From Flavobacteriales bacterium (GTDB lineage Bacteria > Bacteroidota > Bacteroidia > Flavobacteriales > Schleiferiaceae), in NCBI GenBank assembly GCA_007693635.1, contig REDE01000127.1, forward strand, positions 2,095 through 66,094: a DNA stretch of 64,000 nucleotides. Reading direction: 5' to 3'. Below, piece after piece: positions 1 to 64,000 of this stretch. Within the stretch, counting starts at the first letter, position 1; every line of letters begins with the position of its first letter. The translations under genes were made by a program, and so were the position numbers. The notes under the pieces are model-generated. The model was given only the letters and a program-made list of their open reading frames with translations, was not told where the DNA came from and did no database searches.

Positions 1-547
1 AAATGACCAACTGGGAAAGCTCAACTTGTGCATTGATTAACGGGACACTATCGATATGCAGATTGCGGAAAAACTCTTGAACTTCTGAGGGGGTAACTTC
101 CACGTTACGAATAATTTTACCACGCATTCGGTCGGCCACCAGGTTATCGTGAACAATGCTCTGGAGCATTTCTTTAATCTCGGGAATGGACTTACCGTAA
201 TATTCAGCTACACGCTCTTCAGAGCCCATTTGCTGCGCCAACATTTTCAATCGACCGTCTATTGTGGCTTCAATCTCATCATCACCCACTACAACACTAT
301 CGACCTCCGCTTGGTGAATAAGTAATTTCTCAAAGAGTAACTCCTCAAAAACCTCGCATAGGTCTTCTTTCTTGTTGGTGAGAAATCCCTGTCGAACATA
401 ATTGGCGTGCCGCTCCTCCACGTCGGATTTGAGGATGATGTTATTACCTACAACACCAACTATCCCGTCGGCAAGTACCTGAGCTTTTGAAAAAACCGGT
501 AAAATAGCCAACAAGACGAAGCCATTTTTAATAAATCTCTGCCACAT
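1..547 (-). CDS. SurA-like periplasmic chaperone / peptidyl-prolyl isomerase, N-terminal part (3' end runs off the window)
   Basis: Not in the ORF track because it is truncated. Minus-strand ATG at 547..545 gives MWQRFIKNGFVLLAILPVFSKAQVLADGIVGVVGNNIILKSDVEE...RLKMLAQQMGSEERVAEYYGKSIPEIKEM. This is a signal peptide followed by a SurA N-terminal-domain-like pattern. The frame is open to position 1. It overlaps the stop of the upstream gene by 20 nt. Confidence 0.7.
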   Translation of the reverse strand, partial: MWQRFIKNGFVLLAILPVFSKAQVLADGIVGVVGNNIILKSDVEERHANYVRQGFLTNKKEDLCEVFEELLFEKLLIHQAEVDSVVVGDDEIEATIDGRLKMLAQQMGSEERVAEYYGKSIPEIKEMLQSIVHDNLVADRMRGKIIRNVEVTPSEVQEFFRNLHIDSVPLINAQVELSQLVI

Positions 548-1394
548 TTTTGGTAATTCCATCTTTAAATATTTTTTGTTCGAGTTTTTCTAAAATCTCC
601 AATCTGCGCTTGTTCATCAAAATAGAGCGAATACTTCGCTCGACATACGTCATTGGCGCTTCTGACTCCTTGAGTTTATATTCCAAAATATTGATGAAGT
701 ATACGTAAAGATCGTCTGAAAACCTCAATTTATTTTTCCTAGCGAGAAACTCGTTGCTGTGTCCCTGAATGACAGGGAGCTCACGCATCAATTCATTGAA
801 ATTCATCCAAATGGTATCGTCGGTAAAATACATTTGCGCCGCTTGTACCGCAATATCGAAGAGTTCCTCGCGGTCATTTTCCTTATTGCTGAAAAACAAA
901 TTTTCTATTTTCCTTAAATTGGGGACATCATTTGGAAAAACCGCATACTCCACACGAAAAATATTCTCCTTAAGCAGGAATTGCGAACGGTTTTCATCGT
1001 AGTAGCGATTGATTTCTGCTTGATCAATAATGGTATCCAAATTTTCAGACAAAAATGCCTGTTGATAAGCAAAAATCATCAAATCGCGTCGGTAGTCTTC
1101 GATTTGCAAATCAAATTGCTTTTGTTGCTCCGTCAGATTGAATTCCGCACGTTGCAAGAGCAGCTGATCTTTAACCCATCGGTTGACGAATCGGTTGACA
1201 ACTTGAACGCTGTCGAGCGAATCGCTAGGGATTTCCACACCCCGAATTCGAATTTCCTCCCAAGTGAGAACTTTTTCATTCACCCGTGCTAATACAGCAA
1301 CATTTGAGTCCTTGCGAAAGGTGAAATCGCAAGAACCCAAATGGAGTGCTATTCCAAATACAACAAGCAAGAAATTCAGCGGCTTTTTCAGCAT
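528..1394 (-). CDS. Hypothetical lipoprotein, chaperone-like helical protein without a recognisable PPIase domain
   Basis: 288-aa ORF. The N-terminus MLKKPLNFLLVVFGIALHLGSC has a lipobox-like LGSC. It lies between two PPIase/chaperone genes, with a 4-nt gap upstream and a 20-nt overlap downstream. Confidence 0.5.
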   Translation of the reverse strand: MLKKPLNFLLVVFGIALHLGSCDFTFRKDSNVAVLARVNEKVLTWEEIRIRGVEIPSDSLDSVQVVNRFVNRWVKDQLLLQRAEFNLTEQQKQFDLQIEDYRRDLMIFAYQQAFLSENLDTIIDQAEINRYYDENRSQFLLKENIFRVEYAVFPNDVPNLRKIENLFFSNKENDREELFDIAVQAAQMYFTDDTIWMNFNELMRELPVIQGHSNEFLARKNKLRFSDDLYVYFINILEYKLKESEAPMTYVERSIRSILMNKRRLEILEKLEQKIFKDGITKNVAEIY

Positions 1395-1398
1395 TGGA

Positions 1399-3360
1399 TT
1401 ATTTAGCCTTTAAAATTTTTGGTTTAATTTCTTCGAAGACCTCACGGTTGATGCGAACTTCAAACTCACCTCTCAAGCGTTCAACCCATTGTTCTTCAAG
1501 TTCGATCTGATACGCTGCACTGGCTGCTCCCCAAGCTTCTTTCAATTCTTTAGGAGCTGCTGGCATAAATTCACGCACCTGAATCACACGTAGCATATTA
1601 TCACCAGCATCCGCAACCACTGAACGGGTATTTCCCCACACAGCATCGAGTTCGGCATAGGTTCCTCGAGTTACAGTTGCTGAATCAATCCTCACGGCCA
1701 AGGCATTGTTTTGGGATGCCTTTTGTACCAGCTTATCTACAGATTTATTCCGAGCAAGTCGCTTTTGTAATTTACGAGCAAGTTTGGAGTCATTTGTGGT
1801 ATAGGTGTGGATACGGGCACGATCTGGCCACTGAAAACGATCTTGATTTGCAGTAAAAAAGGCAGTAAGACCAACAGTATCCGTCATACTTGGGCGCCAA
1901 ATTTCTTTTTCCATCAATTCAAAAAGCAGAATACCGTTGCGATACTCGTTAACCAGATAGCGGAATTCGGGATATTTTCTTTCCAAATTTTCGTCTTCAT
2001 AGGCCAAAACCTTTTCGTCGACCCAATTGCGAAAATGTGCATGCCCTACTCCAAGTTTGTTATCGCCCTGTATGTTGTTGGAATTATTGGCAATGTACTT
2101 TGCAAATTCCAATTGTCCAAACGAGCGATCAGCCAATGAAAATAAGGGAGCGTCCTTCAGTGAGGCTGGGACTTCGTATCCCTTAGACATGAAATCGTTG
2201 GGAAGCGAATTTAAAAAGCGGTCGAGATTACGCTGATTGACTTGGTAATTATATTCTGATTTGAGTCTATCAATTGCTGAACGACGACTAAGATTAGAGC
2301 GCTCATCTCTTTGAACACGTTGGGCCAAGGTTGGGCGCACCTCTTCAAAAGCACCGGGGCCTACACGCTCCAAGACTTTAATAATATGCCAACCGTAGGG
2401 CGTTCGCACTGGCTGCGAAACATCGCCTTTTTTCTCTAGGGCAAAAGCAGCCTCCTCAAATTCAGAGACCATATCATTGATTCCAAAAGCTTGGAGTTCA
2501 CCTCCTTTGCTTGCCGTATTTCGATCCTCAGAGTATTGACGAGCCAGGGTTTCAAAAGACTCGCCGCCTTCTTTTAGTTTTCGGTAGACTTCTCGTATTC
2601 GAGCCTCAGCAGCTTCAGCTTGCTGGGGTGTACTCTTATCGTTGGCGATGGCCATAATATGCGCAACTCGAATAGTTCCACGAGCAATTCGCTTATCGGT
2701 TGGCATCACTACGTGGTAGCCAAAACGCGAGCGAACGATTCGACTAACTTTATTAACATCCGTTTGATAGGCCGCAGATTCAAATGGATAAACCATATCG
2801 AAAACTGTAAAGTACCCCAAATCGCCATTGCGTTTTGCTGAATAATCGTCGTTGGAATATTTTTTAGCTAATGCTCCAAAATTGCTATTATCTGGCGCCA
2901 ATTCACTTAAAATCTTGGTGATTTTACGAAAGGCGGCCAATGTGTCTGCCGGCGACGCGTTTTCATCGACGGCAATCATAATGTGCGAGGCGCGAATATC
3001 TGTTTTTGAGCGCTCATACGCCTCATAAATAAGTCGGCCATCCATTGATTTATCCATCAAATAGGGCTTAGCCAATTGTCCTCTGTAAGCCAAGAACTCA
3101 TTGCGCACGTTAGGTAAAGTATCCAAACCTTTGCGTTGCGCATCTTTTACTTTGAGCATAAAATTGATATACAGCTCAAGGTATTCTTCCGGTGTTTTAG
3201 GATCGACTTCCTGACCAATTTCTCTGTTCTTATTGTAAACAGCAGAAAACTCGCCTGCAGTAACCTCCTCTCCGTCAACCGAAAAAATCACTTTTTCCGA
3301 CCATTGCGCAGATAGCATTCCCACACAAATTGTTAAAGCAAATACCAGATATTTTCTCAT
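1399..3360 (-). CDS. PpiC/parvulin-type peptidyl-prolyl cis-trans isomerase (PpiD/SurA-like, two parvulin domains)
   Basis: ORF 1399..3450. The preferred start is ATG 3360, giving the signal peptide MRKYLVFALTICVGMLSAQ. Two parvulin-like signatures are present: RASHIMIAV...FGYHVVM and RVAHIMAI...YGWHIIKV. Confidence 0.8.
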   Translation of the reverse strand: MRKYLVFALTICVGMLSAQWSEKVIFSVDGEEVTAGEFSAVYNKNREIGQEVDPKTPEEYLELYINFMLKVKDAQRKGLDTLPNVRNEFLAYRGQLAKPYLMDKSMDGRLIYEAYERSKTDIRASHIMIAVDENASPADTLAAFRKITKILSELAPDNSNFGALAKKYSNDDYSAKRNGDLGYFTVFDMVYPFESAAYQTDVNKVSRIVRSRFGYHVVMPTDKRIARGTIRVAHIMAIANDKSTPQQAEAAEARIREVYRKLKEGGESFETLARQYSEDRNTASKGGELQAFGINDMVSEFEEAAFALEKKGDVSQPVRTPYGWHIIKVLERVGPGAFEEVRPTLAQRVQRDERSNLSRRSAIDRLKSEYNYQVNQRNLDRFLNSLPNDFMSKGYEVPASLKDAPLFSLADRSFGQLEFAKYIANNSNNIQGDNKLGVGHAHFRNWVDEKVLAYEDENLERKYPEFRYLVNEYRNGILLFELMEKEIWRPSMTDTVGLTAFFTANQDRFQWPDRARIHTYTTNDSKLARKLQKRLARNKSVDKLVQKASQNNALAVRIDSATVTRGTYAELDAVWGNTRSVVADAGDNMLRVIQVREFMPAAPKELKEAWGAASAAYQIELEEQWVERLRGEFEVRINREVFEEIKPKILKAK

Positions 3361-3413
3361 AGAAACAGATTTTGAAAAAGACAAATTAGAATAAAAATTG
3401 GTTAAAAAACAAT

Positions 3414-3454
3414 GCGTAAAAGTAAAAAGGTGCTTGCAAAGAACAAGCACCTTT
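3414..3454 (-). terminator. Rho-independent terminator downstream of guaB
   Basis: The 11-bp stem aaaggtgcttg / caagcaccttt has a 7-nt loop. On the minus strand it is followed by TTTTTACTTTT. Confidence 0.75.
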
Positions 3455-3498
3455 ACTTTTAAAATTCCTTAATTTTGAAAATACACAACAATCGACTG

Positions 3499-4977
<1,479 letters not shown>

Positions 4978-4980
4978 TTA

Positions 4981-4996
4981 GCAATTTATAAATTGC
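4981..4996. promoter_or_regulatory. Perfect 16-bp palindrome GCAATTTATAAATTGC between the guaB -7 box and the start codon (candidate operator)
   Basis: The half-sites gcaattta / taaattgc are exact reverse complements. The palindrome lies 7 nt upstream of the guaB ATG (4974) and 4 nt downstream of the -7 box. Confidence 0.4.
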
Positions 4997-4999
4997 ACG

Positions 5000-5007
5000 C
5001 AAAAGTA
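5000..5007 (-). promoter_or_regulatory. Bacteroidota-type -7 promoter box TActTTTG for guaB
   Basis: The minus strand reads TACTTTTG, a perfect match to TAnnTTTG, 26 nt upstream of the ATG. Confidence 0.5.
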
Positions 5008-5065
5008 CGGCAATTTAGTTTAGTTAGAGCCCTAATGGACAAAAAGTTTAAACATCCCATTAAAA

Positions 5066-5096
5066 CACAAAAAAGCGGCTTGGAATTCCAAGCCGC
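5066..5096 (-). terminator. Rho-independent terminator downstream of the 1173-aa T9SS protein gene
   Basis: The stem gcggcttgg / ccaagccgc has the loop aatt. The minus strand continues TTTTTTGTG. Confidence 0.8.
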
Positions 5097-5119
5097 TTTT
5101 GATTAAATCAATATGAGAT

Positions 5120-8100
5120 TTACTGTATCAAAGTAAAGGTACCCATAATCTCTTCGGGCAAGCCACCAACGGTTTGGTAGCGCACAAAGTACGTATACAC
5201 GCCTGTTGGTGACAAGGTACTACCTACGTAGCCGTCCCATTCTTCATTGGGGTTTTTGGTTTCAAAAACAACCTTACCCCAACGATCTACTACTACGAAA
5301 CTAAAACCTCGAACATCAGTGAATCGATTTTTAACACCAAAGGTGCGGTTTGCTTCAATAGAAGATAAAGGTCGGAACGCATTTGGTAGAACCACTTTCG
5401 CTTTTTGTGTGACACATACCGTGTTTGAGCGACTACGGAATGGCTTAAATCCATCAGGCAACTCCAGAGGATTGTTGCGCTCTACCGCACGAACCTGGTA
5501 GCACAGCGTAGCAATATCGCCAGATACGTCACGAATATTGTCTACAAATACGGTGTCGTTCGGACCTAAGTTATCAGCGATAAGTCGCATAGCGCCAGTT
5601 TCGCCCTCTGAACGGAATACTTCGTAACGATCAATTTCGCCGAGGAATCCAATGTGTGCGTTCCAAGATAACCAGTTTTGCTCAGAGCGCTTGGTTTCTA
5701 CATTCAAGAGAATGTTGTTCATCGTATTCGAAGTAGTATCTACACCACCACAGCTGTCTGCTGCAATCAAGCGGTAGTAGTATACACCACCAGATGGATC
5801 AGCTTGATAATCTACATACGTGAACGTGAAAGGAGCGCGCTTTGGAACTTCAATCGTAGCAAGTGTGAAGAAAGAACCATTGCGGTCCGTAGATCTTTCG
5901 ATGATCAAAGTAGTCGCATCAGCATCCGGGTCGACAAAGCCTCGGAAGAAAATACCGTCACCACGAACATCCGTCTCGGAGATGTACAATAAATCCATTG
6001 GATTGGGAACACCAGGATTCATACATACCGGCACCGACTCTGAAATTCGTACACTGTCCATATGCCTAGCTACAACTCGATAACAGTACTCTGCACCAGA
6101 AATAAATTCCGTCTGCACAAAAGATGTATCGTTAGGCCCACCACTGAAAAGCAGTTGGTCGGGCAGGACACCAATGTTAGGATCATTTATGTCTGCGAGA
6201 ATATCATACCCTACCAGACTATTGCCCCAACCTTTATATGAATTCCAAGATAAAGTATTGGTTCCACCGCAAACATCGACATCCGTCTCCAAAAGCAGTG
6301 TATTGTGGGCAACAACAGGAATATCATTACTAATATTACCACAGCTATCTACAGATATCACTTTAAAGCGCTCTACCCTACCTGAGGCCAGAGAACCTAA
6401 CCAAGTATAGGTGCTAAGTCCACCAACGGTATCGATAATATCCCACTGCTGAGTTGTTTCGTTGAAGAATAGGATGTAGTACGCAACGACATCTCCACTG
6501 AGAGATTGGTTGAAATTGATCTGCGCAAAACCATCCGTATCAACCGTAACGTAGTTGATCTTTATGGTATCGTTATTCGTAACATCCGAGAAAACTCCAC
6601 CGATCACATTCGAGTAATTCATACAATTCACACTAGAGTCACTAGAATAACTCTCGTATTTCACTCGGAAGTTAACATCCAATGAGCAGACCATAACACC
6701 TTCTAACCAAGCTCGAGCAGTGGTATCCCCTAAGGTTTGCCAGTTATTTGAACCGGCCGGTGCTTCCATCTCCACCTCGTAAGTAATTGGTGTTGTAACA
6801 CCCGGACGAGGGTTATTCCAATTTAACAGCGCCGTATCCTTATCCGCAGCAGCCAAAGGCAATTGCGTTAACTGCAGGTCTAAGGTTGAAACAACATTAG
6901 AGTATGGAGAAATATAGTCACAACCTACATTTGTGAAAGTCCTAAAAAAGAGCGGGTGATTAAAGGTGTCTGGATACAACAACATACCTGGGTCGTATGC
7001 AGCAACTGTATCTATCGAGATGAAGTTACCGGAATTGTTAGTGTCCACCTGGATTACATGGTAGTTGAACCGGAACCCTGTATCTGACGGAGGTATCATT
7101 GTAAGCTCAATACCGTTTTCGGTACGACTAGCACACACTATTTCTGGGTCATTCGCAAAACCAGCTTGTACATCAACAACTACGGTGACGAGTGTACGCG
7201 ATGGTGTTGGACAGAAATTATCTTCCATTTTTAGATAGAATACATACTCGTTGGAGAATACACCACAACCAATATTTGCCGCCAAGTGATTACAATCGGT
7301 TTGCCAGAAAAACTCGATGGTATTATTCAATGTTGAAACAAAGCCCGTTTGACCAGGAGCTGGGGTAATAAGTGCACAAGGAGGATTCAAACAATCTGTA
7401 GGATCGTTCCAGTTAGCACCTCCCAACTGACCACTAGCCGCAACGAATGTAATGGTTTGAAATTGGAAGTTGGGAAGCAGGTCAAAATCTTGAGCGTTCA
7501 TGGTGAAGCGCACCGTATCTCCTGCCTCAGCAACAAAACGATAGGTATTTGGTGCAGGCATTGTCAATGGCAAAGTCGTATCTGGAACGAAGGTTACCGT
7601 AGGCGCACTATTGTTAGGAACAGGTATTGGCGGGCTTGCTGTGGTATATGCTGCCGGACAGTTTGCGGTAACAATCTGCACGTCACGATAAACCGCCGCA
7701 ATGGGCAAACCACATCGGTATGCCAACACCTCGGTATTGGTGGTAAATGTACCATTCACATGAGATTCAAAGGTAATCAAACCCGTAACTGGATCCAGGT
7801 TGGCCGCAACACTTGGGGCCGCCGAAGGCATTGGGTTCGTAAAGGTATAACCTCCTTGAAATGGCACCGATTGGTTGAGCGCCACTAAAGGTGCAGCCCA
7901 ATCATAAACCAACGAATCTAGTTCCGCATCAAAAGCCAAAGGCCCGTAGGTAAAGGGCTCACCTTGACAAGAAACTACACTAGGTAGTTCAAGGAATTCA
8001 GGTGAATTATCGTAACAAGGGAACATTGGAGTAAACGGCGGCAACGCACCGTGAGCGCGCGGATTCGCGACGTTTGGATAAGGATACATCTCAGACTTCA

Positions 8101-8641
8101 AAAAGAACTGAGGCTGACTAACGACGTTAGTTGCACTATTTCTACAACAGTGTGGACCCAAAGTTATAGTCCAAGCTCCGTTTAACGGCGGACTACCATT
8201 GAGCTGCATCGCATTGGAACGGTAAACAAACTCCGCCACAGCACCAGCTCCATTAAGTGGCCCTGTAGCACTATTGCTAGTAATTGGAGGACCACAAGCC
8301 CAGCCTAGGGAGTTGTTGAAACAATCGGGGGAGATATCCGTAGTTGAAACCAAAATGGTTGGAGAACTATTTGGACCACCTCCTGAATAACCTCCTACAA
8401 CGAAATTAACGTTGAAGTTATTAAAAATATTAATTGCCCCCGTACAGTCGCCATAAAGCTTAGCGATAAAAACGAACCTACCGTGGTCTGCTACGGTGTA
8501 GTTCGCACTGTACTCGGCATTAATTTGTAGTCGGTTATCTGGCGATAAACAGTACCAAAAAATCTCGCCTCCACGAACGTGTGTGGAATGAGCACTAAAC
8601 TGTGCCAGCAAGATGAAGGTAAAAAGAAGAAGCCTTTTCAT
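5120..8641 (-). CDS. Large secreted protein with a T9SS type B (gliding-motility-associated) C-terminal sorting domain
   Basis: 1173 aa. It has the signal peptide MKRLLLFTFILLAQFSAHS followed by THVRGGEIFW. The C-terminus is LPNAFRP...VVDRWGKVVFE...EEWDGY...PTGVYTYFVRY...GTFTLIQ, the type B CTD pattern. Confidence 0.8.
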   Translation of the reverse strand: MKRLLLFTFILLAQFSAHSTHVRGGEIFWYCLSPDNRLQINAEYSANYTVADHGRFVFIAKLYGDCTGAINIFNNFNVNFVVGGYSGGGPNSSPTILVSTTDISPDCFNNSLGWACGPPITSNSATGPLNGAGAVAEFVYRSNAMQLNGSPPLNGAWTITLGPHCCRNSATNVVSQPQFFLKSEMYPYPNVANPRAHGALPPFTPMFPCYDNSPEFLELPSVVSCQGEPFTYGPLAFDAELDSLVYDWAAPLVALNQSVPFQGGYTFTNPMPSAAPSVAANLDPVTGLITFESHVNGTFTTNTEVLAYRCGLPIAAVYRDVQIVTANCPAAYTTASPPIPVPNNSAPTVTFVPDTTLPLTMPAPNTYRFVAEAGDTVRFTMNAQDFDLLPNFQFQTITFVAASGQLGGANWNDPTDCLNPPCALITPAPGQTGFVSTLNNTIEFFWQTDCNHLAANIGCGVFSNEYVFYLKMEDNFCPTPSRTLVTVVVDVQAGFANDPEIVCASRTENGIELTMIPPSDTGFRFNYHVIQVDTNNSGNFISIDTVAAYDPGMLLYPDTFNHPLFFRTFTNVGCDYISPYSNVVSTLDLQLTQLPLAAADKDTALLNWNNPRPGVTTPITYEVEMEAPAGSNNWQTLGDTTARAWLEGVMVCSLDVNFRVKYESYSSDSSVNCMNYSNVIGGVFSDVTNNDTIKINYVTVDTDGFAQINFNQSLSGDVVAYYILFFNETTQQWDIIDTVGGLSTYTWLGSLASGRVERFKVISVDSCGNISNDIPVVAHNTLLLETDVDVCGGTNTLSWNSYKGWGNSLVGYDILADINDPNIGVLPDQLLFSGGPNDTSFVQTEFISGAEYCYRVVARHMDSVRISESVPVCMNPGVPNPMDLLYISETDVRGDGIFFRGFVDPDADATTLIIERSTDRNGSFFTLATIEVPKRAPFTFTYVDYQADPSGGVYYYRLIAADSCGGVDTTSNTMNNILLNVETKRSEQNWLSWNAHIGFLGEIDRYEVFRSEGETGAMRLIADNLGPNDTVFVDNIRDVSGDIATLCYQVRAVERNNPLELPDGFKPFRSRSNTVCVTQKAKVVLPNAFRPLSSIEANRTFGVKNRFTDVRGFSFVVVDRWGKVVFETKNPNEEWDGYVGSTLSPTGVYTYFVRYQTVGGLPEEIMGTFTLIQ

Positions 8642-8707
8642 GATAAATAGTTTTGATTCACGGATAAAAATTTTGCGACAACATCATTATGATATTTTTC
8701 ACAAGCA

Positions 8708-8715
8708 CAAATGTA
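8708..8715 (-). promoter_or_regulatory. -7 promoter box TAcaTTTG upstream of the 1173-aa T9SS gene
   Basis: The minus strand reads TACATTTG, about 65 nt upstream of the ATG at 8641. Confidence 0.4.
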
Positions 8716-8797
8716 ATTCAGACTCAAGTTTTTTTGATGCAAACTTATATAATAGGTCACTTAAAATTAGTTATCGTCGAAAATTTCGAGTTTTACT

Positions 8798-9379
8798 TTA
8801 AAGCACAAATCCAATTGAGAGTTGTAATAGTCCATGTCGCGAGCCTGAACTACCCGCAGGGTCTTTAAAAACATTACTCAAACCTAAATCATAACTCAAC
8901 GAAGCCTCAATAAAGCGCAAGCGAACGCCGGCGGAAATTATCCAACCCCATTGCAGACGTCGGACTTCTTCTGAGAGCGATTCCATGCCTTCATCTTCTC
9001 GTATGGAAAGAATCCCGTGTCCAGCCAATCCGGTCTGTGCAAAAACCGTAATAGCCTTTAAATCGAGCACCTCTAATCCAATCTGAACCGGTACACGAAG
9101 CTGAGTAAACTGCAGGGACCCTGTTAATGTCTGATCGTCTAAATCGTACTCAAGTCCAGATTCAGAACCCATCAAGTGAACGCCACCTCGAAAATAAAAG
9201 CTCGAGCCCAGCATCACATCTGCGCCAATCTGATATCCTCTTCGCATAAAGGAACTGTTATCTGAATCCGGATTGGATATTCGATAGCCATTAACACCAC
9301 CCCCCAGATACAGTAACTGGGCTTGGATAAACCCTGAAAACAAAAGCATTATAAAGACCAAAAATCGTCTTGAACTCAT
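8798..9379 (-). CDS. Small outer-membrane beta-barrel protein (PorT/OmpW-like porin family)
   Basis: 193 aa. It has the signal peptide MSSRRFLVFIMLLFSGFIQAQ, alternating amphipathic beta-strand pattern, and an aromatic/hydrophobic C-terminal strand LLQLSIGFVL. Confidence 0.6.
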   Translation of the reverse strand: MSSRRFLVFIMLLFSGFIQAQLLYLGGGVNGYRISNPDSDNSSFMRRGYQIGADVMLGSSFYFRGGVHLMGSESGLEYDLDDQTLTGSLQFTQLRVPVQIGLEVLDLKAITVFAQTGLAGHGILSIREDEGMESLSEEVRRLQWGWIISAGVRLRFIEASLSYDLGLSNVFKDPAGSSGSRHGLLQLSIGFVL

Positions 9380-9434
9380 ACGGATATTTGTTGAAGTAAG
9401 TTTTCACATCTAATCTCGGCCAAAAATACAAAAT

Positions 9435-12291
<2,857 letters not shown>

Positions 12292-12300
12292 AACTGTAGT

Positions 12301-12756
12301 TTAGTTTTTCTGTAAATCGCGAATAATACGCAGCGCTTCCTCCATATGACGTTCGGCTTGTAATTGGCTATTGAATATGTGAATAATTTCCGCATCAGCG
12401 TTCATCACATAGGTCACTCTTCCCGGCAATAAACCCAAAAGATTAGTAGGAACACCCACTTCTTTTCTCAACTTTGACCCCCGATCAGAAAGCAGTCGAA
12501 AGGGTAAATTATATTTTTTAGCAAAATTGGCATGTGAAACCGGATCATCGCTGCTAACCCCCAAAACGGGTACGCCGAGATCCTGGAAATCTTCATAAGC
12601 ATCGCGGAAACTACAGGCCTGCTTTGTACATCCCGGGGTGTCGTCTTTGGGGTAAAAATACACGACAAACGGAGCTCCCTTCAGTTGTTCCATATCAAAT
12701 AACTCGCCCGTTTGATCAGCTAAGCGCTTCAGGGGAAATTTTTTCTTCTCAGACAT
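12301..12756 (-). CDS. bcp: Thioredoxin-dependent thiol peroxidase (peroxiredoxin Bcp)
   Basis: 151 aa. It has the motif YFYPKDDTPGCTKQAC with the peroxidatic Cys. Confidence 0.9.
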   Translation of the reverse strand: MSEKKKFPLKRLADQTGELFDMEQLKGAPFVVYFYPKDDTPGCTKQACSFRDAYEDFQDLGVPVLGVSSDDPVSHANFAKKYNLPFRLLSDRGSKLRKEVGVPTNLLGLLPGRVTYVMNADAEIIHIFNSQLQAERHMEEALRIIRDLQKN

Positions 12757-12826
12757 ATTTATGTTTTATTAAAGTAACAACCAATCAAGAAGATGGTTTA
12801 AAGTGGAGCTGGGCAAAGAAAAATAA

Positions 12827-12862
12827 AAAACCTTGCAAATCAAAAAAGATTTACAAGGTTTT
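12827..12862 (-). terminator. Rho-independent terminator just downstream of the tRNA
   Basis: The arms aaaaccttgcaaatc / gatttacaaggtttt pair with one mismatch around the loop aaaaaa. The minus strand continues TTTTTTATTTTT. Confidence 0.7.
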
Positions 12863-12869
12863 ATTATAG

Positions 12870-12943
12870 TAGCGAGGACGGGAGTTGAACCCGTGACCTC
12901 AGGGTTATGAATCCTGCGCTCTAACCATCTGAGCTACCTCGCC
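12870..12943 (-). tRNA. tRNA with anticodon CAT: tRNA-Met, or possibly lysidine-dependent tRNA-Ile2
   Basis: The minus strand reads GGCGAGGTAGCTCAGATGGTTAGAGCGCAGGATTCATAACCCTGAGGTCACGGGTTCAACTCCCGTCCTCGCTA. It folds as a cloverleaf with a 7-bp acceptor stem (G1-U72 wobble), D stem GCTC/GAGC, anticodon loop TTCATAA, and T arm ACGGG-TTCAACT-CCCGT. CCA is not encoded. Confidence 0.85.
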
Positions 12944-12954
12944 GAAAGCGGGTG

Positions 12955-12962
12955 CAAATATA
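12955..12962 (-). promoter_or_regulatory. -7 promoter box TAtaTTTG (extended TATATTTGCACCC) for the tRNA
   Basis: The minus strand reads TATATTTGCACCCGCTTTC immediately before the tRNA 5' end. Confidence 0.55.
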
Positions 12963-13124
12963 GTCAAGTTGACAATTTCAGCTATACACAATGTGTGATT
13001 TTTTTCAATTTAAACAAAAAAGGACATTAACACGTTGATTCACAAAATCAAACTTAATCATCTCACATATCAAAAAGTTGTTTATATTGCGCTGCGTAAA
13101 CAAAAGCTATCTAAGTTATTCAAT

Positions 13125-13511
13125 ATGGAAAAAGTAAAATTTGAATTGGAGTTCTCCGTAAAAGCATCTCCAGCGATGTTGTACACGTTTTTTTCAACGC
13201 CGAGCGGTTTGGCTGATTGGTTTGCCGACAATGTGAATTCAAGGGGGGAAATGTTTACTTTTTTCTGGGGAGACAGTGAGGAGTCAGCGAAAATGATCAG
13301 CAAGAAAAAAGGCAAATTTGTTCGCTTTCGCTGGGAAGACGACGTTGATGAAGGAAATGATTACTACTTTGAATTCAATATCGTCGTGGATGAACTTACG
13401 AAAGACGTATCGCTGTTGGTAACTGACTTTTCTGATGAAGATGAAATTGAAGAAAACAAACTTTTATGGGAGAGTCAAATCAACCGTTTACTCCATCTAA
13501 TTGGGTCATAA
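13125..13511 (+). CDS. START/SRPBCC (AHSA1-like) domain protein
   Basis: ORF 13035..13511. The preferred start is ATG 13125 (MEKVKFELEFSVKASPAMLYTFFSTPSGLADWFADNV). This is the typical N-terminal pattern of small START-like proteins, with an acidic tail. Confidence 0.55.
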   Translation: MEKVKFELEFSVKASPAMLYTFFSTPSGLADWFADNVNSRGEMFTFFWGDSEESAKMISKKKGKFVRFRWEDDVDEGNDYYFEFNIVVDELTKDVSLLVTDFSDEDEIEENKLLWESQINRLLHLIGS

Positions 13512-14279
13512 TTGATCTGAGAATAAACGCTGTAGACGCTTACGCAGACTTTCAATGGATATATCTTCCTCGATAAAGTCGTCGTAAGCGATAAACAGTT
13601 TCCCTGTCTCTTCACTCACAACAATTGATACCGCGTCGGTTCTTTCAACCAAACCAATGGCGGCACGATGTCGCAATCCCTTTCTTCCGGAAATTACCTT
13701 ACTTTCACTTACGGGTAGAATAGCGCTAGCCGATAATATTCGGTTGTTCTTAATAATCACCGCTCCGTCGTGAAGTGGACTCGTTGGCTGAAAAATGGCC
13801 TCCAACAGACGAGCATTTATTTGCGCATCCATTAACACACCACTTTCGGCATAGTATGTCAGTGAGCTTTTCCTGGCAAAAACTAGTATGGCACCTACTC
13901 GTGCAGACATCATATTTTGCAGCGAAGTCAATACAGGCTCGATGTTTAGTGCGGGTTCCGTTTTGCTAGCTTTAGAACCCTTAACCTTGCGCTTAAGCAA
14001 ATCTTTAAAGCCCAAATCGATGGAAGCAAACCTTAGAAATATTTTACGCAACTCGGGTTGAAACACGATGAGCAAAGCGATAATAGCCAGCTGCAAACCC
14101 CAAGAAAGCAAGTCGGACAAAACCCTAAGTTGATAATAATCGAGCAATTCTGAAAGCAAGAAAAGCGCAATAATCAACAAATACAAATTAGATAAAACGG
14201 TTCGACGCACGAAAAAGAAAACCAACGCCAGCACAAAAACGACGAGAAAAACATCAATAAATTGCATCCAGTGTATCAT
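13506..14279 (-). CDS. cdaA: Diadenylate cyclase (c-di-AMP synthase, CdaA/DacA type)
   Basis: 257 aa. It has three N-terminal TM helices followed by DAC-domain motifs: SPLHDGAVII, GLRHRAAIG and SIVVSEETG. Confidence 0.9.
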   Translation of the reverse strand: MIHWMQFIDVFLVVFVLALVFFFVRRTVLSNLYLLIIALFLLSELLDYYQLRVLSDLLSWGLQLAIIALLIVFQPELRKIFLRFASIDLGFKDLLKRKVKGSKASKTEPALNIEPVLTSLQNMMSARVGAILVFARKSSLTYYAESGVLMDAQINARLLEAIFQPTSPLHDGAVIIKNNRILSASAILPVSESKVISGRKGLRHRAAIGLVERTDAVSIVVSEETGKLFIAYDDFIEEDISIESLRKRLQRLFSDQL

Positions 14280-15109
14280 CGAGCGAGCATTGAGTATACG
14301 TGAATAACCTGTTTGGCGGCTAAAACATCGTGGACCCGCAATATACGAGCCCCATTTGAAATAACAGCCATGTGCAAAGCATCAGTAGCCGGCAAAACAT
14401 CTTCAGGCGATACACCTAGGGTTTTGTATAGGAGCGACTTTCTTGAAACACCAATCAAAATAGGTTGATCAAACAGTTCTTGAATTTCTGGCAAGCGACG
14501 AAGAATTTCGAATCCTTGCTCGTGCGTCTTCGCAAAGCCAATTCCGGGATCCAATACAATATCAACAGCGCCAAAACTCTGTAAACGATAAACCTGTTGA
14601 TGGAAAAACTCTACCAGTGCCGAAAAAATATCGTCATAATGCGTTAAGTTTTGCATATTCTTCGAATCGCCTCTGCTGTGCATTAAAACGTACGGAACTC
14701 GGTATTCACCAACAACGGAAAACATAGCATCATCCATTTGCCCGCCTCGAACATCATTGATCATATCAGCCCCAATTTCAATGGCTCGCTGAGCCACCTC
14801 CGCATGAAATGTATCTACAGAAATCGGTGTTTCGGGAAAATGACTGCGAATAGCTTGCAGGGGTTCTTTGAGTCTCTGCCACTCCTGCTCTGCGTTGAGA
14901 ATTTCGGCGCCCGGACGAGTAGACTGTGCGCCAACATCCAGAATGTCTGCACCCTGCTCAACCATTTTCTTCGCCGTATGCAAGGCAGCATCAACCTCAA
15001 TGGCCCGACTTTCCGCAAAGAAAGAATCCGGCGTAACATTAATGATTCCCATTACTTTGGGTTCCGAAAGACTAAAAATTTTTGAACGCAGTCGTAATGT
15101 TTGTTGCAA
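14276..15109 (-). CDS. folP: Dihydropteroate synthase
   Basis: 277 aa. It contains GIINVTPDSFF, DILDVGAQSTRPG, DPGIGFAKT and GVSRKS. The stop overlaps the cdaA start (ATGA). Confidence 0.93.
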   Translation of the reverse strand: MQQTLRLRSKIFSLSEPKVMGIINVTPDSFFAESRAIEVDAALHTAKKMVEQGADILDVGAQSTRPGAEILNAEQEWQRLKEPLQAIRSHFPETPISVDTFHAEVAQRAIEIGADMINDVRGGQMDDAMFSVVGEYRVPYVLMHSRGDSKNMQNLTHYDDIFSALVEFFHQQVYRLQSFGAVDIVLDPGIGFAKTHEQGFEILRRLPEIQELFDQPILIGVSRKSLLYKTLGVSPEDVLPATDALHMAVISNGARILRVHDVLAAKQVIHVYSMLAR

Positions 15110-15167
15110 AATACTTAATTTGATTGCAAAGATGGGAAAAATTAAGCAAAATGCGATAACCTCTATA

Positions 15168-15175
15168 TATCTTTG
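15168..15175 (+). promoter_or_regulatory. -7 promoter box TAtcTTTG
   Basis: Perfect TAnnTTTG match 31 nt upstream of the ATG at 15206. Confidence 0.45.
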
Positions 15176-15205
15176 TGCAAATAATTAACGAATACAATCA
15201 GGAAT

Positions 15206-16345
15206 ATGCAAAATGTTGTTACGCAACTATTTAGAGTGCTCGTTGGAGGTTTGTTTATTTTTTCCGGACTTATCAAACTCAATGACCCTATGGGCATGGC
15301 TTTTAAACTGGAAGATTATTTTGCCCCCGATGTGCTCAACCTCACTTTTCTCACCCCTTTCGCCCTTTCCATAGCTCTATTCATTGTAATTGCTGAGGTA
15401 CTTCTCGGCGTTGCCTTACTTATTGGTTGGAAAACAAAAATCACCGTACTTTCCTTGATGGGATTAATAGTCTTCTTTACCTTCCTCACCTTTTACTCAG
15501 CTTATTTCAATAAGGTTACCGACTGTGGTTGTTTTGGTGATGCCATTCCCCTTACGCCATGGCAGTCGTTTTCTAAAGATGTCATTTTACTTGTCCTTAT
15601 CCTCTGGATTTGGCGTTTCCAACATTTTATTCGCCCTGTATTCGCCCCGGGCTTGCAAAACCTAAGCGTAGTTGTAGCCTTGGTGTTGTGTGGATGGATG
15701 GGCTGGCACGTACTGCGTCATTTGCCATTTAAAGATTTCCGCCCCTACGCAATCGGAAAAAATATCGCCGACGGCATGAAACCTGCTGAAGAATTGGGAC
15801 TTGAACCGCCTAAATACCTTACATTCTATACGCTTGTAAACCAAGAAACCGGAAAAGAGGAAGTTGTGGACTCCGACGCCTACGTAAAAGATCGCTGGTG
15901 GGAAAAGCCCGAATGGCAGATTGACGGCGAACGGACATTTACCAAACTCGTGCGCAAAGGGTATGAACCACCTATTCACGATTTCGACCTTATTCAAGAA
16001 GGTGAAGACATCACAGAAATGGTGTTGGAATTAGAGCGGGTCATTCTGGTTGTTGCTTACGACCTAAGAAAAAGCAACGCTCGTCTTCACGCGAAGGTAA
16101 ATTCCTTTGTGAATGAGGCTGAAGCGCTCGGTGTTCAAACTTACGGACTGACTTCCACCGACCCGGTGATCATTGAAGAACTCCGACACGAGTGGCAAAT
16201 GCCCTATCCCTTTGCGGTAGCGGACCAAACAACTTTAAAAACCATAATCCGTGCTAATCCAGGAGTCGTTCTTTTAGAGAAAGGAACTGTTGTAGGCAAA
16301 TGGAATCCTCGCGACTTACCCGAGGCAGGGAGTCTATTCAAATAA
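15206..16345 (+). CDS. DoxX/MauE-like membrane protein with a soluble thioredoxin-fold-like C-terminal domain (BT_3928-like)
   Basis: 379 aa. The N-terminal half has about 5 TM helices and the MauE/DoxX-type motif TDCGCFGD. The C-terminal half is soluble. Confidence 0.6.
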   Translation: MQNVVTQLFRVLVGGLFIFSGLIKLNDPMGMAFKLEDYFAPDVLNLTFLTPFALSIALFIVIAEVLLGVALLIGWKTKITVLSLMGLIVFFTFLTFYSAYFNKVTDCGCFGDAIPLTPWQSFSKDVILLVLILWIWRFQHFIRPVFAPGLQNLSVVVALVLCGWMGWHVLRHLPFKDFRPYAIGKNIADGMKPAEELGLEPPKYLTFYTLVNQETGKEEVVDSDAYVKDRWWEKPEWQIDGERTFTKLVRKGYEPPIHDFDLIQEGEDITEMVLELERVILVVAYDLRKSNARLHAKVNSFVNEAEALGVQTYGLTSTDPVIIEELRHEWQMPYPFAVADQTTLKTIIRANPGVVLLEKGTVVGKWNPRDLPEAGSLFK

Positions 16346-16356
16346 AAAATCCTAGT

Positions 16357-17409
16357 ATGCGGTCTTTGACCTACATCCTGCTTGTCCTTTGGGGCGTAGT
16401 TAGTCTGGTTTTCATTCTCTTCACGGTTATCCCTGGCGACCCAGCACGAATGATGCTCGATCAAAGGGAAGACTCCGAAATATTGACTTCCATACGAGCT
16501 AAATATGGCTTGGATTTACCTATTTGGAAACAGTATGCATGGTATCTCAATGATTTGAGTCCGGTAAGTTGGCATGTTAATGCAGAAAACCACGTATCTA
16601 ACCTCGAAATGCGTTCCGTAATATTCAGCGTCTGGAAAAACGATGAAGCGGCACTGGTGGTAAAATACCCGTACTTACGGACTAGTTTTCAAATGCAAGA
16701 TCAGCCGGTACACCGAATTATTGGAAATGTTCTTTCAAATACGGTCGTATTGGCGTTCAGCTCAATGTTACTGGCTCTCGTGGTTGGCATATTCCTCGGA
16801 ATTATTGCCGCCTTGCGAAGTGGCACATGGCTCGATCAACTCATCGCCCTACTTTCCACCCTTGGCATGTCGGTACCATCATTTTTATCGGCAATTGTAA
16901 TAGCTTACGTTTTCGGCTATTTGCTTGCGCCTATTACCGGATTATCGATGTCGGGGTCGCTTTTTGAATGGGATAACTTTGGAGAAAATCGACATTTAGT
17001 AATCAAAAACCTAATTTTACCATCCATTACTCTTGGAATAAGACCACTGGCCGTGATTACTCAACTCATGCGCTCCAGCATGCTGGAAGTTCTCGATCAA
17101 GATTATATGCGCACTGCTCGAGCGAAAGGCTTATCGTTGTCGCAACAAATTTGGAGACACGCCCTTCCCAACGCACTCAATCCGGTGATCACCTCCGCCT
17201 CGGGATGGTTGGCCTCAATGTTAGCGGGTGCCGTTTTCGTAGAATATATTTTCGGCTGGAACGGTCTAGGAAAATTAATCGTCGACGCGTTAAATAATTT
17301 GGATTTACCCATTATTATGGGCTGCGTACTGGTGGTTTCCGTTTTCTTTACCTTCATTAACTTCGCCGTCGATTATATCCACAAATGGATGGATCCAAGA
17401 ATTCAATAA
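16357..17409 (+). CDS. ABC transporter permease (DppB/OppB-type binding-protein-dependent inner-membrane component)
   Basis: ORF 16300..17409. The preferred start is ATG 16357 (MRSLTYILLVLWGVVSLVFILFTVIPGDPARMML), 12 nt after the upstream stop. It has an EAA-like loop DYMRTARAKGLS and a C-terminus DPRI. Confidence 0.85.
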   Translation: MRSLTYILLVLWGVVSLVFILFTVIPGDPARMMLDQREDSEILTSIRAKYGLDLPIWKQYAWYLNDLSPVSWHVNAENHVSNLEMRSVIFSVWKNDEAALVVKYPYLRTSFQMQDQPVHRIIGNVLSNTVVLAFSSMLLALVVGIFLGIIAALRSGTWLDQLIALLSTLGMSVPSFLSAIVIAYVFGYLLAPITGLSMSGSLFEWDNFGENRHLVIKNLILPSITLGIRPLAVITQLMRSSMLEVLDQDYMRTARAKGLSLSQQIWRHALPNALNPVITSASGWLASMLAGAVFVEYIFGWNGLGKLIVDALNNLDLPIIMGCVLVVSVFFTFINFAVDYIHKWMDPRIQ

Positions 17410-17440
17410 AAATATAGCAATCATTTAGTCAAAACAACAT

Positions 17441-18193
17441 ATGAATCACTTACGCCAACCCATTATTGCGGGAAACTGGAAAATGAATATCCCCGCTGAT
17501 TTCCAAAATTTTATTGCAGGTATTTCAAAAAACACGGCAAAAAATGCAAGCCTCGTCATCTGTCCGCCATTTTCCCACCTCGGAAGCGTTGCCGCGCAAA
17601 ATAATCACAGAAATTTCCAAGTGGGAGCACAAAACGTTCACCACGAAAATTCTGGCGCATATACGGGTGAAGTTTCCGCCTCAATGCTAGCATCAGTCGG
17701 AGTTCAATATGTAATTATTGGACACAGCGAACGCCGCCAATACCAAGCCGAAGGACATGAGGTCCTCGCCCCCAAATTACAGCGCGTTCTCGAGCAAAAC
17801 ATGATCGGTATTTATTGTGTAGGTGAAACATTGGAAGAACGCAAATCAGGTAGATTTTTGGAGGTCATTGATCAACAATTGAAGACCATTCCCAAAGACT
17901 TTCCAGCTGAAAACCTAGTTATTGCCTACGAACCCGTCTGGGCGATTGGCACCGGAGAAACAGCTTCTCCTGAACAGGCAAATGAGGTTCATGCTCATAT
18001 TCGCAACTTTCTAAAAATGACCTTTGGTGAAGATTTCGCCAATTCCATCCGTATATTATATGGTGGCTCAATGAAGCCCAGTAATGCTGCCGAACTCTTA
18101 GCGCAACCCGAAGTTGACGGGGGACTCATTGGAGGTGCTTCACTGGTGTTGGAAGACTTTCTGGCAATCGCCGCTGCGGCAGATAATCAGTAA
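17441..18193 (+). CDS. tpiA: Triosephosphate isomerase
   Basis: 250 aa. It contains AGNWKMN, IIGHSERR, AYEPVWAIGTG and YGGS. Confidence 0.95.
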   Translation: MNHLRQPIIAGNWKMNIPADFQNFIAGISKNTAKNASLVICPPFSHLGSVAAQNNHRNFQVGAQNVHHENSGAYTGEVSASMLASVGVQYVIIGHSERRQYQAEGHEVLAPKLQRVLEQNMIGIYCVGETLEERKSGRFLEVIDQQLKTIPKDFPAENLVIAYEPVWAIGTGETASPEQANEVHAHIRNFLKMTFGEDFANSIRILYGGSMKPSNAAELLAQPEVDGGLIGGASLVLEDFLAIAAAADNQ

Positions 18194-18888
18194 TAACCCA
18201 GACTTCTCAATTCAGGAATCACATCGGCGTGCCAATCTTCCCAAGGTGGAAGATTGGCCTTCTCAGCCCGAACACCTCCTTGATTTTGGTATATTTCAGG
18301 CAGATGAGAACTATCTGCCCCCTGCAGCATTTGTTCGTCGAACTCAATAGCAAGAAAAGTACAGACTGCCTTCAATACCTCGGTGGGTCGCGATACCAAG
18401 TCCTCCATTTTCACCAATAAATATCGAGGACTACTTTCTTGCTGCAAATAGGTCAATGTCTTTAATGATCGTCTCCAGGAAGCGATGGCATCGACAAGAC
18501 TTTTACCCATTCGGGTCATCTTGGAAGGCACACAACTTCTGGCATCTCGTAAGACATAGATAACACGTGAATTAGCAAATGCCCTAAAAAAAAGCTCTTC
18601 GGATTTACCAGCACAAAGAGGGTCTAAAAACGCCAATTGCTCGGTAGTAATTTTATTTCCCCAGATGAGTGGGGAAGATTTTTGCTGTTTTTTGCACGAC
18701 CGGACAAAATGCTCCACGCGATTGTGTGCGGTATCGCTCTCCCACCATCGTATCGTTTTTCCACTCAAGGTATTTACGGAGTTTAGCTCCATGCCACACT
18801 CGAGCTTGGGGTGATGATTGAGCATGGCGGCCAATAGACTCGTGCCACTTCTACCCGCACCAACGACAAGAAAAGGGTCATTTGTCAT
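18187..18888 (-). CDS. Sulfotransferase family protein
   Basis: 233 aa. The N-terminal PAPS 5'-phosphosulfate-binding-type loop is VVGAGRSGTSLL. A later RDARS segment fits the 3'-phosphate-binding region. The start shares one nucleotide with the upstream stop (TAATG). Confidence 0.65.
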   Translation of the reverse strand: MTNDPFLVVGAGRSGTSLLAAMLNHHPKLECGMELNSVNTLSGKTIRWWESDTAHNRVEHFVRSCKKQQKSSPLIWGNKITTEQLAFLDPLCAGKSEELFFRAFANSRVIYVLRDARSCVPSKMTRMGKSLVDAIASWRRSLKTLTYLQQESSPRYLLVKMEDLVSRPTEVLKAVCTFLAIEFDEQMLQGADSSHLPEIYQNQGGVRAEKANLPPWEDWHADVIPELRSLGYY

Positions 18889-19718
18889 TATCGCCGATTA
18901 ATAATAATTTCCAAACTTCGCTCGATCAAAGCACTGACTGTTTGATCGGGCTTAGAGCTAAAAGTACCTGCCGCACGATTAGCCAAAATAGCATTAAGAC
19001 TTATTGCCTTATGCCCTAACAGAGCCGATAAAGCATAAATTCCGGCAGTCTCCATTTCAATATTGGTCAGCCGGCGGTTTTCTATCTGCGTATAGCCCAA
19101 TTTGTCCAAATCCAAATTGGTTTGCAAACGAATTCTACGACCTTGAGGGGCGTAAAAACCCGCTGTAGTGAGTGTAAAACCCGGAGTAAAATCGCCTTCC
19201 AATGCAAAACAATCAACCAAATCATTGTCAGCCTTTGAAAAATAAGCACCTTTTGGCAACAAATCGTGTTCAACCCACCCCCTGTGTTCGGGGTAATAAT
19301 TCATTAAAGCATCTAAACCCAAAGCCGCTTCGGAGTATAAGAATGAGTCTACAGCGACATCCGAAACCAAAGCCCCGGAGGTTCCAATGCGATAGATTTC
19401 CAAAGTCTGGTGTGATGGCTTCGCTTGTCGCGTAGAAAAGTCAACGTTAAACAAAGCGTCTAATTCGTTCAATACAATATCGACGTTATCTGTACCTATT
19501 CCCGTAGATACAACGGTGATTCGTTTACCATCTAAAACACCCGTATGTGTAACGAATTCACGGTGACTACGCTTGAGTTCGATGGAGTCAAAATGTTTAC
19601 TAACAGAATCTACTCTACCTGGATCGCCTACGCAAATAATAGTCGTTGAAACCTCCCCCGGCTCAAGATGCAGGTGATACAATCGGTTGTCTTGTAAAAT
19701 CAATTCGGAAAATTGCAT
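18888..19718 (-). CDS. Nucleoside phosphorylase (PNP_UDP_1 / uridine phosphorylase-like family)
   Basis: ORF 18888..19769. The preferred start is ATG 19718 (MQFSELILQDNRLYHLHLEPGEV...VGDPGRV). It also contains STGIGTDN and EMETAGIY. Confidence 0.75.
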   Translation of the reverse strand: MQFSELILQDNRLYHLHLEPGEVSTTIICVGDPGRVDSVSKHFDSIELKRSHREFVTHTGVLDGKRITVVSTGIGTDNVDIVLNELDALFNVDFSTRQAKPSHQTLEIYRIGTSGALVSDVAVDSFLYSEAALGLDALMNYYPEHRGWVEHDLLPKGAYFSKADNDLVDCFALEGDFTPGFTLTTAGFYAPQGRRIRLQTNLDLDKLGYTQIENRRLTNIEMETAGIYALSALLGHKAISLNAILANRAAGTFSSKPDQTVSALIERSLEIIINRR

Positions 19719-19740
19719 GCGCTCGTATAAAAAAATGATG

Positions 19741-19748
19741 TACTTTTG
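19741..19748 (+). promoter_or_regulatory. -7 promoter box TActTTTG for the usp gene
   Basis: Perfect TAnnTTTG match 20 nt upstream of the ATG at 19768. Confidence 0.5.
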
Positions 19749-19767
19749 GGACTCCAAATTTACAACC

Positions 19768-20649
19768 ATGAGTCAACAACAAACTCCCAAAATTTTAGTT
19801 CCCACTGGATTTAGTGAACAATCGATTAAAGCGGCTGAGCAAGCGGCTTATTTCGCCAAAGTCATGAACGCAAAGCTCATCTTATTGTCTGTTATAGAAA
19901 GAGATGGGTTTTTCGCAAGAATATTTGAAGACAAAGAAATGTCGGGCAAGCTTAGAGAAAAAGCCCGTACAGAATTAAAAAAGCTGGCGGAATCTAAGAG
20001 TAAAGAATTTGGAATTGAAGTGGAAACTGCCGTTAGCGAAGGTGTGGTTTACGAAGAAATTGCCAAAGCAGCGGAGACTTTAGATGTCGATTTGGTTGTT
20101 ATGGGTACAAATGGTAAGCCCGGAAACATTCGTCAGCGAATGATTGGTAGTAATGCCTACCGAGTAGTTACCTTAGTACAACCCCCGGTAGTTACCATTA
20201 AGGGTGATGCTGAAATTAGTGAAATTAAAAATCTTGTCTTCCCTGTAATGGCAGACCGCAAGAGTCGTGAAAAAACAGGGATGGCCATGCGTATTGCGCG
20301 TTTGTTCAATGCGCATATTCATGCCGTTACTTTCGTTACGAAAGACAGTGAAAAAGAAATTCTCGTTCGCCAAATACGCCAATTGGAAAAGTTTATTACC
20401 GAGCGTGGTGTTTCGGTTTCTACAGAAGTCATCACTCCAGAAAACCGCAAGCCTATTGCCAAATTAACCATTGAATACGCGCAGCGAATTGGCGGTGATA
20501 TGATCCTCATAACGGAAGAAGGTGAAGAGCCTGATTTGGCCGATATGCTCTTGGGTTCTGATGTCCGTGATATGCTATACTACTCCGACATTCCCGTAAT
20601 GTCCGTAACGCCTTCACCCGACAAATTCAAAAGCGTTTTTGAAAGGTAA
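19768..20649 (+). CDS. Universal stress protein, tandem UspA domains
   Basis: ORF 19687..20649. The preferred start is ATG 19768 (MSQQQTPKILVPTGFSEQS). There are two Usp repeats, with VDLVVMGTNG in the first and GDMILITEEG...GSD in the second. Confidence 0.8.
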   Translation: MSQQQTPKILVPTGFSEQSIKAAEQAAYFAKVMNAKLILLSVIERDGFFARIFEDKEMSGKLREKARTELKKLAESKSKEFGIEVETAVSEGVVYEEIAKAAETLDVDLVVMGTNGKPGNIRQRMIGSNAYRVVTLVQPPVVTIKGDAEISEIKNLVFPVMADRKSREKTGMAMRIARLFNAHIHAVTFVTKDSEKEILVRQIRQLEKFITERGVSVSTEVITPENRKPIAKLTIEYAQRIGGDMILITEEGEEPDLADMLLGSDVRDMLYYSDIPVMSVTPSPDKFKSVFER

Positions 20650-20670
20650 TTAATCTTGATCCTTTACAAT

Positions 20671-20717
20671 CAGCGGAGAGTCCATCAAAACAAGATAGAC
20701 TCTCCGCTGTTTTTTTT
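20671..20717 (+). terminator. Rho-independent terminator after the usp gene
   Basis: The 12-bp perfect stem cagcggagagtc / gactctccgctg is followed by T8. Confidence 0.9.
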
Positions 20718-20732
20718 GAGCACAGCTAAACT

Positions 20733-20740
20733 TACCTTTG
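20733..20740 (+). promoter_or_regulatory. -7 promoter box TAccTTTG only 4 nt upstream of the recR ATG
   Basis: The sequence is TACCTTTGcattATG. This geometry predicts a leaderless or near-leaderless transcript. Confidence 0.45.
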
Positions 20741-20744
20741 CATT

Positions 20745-21359
20745 ATGCATATCGAATCAAAACTTATTGATCAGGCCGTTAGAGAACTTTCAAGATTGCC
20801 GGGCTTAGGCCGAAAATCGGCTCTGCGAAATATTTTATATTTGCTGAGACAGGACCCTGAGCAAACAAAATTACTGGCAAATGCACTCATTGATCTCGTC
20901 GAAAACATCCAGAAATGCAAGGTATGTAATGTCCATACCGAAGATGAAATATGCGGAATTTGCGCCGACAAACGCCGGAATCATAATTTGATTTGCATTG
21001 TAGAAGACGTTCGTGACGTATTGGCTATAGAAAACACCGGTCAGTTCAATGGTGTATACCACGTTTTGGGCGGTTTAATCTCACCCATGGAAGGCATTGG
21101 ACCTGGGCAATTGAGTATTGCGAGTCTAGAACAAAGGTTGGATCAAGAAAATATCGAAGAGGTGCTGCTGGCATTATCCGCAAACGCTGAGGGTGACACC
21201 ACCAACTTCTATTTATTTCGAAAAATACAACAACATCCGAATATCAAAGTCACCACAATCGCTCGCGGCATTGGCGTAGGAGATGACCTAGAGTACGCCG
21301 ATGAAATCACTCTAGCGAGAAGTATTTTACACCGTGTAGATTATAAAGCCAACGTATAG
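20745..21359 (+). CDS. recR: Recombination protein RecR
   Basis: 204 aa. It has the HhH motif LPGLGRKSA, the zinf finger CKVCNVHTEDEICGIC, and a Toprim domain. Confidence 0.95.
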   Translation: MHIESKLIDQAVRELSRLPGLGRKSALRNILYLLRQDPEQTKLLANALIDLVENIQKCKVCNVHTEDEICGICADKRRNHNLICIVEDVRDVLAIENTGQFNGVYHVLGGLISPMEGIGPGQLSIASLEQRLDQENIEEVLLALSANAEGDTTNFYLFRKIQQHPNIKVTTIARGIGVGDDLEYADEITLARSILHRVDYKANV

Positions 21360-21362
21360 CCC

Positions 21363-23804
21363 GTGCAAACCAACCCCTACTTTGCCGACGTAATAGTTCC
21401 TCTGGCGCTGCAGGGCATGCTCACCTATTCGATACCCGAAACGCTCGAACTCAAGGAAGGAGACCTGGTTTTAGTTCCTCTGGGTCAAAGAAAGCAAATG
21501 ACCGCTTTGGTCTACCGCATTCACCAAAACCCACCTCCAAGCGGGAAAACAAAACCCATTATTCAAATCCAAGGACCGGGAATCGCCAATCCCCAAACCC
21601 TTAAATTTTGGAGCTGGATCTGGACGTATTATATGTGTAATCCGGGCGAAGTTATTTCCGCAGCCTTACCCGGAAGAATCAAACTTCATTCAGAGAGTCT
21701 GGCTGTCTTTTCGCCGCTCGCTAAAAAAAACTTTAGCGCATTAGAAAATACTGCGGAACAACAAATCATGGCCAGTTTGAGGGAAGCCGGACAAATGAAA
21801 CTCGCCGATATTCAAAAACGATTCCCTACAAATTTCAACCGCGTGATACGCAAGTTGATCGATAATGAATTCGTCATTTTAAAGGAATCCGTTCATGAAC
21901 CTGACCCGCAATTTTTCTATGAAGTTATCCAAGCCAAAGAAAATTGGGAGGAAGTCATGGATAAAATCCTTAGCGGAAAACGAGCTCCCAAGCAACAAGA
22001 AGCGGCGGTAAAGCTCTATGATCTTTTACAAAATACCCAGCAACCTCATCACCTAAAAGAAACCATGCGAAATCTTGGAATTTCGCGTACAATCATCAAA
22101 GAATTAGTCAAAAAGGGTCTGATAGAAATCCACGAAATAGAACGCGGCAGATTACTGGAAAACACCCAAACGGAGAATGTATATCCACTATCAGAAGCTC
22201 AGCAAAAGGCACTAAGCAGCATCCGAGAAGGCTTTAAAAATCAACGTGTGCAGTTTTTACATGGAGTAACCTCATCCGGAAAAACCGAAATTTACAGCCA
22301 CCTCATCAAAGAAACCATCAACCAGGGGAAACAGTGCTTGTTGCTTCTGCCCGAAATAGCGCTTACCACCCAACTGATCGGGCGTATACGTAAGTTTTTT
22401 GGAGAAAAAGTTGCCGTCTACCACTCCCGAGTCACCGAAAAAGAACGTTCCGATGTATGGGAATCGGTGCGACAAAACCTTGAAGGCGCCTCCATTGTGA
22501 TCGGCGCACGGTCGGCAATATTTTTACCTTTTCACGACTTAGGCCTAGTTATCGTGGACGAAGAACACGACGGCAGCTACAAGCAAACCGATCCTGCCCC
22601 CCGCTACCAAGGAAGAGATGCCGCCATTGTGCTGGCAAAGTTGTTTCAAGCAAATATCCTTTTGGGCTCAGCAACGCCTGCATTGGAAACATTTCACAAT
22701 TGTATAGAAAAAAGGTACGACTACATTCCACTTACAGAACGCTATCAACAAATCAAACTGCCCAACATCGAACTGGTTGATTTTGGATGGGAGCGAAAAA
22801 AGAAACTTGTTCGCGAAGATTTTTCCTTGTATTTGTTGGAGGGAATAAAACAAGAACTTGAAAAAAAGAGACAAGTCATCATTTTCCACAATCGCCGAGG
22901 ATACGCGCCCATTACCCAATGTCGCGACTGCGGTGAAACACCCATGTGCATCAACTGTGACATTTCGCTAACCTACCACAAGCATAGCCATAGCATGCGC
23001 TGCCATCTTTGCGGTTACCGTGAGCAAGTAGAAGGCGCCTGTACAAAATGTGGGAGCATGGATTTACAAATGAGGGGTGCGGGAACGGAAAAAATCGTCG
23101 ACCAATTGCAGGAGTTTTTTCCAGATGTAAGCATAGATCGACTCGACTGGGATAGCACGCGAAAGAAAGACTCCTTTGAACAAGTTATTGAGCGCTTTGA
23201 ACTCGGAGAAACCGATATTCTTGTGGGAACGCAGATGGTTACCAAAGGACTCGACTTCAAGCACGTTGGACTCGTAGGCATTATCCATGCCGACCTAATG
23301 ATGAATATCCCGGAAATCCGCGCCACGGAAAGGACCTATCAACTCAGTATGCAAGTCGCGGGAAGGGCCGGCAGATTTGGTGAACAAGGAAAAGTCATTA
23401 TCCAAACTTACCAACCCGACAGCGCCGTTATACAGGCGGTAGCTTCCGGTAGACAAAAATCATTTTATCAGTCGGAATTAGCCGAGAGAAAAGACTTTTC
23501 CTATCCGCCGTATTCCAAAATGATTCGTGTTTGTATGCGCCATCGCGATTGGAATGTTTTACAACACACCGCAAATAGCTTTCGACCCGTGCTAGAACAC
23601 GAACCTTATTTATCGATGTTAGGCCCTGAACCGCCCCTTATATCGCGGGCCAAGAATCAGTACCGCATGGACATTCTCATCAAACTGAATAAAGACAGCA
23701 ATTATCCCAAACTCAAAAAGCGACTGCAAATATTAACGCAGCATTTTTTCGCCCAAAAACCTCACAACCAAGTTCGGATATATTTCGATGTAGATCCGAT
23801 GTAG
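21363..23804 (+). CDS. priA: Primosomal protein N' (replication restart helicase PriA)
   Basis: 813 aa with a GTG start. It has Walker A GVTSSGKTE, DEEH, and a Cys-rich zinc-binding insert CRDCGETPMCINCDISLTYH...CHLCGY...CTKCGS. Confidence 0.93.
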   Translation: MQTNPYFADVIVPLALQGMLTYSIPETLELKEGDLVLVPLGQRKQMTALVYRIHQNPPPSGKTKPIIQIQGPGIANPQTLKFWSWIWTYYMCNPGEVISAALPGRIKLHSESLAVFSPLAKKNFSALENTAEQQIMASLREAGQMKLADIQKRFPTNFNRVIRKLIDNEFVILKESVHEPDPQFFYEVIQAKENWEEVMDKILSGKRAPKQQEAAVKLYDLLQNTQQPHHLKETMRNLGISRTIIKELVKKGLIEIHEIERGRLLENTQTENVYPLSEAQQKALSSIREGFKNQRVQFLHGVTSSGKTEIYSHLIKETINQGKQCLLLLPEIALTTQLIGRIRKFFGEKVAVYHSRVTEKERSDVWESVRQNLEGASIVIGARSAIFLPFHDLGLVIVDEEHDGSYKQTDPAPRYQGRDAAIVLAKLFQANILLGSATPALETFHNCIEKRYDYIPLTERYQQIKLPNIELVDFGWERKKKLVREDFSLYLLEGIKQELEKKRQVIIFHNRRGYAPITQCRDCGETPMCINCDISLTYHKHSHSMRCHLCGYREQVEGACTKCGSMDLQMRGAGTEKIVDQLQEFFPDVSIDRLDWDSTRKKDSFEQVIERFELGETDILVGTQMVTKGLDFKHVGLVGIIHADLMMNIPEIRATERTYQLSMQVAGRAGRFGEQGKVIIQTYQPDSAVIQAVASGRQKSFYQSELAERKDFSYPPYSKMIRVCMRHRDWNVLQHTANSFRPVLEHEPYLSMLGPEPPLISRAKNQYRMDILIKLNKDSNYPKLKKRLQILTQHFFAQKPHNQVRIYFDVDPM

Positions 23805-23806
23805 AT

Positions 23807-25756
23807 TTATTCAATCCCTAGTTTGGATGCTTTGAGTCTAAGACTATTGGTTACAACCGACACAGAGCTCGCGGCCATTGCTGCACCGGCAATCATTGGA
23901 CTCAGCATAAAGCCCCAATACGGAAACAACAAACCAGCGGCAATGGGAATTCCCACGATATTATAGATAAATGCCCAAAACAGATTTTGGCGCAATCCTT
24001 TAACCGTAAATTTCGAGAGTTTTATGGCGGCCAGCACCGACTTAAGGTTCGATTTCATAAGCGTTAAATCGGCAACATCCATAGCGATATCCGTTCCGGA
24101 ACTCATGGCCATACTCACATTAGCTTTTGCCATGGCCTCAGCGTCGTTTATACCATCGCCTACCATCGCCACCATATAGCCTCGCTCCTGGCATTTCAAA
24201 ATATAGTCTGCTTTTTCCGAGGGCAGCACTCCAGAAATTACCGTTTCGATACCAACACTACGGGCTACTGCATTTGCGGTAAGCTGATGATCACCCGTCA
24301 ACATATGCACCTCGATGCCCATCGCCTGCAAACGAGAAATTGCTTTTGCTGAATCCTCACGCACCTTGTCACCCAAAGCCAATATTCCCAACTGCTGCTT
24401 TTCCGAAAAATAATACACCACGGTGTAGCCTTCATTCGCCCAATTGAGCGACTGTGCCTTTTGCTCTTCCGAAAGTGAAATTCCGTAGTCCCGCAACAAA
24501 GCTTCATTACCCACTCCAAAAAGAACACCCTCATGATGAGCTACCGCACCTTTGCCGGTAATCGATTGAAAGGAATTGATTTCAATCTCATTCTCCCTAT
24601 CCAAAAACAGGACAATTGCTGCGGCCAATGGATGCTCAGACTGCTTTTCCAAAGCTTTGAGAGGCGCACAGTCGGCATTTGCAGAGAATTGCGAACCAAC
24701 CACCTGCGGACGACCTTCCGTAATGGTACCCGTCTTATCCAAAACAACCAGATTAACCTTTGCGGCATTCTGCAAACCCCGTGCATCGCGAACAAGTACG
24801 CCATTTTCAGCACCCTTACCTATTCCAACCATAATTGCGGTAGGTGTTGCAAGACCAAGTGCGCAAGGACAAGCAATTACCAGTACCGATATTGCGGCAA
24901 CTATTCCCTTAGAAAAATATTCAGGACCTCCAAAAACCCACCATATAACCAGTGTGAAAATAGCCACCAACAAGACTGCGGGAACAAAATACGTCGATAT
25001 ACGATCTACGGTATGCTGGATGGGTGCTTTGGAAGATTGTGCTTTGCTTACCGTATCTACAATTTGCGACAACAAGGTAGAGGAGCCATCCTTGGTCACC
25101 TCCAAAACAAAACTTCCTGTTTGGTTGATTGTCCCGGCAAAAACTGTATCACCTTGTTCCTTAACCACCGGCAGCGACTCACCGGTAATTGCACTTTCGT
25201 CAATCCATGTTTTGCCTTCCCGGACATTTCCATCTAAGGGAATGCGTTCGCCCGGCTTAACACGAAGAAACATTCCCGGGTAGACTTCCGCGATTGAGAC
25301 CTCGCGATTGTCGTCTGCCAGCGTAGCCGTTGATGGCTGAAGTCCGATAAGTTTTTCTATCGCCTCACCAGACTGTCTCGTTGCTCTAAATTCCAAAAAT
25401 TTTCCTAGAGAAATAAACGCTATAATTACGGCTGCTGCCTCAAAGTAGATGTGCGGGTCAAGGTCGTAACGAACAAACAACGAGGGAACAAACATCGATA
25501 GTGAAGAATAGACAAATGCTACACCGGTACTTAATGACACCAGCGTATCCATATTTGCCTCACGAATTTTCAGGCGCAGCCAGGCGCGCACAAAAAAGTG
25601 TCGCCCCAAATAAAACATGACCCAAGCCGTTAGCAGAAATGAAACCCACAACCGCCAATCGATAGGAGTACCCGGAAGGCGCTGAGGCATCCAGAACATC
25701 CCAATTACAAAAACCGGAAATGCACCCAGCAGGGCTGCTATTGTCCGATTCCGCAA
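23807..25756 (-). CDS. copA: Copper-translocating P1B-type ATPase, membrane/catalytic body without its N-terminal metal-binding domain (see the A10 tract)
   Basis: It contains CPC (IACPCALGLATP), the phosphorylation site DKTGTIT, HP (SEHPLA), and GDGINDA. The ORF track start is TTG 25756. There is no ATG until inside the first TM helix. The frame stays open upstream through the A10 run to the TGA at 25792..25790. Confidence 0.85.
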   Translation of the reverse strand: MRNRTIAALLGAFPVFVIGMFWMPQRLPGTPIDWRLWVSFLLTAWVMFYLGRHFFVRAWLRLKIREANMDTLVSLSTGVAFVYSSLSMFVPSLFVRYDLDPHIYFEAAAVIIAFISLGKFLEFRATRQSGEAIEKLIGLQPSTATLADDNREVSIAEVYPGMFLRVKPGERIPLDGNVREGKTWIDESAITGESLPVVKEQGDTVFAGTINQTGSFVLEVTKDGSSTLLSQIVDTVSKAQSSKAPIQHTVDRISTYFVPAVLLVAIFTLVIWWVFGGPEYFSKGIVAAISVLVIACPCALGLATPTAIMVGIGKGAENGVLVRDARGLQNAAKVNLVVLDKTGTITEGRPQVVGSQFSANADCAPLKALEKQSEHPLAAAIVLFLDRENEIEINSFQSITGKGAVAHHEGVLFGVGNEALLRDYGISLSEEQKAQSLNWANEGYTVVYYFSEKQQLGILALGDKVREDSAKAISRLQAMGIEVHMLTGDHQLTANAVARSVGIETVISGVLPSEKADYILKCQERGYMVAMVGDGINDAEAMAKANVSMAMSSGTDIAMDVADLTLMKSNLKSVLAAIKLSKFTVKGLRQNLFWAFIYNIVGIPIAAGLLFPYWGFMLSPMIAGAAMAASSVSVVTNSLRLKASKLGIE

Positions 25757-25773
25757 ACGAAGGTAAGTGCTAT

Positions 25774-26010
25774 CTAAAGATTTTTTTTTTCAGCCAATGA
25801 ATCCGTATCCAAATCAAAGCCGAGTTTACGGATTTTTTCTCGCCAATTTTCCACCGGAGCTTCCCCCTCTACCCATTCAATAGTTGCCGTTTGATTGGCA
25901 AAATTCACACGCGCATCCTCAACGCCTGGGGTATCTTTCAGTGTATTTTCAATTGACATTGCGCAAGAGGCGCAGCTCATTCCCTTAACTGGTATATGTA
26001 TTGTTGGCAT
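25774..26010 (-). CDS. copZ: Heavy-metal-associated (HMA) domain protein, CopZ-like, or a detached N-terminal domain of CopA
   Basis: 78 aa with the metal-binding motif GMSCASCAMSIE. It terminates 3 codons after the A10 tract. Confidence 0.8.
   Translation of the reverse strand: MPTIHIPVKGMSCASCAMSIENTLKDTPGVEDARVNFANQTATIEWVEGEAPVENWREKIRKLGFDLDTDSLAEKKNL
25781..25790 (-). other. A10 homopolymer at the junction of the HMA ORF and the ATPase frame (slippery or error-prone site)
   Basis: The plus strand is T10 at 25781..25790, bounded by a (25780) and c (25791). The minus strand reads GCT GAA AAA AAA AAT CTT TAG in the HMA frame. Confidence 0.9.
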
Positions 26011-26089
26011 TTTTCTGTTTTTTATTCCGATCTACAAAATGATGTTAAAATCGTCTTGATGTATTTCAACTCATCGCTAAATCATGCCA

Positions 26090-26097
26090 CAAAGGTA
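26090..26097 (-). promoter_or_regulatory. -7 promoter box TAccTTTG for copZ/copA
   Basis: The minus strand reads GGGACTACCTTTGTGG, about 80 nt upstream of the ATG at 26010. Confidence 0.45.
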
Positions 26098-26234
26098 GTC
26101 CCTAATGGAAGCACAAAAAGTTTGATAGATTGGATTTTGTGTTTGACTATACATCAATCATCCAGATTCAAAAACAATATTTCGTCTTTGATTCAACAGC
26201 ATAAAATTCTCACTCACACTCCAAAAGAATGTCC

Positions 26235-26242
26235 GATATTTG
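26235..26242 (+). promoter_or_regulatory. -7-like promoter box GAtaTTTG (extended ATATTTGCAGCCCCAAA) for rimO
   Basis: One mismatch to TAnnTTTG. A 17-nt stretch is identical to the rpmE promoter at 27668..27684. Confidence 0.45.
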
Positions 26243-26247
26243 CAGCC

Positions 26248-26292
26248 CCAAACAACCAATCGAATTTACGAGAAGTGATATAGGTTGTTTGG
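26248..26292 (+). promoter_or_regulatory. rimO 5'-leader hairpin
   Basis: The perfect 10-bp stem is ccaaacaacc (26248..26257) / ggttgtttgg (26283..26292) with a 25-nt loop. It starts a few nt after the predicted transcription start and ends 26 nt before the GTG start. Confidence 0.45.
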
Positions 26293-26318
26293 CTTTGTAA
26301 AAATCAAAAAACAAACGC

Positions 26319-27629
26319 GTGCGCACGAAATCAACCCGCAAGAACAAGATAAATATTGTAACCCTCGGTTGCAGTAAAAACGCTTATGACAGTGAAGTAT
26401 TAAGCGGTCAGCTGCAGGCTGCCGGAAAAGATGTTGTTCACGAAGAGCAAGAAGGAAAAGCCAACATTATTGTTGTTAATACGTGTGGATTTATCGATAA
26501 CGCCAAGGAAGAATCTGTAAATACCATACTTCACTTCGCCAACGAAAAAGCGGAGGGGCGCATCGACGAACTCTTCGTTACGGGATGTTTGTCAGAAAGA
26601 TACAAGCCAGATTTAGAACGTGAGATCCCGGAAGTAGATCAGTATTTTGGAACGCGTGACCTACCATTATTACTCAAAGCATTAGGGGCTGATTACAAGC
26701 ACGAGCTCGTTGGTGAGCGCTTGCTTACCACCCCTAGACACTATGCGTATTTGAAGATTGCCGAAGGTTGTGACCGGCCATGTGCATTTTGTGCAATCCC
26801 CCTCATGCGTGGAGGACACAAATCAAAACCCATTGAAGAGTTGGTAACCGAGGCGGGGAAATTGGCGGCCAAAGGCGTAAAGGAACTCATTCTCATTGCG
26901 CAAGATCTAACCTATTACGGTTTGGACCTCTACAAAAAAAGAGAGCTCGCCAAACTATTAAAAGAACTGGTAAAAGTAGAAGACATCGAATGGATTCGTC
27001 TGCATTACCTATTCCCCACCGGCTTTCCCGAGGATGTTCTTGACGTCATACGCGAAGAACCTAAGGTTTGCAACTACATCGATATTCCACTGCAGCACAT
27101 TGCCGACCCTGTATTGAAAAGAATGCGTCGGGGAACAACCATGGAGAAGACCAACCGACTTATCGAGGAAATGCGCAAAAAGGTTCCGGGAATCGTAATC
27201 CGCACCACGCTGATTGCCGGGTTCCCTGGCGAAACCGAAGAGGATTTCCAGACAATGTTGCAATGGGTAAAAGACAGTAAATTCAACCGCTTGGGTTGTT
27301 TTACCTATTCGCATGAAGAAAACACCCATGCCTTCAATTACGAAGACGATGTTCCCCAGGACGTAAAAAAAGATCGCGTTGATCTCATCATGGAAGCCCA
27401 ACAAGATATTTCACGAGAGTTAAATCAGAAAATGATAGGCAATACCTACCGCGTTATCATCGACAGAAAAGAAGGAGATCGCTACGTAGCACGAACCGAA
27501 TTTGACTCGCCCGATGTAGACAACGAAGTACTTATTGACGCTCGCGAAACCTACTTGAGTCCCGGCACATTCGTCAATGTAAAAATCACATCTGCCGAAG
27601 ATTACGACCTCTTTGCAGAAGTTATTTGA
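26319..27629 (+). CDS. rimO: Ribosomal protein S12 methylthiotransferase
   Basis: 436 aa with a GTG start. It has the UPF0004 Cys triad (LGCSKN, NTCGF, TGC), the radical-SAM motif CDRPCAFC, and a C-terminal TRAM domain. Confidence 0.92.
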   Translation: MRTKSTRKNKINIVTLGCSKNAYDSEVLSGQLQAAGKDVVHEEQEGKANIIVVNTCGFIDNAKEESVNTILHFANEKAEGRIDELFVTGCLSERYKPDLEREIPEVDQYFGTRDLPLLLKALGADYKHELVGERLLTTPRHYAYLKIAEGCDRPCAFCAIPLMRGGHKSKPIEELVTEAGKLAAKGVKELILIAQDLTYYGLDLYKKRELAKLLKELVKVEDIEWIRLHYLFPTGFPEDVLDVIREEPKVCNYIDIPLQHIADPVLKRMRRGTTMEKTNRLIEEMRKKVPGIVIRTTLIAGFPGETEEDFQTMLQWVKDSKFNRLGCFTYSHEENTHAFNYEDDVPQDVKKDRVDLIMEAQQDISRELNQKMIGNTYRVIIDRKEGDRYVARTEFDSPDVDNEVLIDARETYLSPGTFVNVKITSAEDYDLFAEVI

Positions 27630-27666
27630 TTTTGAAAAAAAATATTGCCACAAAAAACATTCAGTG

Positions 27667-27674
27667 TATATTTG
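27667..27674 (+). promoter_or_regulatory. -7 promoter box TAtaTTTG (extended TATATTTGCAGCCCCAAA) for rpmE
   Basis: Perfect TAnnTTTG match about 150 nt upstream of the ATG at 27825. Confidence 0.5.
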
Positions 27675-27824
27675 CAGCCCCAAAATCACAGACAATGAAT
27701 TTGTTTTGTGGTCAAGAGAAAACGAACCAAATGTTCTATCTGCATTTTAAAGATAGCACCCAATAAACCTCAGCCGGAAGAGAAAGAAGCTCTGAAAGGT
27801 ACAGAATTTTAAACTTGCACTAAA

Positions 27825-28079
27825 ATGAAAAAAGACATTCACCCAGAAAACTATCGCCCCGTAGCATTTAAAGATATGGGTACCGGTGACGTCATCATTT
27901 CCCGCTCATGTGCTGACACCAAAGACACGCTGGAAGTTGACGGAGTTGAATATCCCCTTGTAAAAATGGAGATTTCATCTTTCTCACATCCGTTTTACAC
28001 CGGTAAAATGAAATTGGTTGACACTACAGGACGTGTTGACAAATTCCGCAATCGTTACCAGAAGTTCCAAAAGAACTAG
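27825..28079 (+). CDS. rpmE: 50S ribosomal protein L31, type B (no CxxC zinc ribbon)
   Basis: 84 aa: [13 protein letters not shown]...[11 protein letters not shown]...[10 protein letters not shown]. The paired CxxC motifs of type A are absent. Confidence 0.93.
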
Positions 28080-28101
28080 CTTTCGATTCTTGAAAAAATC
28101 G

Positions 28102-28132
28102 CCGCAATTCGTAAGGATTGCGGTTTTTTTTT
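28102..28132 (+). terminator. Rho-independent terminator after rpmE
   Basis: The stem ccgcaat / attgcgg has an 8-nt loop and is followed by T9. Confidence 0.85.
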
Positions 28133-28173
28133 GCCCAATTTTACTCTAACTTCGCAGCATAAACTTCAGCATT

Positions 28174-29322
28174 ATGGTCATCCTTTTCATCGACGGTCCA
28201 GAAACCCAAGAACTTCAGCCTTTAACACTCACTCGTCCTACAGGAGAAATTCGCTGTGGAATTCGCACACTGAGCGAAAAGTGGCTCGACAGACTTCCGG
28301 AAGAATCCATTTATGGATACCAAACCCGCGATTACCTTCAAGAAAAATATCCCGAACCCATCGATACCCCGAACATCATCATCAACCCTGCATTTATGCC
28401 AAATGATGAGCTGGTGGAAAAAATCAACGCGCTGGAAGAAAACCAAGGCTTAGCAATTGACGGAAATCTTGTTGCCTATAAAGGCGCATCGGTTCCCGAA
28501 AATCCGGAGCTAACGGAATTTGAGGGTGATTTCATGCATATTGCCTACCCTTGGGATATTTTCCGTCTAAATGGCGCAGCACTAGAAGCCGATTTTGAGA
28601 TCCTTACCAAAGACCGGGTTAGTCAACCCCTCTCTGACACCAACACCATCATCGGCGATAGAATTTTTGTGGAAGAAGGCGCCAAGGCAGAGTGTGCCGT
28701 CTTCAACACAACTAGCGGCCCCATCTACCTCGACAAAGATTCCGAAGTCATGGAAGGCAGTGTAATCCGCGGCGGTTTTTATCTGGGCGTCCGCTCAAGT
28801 CTGAAGTTAGGCGCCAAAATCTATGGCCCAACCACAATTGGCCCTGATTCAAAAGTGGGCGGCGAGGTAAACAACTCCGTGATCTTCGGACTCACCAACA
28901 AGGGCCACGACGGATTTTTAGGTAATGCCGTATTAGGAGAATGGTGCAACATCGGAGCGGATAGCAACAACTCAAATCTGAAAAACAACTACGATGAGGT
29001 TCGAATTTGGTCGATGCACCAGAAAAAATTCATCCCTACAGGACTACAGTTTTGCGGACTCATCATGGGCGATCATTCCAAATGCGGCATCAATACGATG
29101 TTTAATACGGGTACCGTAGTCGGTGTTAGTGCGAATATCTTTGGCGCAGGATTTCCTCGAAATTATCTACCTTCATTTAGCTGGGGAGGCGCAAGCGGTC
29201 TGACTACTTACAAGCTAGAAAAAGCGCTAGAAACCGCAGAACGGGTTATGGAACGCAGAAACGTTGAACTCGATGACACAGAGAAAAACATTCTCCAGTG
29301 GATCTTCGATCATCGTGAATAA
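28174..29322 (+). CDS. GlmU-like putative sugar nucleotidyltransferase with a left-handed beta-helix (hexapeptide) C-terminal domain
   Basis: 382 aa. The N-terminus is a degenerate nucleotidyltransferase fold (LQPLTLTRPTGEIRCG). The C-terminal half has hexapeptide-repeat periodicity (IGPDSKVGGEVNNSVI..GNAVLGEWCNIGADSN). Confidence 0.6.
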   Translation: MVILFIDGPETQELQPLTLTRPTGEIRCGIRTLSEKWLDRLPEESIYGYQTRDYLQEKYPEPIDTPNIIINPAFMPNDELVEKINALEENQGLAIDGNLVAYKGASVPENPELTEFEGDFMHIAYPWDIFRLNGAALEADFEILTKDRVSQPLSDTNTIIGDRIFVEEGAKAECAVFNTTSGPIYLDKDSEVMEGSVIRGGFYLGVRSSLKLGAKIYGPTTIGPDSKVGGEVNNSVIFGLTNKGHDGFLGNAVLGEWCNIGADSNNSNLKNNYDEVRIWSMHQKKFIPTGLQFCGLIMGDHSKCGINTMFNTGTVVGVSANIFGAGFPRNYLPSFSWGGASGLTTYKLEKALETAERVMERRNVELDDTEKNILQWIFDHRE

Positions 29323-29387
29323 GTCAATTTGGCATACCTGACAAAGAGGTGGTTTGTATTCCACCTACATCGTCAGAAATAAGGTCG

Positions 29388-29403
29388 TGGCACGACCATT
29401 GCC
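29388..29403 (+). promoter_or_regulatory. Sigma54-type -24/-12 element TGGCACGaccaTTGCc upstream of lon, embedded in the palindrome GGTCGTG-G-CACGACC
   Basis: It matches the consensus TGGCACG-N4-TTGCW at every core position except the final W. The GC of the -12 element is 34 nt upstream of the lon ATG. Confidence 0.4.
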
Positions 29404-29436
29404 ACTTGAAGATACCCATTTTTATACTACAGAATA

Positions 29437-31884
29437 ATGCAATTCGACGATAATATTAGTTTCAACAATTTCATCAATGAAGACACTGAGTTCATTCCTT
29501 TAATGAGTTCCGATGACGAAAAAGTGATGAATGAAGAGTCTACTCCGGAAGATCTACCAATTTTACCCTTAAAAAATACCGTGCTATTCCCCGGTGTAGT
29601 TATACCTATCACGGCGGGACGTGACAAATCGGTGCACTTGATTGAACAAGCCAACAAAGGCAACAAAATCATTGGTGTGGTCGCTCAAACCGATGAGGAA
29701 ATCGAAAATCCCAGCGCCAACGATATTCATAAAATTGGAACTGTAGCCAAAATAATCCGTCTGTTTAAAATGCCAGACGGCAACATCACCGTTATCATTC
29801 AAGGGAAAAAGCGCTTTAGCATCGAGGAAATCACTCGTACTGAGCCGTTCTTAACCGCCAAAATTTCGGTCATTGAAGACAAAAAAACCAATCAAAGCAC
29901 CGCGAAATTCCAAGCACTGATCAATTCCATACGCGACGTAGCCACCACCATCGTAAAGGAATCGCCAAACATTCCTTCCGAAGCGGCTTTTGCGCTAAAA
30001 AATATTGAAAGCAACAATTTTCTGGTAAACTTTATCTCCTCAAATCTGAATTTAGACGTTGAGGAAAAACAAGCCCTACTGGAAGAAGTCGACCTAAACA
30101 AGCGTGCGAAAGACGTGCTGCGCTACCTTACTCAGGAAATGCAAATGCTGGAGGTGAAAAATCAAATTCAGACCAAAGTACGTTCGGAATTTGATCAACA
30201 GCAACGCGAATACTTCCTCCAACAGCAAATGAAAACCATCCAAGAAGAACTGGGTGGAAACTCTTCCGAAAAGGAAATTGAAGAAATGCGTGAAAGGGCC
30301 AAAAGCAAAAAATGGTCGAAAGACATTTCACAGCTATTCCAAAAAGAACTGCAAAAATTACAACGCATAAATCCGCAAGTCCCCGAGCACGGAATACAGA
30401 GAAACTACCTTGAATTTTTATTGGATTTGCCTTGGCAGTCTTATACCCCCGATCGGTTTAACCTAAAGCGAGCTGAACGGGTACTCAATCGCGATCACTT
30501 TGGACTTGAAGATGTTAAAGACAGAATTTTAGAACACCTGGCGGTGCTCAAACTAAAAGGCGATCTACGCGCACCTATCCTTTGCTTGGTTGGCCCTCCA
30601 GGGGTCGGTAAAACCTCATTGGGTAAATCAATCGCCGAATCGCTGGGCCGTAAATACATCCGAATGGCCTTAGGAGGAATGCGCGACGAAGCAGAGATTC
30701 GCGGACATAGAAAAACCTACATCGGAGCAATGCCCGGAAGATTGCTGCAACTGATAAAAAAATCAGGGACTGGCAATCCGGTATTTGTACTCGATGAGAT
30801 TGACAAACTCTCCCGCGACTCGCACGGCGATCCCTCATCGGCAATGCTCGAGGTTCTCGATCCCGAGCAAAATGTTGAGTTCTACGACAATTACCTAGAG
30901 ATGGGCTACGACCTGTCTAAAGTCCTATTTATCGCAACGGCAAATAGTCTTTCCACCATACATCCCGCACTACGAGACCGAATGGAAATCATTGAAGTCA
31001 CTGGGTACACGGTGGAAGAAAAGGTCGAAATCGCGAGAAGACACCTACTCCCTGACCAACTCAAAGAGCACGGATTAAAGCACGATCAGCTGAAAATCAC
31101 ACCGGCTGTGATGACCAAAATTATCGAGCACTACACCCGCGAATCTGGGGTACGCGGACTGAATAAAGTCATGGCGAAAATCGCTCGTCGACTGGCTCGA
31201 AAACTGGCCAGCGAAGAAAGCATTCCTGAAAAGCTAGACTGGACAGAAGCGCAAAAAATACTCGGTGCATTCCGATATCAGCCAGATCCATACGAGGAAC
31301 AAGAACATCCTGGTGTAGTGGCCGGACTTGCATGGACACCCGTTGGAGGGGACCTGCTGTATATTGAAAGTCTTGCCGCCAAAGGATCTGGAAAACTTTC
31401 TATCACCGGAAATCTCGGCGACGTTATGAAAGAATCGGCGCGTATTGCGCAAAGCTACTTGCGCTACAAAGCCGACGAATACAATATTCCGCAAGAGGCA
31501 TTTACCAAATGGGACGTTCATATTCACGTGCCGGAAGGAGCCACCCCAAAAGACGGTCCTTCAGCAGGAATCACCATGTTTACCGCATTGGCCTCACTGT
31601 ACACGCAACGACTCGTTCGCAAAGCCATCGCCATGACCGGCGAGATGACACTTCGAGGAAAAGTGCTCCCCGTTGGTGGTATTAAAGAAAAAATACTTGC
31701 GGCCAAACGAGCAGGTATCAAAGAAATTATACTCTGTAAAGATAACCGCAAAGACATCGAGGAGATTAAGGATGAGTACGTAAAGGGAGTTAAATTCCAT
31801 TACGTCAACACCCTTGACGAAGTTTTGAATATTGCGCTTTTAGACAAAAAAGTCAAAAATGCGGTGAGCTTCAAATCCGAGTAA
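29437..31884 (+). CDS. lon: ATP-dependent Lon protease (endopeptidase La)
   Basis: 815 aa. It has an N-terminal LON domain, Walker [10 protein letters not shown], Walker [10 protein letters not shown], and the catalytic motif [11 protein letters not shown]. Confidence 0.97.
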
Positions 31885-31909
31885 GCATCGCGATCTAAAG
31901 ATGAATTTA

Positions 31910-31948
31910 GGCAGGCACTTCTCAGTAAATTAAAGCTGAGTGCCTGCC
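31910..31948 (+). terminator. Stem-loop after lon (terminator-like, no U tract)
   Basis: ggcaggca pairs with tgcctgcc and ctcag pairs with ctgag, with a 3-nt bulge and a 10-nt loop. It is followed by gaaaacc rather than a T run. Confidence 0.45.
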
Positions 31949-32037
31949 GAAAACCTCCCCAAAAATTAGTCGCGAGGAAATTTAGTATTTGGAGAATCTA
32001 AGTTGACCCCGATTCAAAGTTAACAAGTACTTTTGCG

Positions 32038-32045
32038 CTAAGAGT
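32038..32045 (+). promoter_or_regulatory. -7 promoter box TActTTTG with upstream TTGACC
   Basis: Perfect TAnnTTTG match 24 nt upstream of the ATG at 32069. A TTG lies at 32013..32015. Confidence 0.5.
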
Positions 32046-32068
32046 TCATCTACATAAAACTCAAACAC

Positions 32069-32935
32069 ATGTCAATCTTCCGATTTTTTTTCTCCAAAAG
32101 CTTTTGGATCTCCATAGTAATGATGATCATCATTGCGTTTACCGGCATATTTGTCGTGTACTACTGGCTAAAATCGTATACCAAACAAGGGGAGTTAATC
32201 GAAATACCCGACCTTTCGACCTTCACAATCGACGAAGTTGAACGTGAATTCGAAAAACTAGGCTTGCGTTACGAAATCATTGATTCAACGGAATTCGTGG
32301 CGTCATTTCCCCGACTTTCCGTTATCGACCAATATCCTTCTGCAGGTTCCAAGGTAAAACCCAATCGCAAAATCTCTTTGACCATCAATGCCTCGGGGCC
32401 AAGAAAAATTAGCGTTCCCGACATTGTCGACAAGACGCGTAGAAGAGCCATTTATGACCTAGAATCCAAAGGTTTTGAGGTCGGTGAATTGGTTTATGTC
32501 CCACACATCGGAAAAGATGTTGTTCTTGGCTTGCGTTATCGAGGACAAGATGTCGTATTCCCGGCCGAGTTCACTCTAGGAACACGATTTGACGTCATTG
32601 TAGGCATGGGCCTATCCGACGAAAGAGTCCGCATTCCCTACATCAAAAATATGTTACTCGATGATGCCCGGATACGACTCAACAGTTTTGGACTGAATAT
32701 CGGTGCCATTTTGTACGACGAAGATTTACTAGATACTGCCAAAGCCTTTATCTATCGACAAGAGCCCGCACCAAATTGGAATGCGATTATGAGAATGGGA
32801 GGAAGCATCGACGTTTGGATGACTGACAACGAAAATAAAAAAGCCATTGATTCGTTATCATTTCATGATTCCAATCCAATGATTCAGGATAGTTTGAATG
32901 GCAATTTCCAAAATGAGGGTCTAGAAAATGATTAA
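32069..32935 (+). CDS. Membrane-anchored PASTA domain protein
   Basis: 288 aa. It has one N-terminal TM helix followed by three roughly 65-aa repeats with PASTA-like patterns (IPDLSTFTIDEVEREFEKLGL..., VPDIVDKTRRRAIYDLESKGF...). Confidence 0.7.
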   Translation: MSIFRFFFSKSFWISIVMMIIIAFTGIFVVYYWLKSYTKQGELIEIPDLSTFTIDEVEREFEKLGLRYEIIDSTEFVASFPRLSVIDQYPSAGSKVKPNRKISLTINASGPRKISVPDIVDKTRRRAIYDLESKGFEVGELVYVPHIGKDVVLGLRYRGQDVVFPAEFTLGTRFDVIVGMGLSDERVRIPYIKNMLLDDARIRLNSFGLNIGAILYDEDLLDTAKAFIYRQEPAPNWNAIMRMGGSIDVWMTDNENKKAIDSLSFHDSNPMIQDSLNGNFQNEGLEND

Positions 32936-34772
32936 CATCCCAGAAATAAAACGATTTTTCTCTCTCGTCTTCGTATTGGGTTTATCCCTAAATATCCAGG
33001 CACAAATCAAAGAGGAGTTATCCGTGCCTACCCATCGATTTTCGGAGCCTGATTCATTATTTATTCATTTTCCCGAAAGCGACGACACCATTAACTTGCC
33101 GTTCATCGACGACTTTTCCGATCGTTCGCCCATTCCGAGTCCGGCGCGTTGGGCCGACAAACACGTTTTCATCAACAACACTTACGGAATTAATCAGCCT
33201 ACCATGGGCGTTGCCACTTTTGACGGCTTAGACGAAAATGGACGAGCATACGACATCAGCGCCTCTCAGGGAACAGCGCGATGTGATATGCTGACCTCCA
33301 GACACATAAATCTACAAGGGGCTCAAAATGTAAAACTCGGATTTTTGTATCAAGAGGCAGGAAGAGGTGAAAATCCGTCGAATGCTGATTCACTTCGCTT
33401 GGAATTTTGGTCTCCACAAGACACGGTCTGGCAAAGCGTATGGCGGGTAATTGGAAACACCGGTCCGTTCAATCGATTCCAGTCAGTACTTATCGATGTT
33501 GACGACCCCAAATGGCTTAGAAAAGGTTTTAGATTTCGCTTCACCTCCTTCGGAAATCCGAGTGGCGCATTCGACGTATGGAACATAGACTATGTATATT
33601 TAGCCGGCGGAAGATCGCAAAATGATACCTTGCCATTGGATGTGGCCTTTATCGACCAACACCAAACACTCTTGGTGGGCGGCTTTGAAGCATTACCATA
33701 TTGGGTGTACGCCTCCTCCCCTACCAATTTTACGCGTACCTCAGTAACCCAAAGCTACAAACGCAATGTGCCACCAGGATCCCTAGGAGCAATTGTACTT
33801 TCCGGGTACAATTTAACCGGTCAAGGTTTAAATATCAATCAAAACGGAAACATCAACGATGCTGCAGGACACAACAACCTGCATTTTCAACGTATTGAAT
33901 GGAGTCAAGCCATCGCGAACTTCACCAACGCATTAAGTCCCATAACCGGGCCATTTACCCTGCAAATGCGATCGCACATATCGGGAACAGCAGTGGGACT
34001 CCGACGCAATGACACCTTAGTTCGAAATCAGTTTTTCGGCAATTACTACGCCTACGACGACGGAAGTGCTGAAAGGGCTTACGGCATTGCCAACCAAACC
34101 GGGGCCATCACCCTTGCTTCATTTTCACTGCAAGCCAACGATTCCTTAAAAGGACTGTATCTCTATTTCCAGCCTGCGGATGTCGACCCACGCAATAATC
34201 CATTTCACATTGTCGTATACCAAAACAACAATGGTATTCCCGGAACCAAATTATTTGAAAGTGACTCCGCATATTTACCGCGATTCTCTGAGCACAACCA
34301 GTTCATACCGTATCCGATAACCAACCCTCCATTTCTCACAACAGGGAGTTATTTCATTGGTGTAAAACAGCAAAATGCCAATAAACTAAATATTGGTTTT
34401 GACATGAATAGCGTGAATAGAAACACTTTGGTGTACGGCGACGGATCAAACTGGTATGCCTCCCTATTCAACGGAACCTTAATGCTTAGACCCTACTTCC
34501 GCACGGAGGCGCCCGAAATTTCTGTGCGCGAATTCCGAGAAAGATCACCAAGATGTTGGCAGGCAGTCCCCAATCCAAGTAATGGCCAGCTACAAATCAA
34601 AGGTTTAGAATACGAAAGAGACTTTGAGGTGTATGATCAAACAGGGCGAAAGGCAGCAAATTTTCGCGCCAAAGCAAATGAGTACATCCATTTAAACCTC
34701 CCTGCAGGTATATATATTCTCCGTGACATAACCGAAGGACATCACCAAAAATTGGTGATTATCAGCCAATAA
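32928..34772 (+). CDS. Secreted protein with a T9SS type A C-terminal sorting domain
   Basis: 614 aa. It has the signal peptide ...LSLNIQAQ and the C-terminus VPNPSNGQLQIKGLEYERDFEVYDQTGRKA...LPAGIYILRD. It overlaps the upstream gene by 8 nt. Confidence 0.7.
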   Translation: MINIPEIKRFFSLVFVLGLSLNIQAQIKEELSVPTHRFSEPDSLFIHFPESDDTINLPFIDDFSDRSPIPSPARWADKHVFINNTYGINQPTMGVATFDGLDENGRAYDISASQGTARCDMLTSRHINLQGAQNVKLGFLYQEAGRGENPSNADSLRLEFWSPQDTVWQSVWRVIGNTGPFNRFQSVLIDVDDPKWLRKGFRFRFTSFGNPSGAFDVWNIDYVYLAGGRSQNDTLPLDVAFIDQHQTLLVGGFEALPYWVYASSPTNFTRTSVTQSYKRNVPPGSLGAIVLSGYNLTGQGLNINQNGNINDAAGHNNLHFQRIEWSQAIANFTNALSPITGPFTLQMRSHISGTAVGLRRNDTLVRNQFFGNYYAYDDGSAERAYGIANQTGAITLASFSLQANDSLKGLYLYFQPADVDPRNNPFHIVVYQNNNGIPGTKLFESDSAYLPRFSEHNQFIPYPITNPPFLTTGSYFIGVKQQNANKLNIGFDMNSVNRNTLVYGDGSNWYASLFNGTLMLRPYFRTEAPEISVREFRERSPRCWQAVPNPSNGQLQIKGLEYERDFEVYDQTGRKAANFRAKANEYIHLNLPAGIYILRDITEGHHQKLVIISQ

Positions 34773-34783
34773 AATACACAACT

Positions 34784-35824
34784 ATGATTCAGGAACATGA
34801 AGATGACTTCCATCATGAGGAAGAGGAAGAACTATACGTTCACCACCGTTTTGTTACCGACCCTGGTCAACAGCCACTGCGAATAGACAAATACCTGACC
34901 ATTCACCTAAAGAACGCCTCGCGAAATAAAATTCAACAAGCTGCAAAAGCAGGTTCATTAAGGGTTAACAATGTCGAAGTCAAGCAAAATTACCGCGTAA
35001 AAGGCAACGAAGTCGTGGAAGTAGTTTTGACCTACCCGCCTCGCGAAAGGGAAATTATTCCGCAAGACATCCCCTTGGAAATTTTATATAAGGACCAGGA
35101 TGTTGTCGTACTCAATAAAGAAGCCGGAATGGTTGTGCATCCGGGTTACGGAAATTATTCCGGGACTTTGGTCAATGCCTTGAGCTATTTATTCAAAGAT
35201 TTACCCCAGCCAAGCGACAACCCGTTGCGTCCTGGATTGGTGCACCGACTGGATAAAAACACTTCTGGAGTTATGGTGGTTGCCACCAATGATTTTGCCA
35301 TGGCGCATTTGGCTCAACAGTTTTACGTACGCTCCACAGATCGAACTTACAACGCATTGGTCTGGGGCGATTTGGAAGAAGAAAGCGGCACGATCACCGG
35401 GAATCTTGGCCGCAGTCTGCAAAACCGAAAAGTAATGGCGGTATTTCCAGAAGGCGACCAAGGCAAACACGCCATCACTCATTATCGCGTTTTGGAGCGC
35501 TTTGGTTACGTAACGTTGGTAGAGTGCAAACTCGAAACTGGGCGCACGCACCAAATTCGCATTCATATGAAACACCTAGGGCACCCCCTCTTTAATGACC
35601 CAGAATACGGAGGAGATAAAATTCTTCGTGGAACCAGATTTACCAAGTACCAACAGTTTATTCAAAACTGCTTTAATCTTTGTCCGCGACAAGCACTTCA
35701 TGCAAAGACACTCGGATTTACACATCCGGTGACTGGGAAAAAACTCTATTTTGAAAGTCCATTACCCGCCGACATGGAGCAGCTGATTGAAAAGTGGCGT
35801 AATTACACGAAAAGCAACCCTTAA
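34784..35824 (+). CDS. rluD: 23S rRNA pseudouridine synthase, RluD/RluA family
   Basis: 346 aa. It has an S4 domain (RIDKYL), the catalytic motif HRLDKNTSG, and GRTHQIR. Confidence 0.9.
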   Translation: MIQEHEDDFHHEEEEELYVHHRFVTDPGQQPLRIDKYLTIHLKNASRNKIQQAAKAGSLRVNNVEVKQNYRVKGNEVVEVVLTYPPREREIIPQDIPLEILYKDQDVVVLNKEAGMVVHPGYGNYSGTLVNALSYLFKDLPQPSDNPLRPGLVHRLDKNTSGVMVVATNDFAMAHLAQQFYVRSTDRTYNALVWGDLEEESGTITGNLGRSLQNRKVMAVFPEGDQGKHAITHYRVLERFGYVTLVECKLETGRTHQIRIHMKHLGHPLFNDPEYGGDKILRGTRFTKYQQFIQNCFNLCPRQALHAKTLGFTHPVTGKKLYFESPLPADMEQLIEKWRNYTKSNP

Positions 35825-35835
35825 AATCGACTTGG

Positions 35836-37227
35836 TTATTTTCGGTTTAAGATAAACTCTGCAATATCTTGCATAACCACTTCCGAAAAAGTCTCTTCGT
35901 TACTGGCATATTTTAAAGGATCACCATCGGTGCAAGTTTGAAACAAATGATTCAGGTTGTCGTAGAGCTTGACCTCCACAGGAATTAGGTTTTGCTGAAG
36001 TATTCGACGGAAAGTCCGGGTATTTTCCTCAGCCGGAACTTGGGTATCCAACTTCCCATTGATCACTAAAGTAGGGGACGATATATTGCGAATACCCTCA
36101 TTGACATCGTAGCGCATAAAGAAATAAAACCAGGGAGTAAGCATGCTGCGGGCAACCAAATCGTGTTGCTTTCTCAAAGCTTCAGCATCGGTTGAACTTT
36201 GAGCCAACTTAGCGAAATGCCCTTCAATTTTCTGCTGTGCCTCTTCGAGGGAATTAGCCTCCAGAAATAGGTCGAAATAGACCTCTACTTCTTGGCGTGA
36301 CTTCTCTCTTTGGCGTTTTGATAATCCCTGAACTGTTTCTATTCGGTCGCGTTGCAATAAGAGTAAATCCTTGGCGGGCAAACCCGAGGCCGCGGCCATA
36401 ATCAAAAAAGCTGGAGGTGATGATCCGAGTTCGTTATTGGCAATCAGCGCGCTCCATCCACCCTCGCTATGCCCAAAAAAACCAACGCGTTTTTTATCAA
36501 CACGTTTATGCTTAATCAGCGATCGGTAAGCCGAGGCCGCATCCTTGCCAAAATCCTCGGTTGTGGCAGTTTCAAAAGAACCACCTGATTCACCCACTCC
36601 CCTTTCATCATAACGCAAAACCGCAATTCCCGAACGCGTTAGGTAATCAGCCAAAACTAAAAAAGGTTTATGTCCTAGAATTTCACTGTTTCTATCCTGA
36701 GGTCCACTACCGGTAATTAATACAACCGCAGGGAATCGCTTGCGTCCGTTCGGGATAGTCAGTGTACCCCGAAGTGTATCACCTTGATCGCTCAAAAACA
36801 TAAACGTCTCTTCTCTATAAGGGAATGGCGGCTTAGGTTCCTGAGGTCGAATAGGTTTTGCCTCCGACTCCAGCATTGGTTTTAAAGAAATAGGAAAGGA
36901 TTGACCGCCCTGAATCCACCTACCTTCCATATCGTCTTCGGCAATTAACTCCGCCTGAAAAGTTATATCCGCCTCCGAAATACGACATAAAAGCACTCCA
37001 TTCCGAATTCGAACATCTGAAAAAGGCACGCCAAATGCGCCTTGATTAGGACTATCAAAATTAGCTATCACTTGATGAGGACCCGTAGAGTCTACGTGAA
37101 TTTGTAGCTTTAATTCTTGAATTCCCACCTTGAGTGTTCCCGTCCAACTTCCTTGAAAACTTTGGGCTAAAAGATCTGTAAAACCACAGATCAGGACCAA
37201 GAGATAGATTATGCGAAACATGCTCAA
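35836..37227 (-). CDS. Secreted alpha/beta hydrolase (serine hydrolase, S9/S33-like)
   Basis: 463 aa. It has a signal peptide, the nucleophile elbow GHSEGG, and an N-terminal beta-rich domain. Confidence 0.75.
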   Translation of the reverse strand: MSMFRIIYLLVLICGFTDLLAQSFQGSWTGTLKVGIQELKLQIHVDSTGPHQVIANFDSPNQGAFGVPFSDVRIRNGVLLCRISEADITFQAELIAEDDMEGRWIQGGQSFPISLKPMLESEAKPIRPQEPKPPFPYREETFMFLSDQGDTLRGTLTIPNGRKRFPAVVLITGSGPQDRNSEILGHKPFLVLADYLTRSGIAVLRYDERGVGESGGSFETATTEDFGKDAASAYRSLIKHKRVDKKRVGFFGHSEGGWSALIANNELGSSPPAFLIMAAASGLPAKDLLLLQRDRIETVQGLSKRQREKSRQEVEVYFDLFLEANSLEEAQQKIEGHFAKLAQSSTDAEALRKQHDLVARSMLTPWFYFFMRYDVNEGIRNISSPTLVINGKLDTQVPAEENTRTFRRILQQNLIPVEVKLYDNLNHLFQTCTDGDPLKYASNEETFSEVVMQDIAEFILNRK

Positions 37228-37349
37228 ATATTTTCAGACAAAAGTACACGAATTACCAGAAAAATTAAATCCCCGACAGCAAAAATGATTTCAGGGGATA
37301 AAAAAATAACCCAACGCCGACCTCGTTTTTTTTCGTAGGTTTGTCATCG

Positions 37350-37357
37350 TATTTTTG
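37350..37357 (+). promoter_or_regulatory. -7 promoter box TAttTTTG
   Basis: Perfect TAnnTTTG match 32 nt upstream of the ATG at 37389. Confidence 0.45.
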
Positions 37358-37388
37358 CTACTACATTAAATCCATATCACGTAAACGT

Positions 37389-37916
37389 ATGAACCCGATA
37401 GTCAAACAAGAAGCATCCCGCTGGGGATTAATTATGGCTTCCGTATCCGTAATTTTTTACCTTATCGCCTATTTGTTTTCGCTCAAGCTATTTGTAAGCA
37501 TTGGAGTCCCCATGATTGCTGTCAATATCATCCTTCTCGTTCTGGCTATTCGCAGTGCGCGTGAGCAAATGGAGGGATTCATTGAATTTAAAGATGCCTT
37601 CACAACTGCGTTTGTAGCCAATGTAATAGCCTCTTTAATTGGTACTGCCGTAGTTATTGTTATTTTCAACGTGCTCGATCCAAGTGCCGCTGACGAAATT
37701 CAAAAAATTGTTATCGAACAACGGATATACTTGGCTGAACGGCTGAAAGTACCCGAACCCCAAATAGAAAAAATGGTTGAAGACCTTTCTTCTATAAATG
37801 ATTTTACCATTGCCAATCAAGTCAGAGGTTTTTTTATCGGACTGCTTTTCTCGGCGGCGATTTCCGCAATTTTAGCAGCCTTTTTAAAGAAAAACAAGCC
37901 CGTAATTTACGAATAA
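37389..37916 (+). CDS. Small integral membrane protein (DUF4199-like)
   Basis: ORF 37341..37916. The preferred start is ATG 37389 (MNPIVKQEASRWGLIMASVS). It has about four TM helices and lies 3 nt before a GT2 gene. Confidence 0.55.
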   Translation: MNPIVKQEASRWGLIMASVSVIFYLIAYLFSLKLFVSIGVPMIAVNIILLVLAIRSAREQMEGFIEFKDAFTTAFVANVIASLIGTAVVIVIFNVLDPSAADEIQKIVIEQRIYLAERLKVPEPQIEKMVEDLSSINDFTIANQVRGFFIGLLFSAAISAILAAFLKKNKPVIYE

Positions 37917-37919
37917 ATC

Positions 37920-38882
37920 ATGCAGAAATTCGACCTAAGTGTTGTCATACCCCTGCTCAATGAAGAAGAATCATTGCCGGAGTTACACGCGTGGATTTCT
38001 CGGGTTGCCCTAGAGCAAAATCTACGCATTGAAACTATTTTTGTAGATGACGGAAGTTCAGACCGCTCTTGGGAGGTCATTGAGGACATATCAGGGAAAG
38101 ATGAAAATGTAAAGGCCCTACGGTTTCGGAGAAATCACGGCAAGAGTGCGGCCTTACAAGTGGGTTTCGGTGTGGCCAGCGGTGAGGTAGTCATCACTAT
38201 GGATGCTGATTTACAAGACAGTCCGGACGAAATCCCCGACTTGAGAAAGATGATTGTCGAGGATGGTTATGATATGGTTTCGGGCTGGAAGAAAAAACGA
38301 TTCGACCCATTATCGAAAACCATCCCCACCAAACTTTTTAATTGGGCGACTCGAAAAATATCTGGAATACATTTACACGATTTCAATTGCGGCTTAAAAG
38401 CGTATCGATTGGAAGTGGTTAAAAGCATCGACGTGTACGGAGAGTTGCACCGTTATATCCCCTTTTTAGCTCGCAACGCCGGTTATACAAAAATTGGCGA
38501 GAAGGTTGTTCAACATCGCGCACGAAAATATGGGACCACCAAATTTGGTCTCGAGCGATTCATCAACGGATTCTTAGATCTTGTTACCCTAGCATTTGTA
38601 TCGAAGTTCAGTCGCCGACCCATGCACTTTTTTGGAGGTTTAGGCACATTGATGTTCTTCTTTGGATTTTTTTCGGCACTACTTATTGGTGTGGGTAAAC
38701 TCTACGCCCTTTCTCAAGGAGTAAAAGCAATACTAGTAACCGATAACCCCTGGTTTTATATTGCCTTGACTTCCATGATTTTAGGAACACAACTATTTTT
38801 AGCCGGCTTTATTGCAGAAATGATTTTACGCAATACATCCCGCAGAACAGAATACAGTGTTGGGGAACGCATTAATTGCTGA
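37920..38882 (+). CDS. Family 2 glycosyltransferase (polyprenyl-phosphate glycosyltransferase, ArnC/DPM1-like) with C-terminal TM helices
   Basis: 320 aa. It contains LSVVIPLLNEEES, the DDGSSD motif, and DADLQD (DxD). Confidence 0.85.
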   Translation: MQKFDLSVVIPLLNEEESLPELHAWISRVALEQNLRIETIFVDDGSSDRSWEVIEDISGKDENVKALRFRRNHGKSAALQVGFGVASGEVVITMDADLQDSPDEIPDLRKMIVEDGYDMVSGWKKKRFDPLSKTIPTKLFNWATRKISGIHLHDFNCGLKAYRLEVVKSIDVYGELHRYIPFLARNAGYTKIGEKVVQHRARKYGTTKFGLERFINGFLDLVTLAFVSKFSRRPMHFFGGLGTLMFFFGFFSALLIGVGKLYALSQGVKAILVTDNPWFYIALTSMILGTQLFLAGFIAEMILRNTSRRTEYSVGERINC

Positions 38883-38901
38883 CCCCAAGAAACAAAAAAA
38901 T

Positions 38902-39996
38902 ATGTCTAAAATACTCGTAATCAGCGATTACGCAAACATCGTTTCGGCCAGACCCGAAGCGGAAATTTTTATTTCACTACACCAAAAAGGCTGGGATCTT
39001 CTTTTGATGGTTCCGGAAGAATCCCCTTGGATTCCCAGATTTAAGGAGGTTGGTATTCCCTTGGAAATCTATAAGCCCGATGGGAGAAAATCGCCAAACG
39101 AAATTGCGCACATTCGCAAAGTCTTGGATGAGCATCAGATTCCATTGATGATTCTGTTCAATAATCGGGCGGTGATTAATGGGATTCAAGCCGCAAAAAA
39201 TCATCCCGTAAAAGTGGTGGTTTATCGAGGAACTGTGGGTAATGTGTACTGGTACGACCCTACCTCCTACTTAAAAGTATTACACCCCCGCGTTGATTAT
39301 CTTCTTTGTTTGCAGGAAGGTGTCCAAGCACACCTCAACAAGCAACTTATATTTAGCAAAAAGAAGACCTTCTTAATGCGTAAAGGGCACAAACCCGAAT
39401 GGTATGAAAACGTTATAGCCAGAGAACGCGAGTCGTTTCAGATTCCTCAGGACGCCTTTTTGATTTCGTACGTGGGCAATGTCCGCAGATTTAAAGGAGT
39501 CAAGTATTTACTGGCCGCCACGCATCAGCTCGCTAAAGAAAAAAATATCCACCTGATGCTTATTGGCAATGGCTTCGACAAAGACCCCTTCAAGCGAATG
39601 ATTGAAGATAGTCCCATGAAGGACCGCATTCACGTTTTGGGTTATCAAAAAGAGGCACTTTCTTTTGTCGCGGCAGCCGACCTTGCCGTTTTACCGTCTC
39701 TACGGACAGAGGCCCTTACCAAAGCCGTACAGGAAGCTATGCACCTGGGAATTTGTCCAGTAATTACCGATATAGCCGGGAACCAAGGTTTGGTGAAAGA
39801 CGGTCTTAGCGGACGCGTTGTACCCATTAAAGACAGCAATGCGCTAGCCAGTGCATTGCTTGATTGCTACAACAATCCGGAAAAAACTAAAGAGATGGGC
39901 ATGCAAGCAAAAAAACACATACAAACCTGGCTCACCCACGAAAAAACTGTTGAAATGGCTGAAACTGCATTCCGCCAAATGTTGGAAGACAAATAG
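38902..39996 (+). CDS. Family 4 (GT-B, group 1) glycosyltransferase
   Basis: ORF 38857..39996. The preferred start is ATG 38902 (MSKILVISDY). The C-terminal segment is of the E-x7-E type (RTEALTKAVQEAMHLGICPVI). Confidence 0.8.
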   Translation: MSKILVISDYANIVSARPEAEIFISLHQKGWDLLLMVPEESPWIPRFKEVGIPLEIYKPDGRKSPNEIAHIRKVLDEHQIPLMILFNNRAVINGIQAAKNHPVKVVVYRGTVGNVYWYDPTSYLKVLHPRVDYLLCLQEGVQAHLNKQLIFSKKKTFLMRKGHKPEWYENVIARERESFQIPQDAFLISYVGNVRRFKGVKYLLAATHQLAKEKNIHLMLIGNGFDKDPFKRMIEDSPMKDRIHVLGYQKEALSFVAAADLAVLPSLRTEALTKAVQEAMHLGICPVITDIAGNQGLVKDGLSGRVVPIKDSNALASALLDCYNNPEKTKEMGMQAKKHIQTWLTHEKTVEMAETAFRQMLEDK

Positions 39997-40091
39997 TGTT
40001 CATTTCCTGTGAAAAAAATAAATCAAAACCGGTTGACAACATAGGGCTTTTCCTTTACCTTTCAGCTTGAAAAATCAGCACTCATATTTGT

Positions 40092-41942
40092 ATGGCAGAA
40101 ACGACTAATTATACCGAAGACAATATCCGTTCACTCGACTGGAAGGAGCATATTCGCTTACGTCCGGGAATGTATATTGGAAAATTAGGTGATGGAAGTT
40201 CACCCGACGACGGTATTTACATCCTCATCAAAGAAGTCATCGACAATAGTATTGATGAATACGTAATGGGTACTGGGAAAACCATCGAAGTTAAAGTATC
40301 GGAAGATGAGGTCAGCATTCGCGACTACGGTCGTGGAATACCTCTAGGCAAAGTTATCGATTGTGTAAGCAAAATCAACACCGGGGCAAAATACGATTCA
40401 CAGGCGTTTAAAAAGTCTGTAGGACTAAACGGGGTGGGAACCAAAGCGGTAAACGCCCTTTCGGATTACTTCAAAATTCAGAGTGTACGTGATGGGCAAA
40501 CCAAGGTTGCCGTCTTTGAAAAAGGACAGCTGGTTGAGGATATGCCCGTGACCGAATCAGCAGCCAGAAGAGGAACTTTAGTGGTATTTCGACCGGACAA
40601 TAGTATTTTCAAAAAATTCAGATTCGTTGCGGAGTACATCGAGCGGATGATTCGCAATTATGTGTACCTCAATCCCGGCTTGAGCATTTATCTCAACGGA
40701 GAAAAATATTATTCAGAAAACGGACTCAAAGACCTACTGGAGGAGAACATCGATACTGAAGTATTGCACCCTGTTATTCATTTACGCGGTGAAGACATTG
40801 AGATCGCAATTTCCCACAGCGAAAAATCGCAATCTGAATCGTATTACAGCTTTGTCAACGGGCAACACACCACGCAAGGAGGCACCCACCTAGCTGCATT
40901 TAGAGAAGCATTGGTGAAAACCATGCGGGAGTTCTACAACAAAAACTTCGATCCCAGTGACGTACGCCAATCCGTAATTGCCGCCATTGCGATAAAAGTC
41001 GTGGAACCAGTATTTGAATCACAAACCAAAACCAAGCTAGGTTCTGCCGATATGGGGCCAGACTTACCGACTGTCCGGACGTTTATCGTGGATTTTGTCA
41101 AGACACAACTCGACAATTATTTACACAAGAATCAAGACGTTGCCGAGGCTATTTTGCGAAAAATTATGCGTGCAGAACGCGAGCGTAAAGATTTAGCTGG
41201 AATTCGCAAACTCGCCCGCGAACGCGCAAAGAAAGTAAGTCTGCACAACAAAAAACTGAGAGATTGTAGAGTTCATTACACCGATTTAAAGAACGACAGA
41301 AAACAAGAAACCACCCTATTCATCACTGAGGGGGACTCGGCGAGTGGCTCAATAACCAAAGCACGAGACGTTAACACTCAAGCCGTTTTTAGTCTTAAAG
41401 GAAAACCTTTAAACTGCTATAACCTCACCAAAAAAGTGGTTTACGAAAACGAGGAGTTCAATTTACTTCAAGCGGCATTGGATATTGAAGATGGACTAGA
41501 AAATCTTCGTTACAATCAGGTTGTAATCGCCACCGATGCCGACGTTGACGGTATGCATATTCGTCTGCTACTAATCACCTTTTTCTTGCAATTCTTCCCG
41601 GAATTAGTCCGTGAGGGGCACCTCTACATCTTGCAAACACCACTATTTAGAGTGCGTAATAAGAAGGACACCATCTATTGCTATTCCGAGGATGAACGCC
41701 GGAATGCCATGGCTAAATTAGGCGCAAAGCCCGAGATTACTCGATTTAAAGGACTCGGAGAAATTTCACCAGATGAATTTAAACACTTCATTGGCAAAGA
41801 TATCCGCTTAGACCCTGTTATGATCGGAAGAGATAGTTCGGTAGATAAGCTCCTGGAGTTTTATATGGGCAAAAACACCCCGCAGCGCCAAGAATTTATC
41901 ATTGAAAATCTTCGAGTAGAAAAAGACGATATTTTGGTGTAA
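40092..41942 (+). CDS. parE: DNA topoisomerase IV subunit B (type IIA topoisomerase ATPase subunit)
   Basis: 616 aa. It contains [11 protein letters not shown], the GHKL ATPase motifs ([15 protein letters not shown]), and Toprim motifs EGDSA and DADVDGMHI. The short length and N-terminal pattern fit ParE rather than GyrB. Confidence 0.8.
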
Positions 41943-42023
41943 GCGATAAATGGAGATACCCTCCGAAAAATCATTTGTTAACACCTTTTAAAAAACTTTT
42001 TGCAGTGTTAAATCAATTTGTAT

Positions 42024-42031
42024 TACATTTG
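42024..42031 (+). promoter_or_regulatory. -7 promoter box TAcaTTTG
   Basis: Perfect TAnnTTTG match 74 nt upstream of the ATG at 42105. It is flanked by two AGTGTTAAA(A)TCA direct repeats. Confidence 0.45.
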
Positions 42032-42104
42032 CTTAACTTATGAAGTGTTAAAATCACTCTGAAAGTAGTTAAACTAAGTTTTCATACGCAAATTTCATAG
42101 TCAT

Positions 42105-42515
42105 ATGCGTTTAATATACAGTGCACTATTCGTTCTATCGCTAGGCGTAAGCACACAGTTAAAAGCTCAGATCAGCACGGGTACTCCCCCACCTGAATTG
42201 GCTTTTGATGATTGCATACCGTTTATTGCAAATGCTTTTACGCCCAATGGTGATAATCGCAACGACAAATTCGGCATCCGCATTAATCCTAGATGTACGT
42301 TGGTAGATTTCAAAATGCAAATCGCCGACCGTTGGGGCCGAAAAGTTTTTGATGTAGAGAATCATCGCGAAGAGTTTTGGTGGGACGGAACTTGGGACGG
42401 CACACAGCTGCCGAGCGGAGTTTACTTCTATCAGATTACGGCCCGCTTTGACCCACCTTCGGGAGGTCCTACCCAGCTTATCAACAAGCAAGGAACGGTT
42501 ACGTTGATTCGCTAG
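42105..42515 (+). CDS. Mini-protein consisting of a signal peptide plus a T9SS type B (gliding-motility-associated) C-terminal domain only
   Basis: 136 aa. It has the signal peptide MRLIYSALFVLSLGVSTQLKAQ. The rest reads ANAFTPNGDNRNDKF...IADRWGRKVF...WWDGTWDG...PSGVYFYQI...GTVTLIR. Confidence 0.7.
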   Translation: MRLIYSALFVLSLGVSTQLKAQISTGTPPPELAFDDCIPFIANAFTPNGDNRNDKFGIRINPRCTLVDFKMQIADRWGRKVFDVENHREEFWWDGTWDGTQLPSGVYFYQITARFDPPSGGPTQLINKQGTVTLIR

Positions 42516-42537
42516 ATCAACAACATATTTTTCAAAA

Positions 42538-42565
42538 AAAAGCACTTCGTAATTGAAGTGCTTTT
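42538..42565. terminator. Bidirectional rho-independent terminator
   Basis: The stem aaaagcacttc / gaagtgctttt has a 6-nt loop. An A run precedes it and a T run follows it. It lies between convergent genes. Confidence 0.85.
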
Positions 42566-42643
42566 TTATTTGCGAGAATAAAGTTTAGTTGTATTACCAG
42601 TTCGGTGTCAGCTTATAACTCAGTAATGGGTGTTTATCAACAA

Positions 42644-43486
42644 TTACAATACGGGCTGCACCTTAAAACCTCTTTCCTTCAGTAGTGTGATAACTCCCTG
42701 ATCACCCAACAAGTGAGCCGCTCCAACGGCAAAAAGAGCAGGTTCTTTGCGCATTTGCTTTTCCATAATCGGTATCCAGGCTTGATTTCTGCGGGTTAGA
42801 ATAAAGTCATCGAACTGCATTAACGTGTGTTCATCCATCATTTTCATAAGGCCTTCAAGATTCATTTCCGTATAAAACTTCACCATAGCTCGTAACTCTT
42901 CGCCGGCTTCGGGCATGTTCATTACCATCTCTTTCAAGTCTTGGAACTGCTGCTCAACAGGTATGCTGTCGAAAATCGCCATTTGTTGCTCCACAGTCTC
43001 AAGAGCCTTTACGGGAATTCCCCCCTCTGCGGCCATCGCCATCAATTCGACCTCGTAGGACTTAATATTACAGCTGTACAGACTCTGCGTAAGCATCATA
43101 CTTACCATAAAAGGTTTGAATAAACGAATTGTCTCAAAGTTCATTCCCATCTCCATAAGATATCGCGAGATTTCATCCTTAATGTCGTCTTCCATCTCGT
43201 CGTATAAGTCAGAAACCGTTGGATCTATCATTTTCATAATGGCGGCGCTCATGGCCACGGAGTCGGAGATATCAATTTCCAGATAAAGGGCCTTCACCTT
43301 ATTCATAGCCACAGTAAGCTCATCCATTAGGAAGAAATCATCCTCACAAATCATGTGAATAGTGCCGTACACGTAGGAGGGTTTCTTTAGTCCGTTACCA
43401 CTAACCTTATAGAGCAGACTCTGTTTTTGGGCATGCAGTTGAAGACTGATAAATATTGAGCCTAAGATGGCAATGAATAAACGCAT
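42644..43486 (-). CDS. TraB/GumN family protein
   Basis: 280 aa. It has a signal peptide and the family motifs YVYGTIHM and FAVGAAHLLG. Confidence 0.7.
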   Translation of the reverse strand: MRLFIAILGSIFISLQLHAQKQSLLYKVSGNGLKKPSYVYGTIHMICEDDFFLMDELTVAMNKVKALYLEIDISDSVAMSAAIMKMIDPTVSDLYDEMEDDIKDEISRYLMEMGMNFETIRLFKPFMVSMMLTQSLYSCNIKSYEVELMAMAAEGGIPVKALETVEQQMAIFDSIPVEQQFQDLKEMVMNMPEAGEELRAMVKFYTEMNLEGLMKMMDEHTLMQFDDFILTRRNQAWIPIMEKQMRKEPALFAVGAAHLLGDQGVITLLKERGFKVQPVL

Positions 43487-43513
43487 ATCTGAAAGTTTGA
43501 TGGATTGATTTAA

Positions 43514-44689
43514 TTAAAACACCTCATAAATACCGGCGGCACCTTGACCAGTACCGACACACATGGTAACCATTCCGTATTTTTGGTTTCGAGCTTTCAT
43601 TTCGTTAAAAAGCTGGACGCTGAGTTTTGCGCCCGAACACCCAAGTGGATGTCCCAAAGCTATAGCGCCACCATTGACATTAACGATATCCGGATTCAGA
43701 TCCAGCTCACGCATTACGGCGATTGATTGCGAGGCAAAGGCCTCGTTAAGTTCTATTTGCTCGATATCCTGTTTACGCAATCCTGAACGCTCAAGGACTT
43801 TAGGAATTGCGAACACCGGACCAATACCCATAATTCGCGGCTCAACACCAGCAACGTCGTAATTTACCAAGCGGGCAATAGGCTCCAGATTTAATTCTTT
43901 CATCATCTTCTCACTCATGACTACAACAAATGCAGCCCCATCCGATGTTTGTGAAGCATTTCCAGCGGTTACACTGCCGCGATCGGCAAAAACCGGACGC
44001 AATTTAGCCAAGGCTTCAAGATTTGTGCCCGCTCTAGGACCTTCGTCCGTATTGACAATATACTTTCGAACCTGACGCTTTTCTCTTTCATCGAGGAATA
44101 CCTCCTCAACTTCGATAGGGGTGACTTGTGAAGCAAATGCTCCTCTCTGAATAGCGTCCAAAGCGCGCTGATGCGAACGCAGGGCAAAAGCATCTTGGTC
44201 TTCACGACTGACTTTATATTTTTCCGCTACCGCCTCGGCAGTGAGCCCCATATTGTTATAGTAGTCAGCGTGCTCCTTAGCCAAACCGTAGTTGGGAGTC
44301 ACCTTCCACCCCCCCATAGGGATGAAACTCATACTCTCCGAACCGCCGGCAATTATACAGTCGGCCATTCCCATACGAATTTTGGCCGTAGCAATAGCAA
44401 TTGTCTCCAATCCACTAGCACAATAACGGTTTACCGTCATACCAGGCACATCCACACTATTCATCGACATGAGAGAAATCAGGCGACCAAAGTTCAAACC
44501 CTGCTCAGCTTCCGGCATGGCATTACCAACAATGATGTCATTGACCCGCTTAGGATCCAAGTTTGGAAGATCTTTGAGTAAATCTTTGATAACAGCTGCC
44601 GCTAAATCGTCGGGGCGAGTAAAACGCAATCCTCCTTTATTGGCCTTTCCTACTGCGGAGCGCTTGCCCGCTACAATGTATGCATCCAT
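43514..44689 (-). CDS. Acetyl-CoA C-acyltransferase (thiolase)
   Basis: 391 aa. The active-site Cys is in NRYCASGLE, with C-terminal [17 protein letters not shown] and CVGTGQG. Confidence 0.93.
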
Positions 44690-44707
44690 AACACAAACCT
44701 TTAAATA

Positions 44708-45412
44708 TTATTGATCAAGTTGAGCCAAATTTGCCAACTTCACCGCGTCCTTTACGCGGATTTTCTTTACTTTAGTTTCAATCAACCCCTCACTTTTAAA
44801 ATCAGATAACAAGCGAATTAGGGTTTCAGTGGCTGTGCCCACCATATTCGAATACTCTTCTCTGCTGAGCTGAATATCCAAATACTCATTTTCGTCAACG
44901 CCGAACTTTGCTTGCAGCATTAACAGAACTTCTGCCAAACGCTGACGGACATTCTTTTGCGCAAGGTTGGTAATCATCTTACCAGACTCGCCTAAATCAT
45001 GACACGCCTGCTGCATCAACGACAAAGAAAAACCGGCATTCTCTTGAATAAACGAAAATAAAACAGATTTGGGAATAAAACAAGCGTGGGTATCTTCCAA
45101 GGCAACAATAGAAGCCGATAACGCCTCATTGGCCAAGACCGAACGGTAGCCCAAAAGATCACCGGTAGAACCCAGACGAATGATATGATCGCGACCTTCA
45201 GGCCCGAGGCGAGTAAACTTAACTTTACCCGTATGCAGACAAAATACCCCTGATGGTTTGCTGCCCTCAGGCATAATTACCTGACCTTTCTTGAAAACTG
45301 AGCAGCCTTTTTCACTATCAATTACTGATAATTCATCGGGAGAAAGATGCCCTAAGACACATCGGTTATGAACCGAACAATCCTTACAGTGTAAGGGAAT
45401 GGTATTACTCAT
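44708..45412 (-). CDS. Crp/Fnr family transcriptional regulator with an N-terminal Cys cluster
   Basis: ORF 44708..45463. The preferred start is ATG 45412 (MSNTIPLHCKDCSVHNRC). It has a cNMP-binding-like beta-roll and a C-terminal HTH (REEYSNMVGTATETLIRLL). Confidence 0.85.
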   Translation of the reverse strand: MSNTIPLHCKDCSVHNRCVLGHLSPDELSVIDSEKGCSVFKKGQVIMPEGSKPSGVFCLHTGKVKFTRLGPEGRDHIIRLGSTGDLLGYRSVLANEALSASIVALEDTHACFIPKSVLFSFIQENAGFSLSLMQQACHDLGESGKMITNLAQKNVRQRLAEVLLMLQAKFGVDENEYLDIQLSREEYSNMVGTATETLIRLLSDFKSEGLIETKVKKIRVKDAVKLANLAQLDQ

Positions 45413-45432
45413 AAATAAACTGACCTTTGGGA

Positions 45433-45440
45433 CAAATATA
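45433..45440 (-). promoter_or_regulatory. -7 promoter box TAtaTTTG for the Crp/Fnr gene
   Basis: The minus strand reads TATATTTG, 20 nt upstream of the ATG at 45412. A TTG lies about 20 nt further upstream. Confidence 0.5.
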
Positions 45441-45556
45441 CATATCAGAAGAATATCTTCCAAACAGATAATCCCAAAAGCGTCTATTAATTCGTTACCG
45501 AAAGCCTAAATATAAACCCGAACCGCAAAAAAACATAAAACCCTGATAATCTATTA

Positions 45557-46471
45557 CTACCAACCGACTTCAGGTCGTTTTGGCTCTTTAAGGGTAAAAA
45601 CTCTAGAGATATTAAAACCGAAAAACAATCCGCCTTCCAGCCAATTTCCTGTAGTCTTAACCATCCAATCAGGATCAATTAAGCCGCGAGAGTTGGTAAC
45701 ATGAAGTTGAAAGACGTGTCCGCCGGTTTCAATATCTACACCTACCGACAAGGCGTTGTAATACGGAGTCTCAACGCCCTGACGAACACTAAAATTACGT
45801 GGTGACTGAAGGGCGTATTCCGCAGTGAGCGCAAAGCGACGGGTTAGCTTGAAACGCCCACCTACAGGGAGTACAAAAAGTGAATTGGGTTGCGCATTAA
45901 ATTCAACCAAATTGAAATGAACCAATGAGGGCGAAATCATCGCAGAAAAGGATGAAGAAAACTTACGAGCAAAAATCAATTGATGACTGTAAGAAAGGCG
46001 ATCCGAAAAGTCTGGAGTAAACGATCTTCTTGTCATGTTGAGGTATGCCGCCGAAAACAAAGTAATGGAAAGTGGTATATTTTTCTTCCCGGTTTGCTGT
46101 CGTAACAAACGATACTTCAGCGTAAAATCGGATGTCTTGTTATAAGAGCTCCTGCCCACTCCCAAGCTAAGTCGATCACTGATAGCATAATCCAAGCCTA
46201 AGCGAACTTGCGCAACGTCCAATCCGAAAAAATTATACAAAAAATCGTTATTAAATGGGCCAAATCGGTGTTGAAACATAAACTGCAAAACCCCTTCCGC
46301 GGAAGCTTCATTGGTTTGCATGTTAATCAAACGCGTTCCTTTAAAGGTTGCTTCAGCGTAATTCTGATTCGGCTCATCACCAAGTATATCGAGTAAGTCT
46401 TCGGAGCCTTGAGCTAAGAGAAACGCATTCCCAAAGAGTATGAAAATGCAGAATAAATATAAATGTTTCAA
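45557..46471 (-). CDS. Putative outer-membrane beta-barrel protein (DUF5777-like)
   Basis: 304 aa. It has a signal peptide, FMFQHRFGPF...FGLD...LGVGRS, and alternating-strand patterns. It lies 5 nt after the YceI gene. Confidence 0.55.
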   Translation of the reverse strand: MKHLYLFCIFILFGNAFLLAQGSEDLLDILGDEPNQNYAEATFKGTRLINMQTNEASAEGVLQFMFQHRFGPFNNDFLYNFFGLDVAQVRLGLDYAISDRLSLGVGRSSYNKTSDFTLKYRLLRQQTGKKNIPLSITLFSAAYLNMTRRSFTPDFSDRLSYSHQLIFARKFSSSFSAMISPSLVHFNLVEFNAQPNSLFVLPVGGRFKLTRRFALTAEYALQSPRNFSVRQGVETPYYNALSVGVDIETGGHVFQLHVTNSRGLIDPDWMVKTTGNWLEGGLFFGFNISRVFTLKEPKRPEVGW

Positions 46472-46476
46472 AATGT

Positions 46477-47025
46477 TTATTTTTGAACGGGTTGGTATAC
46501 TGCTTTCATTCGAACCTCAAAAATTTCGGCAATCTTATCGCGCACATTTCCAGGAATTTTTATATTATAATCCTCAGGACTGATAGTAAAGACAGACTCT
46601 AAACTCAACTTTCCATCAGGTTGCACAATAATCTCAGCCAGTGTAGATATGGGTCGGGAAACCCCATGCATCTCCATAGTGCCCGATAACTTGATTGCGT
46701 ATGTTCCTGGCGTACGGAAGTCAATTTTCTCGGAAAAATTCCCCTTGAATACCGCGCGAGGATACTTATCGGAATGCACGTAATTTTCGTTGTAATGCTC
46801 CTCCATTAAGGCCTTACGAAAACGAAAAGACTTTTGCAGAACTTGAACAACCAAGGAACCACCTTCAAAATCAATAACACTACCCGCCTGATTGGAAACC
46901 GGATCTATTGTTTCCAGAATTGTCTCTCCTCGGAAAGCTATGACCCCTTCGCGGGTCATGAATTTCTGAGCGCTGATAGAACTGAAGACTAAACAAATAG
47001 GAATTAAAAACAGAAATCGCAGCAT
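46477..47025 (-). CDS. YceI family periplasmic protein
   Basis: 182 aa. It has a signal peptide, MEEHYNENYVHSDKYPRAVFKG, and GTMEMHGVSRPI, the typical YceI-like lipid/polyisoprenoid-binding pattern. Confidence 0.75.
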   Translation of the reverse strand: MLRFLFLIPICLVFSSISAQKFMTREGVIAFRGETILETIDPVSNQAGSVIDFEGGSLVVQVLQKSFRFRKALMEEHYNENYVHSDKYPRAVFKGNFSEKIDFRTPGTYAIKLSGTMEMHGVSRPISTLAEIIVQPDGKLSLESVFTISPEDYNIKIPGNVRDKIAEIFEVRMKAVYQPVQK

Positions 47026-47034
47026 GATAAAAAT

Positions 47035-47379
47035 TTATTCGTTGACCTGGACTATCCACGCAAGCAGACGATTTAAATCAGCCGAAGACAGATTAAATCC
47101 CGGGGGCATTTTGCGTGGATTATTCGGAGGAAGTAATAGAACCTCTTCGAGCAAACCGCTCTGCGCCATTGCAACCATACTAGTTTCACCGTCGATAACT
47201 AATCCCCCTGAGGCAGCCTGCGCATTGTGACAAACCATACAATTGGATTGGATTATTGGAGCGATATCCACTTGATAACTCAATTGACCATTGGGTTCGT
47301 CGTTGTGTTTATCCTCCTCATTTTCGGAGCTGCACGAAAAAAGAGCAACAAAGGAAAAAAGGTATAAAATCTTCTTCAT
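47035..47379 (-). CDS. Small lipoprotein with a c-type cytochrome (CxxCH) domain
   Basis: 114 aa. It has the lipobox LFSCSS, the heme-binding motif CMVCH followed by ASGGLVIDG, and ...MPPG...LLAWI (PSCyt1-like). Confidence 0.7.
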   Translation of the reverse strand: MKKILYLFSFVALFSCSSENEEDKHNDEPNGQLSYQVDIAPIIQSNCMVCHNAQAASGGLVIDGETSMVAMAQSGLLEEVLLLPPNNPRKMPPGFNLSSADLNRLLAWIVQVNE

Positions 47380-47465
47380 AGGGTGTTTAATTTTGATTTA
47401 GTCACAGTTGATTAACGAATTTAAAAAGCCTTTTGTTTGCACGAGCTAACTTGAAAACAATGCAT

Positions 47466-47473
47466 TACCTTTG
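47466..47473 (+). promoter_or_regulatory. -7 promoter box TAccTTTG
   Basis: Perfect TAnnTTTG match about 87 nt upstream of the ATG at 47560. Confidence 0.4.
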
Positions 47474-47559
47474 GTGTTGGATACGCGAAGGCAAAAATTC
47501 ACTTAAAACCGCGGTAAATATAACTTAACAAGTTGGTAATCGCACCAAAAAACAAAGAT

Positions 47560-47943
47560 ATGCAAACAAGAAACATCATCATTGGCCTAATACTCGTTGG
47601 ATTCCTTTCCTTAATATACGTTTGGTTTTTTGTCTACAACAAATCACACCAAAACATCCAAAACATGAAGCCCGTCTTTGAGGGAACCGCTCAAGAACTC
47701 TTAGATCTTTCCGATGAAAACTTCATCGATATGGCGGTTTTGATTAACGGCGAAGTTAGCGAGGCTGGTGAGAGAACTTCCGTTTTAGACCAAGCAGTCC
47801 AAATTCGTTTCAGCGATGAAGTTGAGCCCAATTTGGAGATAGGTGACGTCATTTTTGTTCGTTGTCGCCTTGTTGGCTACGAAGAAGATTTGCTTTTAGG
47901 GGAACGCATTGTTCTCTGCGACCAGTGTATTTTTGAAAAATAA
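47560..47943 (+). CDS. Hypothetical membrane-anchored protein (possibly OB-fold, tRNA_anti-like)
   Basis: ORF 47533..47943. The preferred start is ATG 47560 (MQTRNIIIGLILVGFLSLIYVWFFVYNKSH). It has a single TM helix followed by a small beta-rich domain. Confidence 0.4.
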   Translation: MQTRNIIIGLILVGFLSLIYVWFFVYNKSHQNIQNMKPVFEGTAQELLDLSDENFIDMAVLINGEVSEAGERTSVLDQAVQIRFSDEVEPNLEIGDVIFVRCRLVGYEEDLLLGERIVLCDQCIFEK

Positions 47944-47988
47944 CCGACAACTATTTTACCTGAAGACACGAACTTGAAAATACCACAC

Positions 47989-50900
47989 ATGTTTGAACGT
48001 CTATTTTATTTGTTTTCGATTAATCTAATGCTCGCTACCTTCTCGGTAATTGGCCAGCATGGTTTGTACGATCTTGAAGATAGGCAGCGACAAAATCAAC
48101 TACTACAAAATCTGCTTGAATCATCTAGTGCGCGTAGCTTGAGGGTTGAAAATTGGCTGCAAACCCACCAAAAAAATCGGTATTTCAGGGATAGCTTAGG
48201 AACATACTATACGGTATTTGATGTTATTTCGAACCAATATCCACTTTACCAAATCTCTGCAAACTCGACGATCGCCAGCATACTACAAACCAGCACATTA
48301 TTCCCATCAAATAGTTTCAATCTCAGTGGTAATGGTATTGAAATAGGTCTTTGGGAAGCTGGAAACCAAGCTCCTTTGGCGAGTCACGAACAATTGACTA
48401 GTAGAATTTCTAATCCCGATAACATTGCTATAGGCTCCCACGCAACTTGGATTGCGGGAACCTTAATTGCTTCAGGGAATGGAAATCCCAATGCAAAGGG
48501 AATGGCTCCCGAGGCATCTATTGTGGTGCGAAGGGACGATAACACACCCGAACTACTCCAATTTGGAATGAATGAAGGACTCATTTCCGACCATTCGTAT
48601 CAGGTACCTGTAGGTTGGTTTTTCGATGGAACTGAATGGACCTGGTGGGCTGATACTTCAATAACTCAAACTTCAGCGCATCGATTTGGACAGTATAGCG
48701 ATATAGACCAAGAGCTTGACAAAATTGCTAGAGTCACACAGTATCATTTAATAGTCAGGGCAACAGGAAATCTACGCGGCATTGAACCTCCAAGCAATAC
48801 CAACTACTGGACTTGGGATGGGAATGGCTGGATCACTCTAAATACCAACTCGTTTCCTCGCGAAAAAAATGGCGGAGCAGATGGGTACGATTGCATCCCT
48901 ATGGGCGCCGTTGCAAAAAATATTTTAACTGTAGGGGGAGTAACAAAAAATCAGATTAATGGATTTTACGAAAACATGAGCGTAAGCGGTTGGGGGCCCG
49001 CAGACGACGGGCGAATAAAACCCGACTTAGTTGCACCGGGAAGCGACGTGACTTCCACCAGCAATAGTGCAGATAACGCATACGGCGGCGGAACGGGCAC
49101 TTCATTCTCAACGGCTGCTGTAAGTGGCTCTCTAGTTCTCGTTCAGGAAATGATGATGCGAAAAAGCAACAGACCGCTTTTAGCCTCAACTCTAAAAGGG
49201 CTAGCCATACACACGGCAAATTCTAATGACTCTATAGCAGGACCCAATTATCGAACAGGTTGGGGATTGCTAAACACCGAAGCCGCTGTAGAATTAATTG
49301 AAAACCTGGAAAACGGAATAATCATCGAGCGTGACTTGGAACAAGGTGAGGAATTTGTTCTTCGGTTTCTCAATGAAGGAAACAAAAAAGTCAAAGCGAC
49401 AATTTGCTGGATAGATCCTGAATCACCGCTAATTGACGATCTTTTGAATGACCGCAGTCCACGACTGGTTAACGATCTGGATATACGTTTGACACACGAC
49501 CCCGATAACACTTCTGCCGCTCAAGTGTTTTTCCCTTGGAAACTCGATCCAAATACCCCCTCAGCTGCGGCAACGAGAGCTGATAATAGCGTAGATAATG
49601 TAGAAGTTATTGAACCCGAAACAACTCCAAACGGTCTCTGGGAATTAAGAGTGACGTACAAAAATTCGTTAAGTGATGGCTCGCAAAGATTTTCATTAAT
49701 ACTCGAAGGCGTACCCTTTGAGTGGAATGCAAGTTCTGCAAATGATACACTGTGGTCGACACCGAGTAATTGGAAAGGAAACGCCGTTCCTCCCGAAAAC
49801 GCCTGGGTATATGTAGGCCCTGGCAAAAGTCAACTCACACTAGACCTCACCAGTAATATTGGCGCATTAACGGTAAACGAAAATGCTAATGTCGTAATCT
49901 ATGGTGAACTGGAGGTTAACGGCGACATTCACAATAGAGGCAATGTGTTCATTAAGGATGGACAACTAAAATGGAATGGGTCGTACTGGGGAGAAATTGA
50001 TTATTTGAGAAGTGGGAAGAATAACTGGGTAAGCATTGGCGCACCAACATCCAACACCATAGCCAATCAACTGGGAAATGTATCACCCGCACAAGGAAAT
50101 GGCTTCTCATGGAATGCCAATGATGCAGAATGGGAAAGCATTAACCCCAATGATACTTTGAAGCCGGGCGCCGGGCACCTCGTCTTTTATGGAAATTTTG
50201 GCGTTGACACAAGTTTTGCCAGCATTCATTTTAATGGCAAGCCCAACCAAAAATCCTTTTTCGAACTCGGATACAATGACGGAACAAGCTCATCAGCAAC
50301 ATTCACCAACGGAAACGGAGAAGCAGGCTGGAACCTACTAAGCAACCCATTTACCTCCGCGCTAGATTTTAGCACCTGGTTCTCTATGGATTTTGATTTA
50401 GAAAATGCTTTTTACATTTGGAATTCTGTTGACGAAGAATACCAAGCATACAGTCCGGCAGTAAACGGCATATTAACTCCTCATATCGCTCCATTACAGG
50501 GTTTCTGGGTGCAAAAAAAATCGCATGCACCACCAACAGTGCTTCCCAACACTTCCATAAGAAAACATGCTGTGCTAAGTACTGCAGCAAATTTCTTAAG
50601 AGATGAGCCATTCAACACCCTCATATTGGTGCTTGAAAACAACCTTCGCAAGGACTCTACATTTTTGGTATTCATCGACGGGACGAGTAATCAGTATGAT
50701 TCAGGTTGGGATGCCTGGAAATTGCCTTCTCAAAAATTAGACTTAGCAACCCGAGAGACTGATGATTATTTATCGATAAATGCGGTGGATGTGCCAAACT
50801 CAAAAGGATCAATTGAACTTCACGTATACAGTGAAGTCGCAAATAGCACACACGAATTTCGTCTTAACACGCGGTTTTTAAGTGACGATTTAAGTGTTTG

Positions 50901-51288
50901 GCTGGAAGACAAGCAACTAGAGCGTTTTGCAAATCTTAGAGAGAATCCTTATATCTTCACAATCGATACCAACCAAATAACTGGTCGATTCATTCTGCAT
51001 TACGGGATGCTAAACCTAGACCGTGAAGATTTTATTTTCAATGACAAAAACAAAGACCTATTCCTTTACCACTTTGGAAACGAGCTTCATCTACATGCAG
51101 TTAACCAAGATTTCAAAGATTTACAAATTGATGTATTTCATTCTGGCGGACAGAAAGTATTTACCAGTAACATTCAAGAGTTACCTGTTGGAAGTCAGGA
51201 AGCCATCACGCTTCCTAAACTTCCATCCGGTCTTTATGTGGCGGTAGTGAATAATGGCAGACAGCACATAAAATTCATTATTCCCTAA
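47989..51288 (+). CDS. S8 (subtilisin-like) peptidase-family protein with a T9SS type A C-terminal sorting domain
   Basis: ORF 47974..51288. The preferred start is ATG 47989 (MFERLFYLFSINLMLATFSVIGQ). The His motif is GSHATWIAGT and the Ser motif is GTGTSFSTAAVSG. The position expected for the catalytic Asp reads GLWEAG. The C-terminus is LPSGLYVAVVNNGRQHIKFIIP. Confidence 0.75.
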   Translation: MFERLFYLFSINLMLATFSVIGQHGLYDLEDRQRQNQLLQNLLESSSARSLRVENWLQTHQKNRYFRDSLGTYYTVFDVISNQYPLYQISANSTIASILQTSTLFPSNSFNLSGNGIEIGLWEAGNQAPLASHEQLTSRISNPDNIAIGSHATWIAGTLIASGNGNPNAKGMAPEASIVVRRDDNTPELLQFGMNEGLISDHSYQVPVGWFFDGTEWTWWADTSITQTSAHRFGQYSDIDQELDKIARVTQYHLIVRATGNLRGIEPPSNTNYWTWDGNGWITLNTNSFPREKNGGADGYDCIPMGAVAKNILTVGGVTKNQINGFYENMSVSGWGPADDGRIKPDLVAPGSDVTSTSNSADNAYGGGTGTSFSTAAVSGSLVLVQEMMMRKSNRPLLASTLKGLAIHTANSNDSIAGPNYRTGWGLLNTEAAVELIENLENGIIIERDLEQGEEFVLRFLNEGNKKVKATICWIDPESPLIDDLLNDRSPRLVNDLDIRLTHDPDNTSAAQVFFPWKLDPNTPSAAATRADNSVDNVEVIEPETTPNGLWELRVTYKNSLSDGSQRFSLILEGVPFEWNASSANDTLWSTPSNWKGNAVPPENAWVYVGPGKSQLTLDLTSNIGALTVNENANVVIYGELEVNGDIHNRGNVFIKDGQLKWNGSYWGEIDYLRSGKNNWVSIGAPTSNTIANQLGNVSPAQGNGFSWNANDAEWESINPNDTLKPGAGHLVFYGNFGVDTSFASIHFNGKPNQKSFFELGYNDGTSSSATFTNGNGEAGWNLLSNPFTSALDFSTWFSMDFDLENAFYIWNSVDEEYQAYSPAVNGILTPHIAPLQGFWVQKKSHAPPTVLPNTSIRKHAVLSTAANFLRDEPFNTLILVLENNLRKDSTFLVFIDGTSNQYDSGWDAWKLPSQKLDLATRETDDYLSINAVDVPNSKGSIELHVYSEVANSTHEFRLNTRFLSDDLSVWLEDKQLERFANLRENPYIFTIDTNQITGRFILHYGMLNLDREDFIFNDKNKDLFLYHFGNELHLHAVNQDFKDLQIDVFHSGGQKVFTSNIQELPVGSQEAITLPKLPSGLYVAVVNNGRQHIKFIIP

Positions 51289-51291
51289 AAA

Positions 51292-54200
51292 TCACAGAAC
51301 AATTCGAACTGCTTTTCTATCATTTTGCAACAAATACACACCTTTTGGCAAATGCTCCAAACTAAACTCGTGTAGCCCTTCATCTGCAATTCTAAAGTTC
51401 GCAACCTCCCTTCCGGTAACGTCAAAGATTTTTAGCTTGATCTCCTGCGAAAAAGGCAGATCAATAAAGAGACGTTTTTCGTATACCCATGAACGAAACT
51501 TTTTTTCCTGTGAGGGTGCCTCAGTGGAAAGTTCTGGCTGTGAAATAGCTCCGACGTGAAGAACAAAGCGATCAAATAATGTGTCTGATTGTGAAGGCAG
51601 CCAAGAGAATGGTCGAACTCTAAGATCGTGAAAAACTCCTTGATCAACATCTTCCAGCCACAATCCAACATGCCCATTTCCGTAGTCGTTCAACAAACTA
51701 ATTTGGTGAATATTTCCATCAACCACCGGGTAAACGGTCAACGGAATTCGCCGAAAAGAGTCCAGGGGAGGAAGATATAATATGGCGTTCGAATCCGCAT
51801 AGAAGCTTGGCTGCGAAGGATCATTCGCCATTTTATGTCCGTCAAGTGCGTGATCAAAACCTTCCGTTGCATCTGCATGAAAACCCAGCACCCACTCCTC
51901 GTCGTGGTACGCTTCATTTTCAAGTTTAAATTTAAATCGCAAATGTGGGTCCGTCTCCATCCGCTTCAGTCGCCTTTCTCTATTCCAAACCCTGCTCGAT
52001 GATCTAAAGGTCAATTGATGTCCGCTTCCCGTTCCGGCGGCATTTGCCCGAATCCAAAATGCCTGCATAGGAGGAATATAGCGGGAATCATCCGTTTCGG
52101 TTATCCCTACAGCTTTAAAGCCTGAATTTTCTGCATTGCGAATGTATATCGTCCCTTCCACATGATTAGGTATATTTTGATCATGCCAATCATACGTCAT
52201 GTAGAATGGATTTGAAATCAGATTCCAACCATCCCGAACTCCGGAAACGGTTATACTTTGAGAAGTTGTACCGAAGCCGAGAATAACAGACATATCCATC
52301 CCGTCAGTAACGGGTCCCGCTGCCTGAATTACTCCCGGCAGTGCTCGAGTAAAAGTCCCATGAGGTGTAGTCCCAGCAAAAAGCATGTATCCCCTACCCC
52401 TTTCAAAAGTTGAATCGGAGGGCAAACTGTAATCGCCGGCGCTCGCATCCCAAGAAAACAGTACACTCTGCGATGGGTTTGAAAAATTAAAATGCGCTCC
52501 TGAATCCGCAAGATTGGTGAATAAGCCCTCAGAAGCCGCGCCAACCATATACCATCTTGCTCCTTCATTCTGGGAGTCTGCCAAATACATGGACTGGACG
52601 ACCGTACCACTGCCAGAAACCGTGTAGTGCTCCATCATTCCGTAGAACGTATCATTAGCTGCGAGTTCGATTACACCATGATGTACCAGATTACCCAAGA
52701 CTTTTACATTTCCAAACCGCAAATGAGCGGAACTATTCGTCAACAAGTTACCCCCTAAACTCATCTCCAAATAATCACCCGAAAAATTCCCTCCAAACTC
52801 GACAGAATCAACGAGCTCTACTTTTGTCCCGGATAAAAAATGCACCAAACCCGGAGCTTCCCAAAGTTGCTTATTTCCCCCAAGATTTCGCAGGGCATAG
52901 TCGACGGTATTGGTGAAAATTGCCGTTCCCGCTACGTGCATGTCACCAGCAATTATCGTCCGCATGCTAAAGGTATACGACGCATTTTCACCCATAAAAA
53001 AATCGCCCTGAATAGTAACCGGATTTACCGAAGAGAATGCGAAGGGCTGTGGATTTCCCAAAATATGAAGACTGGGATAAATCTGATTCACCATTGAAGG
53101 TGTTCCCGAAAATGCAACTCCATATACCCAAATTGCATCACGATAATCGCTTTGAGTTTTGATCAAAGTACTTACTAATGTTGCGGTAGCTCGATTCGTA
53201 TTATGAATATAGGTACCCCCTCCTTTGATCAGCCAAGAATTTGTAAAAAAACCGCCGCCACTCATGCTGCCGGCCTCATTGATAAATACGCCTTTTTCGG
53301 AAATCACCAAACCAGAATCCTGCGCACTGAGATGCAATCCAAAAGTATTTGATGATGGCAACTTGACATAAATCGAATCTGTAGGGCGAACGTAAAGTGC
53401 GGTTAAATCGATTCGTCGAGCGGGAAGATCGATGTGGTAGGGGCCCGAAACTAACGAATTATCCAAGATCACCGTATCAAAAACCGCGGGTATACGTCCT
53501 CCGGTCCAGTTATTCAAATCGTCCCAAACTCCTGGAACACCCCCTCCCGTATAATAATGTGATAGGGCGTTCAAGGTTGAAAATCCAAACTCCAAGGAGG
53601 ATGACCACGCATTGCCATCAAATGCATAAACGGCTAAAGTATAGGTTGTCCCGGGCTGCAATCCGTGAAGTTCCGCTTGATAATCATTGGAAGCGTACAC
53701 AACGTACGAGTTATTACCCAAATCAGATCCCAAACCAAAAAAAGCATTCGCCGTATACGACGAAGCAAGGGGGGATGAGGGCGTGCCAGCTCCTTCCTTG
53801 GCGACCACTAGAAAATAGTCAGTACAAGGATGCCCGGTCCAAGAAAAGAAAGCCTCGGCATAGCCTACGGAATCAATTGAAGCCTGTGCAGGAGCGGGCA
53901 AATTTGTTGGACAGCTACTACTCATAATATTCCAGCTTAGCGAAAAATTGTCGATGGCGTAGACATCTCGACTTCCCGAGCCTGAGGAAGCCGACAAAAC
54001 AGCAAAACGAATCCATACCGGCGTAGACTGATTATCGGCATCCGTACCGAGAGAATACAAGGATGACGTACTTCCCCAGTCACTTGAATCGGCATTCATT
54101 GGCAGGGTAAATGAACCCAGTGTTTGCCAAACCTGCCCTTCATCGACCGAATATTGAACCACAACGGAATATTCACGACCTTGAGGGTCGAGCAAAAGAT

Positions 54201-54609
54201 GATCCACTGAGAAAGAGAGTGACTCTCTAAATAATGTGTTGGATATTTTAAAAACTATTGAAGCGCCCGGATCGCCGAAAGAATTAGTTAGTCGCCACCC
54301 TAAGGCTCTATTTGGGTGAGCGGCCTGTTGAGTTGCAGTCGCAGTACTTGACAAACCTATTGCGGAAGAGACATTCCTAAATCCTCCCGTCAAATTGGCC
54401 CAACTAACAATAGAAGGCGAAAACGCAACCGGCACGCCAACTGAACCAGAAGTAGATGATTGATAAACAGACCACCCTGGAGGCAAACCATTTGATAGTT
54501 CATCAAAATTCTGCTGATAATTCGTCCCCACTGGAAGTAACAGCTCCGACTGTCCATAAGCACTAAGTTGCCATAACGCTAAAAAAAGCAGTGCGAAAAA
54601 TTTTTTCAT
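51292..54609 (-). CDS. Large secreted protein with a T9SS type A C-terminal sorting domain
   Basis: ORF 51292..54711. The preferred start is ATG 54609 (MKKFFALLFLALWQLSAYGQ). The C-terminus is KIFDVTGREVANF...LPKGVYLLQNDRKAVRIVL. It shares a module with the convergent S8 gene. Confidence 0.7.
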   Translation of the reverse strand: MKKFFALLFLALWQLSAYGQSELLLPVGTNYQQNFDELSNGLPPGWSVYQSSTSGSVGVPVAFSPSIVSWANLTGGFRNVSSAIGLSSTATATQQAAHPNRALGWRLTNSFGDPGASIVFKISNTLFRESLSFSVDHLLLDPQGREYSVVVQYSVDEGQVWQTLGSFTLPMNADSSDWGSTSSLYSLGTDADNQSTPVWIRFAVLSASSGSGSRDVYAIDNFSLSWNIMSSSCPTNLPAPAQASIDSVGYAEAFFSWTGHPCTDYFLVVAKEGAGTPSSPLASSYTANAFFGLGSDLGNNSYVVYASNDYQAELHGLQPGTTYTLAVYAFDGNAWSSSLEFGFSTLNALSHYYTGGGVPGVWDDLNNWTGGRIPAVFDTVILDNSLVSGPYHIDLPARRIDLTALYVRPTDSIYVKLPSSNTFGLHLSAQDSGLVISEKGVFINEAGSMSGGGFFTNSWLIKGGGTYIHNTNRATATLVSTLIKTQSDYRDAIWVYGVAFSGTPSMVNQIYPSLHILGNPQPFAFSSVNPVTIQGDFFMGENASYTFSMRTIIAGDMHVAGTAIFTNTVDYALRNLGGNKQLWEAPGLVHFLSGTKVELVDSVEFGGNFSGDYLEMSLGGNLLTNSSAHLRFGNVKVLGNLVHHGVIELAANDTFYGMMEHYTVSGSGTVVQSMYLADSQNEGARWYMVGAASEGLFTNLADSGAHFNFSNPSQSVLFSWDASAGDYSLPSDSTFERGRGYMLFAGTTPHGTFTRALPGVIQAAGPVTDGMDMSVILGFGTTSQSITVSGVRDGWNLISNPFYMTYDWHDQNIPNHVEGTIYIRNAENSGFKAVGITETDDSRYIPPMQAFWIRANAAGTGSGHQLTFRSSSRVWNRERRLKRMETDPHLRFKFKLENEAYHDEEWVLGFHADATEGFDHALDGHKMANDPSQPSFYADSNAILYLPPLDSFRRIPLTVYPVVDGNIHQISLLNDYGNGHVGLWLEDVDQGVFHDLRVRPFSWLPSQSDTLFDRFVLHVGAISQPELSTEAPSQEKKFRSWVYEKRLFIDLPFSQEIKLKIFDVTGREVANFRIADEGLHEFSLEHLPKGVYLLQNDRKAVRIVL

Positions 54610-54710
54610 TTTACTAATTTTTAATGTTAAACAATGACCGACACACCTGGGAACTTCAATTGCCAAAACAGAATATCCAGACAAAAATCCAGAACAATCA
54701 TAGAAAGTCA

Positions 54711-54753
54711 ATTTTCTGATTGTATTTAGACTAACGAACAGTAATCAGAAAAT
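54711..54753. repeat. 11-bp perfect inverted repeat with a 21-nt spacer
   Basis: The arms are attttctgatt (54711..54721) and aatcagaaaat (54743..54753). It lies about 100 nt upstream of the ATG at 54609. Confidence 0.6.
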
Positions 54754-54874
54754 TTAACACTCAAGACTTGATCAAGGAGCTAACATATCAATTCCTAGGC
54801 GAGCAACAAAAGTAGGAAAAGTTTTTCAATAACAAAATATTTTTAACAGAATTTCCCTACATTTTTATTCATCC

Positions 54875-54919
54875 AATAAAAACCCCCCAAAGAATCGCGT
54901 GCACGAGACCTTTGGGGGG
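54875..54919 (-). terminator. Rho-independent terminator downstream of tmk
   Basis: The 10-bp stem ccccccaaag / ctttgggggg has a 17-nt loop. The minus strand continues TTTTTATT. Confidence 0.8.
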
Positions 54920-54961
54920 CGTAAAAATTGATGAGTGGCTGCCAGAGCCGAGGAAACTATT

Positions 54962-55582
54962 TTACATAAATTGTTCTAGAATTTTCTTCACGTCCTTAAA
55001 TACCTTATCCACAGAGTCGTTACCATTAACGCGGGCAATTTTCTCTTGATTCTCTATACGGGAGATTGCAATTTCGTAGGCATTTTTTACCGAGCGAAGA
55101 TTCTCTTCAGTTTCGTAGAGCTCTGCTGAGGGTCTAGTAGCATTGATGCGTTGCATGCTCACCACGGGATCCATATCGATGTAGATATGAACATCTGGCT
55201 GCAGGAGTTCTTTACTAATTCGATTACTTTCCACCACCCAATCGAGGTCGGTATGCACTCCGTGATACGCATACGACGAAAGGTAATAGCGATCGGTCAG
55301 TACCGTATATCCCTCTTCGAGTTTACGAATGAGTCCGTCCTTTTCATCCAGTAAATGCTGAAGGCGATCAGCGGCGAAGAGCGCGGCAATCACACGGTGA
55401 TCTCCCTCCATCTTACCGGCGAAAATATCGCGAATCATTCGACCAATTGGTCCACGTGTAGGCTCAGCTGTTGCGTAGACCTTATGGCCATTTTCTTGGA
55501 GGAAGGCTGCTATTTTGGGAATTTGCGTAGTTTTACCACTACCATCTATACCTTCGAGGGCTATAAAAAGATTTTTTGACAT
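54962..55582 (-). CDS. tmk: dTMP (thymidylate) kinase
   Basis: ORF 54962..55600. The preferred start is ATG 55582 (MSKNLFIALEGIDGSGKTTQ). It has a P-loop, a DRY motif (TDRYYLSSYAY) and a lid region. Confidence 0.92.
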   Translation of the reverse strand: MSKNLFIALEGIDGSGKTTQIPKIAAFLQENGHKVYATAEPTRGPIGRMIRDIFAGKMEGDHRVIAALFAADRLQHLLDEKDGLIRKLEEGYTVLTDRYYLSSYAYHGVHTDLDWVVESNRISKELLQPDVHIYIDMDPVVSMQRINATRPSAELYETEENLRSVKNAYEIAISRIENQEKIARVNGNDSVDKVFKDVKKILEQFM

Positions 55583-55704
55583 GAGGCAAATTTTGCCCAA
55601 AAGTAATCATAAAGCTTGGGATTTTAAAGGTATATATCGCCTAATATCGCTTACATTTGTGACCCAAGAAGACACAATCGCCATTTACTCTAACAATCAA
55701 CATC

Positions 55705-56619
55705 ATGCGCTTTAACCGCAAATTCCTCATACTCCCTCTCCTTTTCAGTATCCTAGCTTGCTCGGAATCCATCGAATTAGAATTGAATCCCAAAGCCGGT
55801 AAAACGCATCAACTGAATTCTACCGGACTGAGTACTGTCCAACAAATCATTAATGGGGAAGATATCGTAATGACTTCCGAAACAGTTATGAATATCGATT
55901 TCACTCCCATGGATGCTGGGGAGTTTCGCAATTCGGTGATAGAAGCGCAGTTTAGCAAAATCTCCCTTTTAGCGCAATCCAAATTCGGGGAAGTGTTCTT
56001 CGAATCGGGAAAAGACCAATACGACGACATCACCGAGTATATGATAAGCAGACTGACAAAGTTTCCCTTTAATGTTCAAATGCGTGCCAACGGGGAAGTA
56101 TCCAAAATTTCCGGTATCAACCGGGTCATTTCTGAAGCATTTAAAATTGTGGACTACAGCGAAGATGAAGGAAATGTAATTCGCGAAGCTTTGCTTTTGA
56201 GTTACGGTCCTGAGCCCTTGACCAGTCACATAGAAATGGCCTTATCGATTTTGCCCACTGGTCCGGTAAAACTAGGAGACACTTGGAATACGAGCACGCT
56301 TCTACGCAGCAACGTTTATGCAAGAGCTCAAACCACGTGCAAATTGGAAAAAATCGAGAGAGACTACGTTCTCATTCGTACGGAATCGGAAGTCATTCCG
56401 GAAGACAAAAATCGTTATGTAAACATCTCGGGCGCACCAATGCGTTATGATGTTCAGGGTGCAAGCAGAGGACTTTACCGCGTCAATCGCAAAACCGGCT
56501 GGACGGAGCAAGCAACAATCGACATGAATCTAGAAGGAACTTCGTACACCAGAAGTCCAGACGGCAAAGAAATTGCCATTCCACTAAAAATCAGCTCAAA
56601 AATAGAATTTACCAACTAA
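55705..56619 (+). CDS. Hypothetical lipoprotein
   Basis: 304 aa. It has a signal peptide with the lipobox SILACS and no motif I can assign. Its stop overlaps the miaA stop (convergent, 4 nt). Confidence 0.5.
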   Translation: MRFNRKFLILPLLFSILACSESIELELNPKAGKTHQLNSTGLSTVQQIINGEDIVMTSETVMNIDFTPMDAGEFRNSVIEAQFSKISLLAQSKFGEVFFESGKDQYDDITEYMISRLTKFPFNVQMRANGEVSKISGINRVISEAFKIVDYSEDEGNVIREALLLSYGPEPLTSHIEMALSILPTGPVKLGDTWNTSTLLRSNVYARAQTTCKLEKIERDYVLIRTESEVIPEDKNRYVNISGAPMRYDVQGASRGLYRVNRKTGWTEQATIDMNLEGTSYTRSPDGKEIAIPLKISSKIEFTN

Positions 56620-57500
56620 ATTTTGGGCACAACACCCGGTGAAAGCCACTGCAAATCCTTTTCCTGATTGCGAAACCAGGTATATTGACGCTTGGCATAC
56701 CGGCGAGTATTTTGTTTGATTTTTTCTACCGCAGCCTCCAACGAGCACTGACCATCCAAATACTCGAAGAGCTCCCGATAACCGACCGTCTGCAAAGCCT
56801 GATGGGTTCGGTAAGCAAAAGCCCGCTTCACCTCATCGAGTAATCCCAATTCCATCATAGCATCTACCCGCCGATTGATTCTTTGGTAGAGCAACTCCCG
56901 AGGATCCCACATAATTCCGTATTTCACAACGGGAATCGTCAATACCTCTTGATTTTTGCTTTGAAAAAACGACATTGGCTTACCCGTTTCACGAACAACT
57001 TCCAAGACTCTGGACAGTCTACGCTGATTTTGCGTGTCGGAGTTAGCAAACCAGTCCGGATCAAATCGCTGAACTTCCGATTGCAGCCAAGCCATTCCAT
57101 TTTCATTCAAATCATTCTGAACCGATACACGCACCTCCGAACTTATCGGCGGTATATCGTCAAAACCATAAAGCAAAGCACTTAAATACATTCCACTACC
57201 CCCAACAACAACCAAATTATCGTTTTTAGAAAAGTAATCACGCATCCAAATGCGGGCTTCCTCAGCAAACATACCCGCGCTGTAATTCTGCGAAATACTT
57301 TTATTGCCAACAAAATGATGGGGTATACCATCCATTTCGTCTAATGTTGGAGCGGCTGTACCAATGGGGATTTCTCGAAAAAACTGACGAGAATCAAAAG
57401 AAAGAATCTCAGCCGAAAGCTCTTTAGCTAAAGCGATCGACAAGGCGGTTTTTCCACTTGCGGTTGGACCGGCAATTACAATGATTTTGGACTGCTGCAA
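56616..57500 (-). CDS. miaA: tRNA dimethylallyltransferase
   Basis: 294 aa. It has the P-loop AGPTASGKT, GGSGMYL, and a C-terminus YAKRQYTWFR. The apparent start codon is TTG, with no in-frame ATG nearby. Confidence 0.93.
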   Translation of the reverse strand: MQQSKIIVIAGPTASGKTALSIALAKELSAEILSFDSRQFFREIPIGTAAPTLDEMDGIPHHFVGNKSISQNYSAGMFAEEARIWMRDYFSKNDNLVVVGGSGMYLSALLYGFDDIPPISSEVRVSVQNDLNENGMAWLQSEVQRFDPDWFANSDTQNQRRLSRVLEVVRETGKPMSFFQSKNQEVLTIPVVKYGIMWDPRELLYQRINRRVDAMMELGLLDEVKRAFAYRTHQALQTVGYRELFEYLDGQCSLEAAVEKIKQNTRRYAKRQYTWFRNQEKDLQWLSPGVVPKI

Positions 57501-57618
57501 AACGAGAAATATTGAAAGAAGTATTAATTATTGCATGTTCGGGAGCCTACCCTTCGTGCATTCAAAAAAAATTTGTACCTTTAGACGGTAAATATAGGAC
57601 TAAAAAACAGACAAAATT

Positions 57619-57918
57619 ATGAATGCAATCAACACATATGATGTTCCCGTAATTGAGAAGGAGCTCATTTCACAAATGAAATTTCCAAAGGATAAAGTAA
57701 GCATTACATCCGAAGAAAGCAGTATTCTTCAGCGTGAATTACAAAAAGCCACAACCTTAGGTAATTTGAGTAAACATAAAGTCACCATTGTCTTTTCAGA
57801 TGAAGAAGGCATAAAAAAAGTCACAACGACCATATGGGCAATCACGGAGAAAAATGTGATTCTAAAGCAAAGCATATCAATACCGATTCACCGAATTCAC
57901 TCTGTACAACTAGTGTAA
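57619..57918 (+). CDS. Hypothetical 99-aa protein, predicted helix followed by five short beta strands (possibly Sm-like)
   Basis: It is a clean ORF followed by a strong terminator and lies divergent from miaA. The C-terminal half is KVTIVFSDEEGIKKVTTTIWAITEKNVILKQSISIPIHRIHSVQLV. Confidence 0.5.
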   Translation: MNAINTYDVPVIEKELISQMKFPKDKVSITSEESSILQRELQKATTLGNLSKHKVTIVFSDEEGIKKVTTTIWAITEKNVILKQSISIPIHRIHSVQLV

Positions 57919-57970
57919 ATGAAGTGCTAAAGCGCAATTATCAGATGAATTAAGGGTATATTTTCAAATT

Positions 57971-58013
57971 AAAACTCGGCGTATTTTGTCAAAGCAAAAT
58001 CACGCCGAGTTTT
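57971..58013. terminator. Bidirectional rho-independent terminator
   Basis: A long stem forms from aaaactcggcgtattttg / caaaat(c)acgccgagtttt, 18 bp with a 1-nt bulge. T runs lie on both strands. It sits between convergent genes. Confidence 0.85.
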
Positions 58014-58047
58014 AATTTTTGCAATGTGATTAAAACACATCGATCAC

Positions 58048-59118
58048 TTATCTGTCAGAATACATACTATTATAGTATTCACGGTAATTTCCTGAGGTAA
58101 CATTACTCAGCCACTCCTCGTTGTTTAGGTACCAGTCAATCGTCTCTGCCAGTCCTTGCTCAAAAGTCACGGATGGTTTCCATCCCAGTTCTTTTTGGAT
58201 TTTCGAGGCATCAATAGCGTAGCGCTTATCGTGTCCCGGACGATCTTTAACAAAAGTAATCAGCGATTCAGAATCACCTGATTCACGTCCCAATTTCTCA
58301 TCCATTAATTTACAGAGTACGCGAACCAGATCGATGTTTTTCCATTCGTTCCACCCACCAATGTTATAGGTTTCACCGTTGGCACCGCGATGAAAAACCT
58401 CGTCGATAGCCACAGCGTGATCCACAACATACAACCAATCGCGGGTATAGTTCCCGTCGCCGTAAACAGGAAGAGGTTTTCTTTCAATAATGTTATTGAT
58501 AAACAACGGGATCAGCTTTTCGGGAAACTGATTAGGCCCGTAATTATTTGAACAATTGGTAATCACAATAGGAAGGCCGTAAGTTTCTCCGTAGGCCCTT
58601 ACGAAGTGATCCGAGGCTGCTTTTGATGCGCTATACGGTGAATTAGGATCGTACGAAGTAGTTTCAGTAAAAAAACCAGTTTCACCTAAAGAACCATAAA
58701 CCTCGTCGGTAGAAATATGATAAAAGCGTTTTGAATCAAAGTTATCTCTCCAAAATTTACGACAGGCATTCAACAGATGAAGCGTTCCCAAGACGTTGGT
58801 ATTTACAAACGCCAAAGGGTCTTCAATGGATCGATCTACGTGCGACTCTGCTGCTAGGTGAATAACCGCATCCGGATTGTAGGTAGCGAAAACCTCATTC
58901 ATTTGCAAAGCGTCACAAATATCTGCCTTCACAAAAGTGTAGTTATCCGCATTTTCCACGTCGGTCAAATTTTCCAAGTTACCCGCATAAGTCAATAGGT
59001 CCAAATTGACGATTTTATATTTCGGGTACTTATTGACAAACAGACGAACAACGTGCGAACCGATAAAACCGGCACCTCCGGTTATTAGAATAGTTGCATT
59101 TTCTGGCAATGTGATCAT
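58048..59118 (-). CDS. rfbB: dTDP-glucose 4,6-dehydratase
   Basis: 356 aa. It contains TGGAGFIGS, the catalytic motif YSASKAASD, and DRPGHDKRYAID. Confidence 0.93.
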   Translation of the reverse strand: MITLPENATILITGGAGFIGSHVVRLFVNKYPKYKIVNLDLLTYAGNLENLTDVENADNYTFVKADICDALQMNEVFATYNPDAVIHLAAESHVDRSIEDPLAFVNTNVLGTLHLLNACRKFWRDNFDSKRFYHISTDEVYGSLGETGFFTETTSYDPNSPYSASKAASDHFVRAYGETYGLPIVITNCSNNYGPNQFPEKLIPLFINNIIERKPLPVYGDGNYTRDWLYVVDHAVAIDEVFHRGANGETYNIGGWNEWKNIDLVRVLCKLMDEKLGRESGDSESLITFVKDRPGHDKRYAIDASKIQKELGWKPSVTFEQGLAETIDWYLNNEEWLSNVTSGNYREYYNSMYSDR

Positions 59119-59191
59119 TGGAAAAAATATTTAAAATTAAAATCCTCTGCACGAAAAAATAGATTGATGCAGAGTATTGGTGTTTTCGATT

Positions 59192-60193
59192 TTAGTTGAT
59201 ACGTTTTTGCACGTACCCCTCGAAGGTATTGTGCTCTTTTCGGTAGAGCTTTTCTTCAGGAAGCGATTTAAAATAATCGTAGGTAATAGCGAGGCCTTCT
59301 TCACGGGAAATTTTTGGTTCCCAATCGAGAATTGCCCGCGCCTTCGCAATATCCGGCTGGCGTTGCATTGGGTCGTCTTTCGGTAGTGGTTTAAACACAA
59401 CTTTTTGTTTGGTTCCGGTAAGTTTGACAATCTCACTAGCAAAGTCCAAAATGGTAATTTCGTCAGGATTGCCGATATTCACTGGATCTGCACAATCGCT
59501 CAACAGCAATCTGTAGATTCCCTCTATAAGATCGGAGACATAGCAGAAAGAGCGCGTTTGCGAACCATCTCCAAAGATGGTTAAATCCTCACCTCGCAAT
59601 GCCTGACCAATGAATGCAGGTAGAACCCGTCCATCATTCAATCGCATGCGCGGTCCGTAGGTATTAAAAATCCGAACGATTCGGGTTTCCAATCCGTGAT
59701 AGGTATGGTAAGCCATTGTAATTGCTTCCTGAAAACGCTTTGCTTCATCGTACACACCCCTAGGTCCTACGGGATTAACATTCCCCCAGTACGACTCTGT
59801 CTGCGGATGCACCATAGGATCACCATAAACCTCTGAGGTGCTGGCAACCAAAATCCTGGCGTTTTTCTCCAAGGCCAAACCCAAAAGATTGTGCGTTCCA
59901 AGTGAACCCACTTTAAGTGTTTGAATAGGTATTTTCAGGTAATCGATAGGACTAGCTGGTGAGGCAAAATGCAAGATGTAATCGATTTTTCCCGGGACGT
60001 GAACAAATTTACTGACATCATGGTGATAGAACTCAAAGTGCTTATTGCCAAACAAATGCTCGATATTTCCTAGATCGCCGGTAATCAGATTATCCATTCC
60101 AATAACGTGGTAATCACGTGCCATGAAATAATCGCATAAATGCGACCCCAAAAATCCAGCGGCGCCGGTGATTAAAACTCGTTTTCTCTCCAT
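59192..60193 (-). CDS. UDP-glucuronate decarboxylase (UDP-xylose synthase-like SDR)
   Basis: 333 aa. It contains [19 protein letters not shown], and YDEAKR (YxxxK). Overall it resembles the UXS family. Confidence 0.82.
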
Positions 60194-60196
60194 GAT

Positions 60197-61327
60197 TTAT
60201 TGGATTTGATTTTCTAAAAGTTGTAAAAACGTATTGGTAATGAAATCTTGTTGTTCTTCGGTGAGTTCCGTGTGCATTGGCAAAGAAATAACCGACTTAC
60301 ACAAGGATTCTGTGATGGGAAAAGAACCTTCCTGACGATAAGCTTTTTGCTCATGTAGGGGGACCGGATAATAAATCATTGCCGGAACGCCGGCATTCAT
60401 CAAACTTTCTCTCAAAGAGTCACGATCAACTGAAGGATCCAATATTAATGTATATTGGTGAAAAACATGTGTCGAATTCGGCAATCGCAAAGGAGTTTTT
60501 ATCAAAGGGTGATTTGCGAAGGCAGCATCGTAAGCATCAGCTGTCTTTCTACGAGCAGCATTGTATGCGTCCAAATGCTTAAGTTTGACATTCAAAATTG
60601 CCGCTTGAATACTGTCTAGCCTTGAGTTCACCCCTACCTCGTCGTGGTAGTACTGTACACTCTGACCGTGATTAGCTATTTGCTTGAGTTTAACAACAAG
60701 ATCTGGATTTCTCGTAAACATCGCACCTCCATCGCCGTAGCATCCCAAATTTTTTGAGGGGAAAAAAGAGGTGCATCCAATATCACCCATAGTTCCCGCT
60801 TTTGCTACTCGACCATCCGAAAAGTGATAATCAGCTCCTATCGCCTGAGCGGTGTCTTCGACAACAAAGAGATTGTGTTTTTCGGCTATTTTCAACAAAG
60901 GCTCCATATCGGCACATTGTCCGAAGAGGTGCACGGGGACTATCGCTTTGGTTTTAGGCGTAATAGCTTTTTCAACCGCCTCAACGTCAATCTGAAAACT
61001 TCTTGGATCAACATCCACCAATACAGGTTTGAGACGAAGAAGCGCAATAACCTCAGCGGTAGCCACGTAGGTAAATGTCGCGGTAATAACTTCATCACCG
61101 GGTTCAAGTCCCAACGCCATCAAGGCAATCTGCAGCGCATCCGTCCCGTTTGCACAAGGAATTACGTGAGCGCCTCCTAGATATTTTGATAATTGATCGG
61201 AAAACTGGTGAACTTGAGGACCGTTGATGTACTGAGAAGACCGCACTACATCCAATACGGCCTGATCGATTTCTTCTTGAATATGGCTGTATTGACCGAG
61301 CAAATCAACCATTTGTAATTTTTGCAT
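60197..61327 (-). CDS. DegT/DnrJ/EryC1/StrS family sugar aminotransferase (PLP-dependent)
   Basis: ORF 60197..61357. The preferred start is ATG 61327 (MQKLQMVDLLGQY). The PLP lysine context is SFFPSKNLG. Confidence 0.88.
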   Translation of the reverse strand: MQKLQMVDLLGQYSHIQEEIDQAVLDVVRSSQYINGPQVHQFSDQLSKYLGGAHVIPCANGTDALQIALMALGLEPGDEVITATFTYVATAEVIALLRLKPVLVDVDPRSFQIDVEAVEKAITPKTKAIVPVHLFGQCADMEPLLKIAEKHNLFVVEDTAQAIGADYHFSDGRVAKAGTMGDIGCTSFFPSKNLGCYGDGGAMFTRNPDLVVKLKQIANHGQSVQYYHDEVGVNSRLDSIQAAILNVKLKHLDAYNAARRKTADAYDAAFANHPLIKTPLRLPNSTHVFHQYTLILDPSVDRDSLRESLMNAGVPAMIYYPVPLHEQKAYRQEGSFPITESLCKSVISLPMHTELTEEQQDFITNTFLQLLENQIQ

Positions 61328-61390
61328 ACGATAATAAATAAGCCACAAAAGTAACACACAACGGACTTCTTTTAAATGATAAAGTTGCTG

Positions 61391-61398
61391 TATTTTTG
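61391..61398 (+). promoter_or_regulatory. -7 promoter box TAttTTTG only 4 nt upstream of the ATG at 61403
   Basis: The sequence is TATTTTTGcttcATG, the same geometry as at recR. Confidence 0.4.
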
Positions 61399-61402
61399 CT
61401 TC

Positions 61403-62170
61403 ATGGGAAAACGAATCTCCTTCATTCTAATGCTCTTTTTGAGCATTACCTTTTTTAGCAGCGCACAGGTAAATGTTCGTGACAGTATTGCCCCCGGATG
61501 GCTCATCACCATTCGAAGTGGTTTCTTCATGCCGGAGATGGACTTAGGGAATAGATTTTCAGAGAGCTACGCAACCGGGATAGGAACATTTATAAAGACC
61601 AAGAAAAATTGGCTTTGGGGAGTAAATGGTGATTTTTGGTTTGGCGCGGGAACCAGAGAACGCTGGAATATCATTCGTGCCTTGGGAGACGAGACGGGAG
61701 AAGTCCTCGACCACTTTGGTAATTTTAGTGACGTGATGACTTACCAGAGAGGGTGGTTAGCGGGATTCGATTTCGGCAAAATCTTCAACAGCCTTGGCCA
61801 TAATGCCAATAGCGGGTTATTTTTCACACTTGGAGGAGGATATATGCAGCACCGAATTCGACTAGAATCAATCAACCGAAACAGTATTATCTACCAAATT
61901 GAAGGGGAATACCAGCGAGGGTACGACCGGTTAAACATGGGCTGGATGTCTAGGCTAAATGTAGGATACATGCACTCACACGTCGGGAAAACCGTGAATT
62001 TTATGCTTGCGGCGGAAGTAATGTACGGCCAATCCAGCAACGTTAGACGCTTCAATTGGGACACCGGATTACCCGACACTGAAGTATTTCAAAATCTCAC
62101 TTGGGGTATTCGTTTAACGTGGTTCCTGCCCATTTACGATAAGAATGCGCAAACTTTCTTCTTCAATTAG
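61403..62170 (+). CDS. Hypothetical secreted, probably outer-membrane beta-barrel protein
   Basis: ORF 61376..62170. The preferred start is ATG 61403 (MGKRISFILMLFLSITFFSSAQ). It is rich in aromatic and Gly strand patterns, with an aromatic C-terminus FFFN. Confidence 0.5.
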   Translation: MGKRISFILMLFLSITFFSSAQVNVRDSIAPGWLITIRSGFFMPEMDLGNRFSESYATGIGTFIKTKKNWLWGVNGDFWFGAGTRERWNIIRALGDETGEVLDHFGNFSDVMTYQRGWLAGFDFGKIFNSLGHNANSGLFFTLGGGYMQHRIRLESINRNSIIYQIEGEYQRGYDRLNMGWMSRLNVGYMHSHVGKTVNFMLAAEVMYGQSSNVRRFNWDTGLPDTEVFQNLTWGIRLTWFLPIYDKNAQTFFFN

Positions 62171-62184
62171 CAACAGCGATAAGC

Positions 62185-63411
62185 ATGGGCTATCATTTAT
62201 TTTATCGATCAGGAATTGCACTCTACCATCTATTTATAAGAATTGCCGCGTTGTGGTCGCCCAAAGCTAAGGCTTGGCTGGAAGGGCGAAAAACAGTCTG
62301 GCCAACTCCTCCAGCAGACAAAAAAAATGTTTGGTTTCACGCAAGCTCTTTAGGGGAATTTGAGCAAGGCAGACCCGTAATGGAGGCGTGGAAAAAAGCC
62401 CGACCAAACGATCATATAGTTTTGAGTTTTTTCTCCCCTTCAGGCTTTGCCATCTCGTTGCAGAACATCCCCGCGGATACAATCATGTACCTGCCTGAAG
62501 AAAATATTGTCAACGCCAGAAAGTGGATTGCGCATTGGCAACCCGTACAGGCCATATTCTTCAAGTATGATTTTTGGCTGACCTATATAAGAGAAGCCGA
62601 AAAAGCAGGCGTGCCTGTAGCCTTTACTTCGGTATTACTTAATCCATCGAAATTCATGTTTCAATGGTACGGCAAGTGGTATTTAAAGCAATTACGGAAG
62701 GTGTCGCAATGGATTTGCCATGACAAAGACACGGCTGATTTACTCCACACACATGAATTTAAAGGCGTAAGCATTGCAGGCGACACTCGGATTGATCGTG
62801 TTAAAGAGAGAATGCGCGAAACCTTTCACGATCATACTGTTGAAGCATTTTGCAGAAATTCTGTATCGTTAATGATGGGAAGTAGCTGGCAACACGAGGA
62901 GAGAATGATATCCAAAATCATTCAGGAATTTCCTGATTTAAAAATTGTAATTGCACCCCACGATATTTCTGCGGCACATATTCGAGAAATACAAGAACAA
63001 CTTCCGACTAAAACACACCTTTGGAGCAAAGGCGAGGTCCCGAACGATTGTCGCGTGCTTATCATTGACACAATTGGCCTGCTTTCGGGAATATACCGCT
63101 ATGCATCGATGGCATTTATCGGGGGCGGCTTTGGAAAAAGCGTCCACAATACCCTAGAACCCGCAGCCTATGGCTTAGCAGTAGCCTTTGGACCCAATCA
63201 CCAAAAATTCCGAGAACCCAGCGAAATGATTGACCTAGGCTTTGGGCATTGCGTAAATACTGTTGATGATTTACAGGAGTTTATCCAGAAATATCGAAAC
63301 TCAACAGAGCGCGAAAACGCCAAAAAGAAATCCGAATTATTTTTCAATAAACACGCTGGAGCTACAGAAAAAACGATTCAAACTTTACTCGAGCTTCATC
63401 GTAAATCCTGA
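62185..63411 (+). CDS. waaA: 3-deoxy-D-manno-octulosonic acid (Kdo) transferase
   Basis: 408 aa. It has an N-terminal membrane anchor, HASSLGEFEQGRP, and a C-terminal GT-B segment GGGFGKSVHNTLEPAAYG. Confidence 0.88.
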   Translation: MGYHLFYRSGIALYHLFIRIAALWSPKAKAWLEGRKTVWPTPPADKKNVWFHASSLGEFEQGRPVMEAWKKARPNDHIVLSFFSPSGFAISLQNIPADTIMYLPEENIVNARKWIAHWQPVQAIFFKYDFWLTYIREAEKAGVPVAFTSVLLNPSKFMFQWYGKWYLKQLRKVSQWICHDKDTADLLHTHEFKGVSIAGDTRIDRVKERMRETFHDHTVEAFCRNSVSLMMGSSWQHEERMISKIIQEFPDLKIVIAPHDISAAHIREIQEQLPTKTHLWSKGEVPNDCRVLIIDTIGLLSGIYRYASMAFIGGGFGKSVHNTLEPAAYGLAVAFGPNHQKFREPSEMIDLGFGHCVNTVDDLQEFIQKYRNSTERENAKKKSELFFNKHAGATEKTIQTLLELHRKS

Positions 63412-63548
63412 GATTTCAAAAAACCATCGTCCCCGTCGATAATTCTAGCTGCACTTGCAATTAGAAAAATTTGTTTATTCATTTGGCTCAAAAACATAAA
63501 ATAAGCATATTTTTATGAAAAAGGTTTGTATGCGCGGATTAATTCAAA

Positions 63549-63556
63549 TATCTTTG
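63549..63556 (+). promoter_or_regulatory. -7 promoter box TAtcTTTG with TTG about 19 nt upstream
   Basis: Perfect TAnnTTTG match 26 nt upstream of the ATG at 63582. It lies inside a 9-bp inverted repeat (aattcaaat / atttgaatt). Confidence 0.5.
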
Positions 63557-63581
63557 GCGCTGTAATTAAAAATTTGAATTT

Positions 63582-64000
63582 ATGTCTTTTAAACTTTTCT
63601 TTTCCGTGCTATTGAGTGGTATGGTATTTTTCACCTTCGGATGTCAGCAGCAGGAAAACAACCAGTCTGTTGAAACCGAAATCAACGAAACTGGAGAACC
63701 TTCAGAAGAAGAACTTCGCAAATTTGTACAAGCAGTTCAGTTACTCCAACCTATGGGAATGATGGCTCAACAGCAAATGATTGCCGCTGTAGAAGACGCA
63801 GGTATGACGCCTCAGCGATTTACTGAAATCATGAACGCAAAACAAATGGGCGACGACAGCATTGAAGTTTCTCCATCAGAGCAAGAATTATACGAAAGTG
63901 CTGAAACTGCGCTTAACGGTATTCAAGATGAAATTCAAGCAGAAATGGAAAAAGCCCTTGAAGAAATGGGATTTTCTATGGAACGCTACGAAGAAATCAT
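63582..64000 (+). CDS. Lipoprotein, DUF4168-like (partial, 3' end runs off the window)
   Basis: Not in the ORF track because it is truncated. The ATG at 63582 gives MSFKLFFSVLLSGMVFFTFGCQQQENN..., with the lipobox FGC. It has repeated acidic helical segments (EEELRKFVQAVQLLQP..., MTPQRFTEIMNA...). The frame is open to the window end. Confidence 0.55.
   Translation, partial: MSFKLFFSVLLSGMVFFTFGCQQQENNQSVETEINETGEPSEEELRKFVQAVQLLQPMGMMAQQQMIAAVEDAGMTPQRFTEIMNAKQMGDDSIEVSPSEQELYESAETALNGIQDEIQAEMEKALEEMGFSMERYEEI

What the first reader, a model, noticed from the sequence alone, without database searches (positions are those of the whole stretch)
25754..25800. copZ-like HMA ORF and copA ATPase body are joined only through an A10 tract: assembly error, split gene, or programmed -1 slippage
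Seen in sequence:
- On the minus strand the HMA ORF (GMSCASC motif) reads ...GCT GAA AAA AAA AAT CTT TAG and stops at 25776..25774.
- The P1B-ATPase frame is already open from the TGA at 25792..25790. It runs through the same A10 run as KKKSLDSTYLRLRNRTIAALLGAFPVF...
- That frame has no ATG until about codon 20, inside the first TM helix. The ORF track had to use TTG 25756.

A -1 ribosomal shift on the A_AAA_AAA heptamer, or one extra A added by RNA polymerase slippage, would fuse the two frames. The product would be a canonical HMA-linker-CopA of roughly 735 aa.

Established knowledge: A-rich heptamers and A9-A11 runs are classical sites of -1 frameshifting and transcriptional slippage. E. 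coli copA uses programmed -1 frameshifting to make a CopA(Z) chaperone from the pump gene (Meydan et al. 2017).

Inference: the polarity here would be reversed. The zero frame gives the chaperone and the shifted frame gives the full-length pump. One locus could then set a chaperone-to-pump ratio.
Basis: partly seen in the sequence, partly recalled or inferred. Interest (0 to 1): 0.7.

Follow-up and report, generated by a model that had tools for sequence, protein, structure and literature searches.

The report
Conserved A10 slippage site splitting copA
In a small clade of marine-type Flavobacteriales, the copper-export pump gene is split from its own metal-binding head by a strictly conserved run of ten A's. 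Normal reading should therefore give a small copper chaperone, and a one-base slip on the A-run should give the full pump, which is the mirror image of the frameshift trick known from E. coli copA.

Summary
On the minus strand a 78-aa HMA ORF (26010..25774) ends 5 nt after an A10 run (25790..25781). A Cu-ATPase frame lies at -1 and is open from TGA 25792..25790. One extra A fuses the two into an intact 734-aa HMA-CopA.

It is neither an assembly error nor a pseudogene:
- Twenty-four other contigs, from about 24 different samples, fall into 8 sequence-distinct lineages. All carry exactly A10 in the same -1 arrangement.
- CopA identity between lineages is 61-89% and synonymous sites are saturated.
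- A10+TC is the longest invariant nucleotide block in the 2.2-kb gene.
- No fused allele occurs in any protein cluster.
- All three segments (HMA, linker/first helix, pump body) are under purifying selection.
- No start codon is conserved in the pump frame. The first ATG lies at the end of helix MA.
- The 80 more distant relatives (41-51%) are ordinary single ORFs with no run of 10 or more.

Best reading: programmed slippage. RNA-polymerase insertion of one A is most likely, because no conserved stimulatory RNA structure exists. A -1 ribosomal shift or ribosome sliding on A_AAA_AAA is not excluded. The unslipped product is a CopZ-like chaperone and the slipped product is the pump. No expression data exist, and I found no prior report.

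The parts
25774..26010 (-). Zero-frame ORF: a 78-aa single HMA domain (MxCxxC = GMSCASC) ending AEKKNL*. Predicted CopZ-like soluble copper chaperone, and also the N-terminal metal-binding domain of the slipped full-length pump.
   Evidence: Pfam HMA scores 58.5 bits against a cut-off of 24.8. dN/dS is about 0.03-0.09 between close lineages.
25781..25790 (-). A10 slippage tract (T10 on the + strand). It contains the in-phase heptamer A_AAA_AAA of the zero frame (GAA AAA AAA AAT).
   Evidence: Exactly A10 in the window and in 25 fetched loci (24 distinct contigs) of 8 lineages. It is the longest invariant nucleotide block of the gene.
25790..25792 (-). TGA that closes the pump frame immediately 5' of the run. 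The pump frame therefore cannot be entered from upstream except by shifting on the run.
   Evidence: In relatives the -1 frame is likewise closed 0-8 codons upstream of the run.
25770..25776 (-). TAGATAG: two stops, in the two non-pump frames. TAG 25776..25774 ends the zero frame (templated A10 mRNA). TAG 25772..25770 ends the third frame (A9 or A12 mRNAs, tail KKIFR*).
   Evidence: TAGATAG is present in 5 of the 8 lineages. The others have TAA, or a stop 12 codons later in L089.
23807..25789 (-). Pump frame (-1): linker helix and MA helix starting at the KKK encoded by the run, followed by the complete P1B-1 Cu(I)-ATPase body with TGES, CPC, DKTGT, YN and MxxSS. Stop at 23809..23807.
   Evidence: TIGR01511 scores 599 bits against a cut-off of 397. 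The 3RFU alignment starts at fused residue 79. The AF2 model has helix 2-32, with mean pLDDT 78-90 over residues 1-30. dN/dS of the linker segment is 0-0.13.
25754..25756 (-). TTG used by the ORF lister as the pump start. It is the only conceivable independent start that would keep helix MA, and it is not conserved.
   Evidence: This Leu codon is TTG only in WIN/L082 and L086. It is TTA or CTG in the other five lineages.
26090..26097 (-). TACCTTTG, a match to the Bacteroidetes -7 promoter consensus TAnnTTTG, 87 nt upstream of the HMA ATG. Candidate single promoter for both products.
   Evidence: The motif lies 27-87 nt upstream of the HMA ATG in 8/8 lineages, and there is none within -150..+120 of the run. 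The consensus itself is recalled from the literature and was not tested.

Best explanation
This is one copA locus that needs programmed slippage on a conserved A10 tract to make its pump.

Proposed mechanism:
- A single promoter upstream of the HMA ORF drives one transcript.
- mRNA that carries the templated A10 and is read without slipping gives a 78-aa HMA protein, ending AEKKNL two codons after the run. This would act as a soluble CopZ-like Cu(I) chaperone.
- In a minority of events the frame moves by -1 inside the run. Decoding then continues as ...AEKKKSLDSTYLRLRNRT... into helix MA, giving the full 734-aa HMA-CopA pump.
- Slips into the third frame terminate at once at the second TAG of TAGATAG.

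Likely source of the shift: RNA polymerase adding one untemplated A (A11) is the most probable. A -1 tandem shift or ribosome sliding on A_AAA_AAA is less probable, and both may contribute.

Consequence: the locus would fix a chaperone-in-excess-over-pump ratio from one transcription unit.

Shown here: the anatomy, conservation of the run and of the frame arrangement, purifying selection on all parts, lack of a conserved independent start, and fused ancestry.

Inferred: that slippage actually occurs, which machine slips, the product ratio, and the chaperone role of the short product.
For: 1. Conservation of the run. A10 followed by TC, with the pump in the -1 frame, occurs in the window and in 25 fetched loci. 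These are 24 distinct contigs from about 24 samples (NCBI, ENA, JGI, Logan) and fall into 8 distinct junction lineages.

2. Depth of divergence. Lineages share 61-89% CopA identity. Only 30-45% of codons are identical at identical residues, so synonymous sites are saturated. Genomic context also differs: rimO/priA, dnaB-lipoprotein, or AbiEii.

3. Nucleotide-level constraint. The A-run plus TC is the longest invariant nucleotide block of the 2.2-kb gene: 12 nt in the real DNA, counted as 13 in the A11-adjusted alignment. The next longest blocks are 8 and then 5. Lys AAG is used freely elsewhere.

4. No fused allele. Every hit of at least 60% identity lacks HMA, and cluster members are 581-642 aa. 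HMA-ORF clusters are seen on more than 60 contigs.

5. Fused ancestry. All 80 relatives at 41-51% identity are single continuous HMA-CopA ORFs, without KKK and without any run of 10 or more. The clade's post-run peptide aligns with their linker (Y..LK.RT), so it is coding from the run onward.

6. Purifying selection in the proposed frames. For L083/L084, dN/dS is 0.03 (HMA), 0.13 (linker+MA) and 0.05 (body). For WIN/L082 it is 0.09, 0 and 0.08.

7. No conserved start codon in the pump frame. The first ATG of the window sits at the last turn of the first helix (AF2 helix 2-32; hydropathy). The LpCopA 3RFU alignment begins 3 residues after the run.

8. One transcription unit. No TAnnTTTG motif lies between the ORFs, while one lies upstream of the HMA ORF in 8/8 lineages.

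9. Mechanism. No conserved RNA structure flanks the run: the alifold consensus is -1.07 kcal/mol and single-sequence z-scores are mostly non-significant. This fits stimulator-independent slippage on a run of 9 or more. Runs of 9 A/T are known slippage sites, for example Thermus dnaX A9 and Shigella mxiE (PMC1088944). Ribosomes also slide on poly-A (PMC4363877).
Against: - There are no expression data of any kind: no RNA reads across the run and no peptide spanning the junction.
- Slippage by a Bacteroidota RNA polymerase or ribosome on A10 has not been measured. E. coli RNAP is reported to slip less readily on A runs than on T runs (abstract of PMC6260861).
- In the window, L082 and L086 a TTG 8 codons into the linker could start an HMA-less pump that retains MA.
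- In four lineages an ATG lies inside MA.
- The clade is small: 4 HMA clusters and about 8 ATPase clusters at 90% identity. The number of truly independent lineages is therefore about 5.
- Assemblies report consensus only, so read-level tract heterogeneity is unknown.
Confidence: 0.8

Rival explanations
1. This is an ordinary two-gene operon, copZ then copA. The pump is translated independently by internal initiation or by termination-reinitiation after the HMA stop. The A-run is kept for another reason, such as a Lys-rich tail or an A-rich initiation enhancer as used by Bacteroidota.
For: - Gene callers annotate two genes everywhere.
- A TTG (window, L082, L086) or an ATG (L083, L084, L087, L088) exists downstream of the stop.
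- N-terminal metal-binding domains are dispensable for transport in several CopAs (recalled knowledge, not tested here).
Against: - No start codon is conserved in position or type. Candidate starts lie 24-99 nt from the run, which is too far and too variable for a Kozak-like A-rich enhancer.
- ATG starts delete or truncate helix MA.
- The peptide between the run and those starts is conserved, under purifying selection, and homologous to the linker of fused CopAs.
- The pump frame is closed just 5' of the run in every lineage.
- A Lys-rich tail would tolerate AAG, yet the run is nucleotide-invariant.
Confidence: 0.1
2. This is a DNA-level phase-variable (contingency) locus. The A tract expands and contracts during replication, switching the pump ON (A11 or A8) and OFF (A10) in subpopulations.
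For: Long homopolymers are hypermutable, as discussed in PMC1088944. The tract sits in a coding region of a stress-resistance gene.
Against: - All 25 assemblies, from about 24 samples and 8 lineages, have exactly A10.
- No fused allele occurs in any cluster.
- A phase-variable tract should show a spread of lengths, including ON alleles.
Confidence: 0.04
3. This is a sequencing or assembly error (true A11, an ordinary fused copA), or a recent inactivating frameshift (pseudogene).
For: A single homopolymer indel is the commonest artefact and the commonest inactivating mutation. The window appears to come from a metagenome-assembled genome: its RimO protein is held under accession TVQ77173.1, a MAG labelled 'Flavobacteriales bacterium'.
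Against: - The same A10 is seen in independent assemblies made with different pipelines and in lineages that are only 61% identical.
- There is no second lesion in 2.2 kb in any lineage.
- dN/dS is well below 1 on both sides of the run.
Confidence: 0.02

Closest known systems
E. coli copA programmed -1 ribosomal frameshifting producing CopA(Z) (Meydan et al. 2017; summarised in PMC5009743, and PMC9548414)
   Same: Same gene family. The recoding site is at the same place, directly after the first HMA domain. The outcome is the same: a roughly 70-80-aa HMA chaperone and a full-length Cu pump from one locus.
   Different: Polarity is reversed. In E. coli the zero frame gives the 834-aa pump and the shift gives the 70-aa product. 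Here the zero frame gives the 78-aa product and the shift is obligatory for the pump. The E. coli site is a short heptamer helped by downstream RNA structure (recalled, not tested). Here the site is an A10 run with no conserved structure. This CopA has one HMA domain, not two.
Thermus thermophilus dnaX transcriptional slippage on A9 (PMC1088944)
   Same: A homopolymeric A run of 9 or more within a coding sequence, stops close behind the run in the alternative frames, and two functional products. It is also the RNA-polymerase counterpart of a case that E. coli solves by -1 ribosomal frameshifting.
   Different: In dnaX the templated mRNA gives the long product and slipped mRNAs give the short one. 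The gene family is also different.
Shigella flexneri mxiE and the orfA-orfB transposases of IS elements with A/T runs (PMC1088944)
   Same: Two overlapping ORFs. Slippage on a homopolymer is required to make the longer fusion protein, while the short upstream product is the default.
   Different: Those are a regulator and transposases, not a membrane transporter. In this case the upstream product is a known functional partner (chaperone) of the downstream enzyme.
Classical copZ-copA operons (Bacillus subtilis, Enterococcus hirae)
   Same: A small HMA chaperone ORF lies immediately upstream of the Cu-ATPase.
   Different: In those operons copA has its own start codon and its own N-terminal HMA domain(s). 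Here the pump frame has neither. Its only HMA domain is the upstream ORF itself, which scores below the NCBIfam CopZ equivalog cut-offs.
Poly(A)-tract frameshifts rescued by polymerase infidelity in insect endosymbionts (Buchnera, Blochmannia; recalled from the literature, not checked here)
   Same: A tract of about 10 A's disrupts a needed gene whose function is recovered by transcriptional slippage.
   Different: Those occur in degenerating AT-rich genomes as tolerated lesions. Here the genome window is 44% GC and A10 is under-represented (1 against 2.9 expected). The arrangement yields a second product with a plausible function.

Membership tests
P1B-1 Cu(I)/Ag(I)-translocating P-type ATPase (CopA) | Family-level profile match above the curated cut-off, plus the signature motifs TGE, CPC (M4), DKTGT, YN (M5) and MxxSS (M6) | tested here: met
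   TIGR01511 scores 599 bits (cut-off 397) and TIGR01525 scores 601 bits (cut-off 346). Pfam E1-E2_ATPase and Hydrolase both match. PDB 3RFU matches at E=1e-164. ITGES, ACPCALG, DKTGT, FIYN and MAASSVS are visible in the translation. The E. coli CopA equivalog NF007952 scores 672 against 1316, so that equivalog is not met. This is a CopA-type pump, not an E. coli-type orthologue.
P1B-1 Cu(I)/Ag(I)-translocating P-type ATPase (CopA) | Eight TM helices including the N-terminal MA/MB pair, encoded in one ORF with an N-terminal HMA domain | tested here: not met
   MA/MB are present. HMA and the pump body are in different frames in all 8 lineages. They become one ORF only after a 1-nt slip.
CopZ-type copper metallochaperone | Free-standing protein of about 65-80 aa with an HMA fold and MxCxxC | tested here: met
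   78 aa, GMSCASC, Pfam HMA residues 7-66 covering profile positions 3-62 of 62.
CopZ-type copper metallochaperone | Match to curated CopZ equivalog models above cut-off | tested here: not met
   NF047957 scores 49.7 against 85, NF033795 scores 48.1 against 91, and NF033794 scores 45.8 against 95. By descent it is the pump's own MBD. The chaperone role is inferred.
Programmed transcriptional slippage | Homopolymeric A or T run of about 9 or more at the junction of two overlapping ORFs, whose fusion is homologous to single-ORF proteins | tested here: met
   A10. Fusion gives 734 aa, collinear with 80 single-ORF CopAs.
Programmed transcriptional slippage | Run and frame arrangement conserved among diverged orthologues beyond what the coding constraint requires | tested here: met
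   8 lineages and 25 assemblies all have A10. It is the longest invariant block in the gene, and synonymous sites are saturated.
Programmed transcriptional slippage | mRNA population heterogeneous in run length | not testable with these tools
   No transcript reads are available.
Programmed -1 ribosomal frameshifting | In-phase X_XXY_YYZ heptamer | tested here: met
   GA A_AAA_AAA AT in the HMA frame in all lineages.
Programmed -1 ribosomal frameshifting | Conserved stimulatory RNA structure 5-9 nt downstream (or another stimulator) | tested here: not met
   RNAalifold gives a consensus of -1.07 kcal/mol with no helix near the run. Six of seven single-sequence folds are not significant, and the hairpins found are 40 nt or more away and not shared.
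Phase-variable contingency locus | Tract-length polymorphism among strains or populations, with ON and OFF alleles | tested here: not met
   All 25 assemblies have A10. There are no fused alleles. Read-level variation is not testable.

The most novel reading that the evidence does not exclude
A membrane copper pump is expressed only through obligatory programmed slippage on a homopolymer, while the default product of the same locus is its partner chaperone. This would be an independent, mechanistically different and polarity-reversed solution to the chaperone/pump problem that E. coli solves by -1 frameshifting in copA. It would parallel the dnaX pair (E. coli frameshift against Thermus slippage). 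It would also be the first such cellular, non-IS case that I could find for Bacteroidota. The slip rate would hard-wire the chaperone:pump stoichiometry, and cell state might tune it.
Probability: 0.7. Interest if true: 0.78.

Novelty: new variant of a known kind. Interest (0 to 1): 0.7.

Why it matters
- It would show that making a copper chaperone and a copper pump from one gene by recoding has evolved at least twice, with opposite polarity and probably at a different step of gene expression. That would be strong evidence that the coupled chaperone:pump ratio is itself under selection.
- It offers a simple natural system, with no RNA structure and only an A10 run, for measuring transcriptional slippage or poly-A sliding in Bacteroidota. 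Translation initiation and promoters in that phylum are already unusual.
- It has a practical annotation consequence. In these genomes the pump is currently called as a truncated, HMA-less ATPase of 626-642 aa, often missing helix MA, next to an 'HMA domain protein'. Pipelines could mistake this for a pseudogene.

Tried and rejected
- Metagenome-wide DNA pattern scan (A9+TC ... PVF.IG). It returned 4 stretches, all chance matches in non-copA sequence.
- Genome-contig scan with the fused protein. These were useful as the fused outgroup, but the scan did not recover the clade itself.
- HMA-ORF search, single sequence and profile. These found only four 90% clusters of the clade, followed by a steep score drop. 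The clade is narrow.
- Conserved RNA structure around the run. None was found.
- Rfam scan on the window. It found only one tRNA, at 12870-12943.
- Sigma-70 promoter and terminator scan. Counts were no better than shuffles, and the consensus is the wrong type for Bacteroidota.
- Second copA or HMA gene in the window. None was found.
- Literature. No paper holds slippage, copZ and copA together. Neither copA nor a heavy-metal ATPase appears in the GeneTack frameshift-cluster paper or its held supplements, nor in the 9A/9T survey. The Meydan 2017 paper itself is not held.
- Rejected explanations: assembly error, pseudogene, phase variation and A-rich initiation enhancer. See the rival explanations.
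Full report
**1. What is in the window**

All features are on the minus strand.
- A 78-aa ORF (26010..25774) encodes a complete heavy-metal-associated domain (GMSCASC). It ends GCT GAA AAA AAA AAT CTT TAG.
- The ten A's occupy 25790..25781 and are the longest homopolymer in the 64-kb window.
- The frame at -1 to the HMA frame is opened by TGA 25792..25790. It reads KKKSLDSTYLRLRNRTIAALLGAFPVFVIGMFWM... and continues through a complete P-type ATPase to the stop at 23809..23807.
- Adding one A produces one uninterrupted 734-aa protein. Its domains are HMA, E1-E2_ATPase and Hydrolase.
- It scores above the curated cut-off for copper-translocating P1B ATPases: TIGR01511 gives 599 bits against 397.
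- It matches Legionella CopA (PDB 3RFU) at E=1e-164.

The first ATG of the pump frame is codon 31 from the TGA, and the fusion is 734 aa.

One A10 in 64 kb is not itself beyond chance. One was observed against 2.9 expected in dinucleotide-preserving shuffles.

**2. Not an artefact and not a pseudogene**

A protein search with the conceptual fusion gave two kinds of hit:
- every hit of 60% identity or more (P0001-P0008) is a 581-642-aa ATPase without an HMA domain;
- every full-coverage hit is 53% identical or less.

I fetched the contigs behind these proteins and behind the HMA ORF clusters. This gave 25 loci, which are 24 distinct contigs from about 24 samples held by NCBI, ENA, JGI and Logan.
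- Every locus has exactly A10 followed by TC, with the pump in the -1 frame.
- The loci fall into 8 distinct junction sequences.
- CopA identity between lineages is 61-89%. Only 30-45% of codons are identical at identical residues, so synonymous sites are saturated.
- The flanking genes differ between subgroups: rimO/priA, dnaB plus a lipoprotein gene, or AbiEii.

In a codon alignment of six lineages, the A-run plus TC is the longest invariant nucleotide block in the whole 2.2-kb gene. It is 12 nt in the real DNA and was counted as 13 in the A11-adjusted alignment. The next longest blocks are 8 nt and then 5 nt. Lys AAG is used 10-18 times elsewhere in each of the six genes.

No cluster contains a fused allele of about 735-739 aa. 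The HMA-ORF clusters are recorded on more than 60 contigs.

None of the eight lineages carries a second lesion. dN/dS is low in all three parts:
- L083 against L084: HMA 0.03, linker plus first helix 0.13, body 0.05.
- Window against L082: 0.09, 0 and 0.08.

**3. The ancestral state is a fused gene**

- Eighty relatives at 41-51% identity from across Bacteroidota each have one continuous HMA-CopA ORF.
- None has a homopolymer of 10 or more anywhere in the gene.
- None has the KKK motif at the junction.
- In that alignment the clade's peptide just after the run (KKKS.D...Y.RLK.RT...) lines up with the linker of the fused proteins (...Y..LK.RT...).
- The pump frame is therefore coding from the run onward.

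**4. No independent way into the pump frame**

- The pump frame is closed 0-8 codons upstream of the run in each lineage.
- No ATG, GTG or TTG is conserved downstream. The Leu codon that is TTG in the window, L082 and L086 is TTA or CTG elsewhere. An ATG present in four lineages is CTG or TTG in the others and lies inside the first helix.
- The LpCopA alignment starts three residues after the run.
- An AlphaFold model of the pump-frame ORF has a continuous helix over residues 2-32, with block pLDDT of 78-90. The hydropathy peak lies at residues 15-31.
- The window's first ATG (residue 31) is at the end of helix MA, so starting there would remove a transmembrane helix.
- The Bacteroidetes -7 promoter motif TAnnTTTG (a consensus recalled from the literature) occurs 27-87 nt upstream of the HMA start in 8/8 lineages. 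It never occurs within -150..+120 of the run. This is consistent with one transcription unit.

**5. Mechanism**

The zero frame contains the in-phase heptamer A_AAA_AAA, so a tandem -1 ribosomal shift is formally possible. Ribosomes are also known to slide on poly-A (PMC4363877).

However, there is no conserved RNA structure on either side of the run. The alifold consensus is -1.07 kcal/mol. Single-sequence folds are mostly not better than shuffles and are not shared between lineages.

Runs of nine or more A/T are the classical substrate for stimulator-independent RNA-polymerase slippage. Examples are Thermus dnaX and Shigella mxiE (PMC1088944).

I therefore rank the mechanisms as follows:
1. 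Insertion of one untemplated A (A11 mRNA).
2. Ribosomal -1 shift or sliding.

Both give the same protein, ...AEKKKSLD....

Five of the eight lineages have TAGATAG right after the run. This places a stop in each of the two non-pump frames, so all unproductive slips terminate at once. Thermus dnaX has a similar arrangement, with a stop codon located close 3' of the A run.

**6. Function**

The default product is a free HMA domain with a short Lys-rich tail. By analogy with CopZ and with E. coli CopA(Z), it would bind Cu(I) in the cytosol and hand it to the pump. It scores below the curated CopZ equivalog cut-offs, so the chaperone role is an inference.

The slipped product is the canonical pump. 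Because slipping is the minority event, the locus would produce chaperone in excess over pump from one promoter.

**7. Comparison with what is known**

- The nearest case is E. coli copA. There, efficient -1 ribosomal frameshifting just after the first HMA domain yields a 70-aa chaperone instead of the 834-aa pump (PMC5009743; PMC9548414).
- In this clade the site is in the equivalent place and the two products are equivalent.
- Three things differ: the polarity is reversed, the slippery element is a homopolymer, and no stimulator is evident.
- The relationship resembles the dnaX pair, where E. coli uses a frameshift and Thermus uses A9 slippage.
- In its short-default, long-by-slip logic it resembles mxiE and IS orfA-orfB.

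I found no report of this arrangement. No paper in the held library combines slippage, copZ and copA. The large surveys of conserved frameshifts and of 9A/9T genes do not mention a copper or heavy-metal ATPase. The held library is incomplete, and Meydan 2017 could not be read.

**8. Verdict**

This is a real, conserved and very probably programmed recoding site. It is a new variant of a known kind.

Confidence that slippage at the A10 is how the pump is made is about 0.8. Of that, roughly two thirds goes to RNA polymerase and one third to the ribosome.

The main caveats are the complete lack of expression data and the narrowness of the clade. The clade consists of Flavobacteriales/'Cryomorphaceae' MAGs, and the window is apparently from an NCBI MAG labelled 'Flavobacteriales bacterium'.

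Noticed in passing
L083 1400-1408; L084 1336-1344; L086 1244-1252 (relatives, not the window): In one subgroup a 426-aa predicted lipoprotein gene lies just upstream of HMA-copA on the same strand. It has no Pfam family. Directly after its lipobox Cys (...LFWHC|SKKN) it carries an in-frame, nucleotide-conserved A9. This is a second conserved long A-run in the same neighbourhood.
   Followed up: partly
window 28124-28132 (+ strand T9): This is the only other homopolymer of 9 or more in the window. It is intergenic, next to a GC-rich hairpin downstream of rpmE (L31), so it is probably part of a terminator. It would serve as an internal control for homopolymer read errors.
   Followed up: partly
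L100-L109 versus L083/L102: The same HMA ORF (P0265) and the same 641-aa ATPase length occur downstream of an AbiEii toxin gene in most samples. In one contig (L083/L102) they lie downstream of the lipoprotein gene. The copA locus therefore sits in a variable, possibly mobile, context.
   Followed up: no
window 23804-23809: priA (21363..23804, +) and the pump ORF (stop codon at 23809..23807, -) converge with only 2 nt between their stop codons. No terminator-like hairpin lies between them.
   Followed up: no
window 25713-25730 (-): A terminator-like hairpin plus T-run lies about 50 nt downstream of the A10, inside the MA coding region (GAFPVFVIG). The local fold is -21.8 kcal/mol with z = -1.5, and it is not conserved in relatives. 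It is probably a by-product of the Phe/Val codons.
   Followed up: partly
L014, codon 77 of the stop-to-stop ORF: One of the 80 fused relatives (a Winogradskyella MAG) has an in-frame A9 in the 5' part of its copA ORF. That is the longest run among the fused genes. Its position relative to the HMA domain was not mapped, and it was not examined for a truncated product.
   Followed up: no
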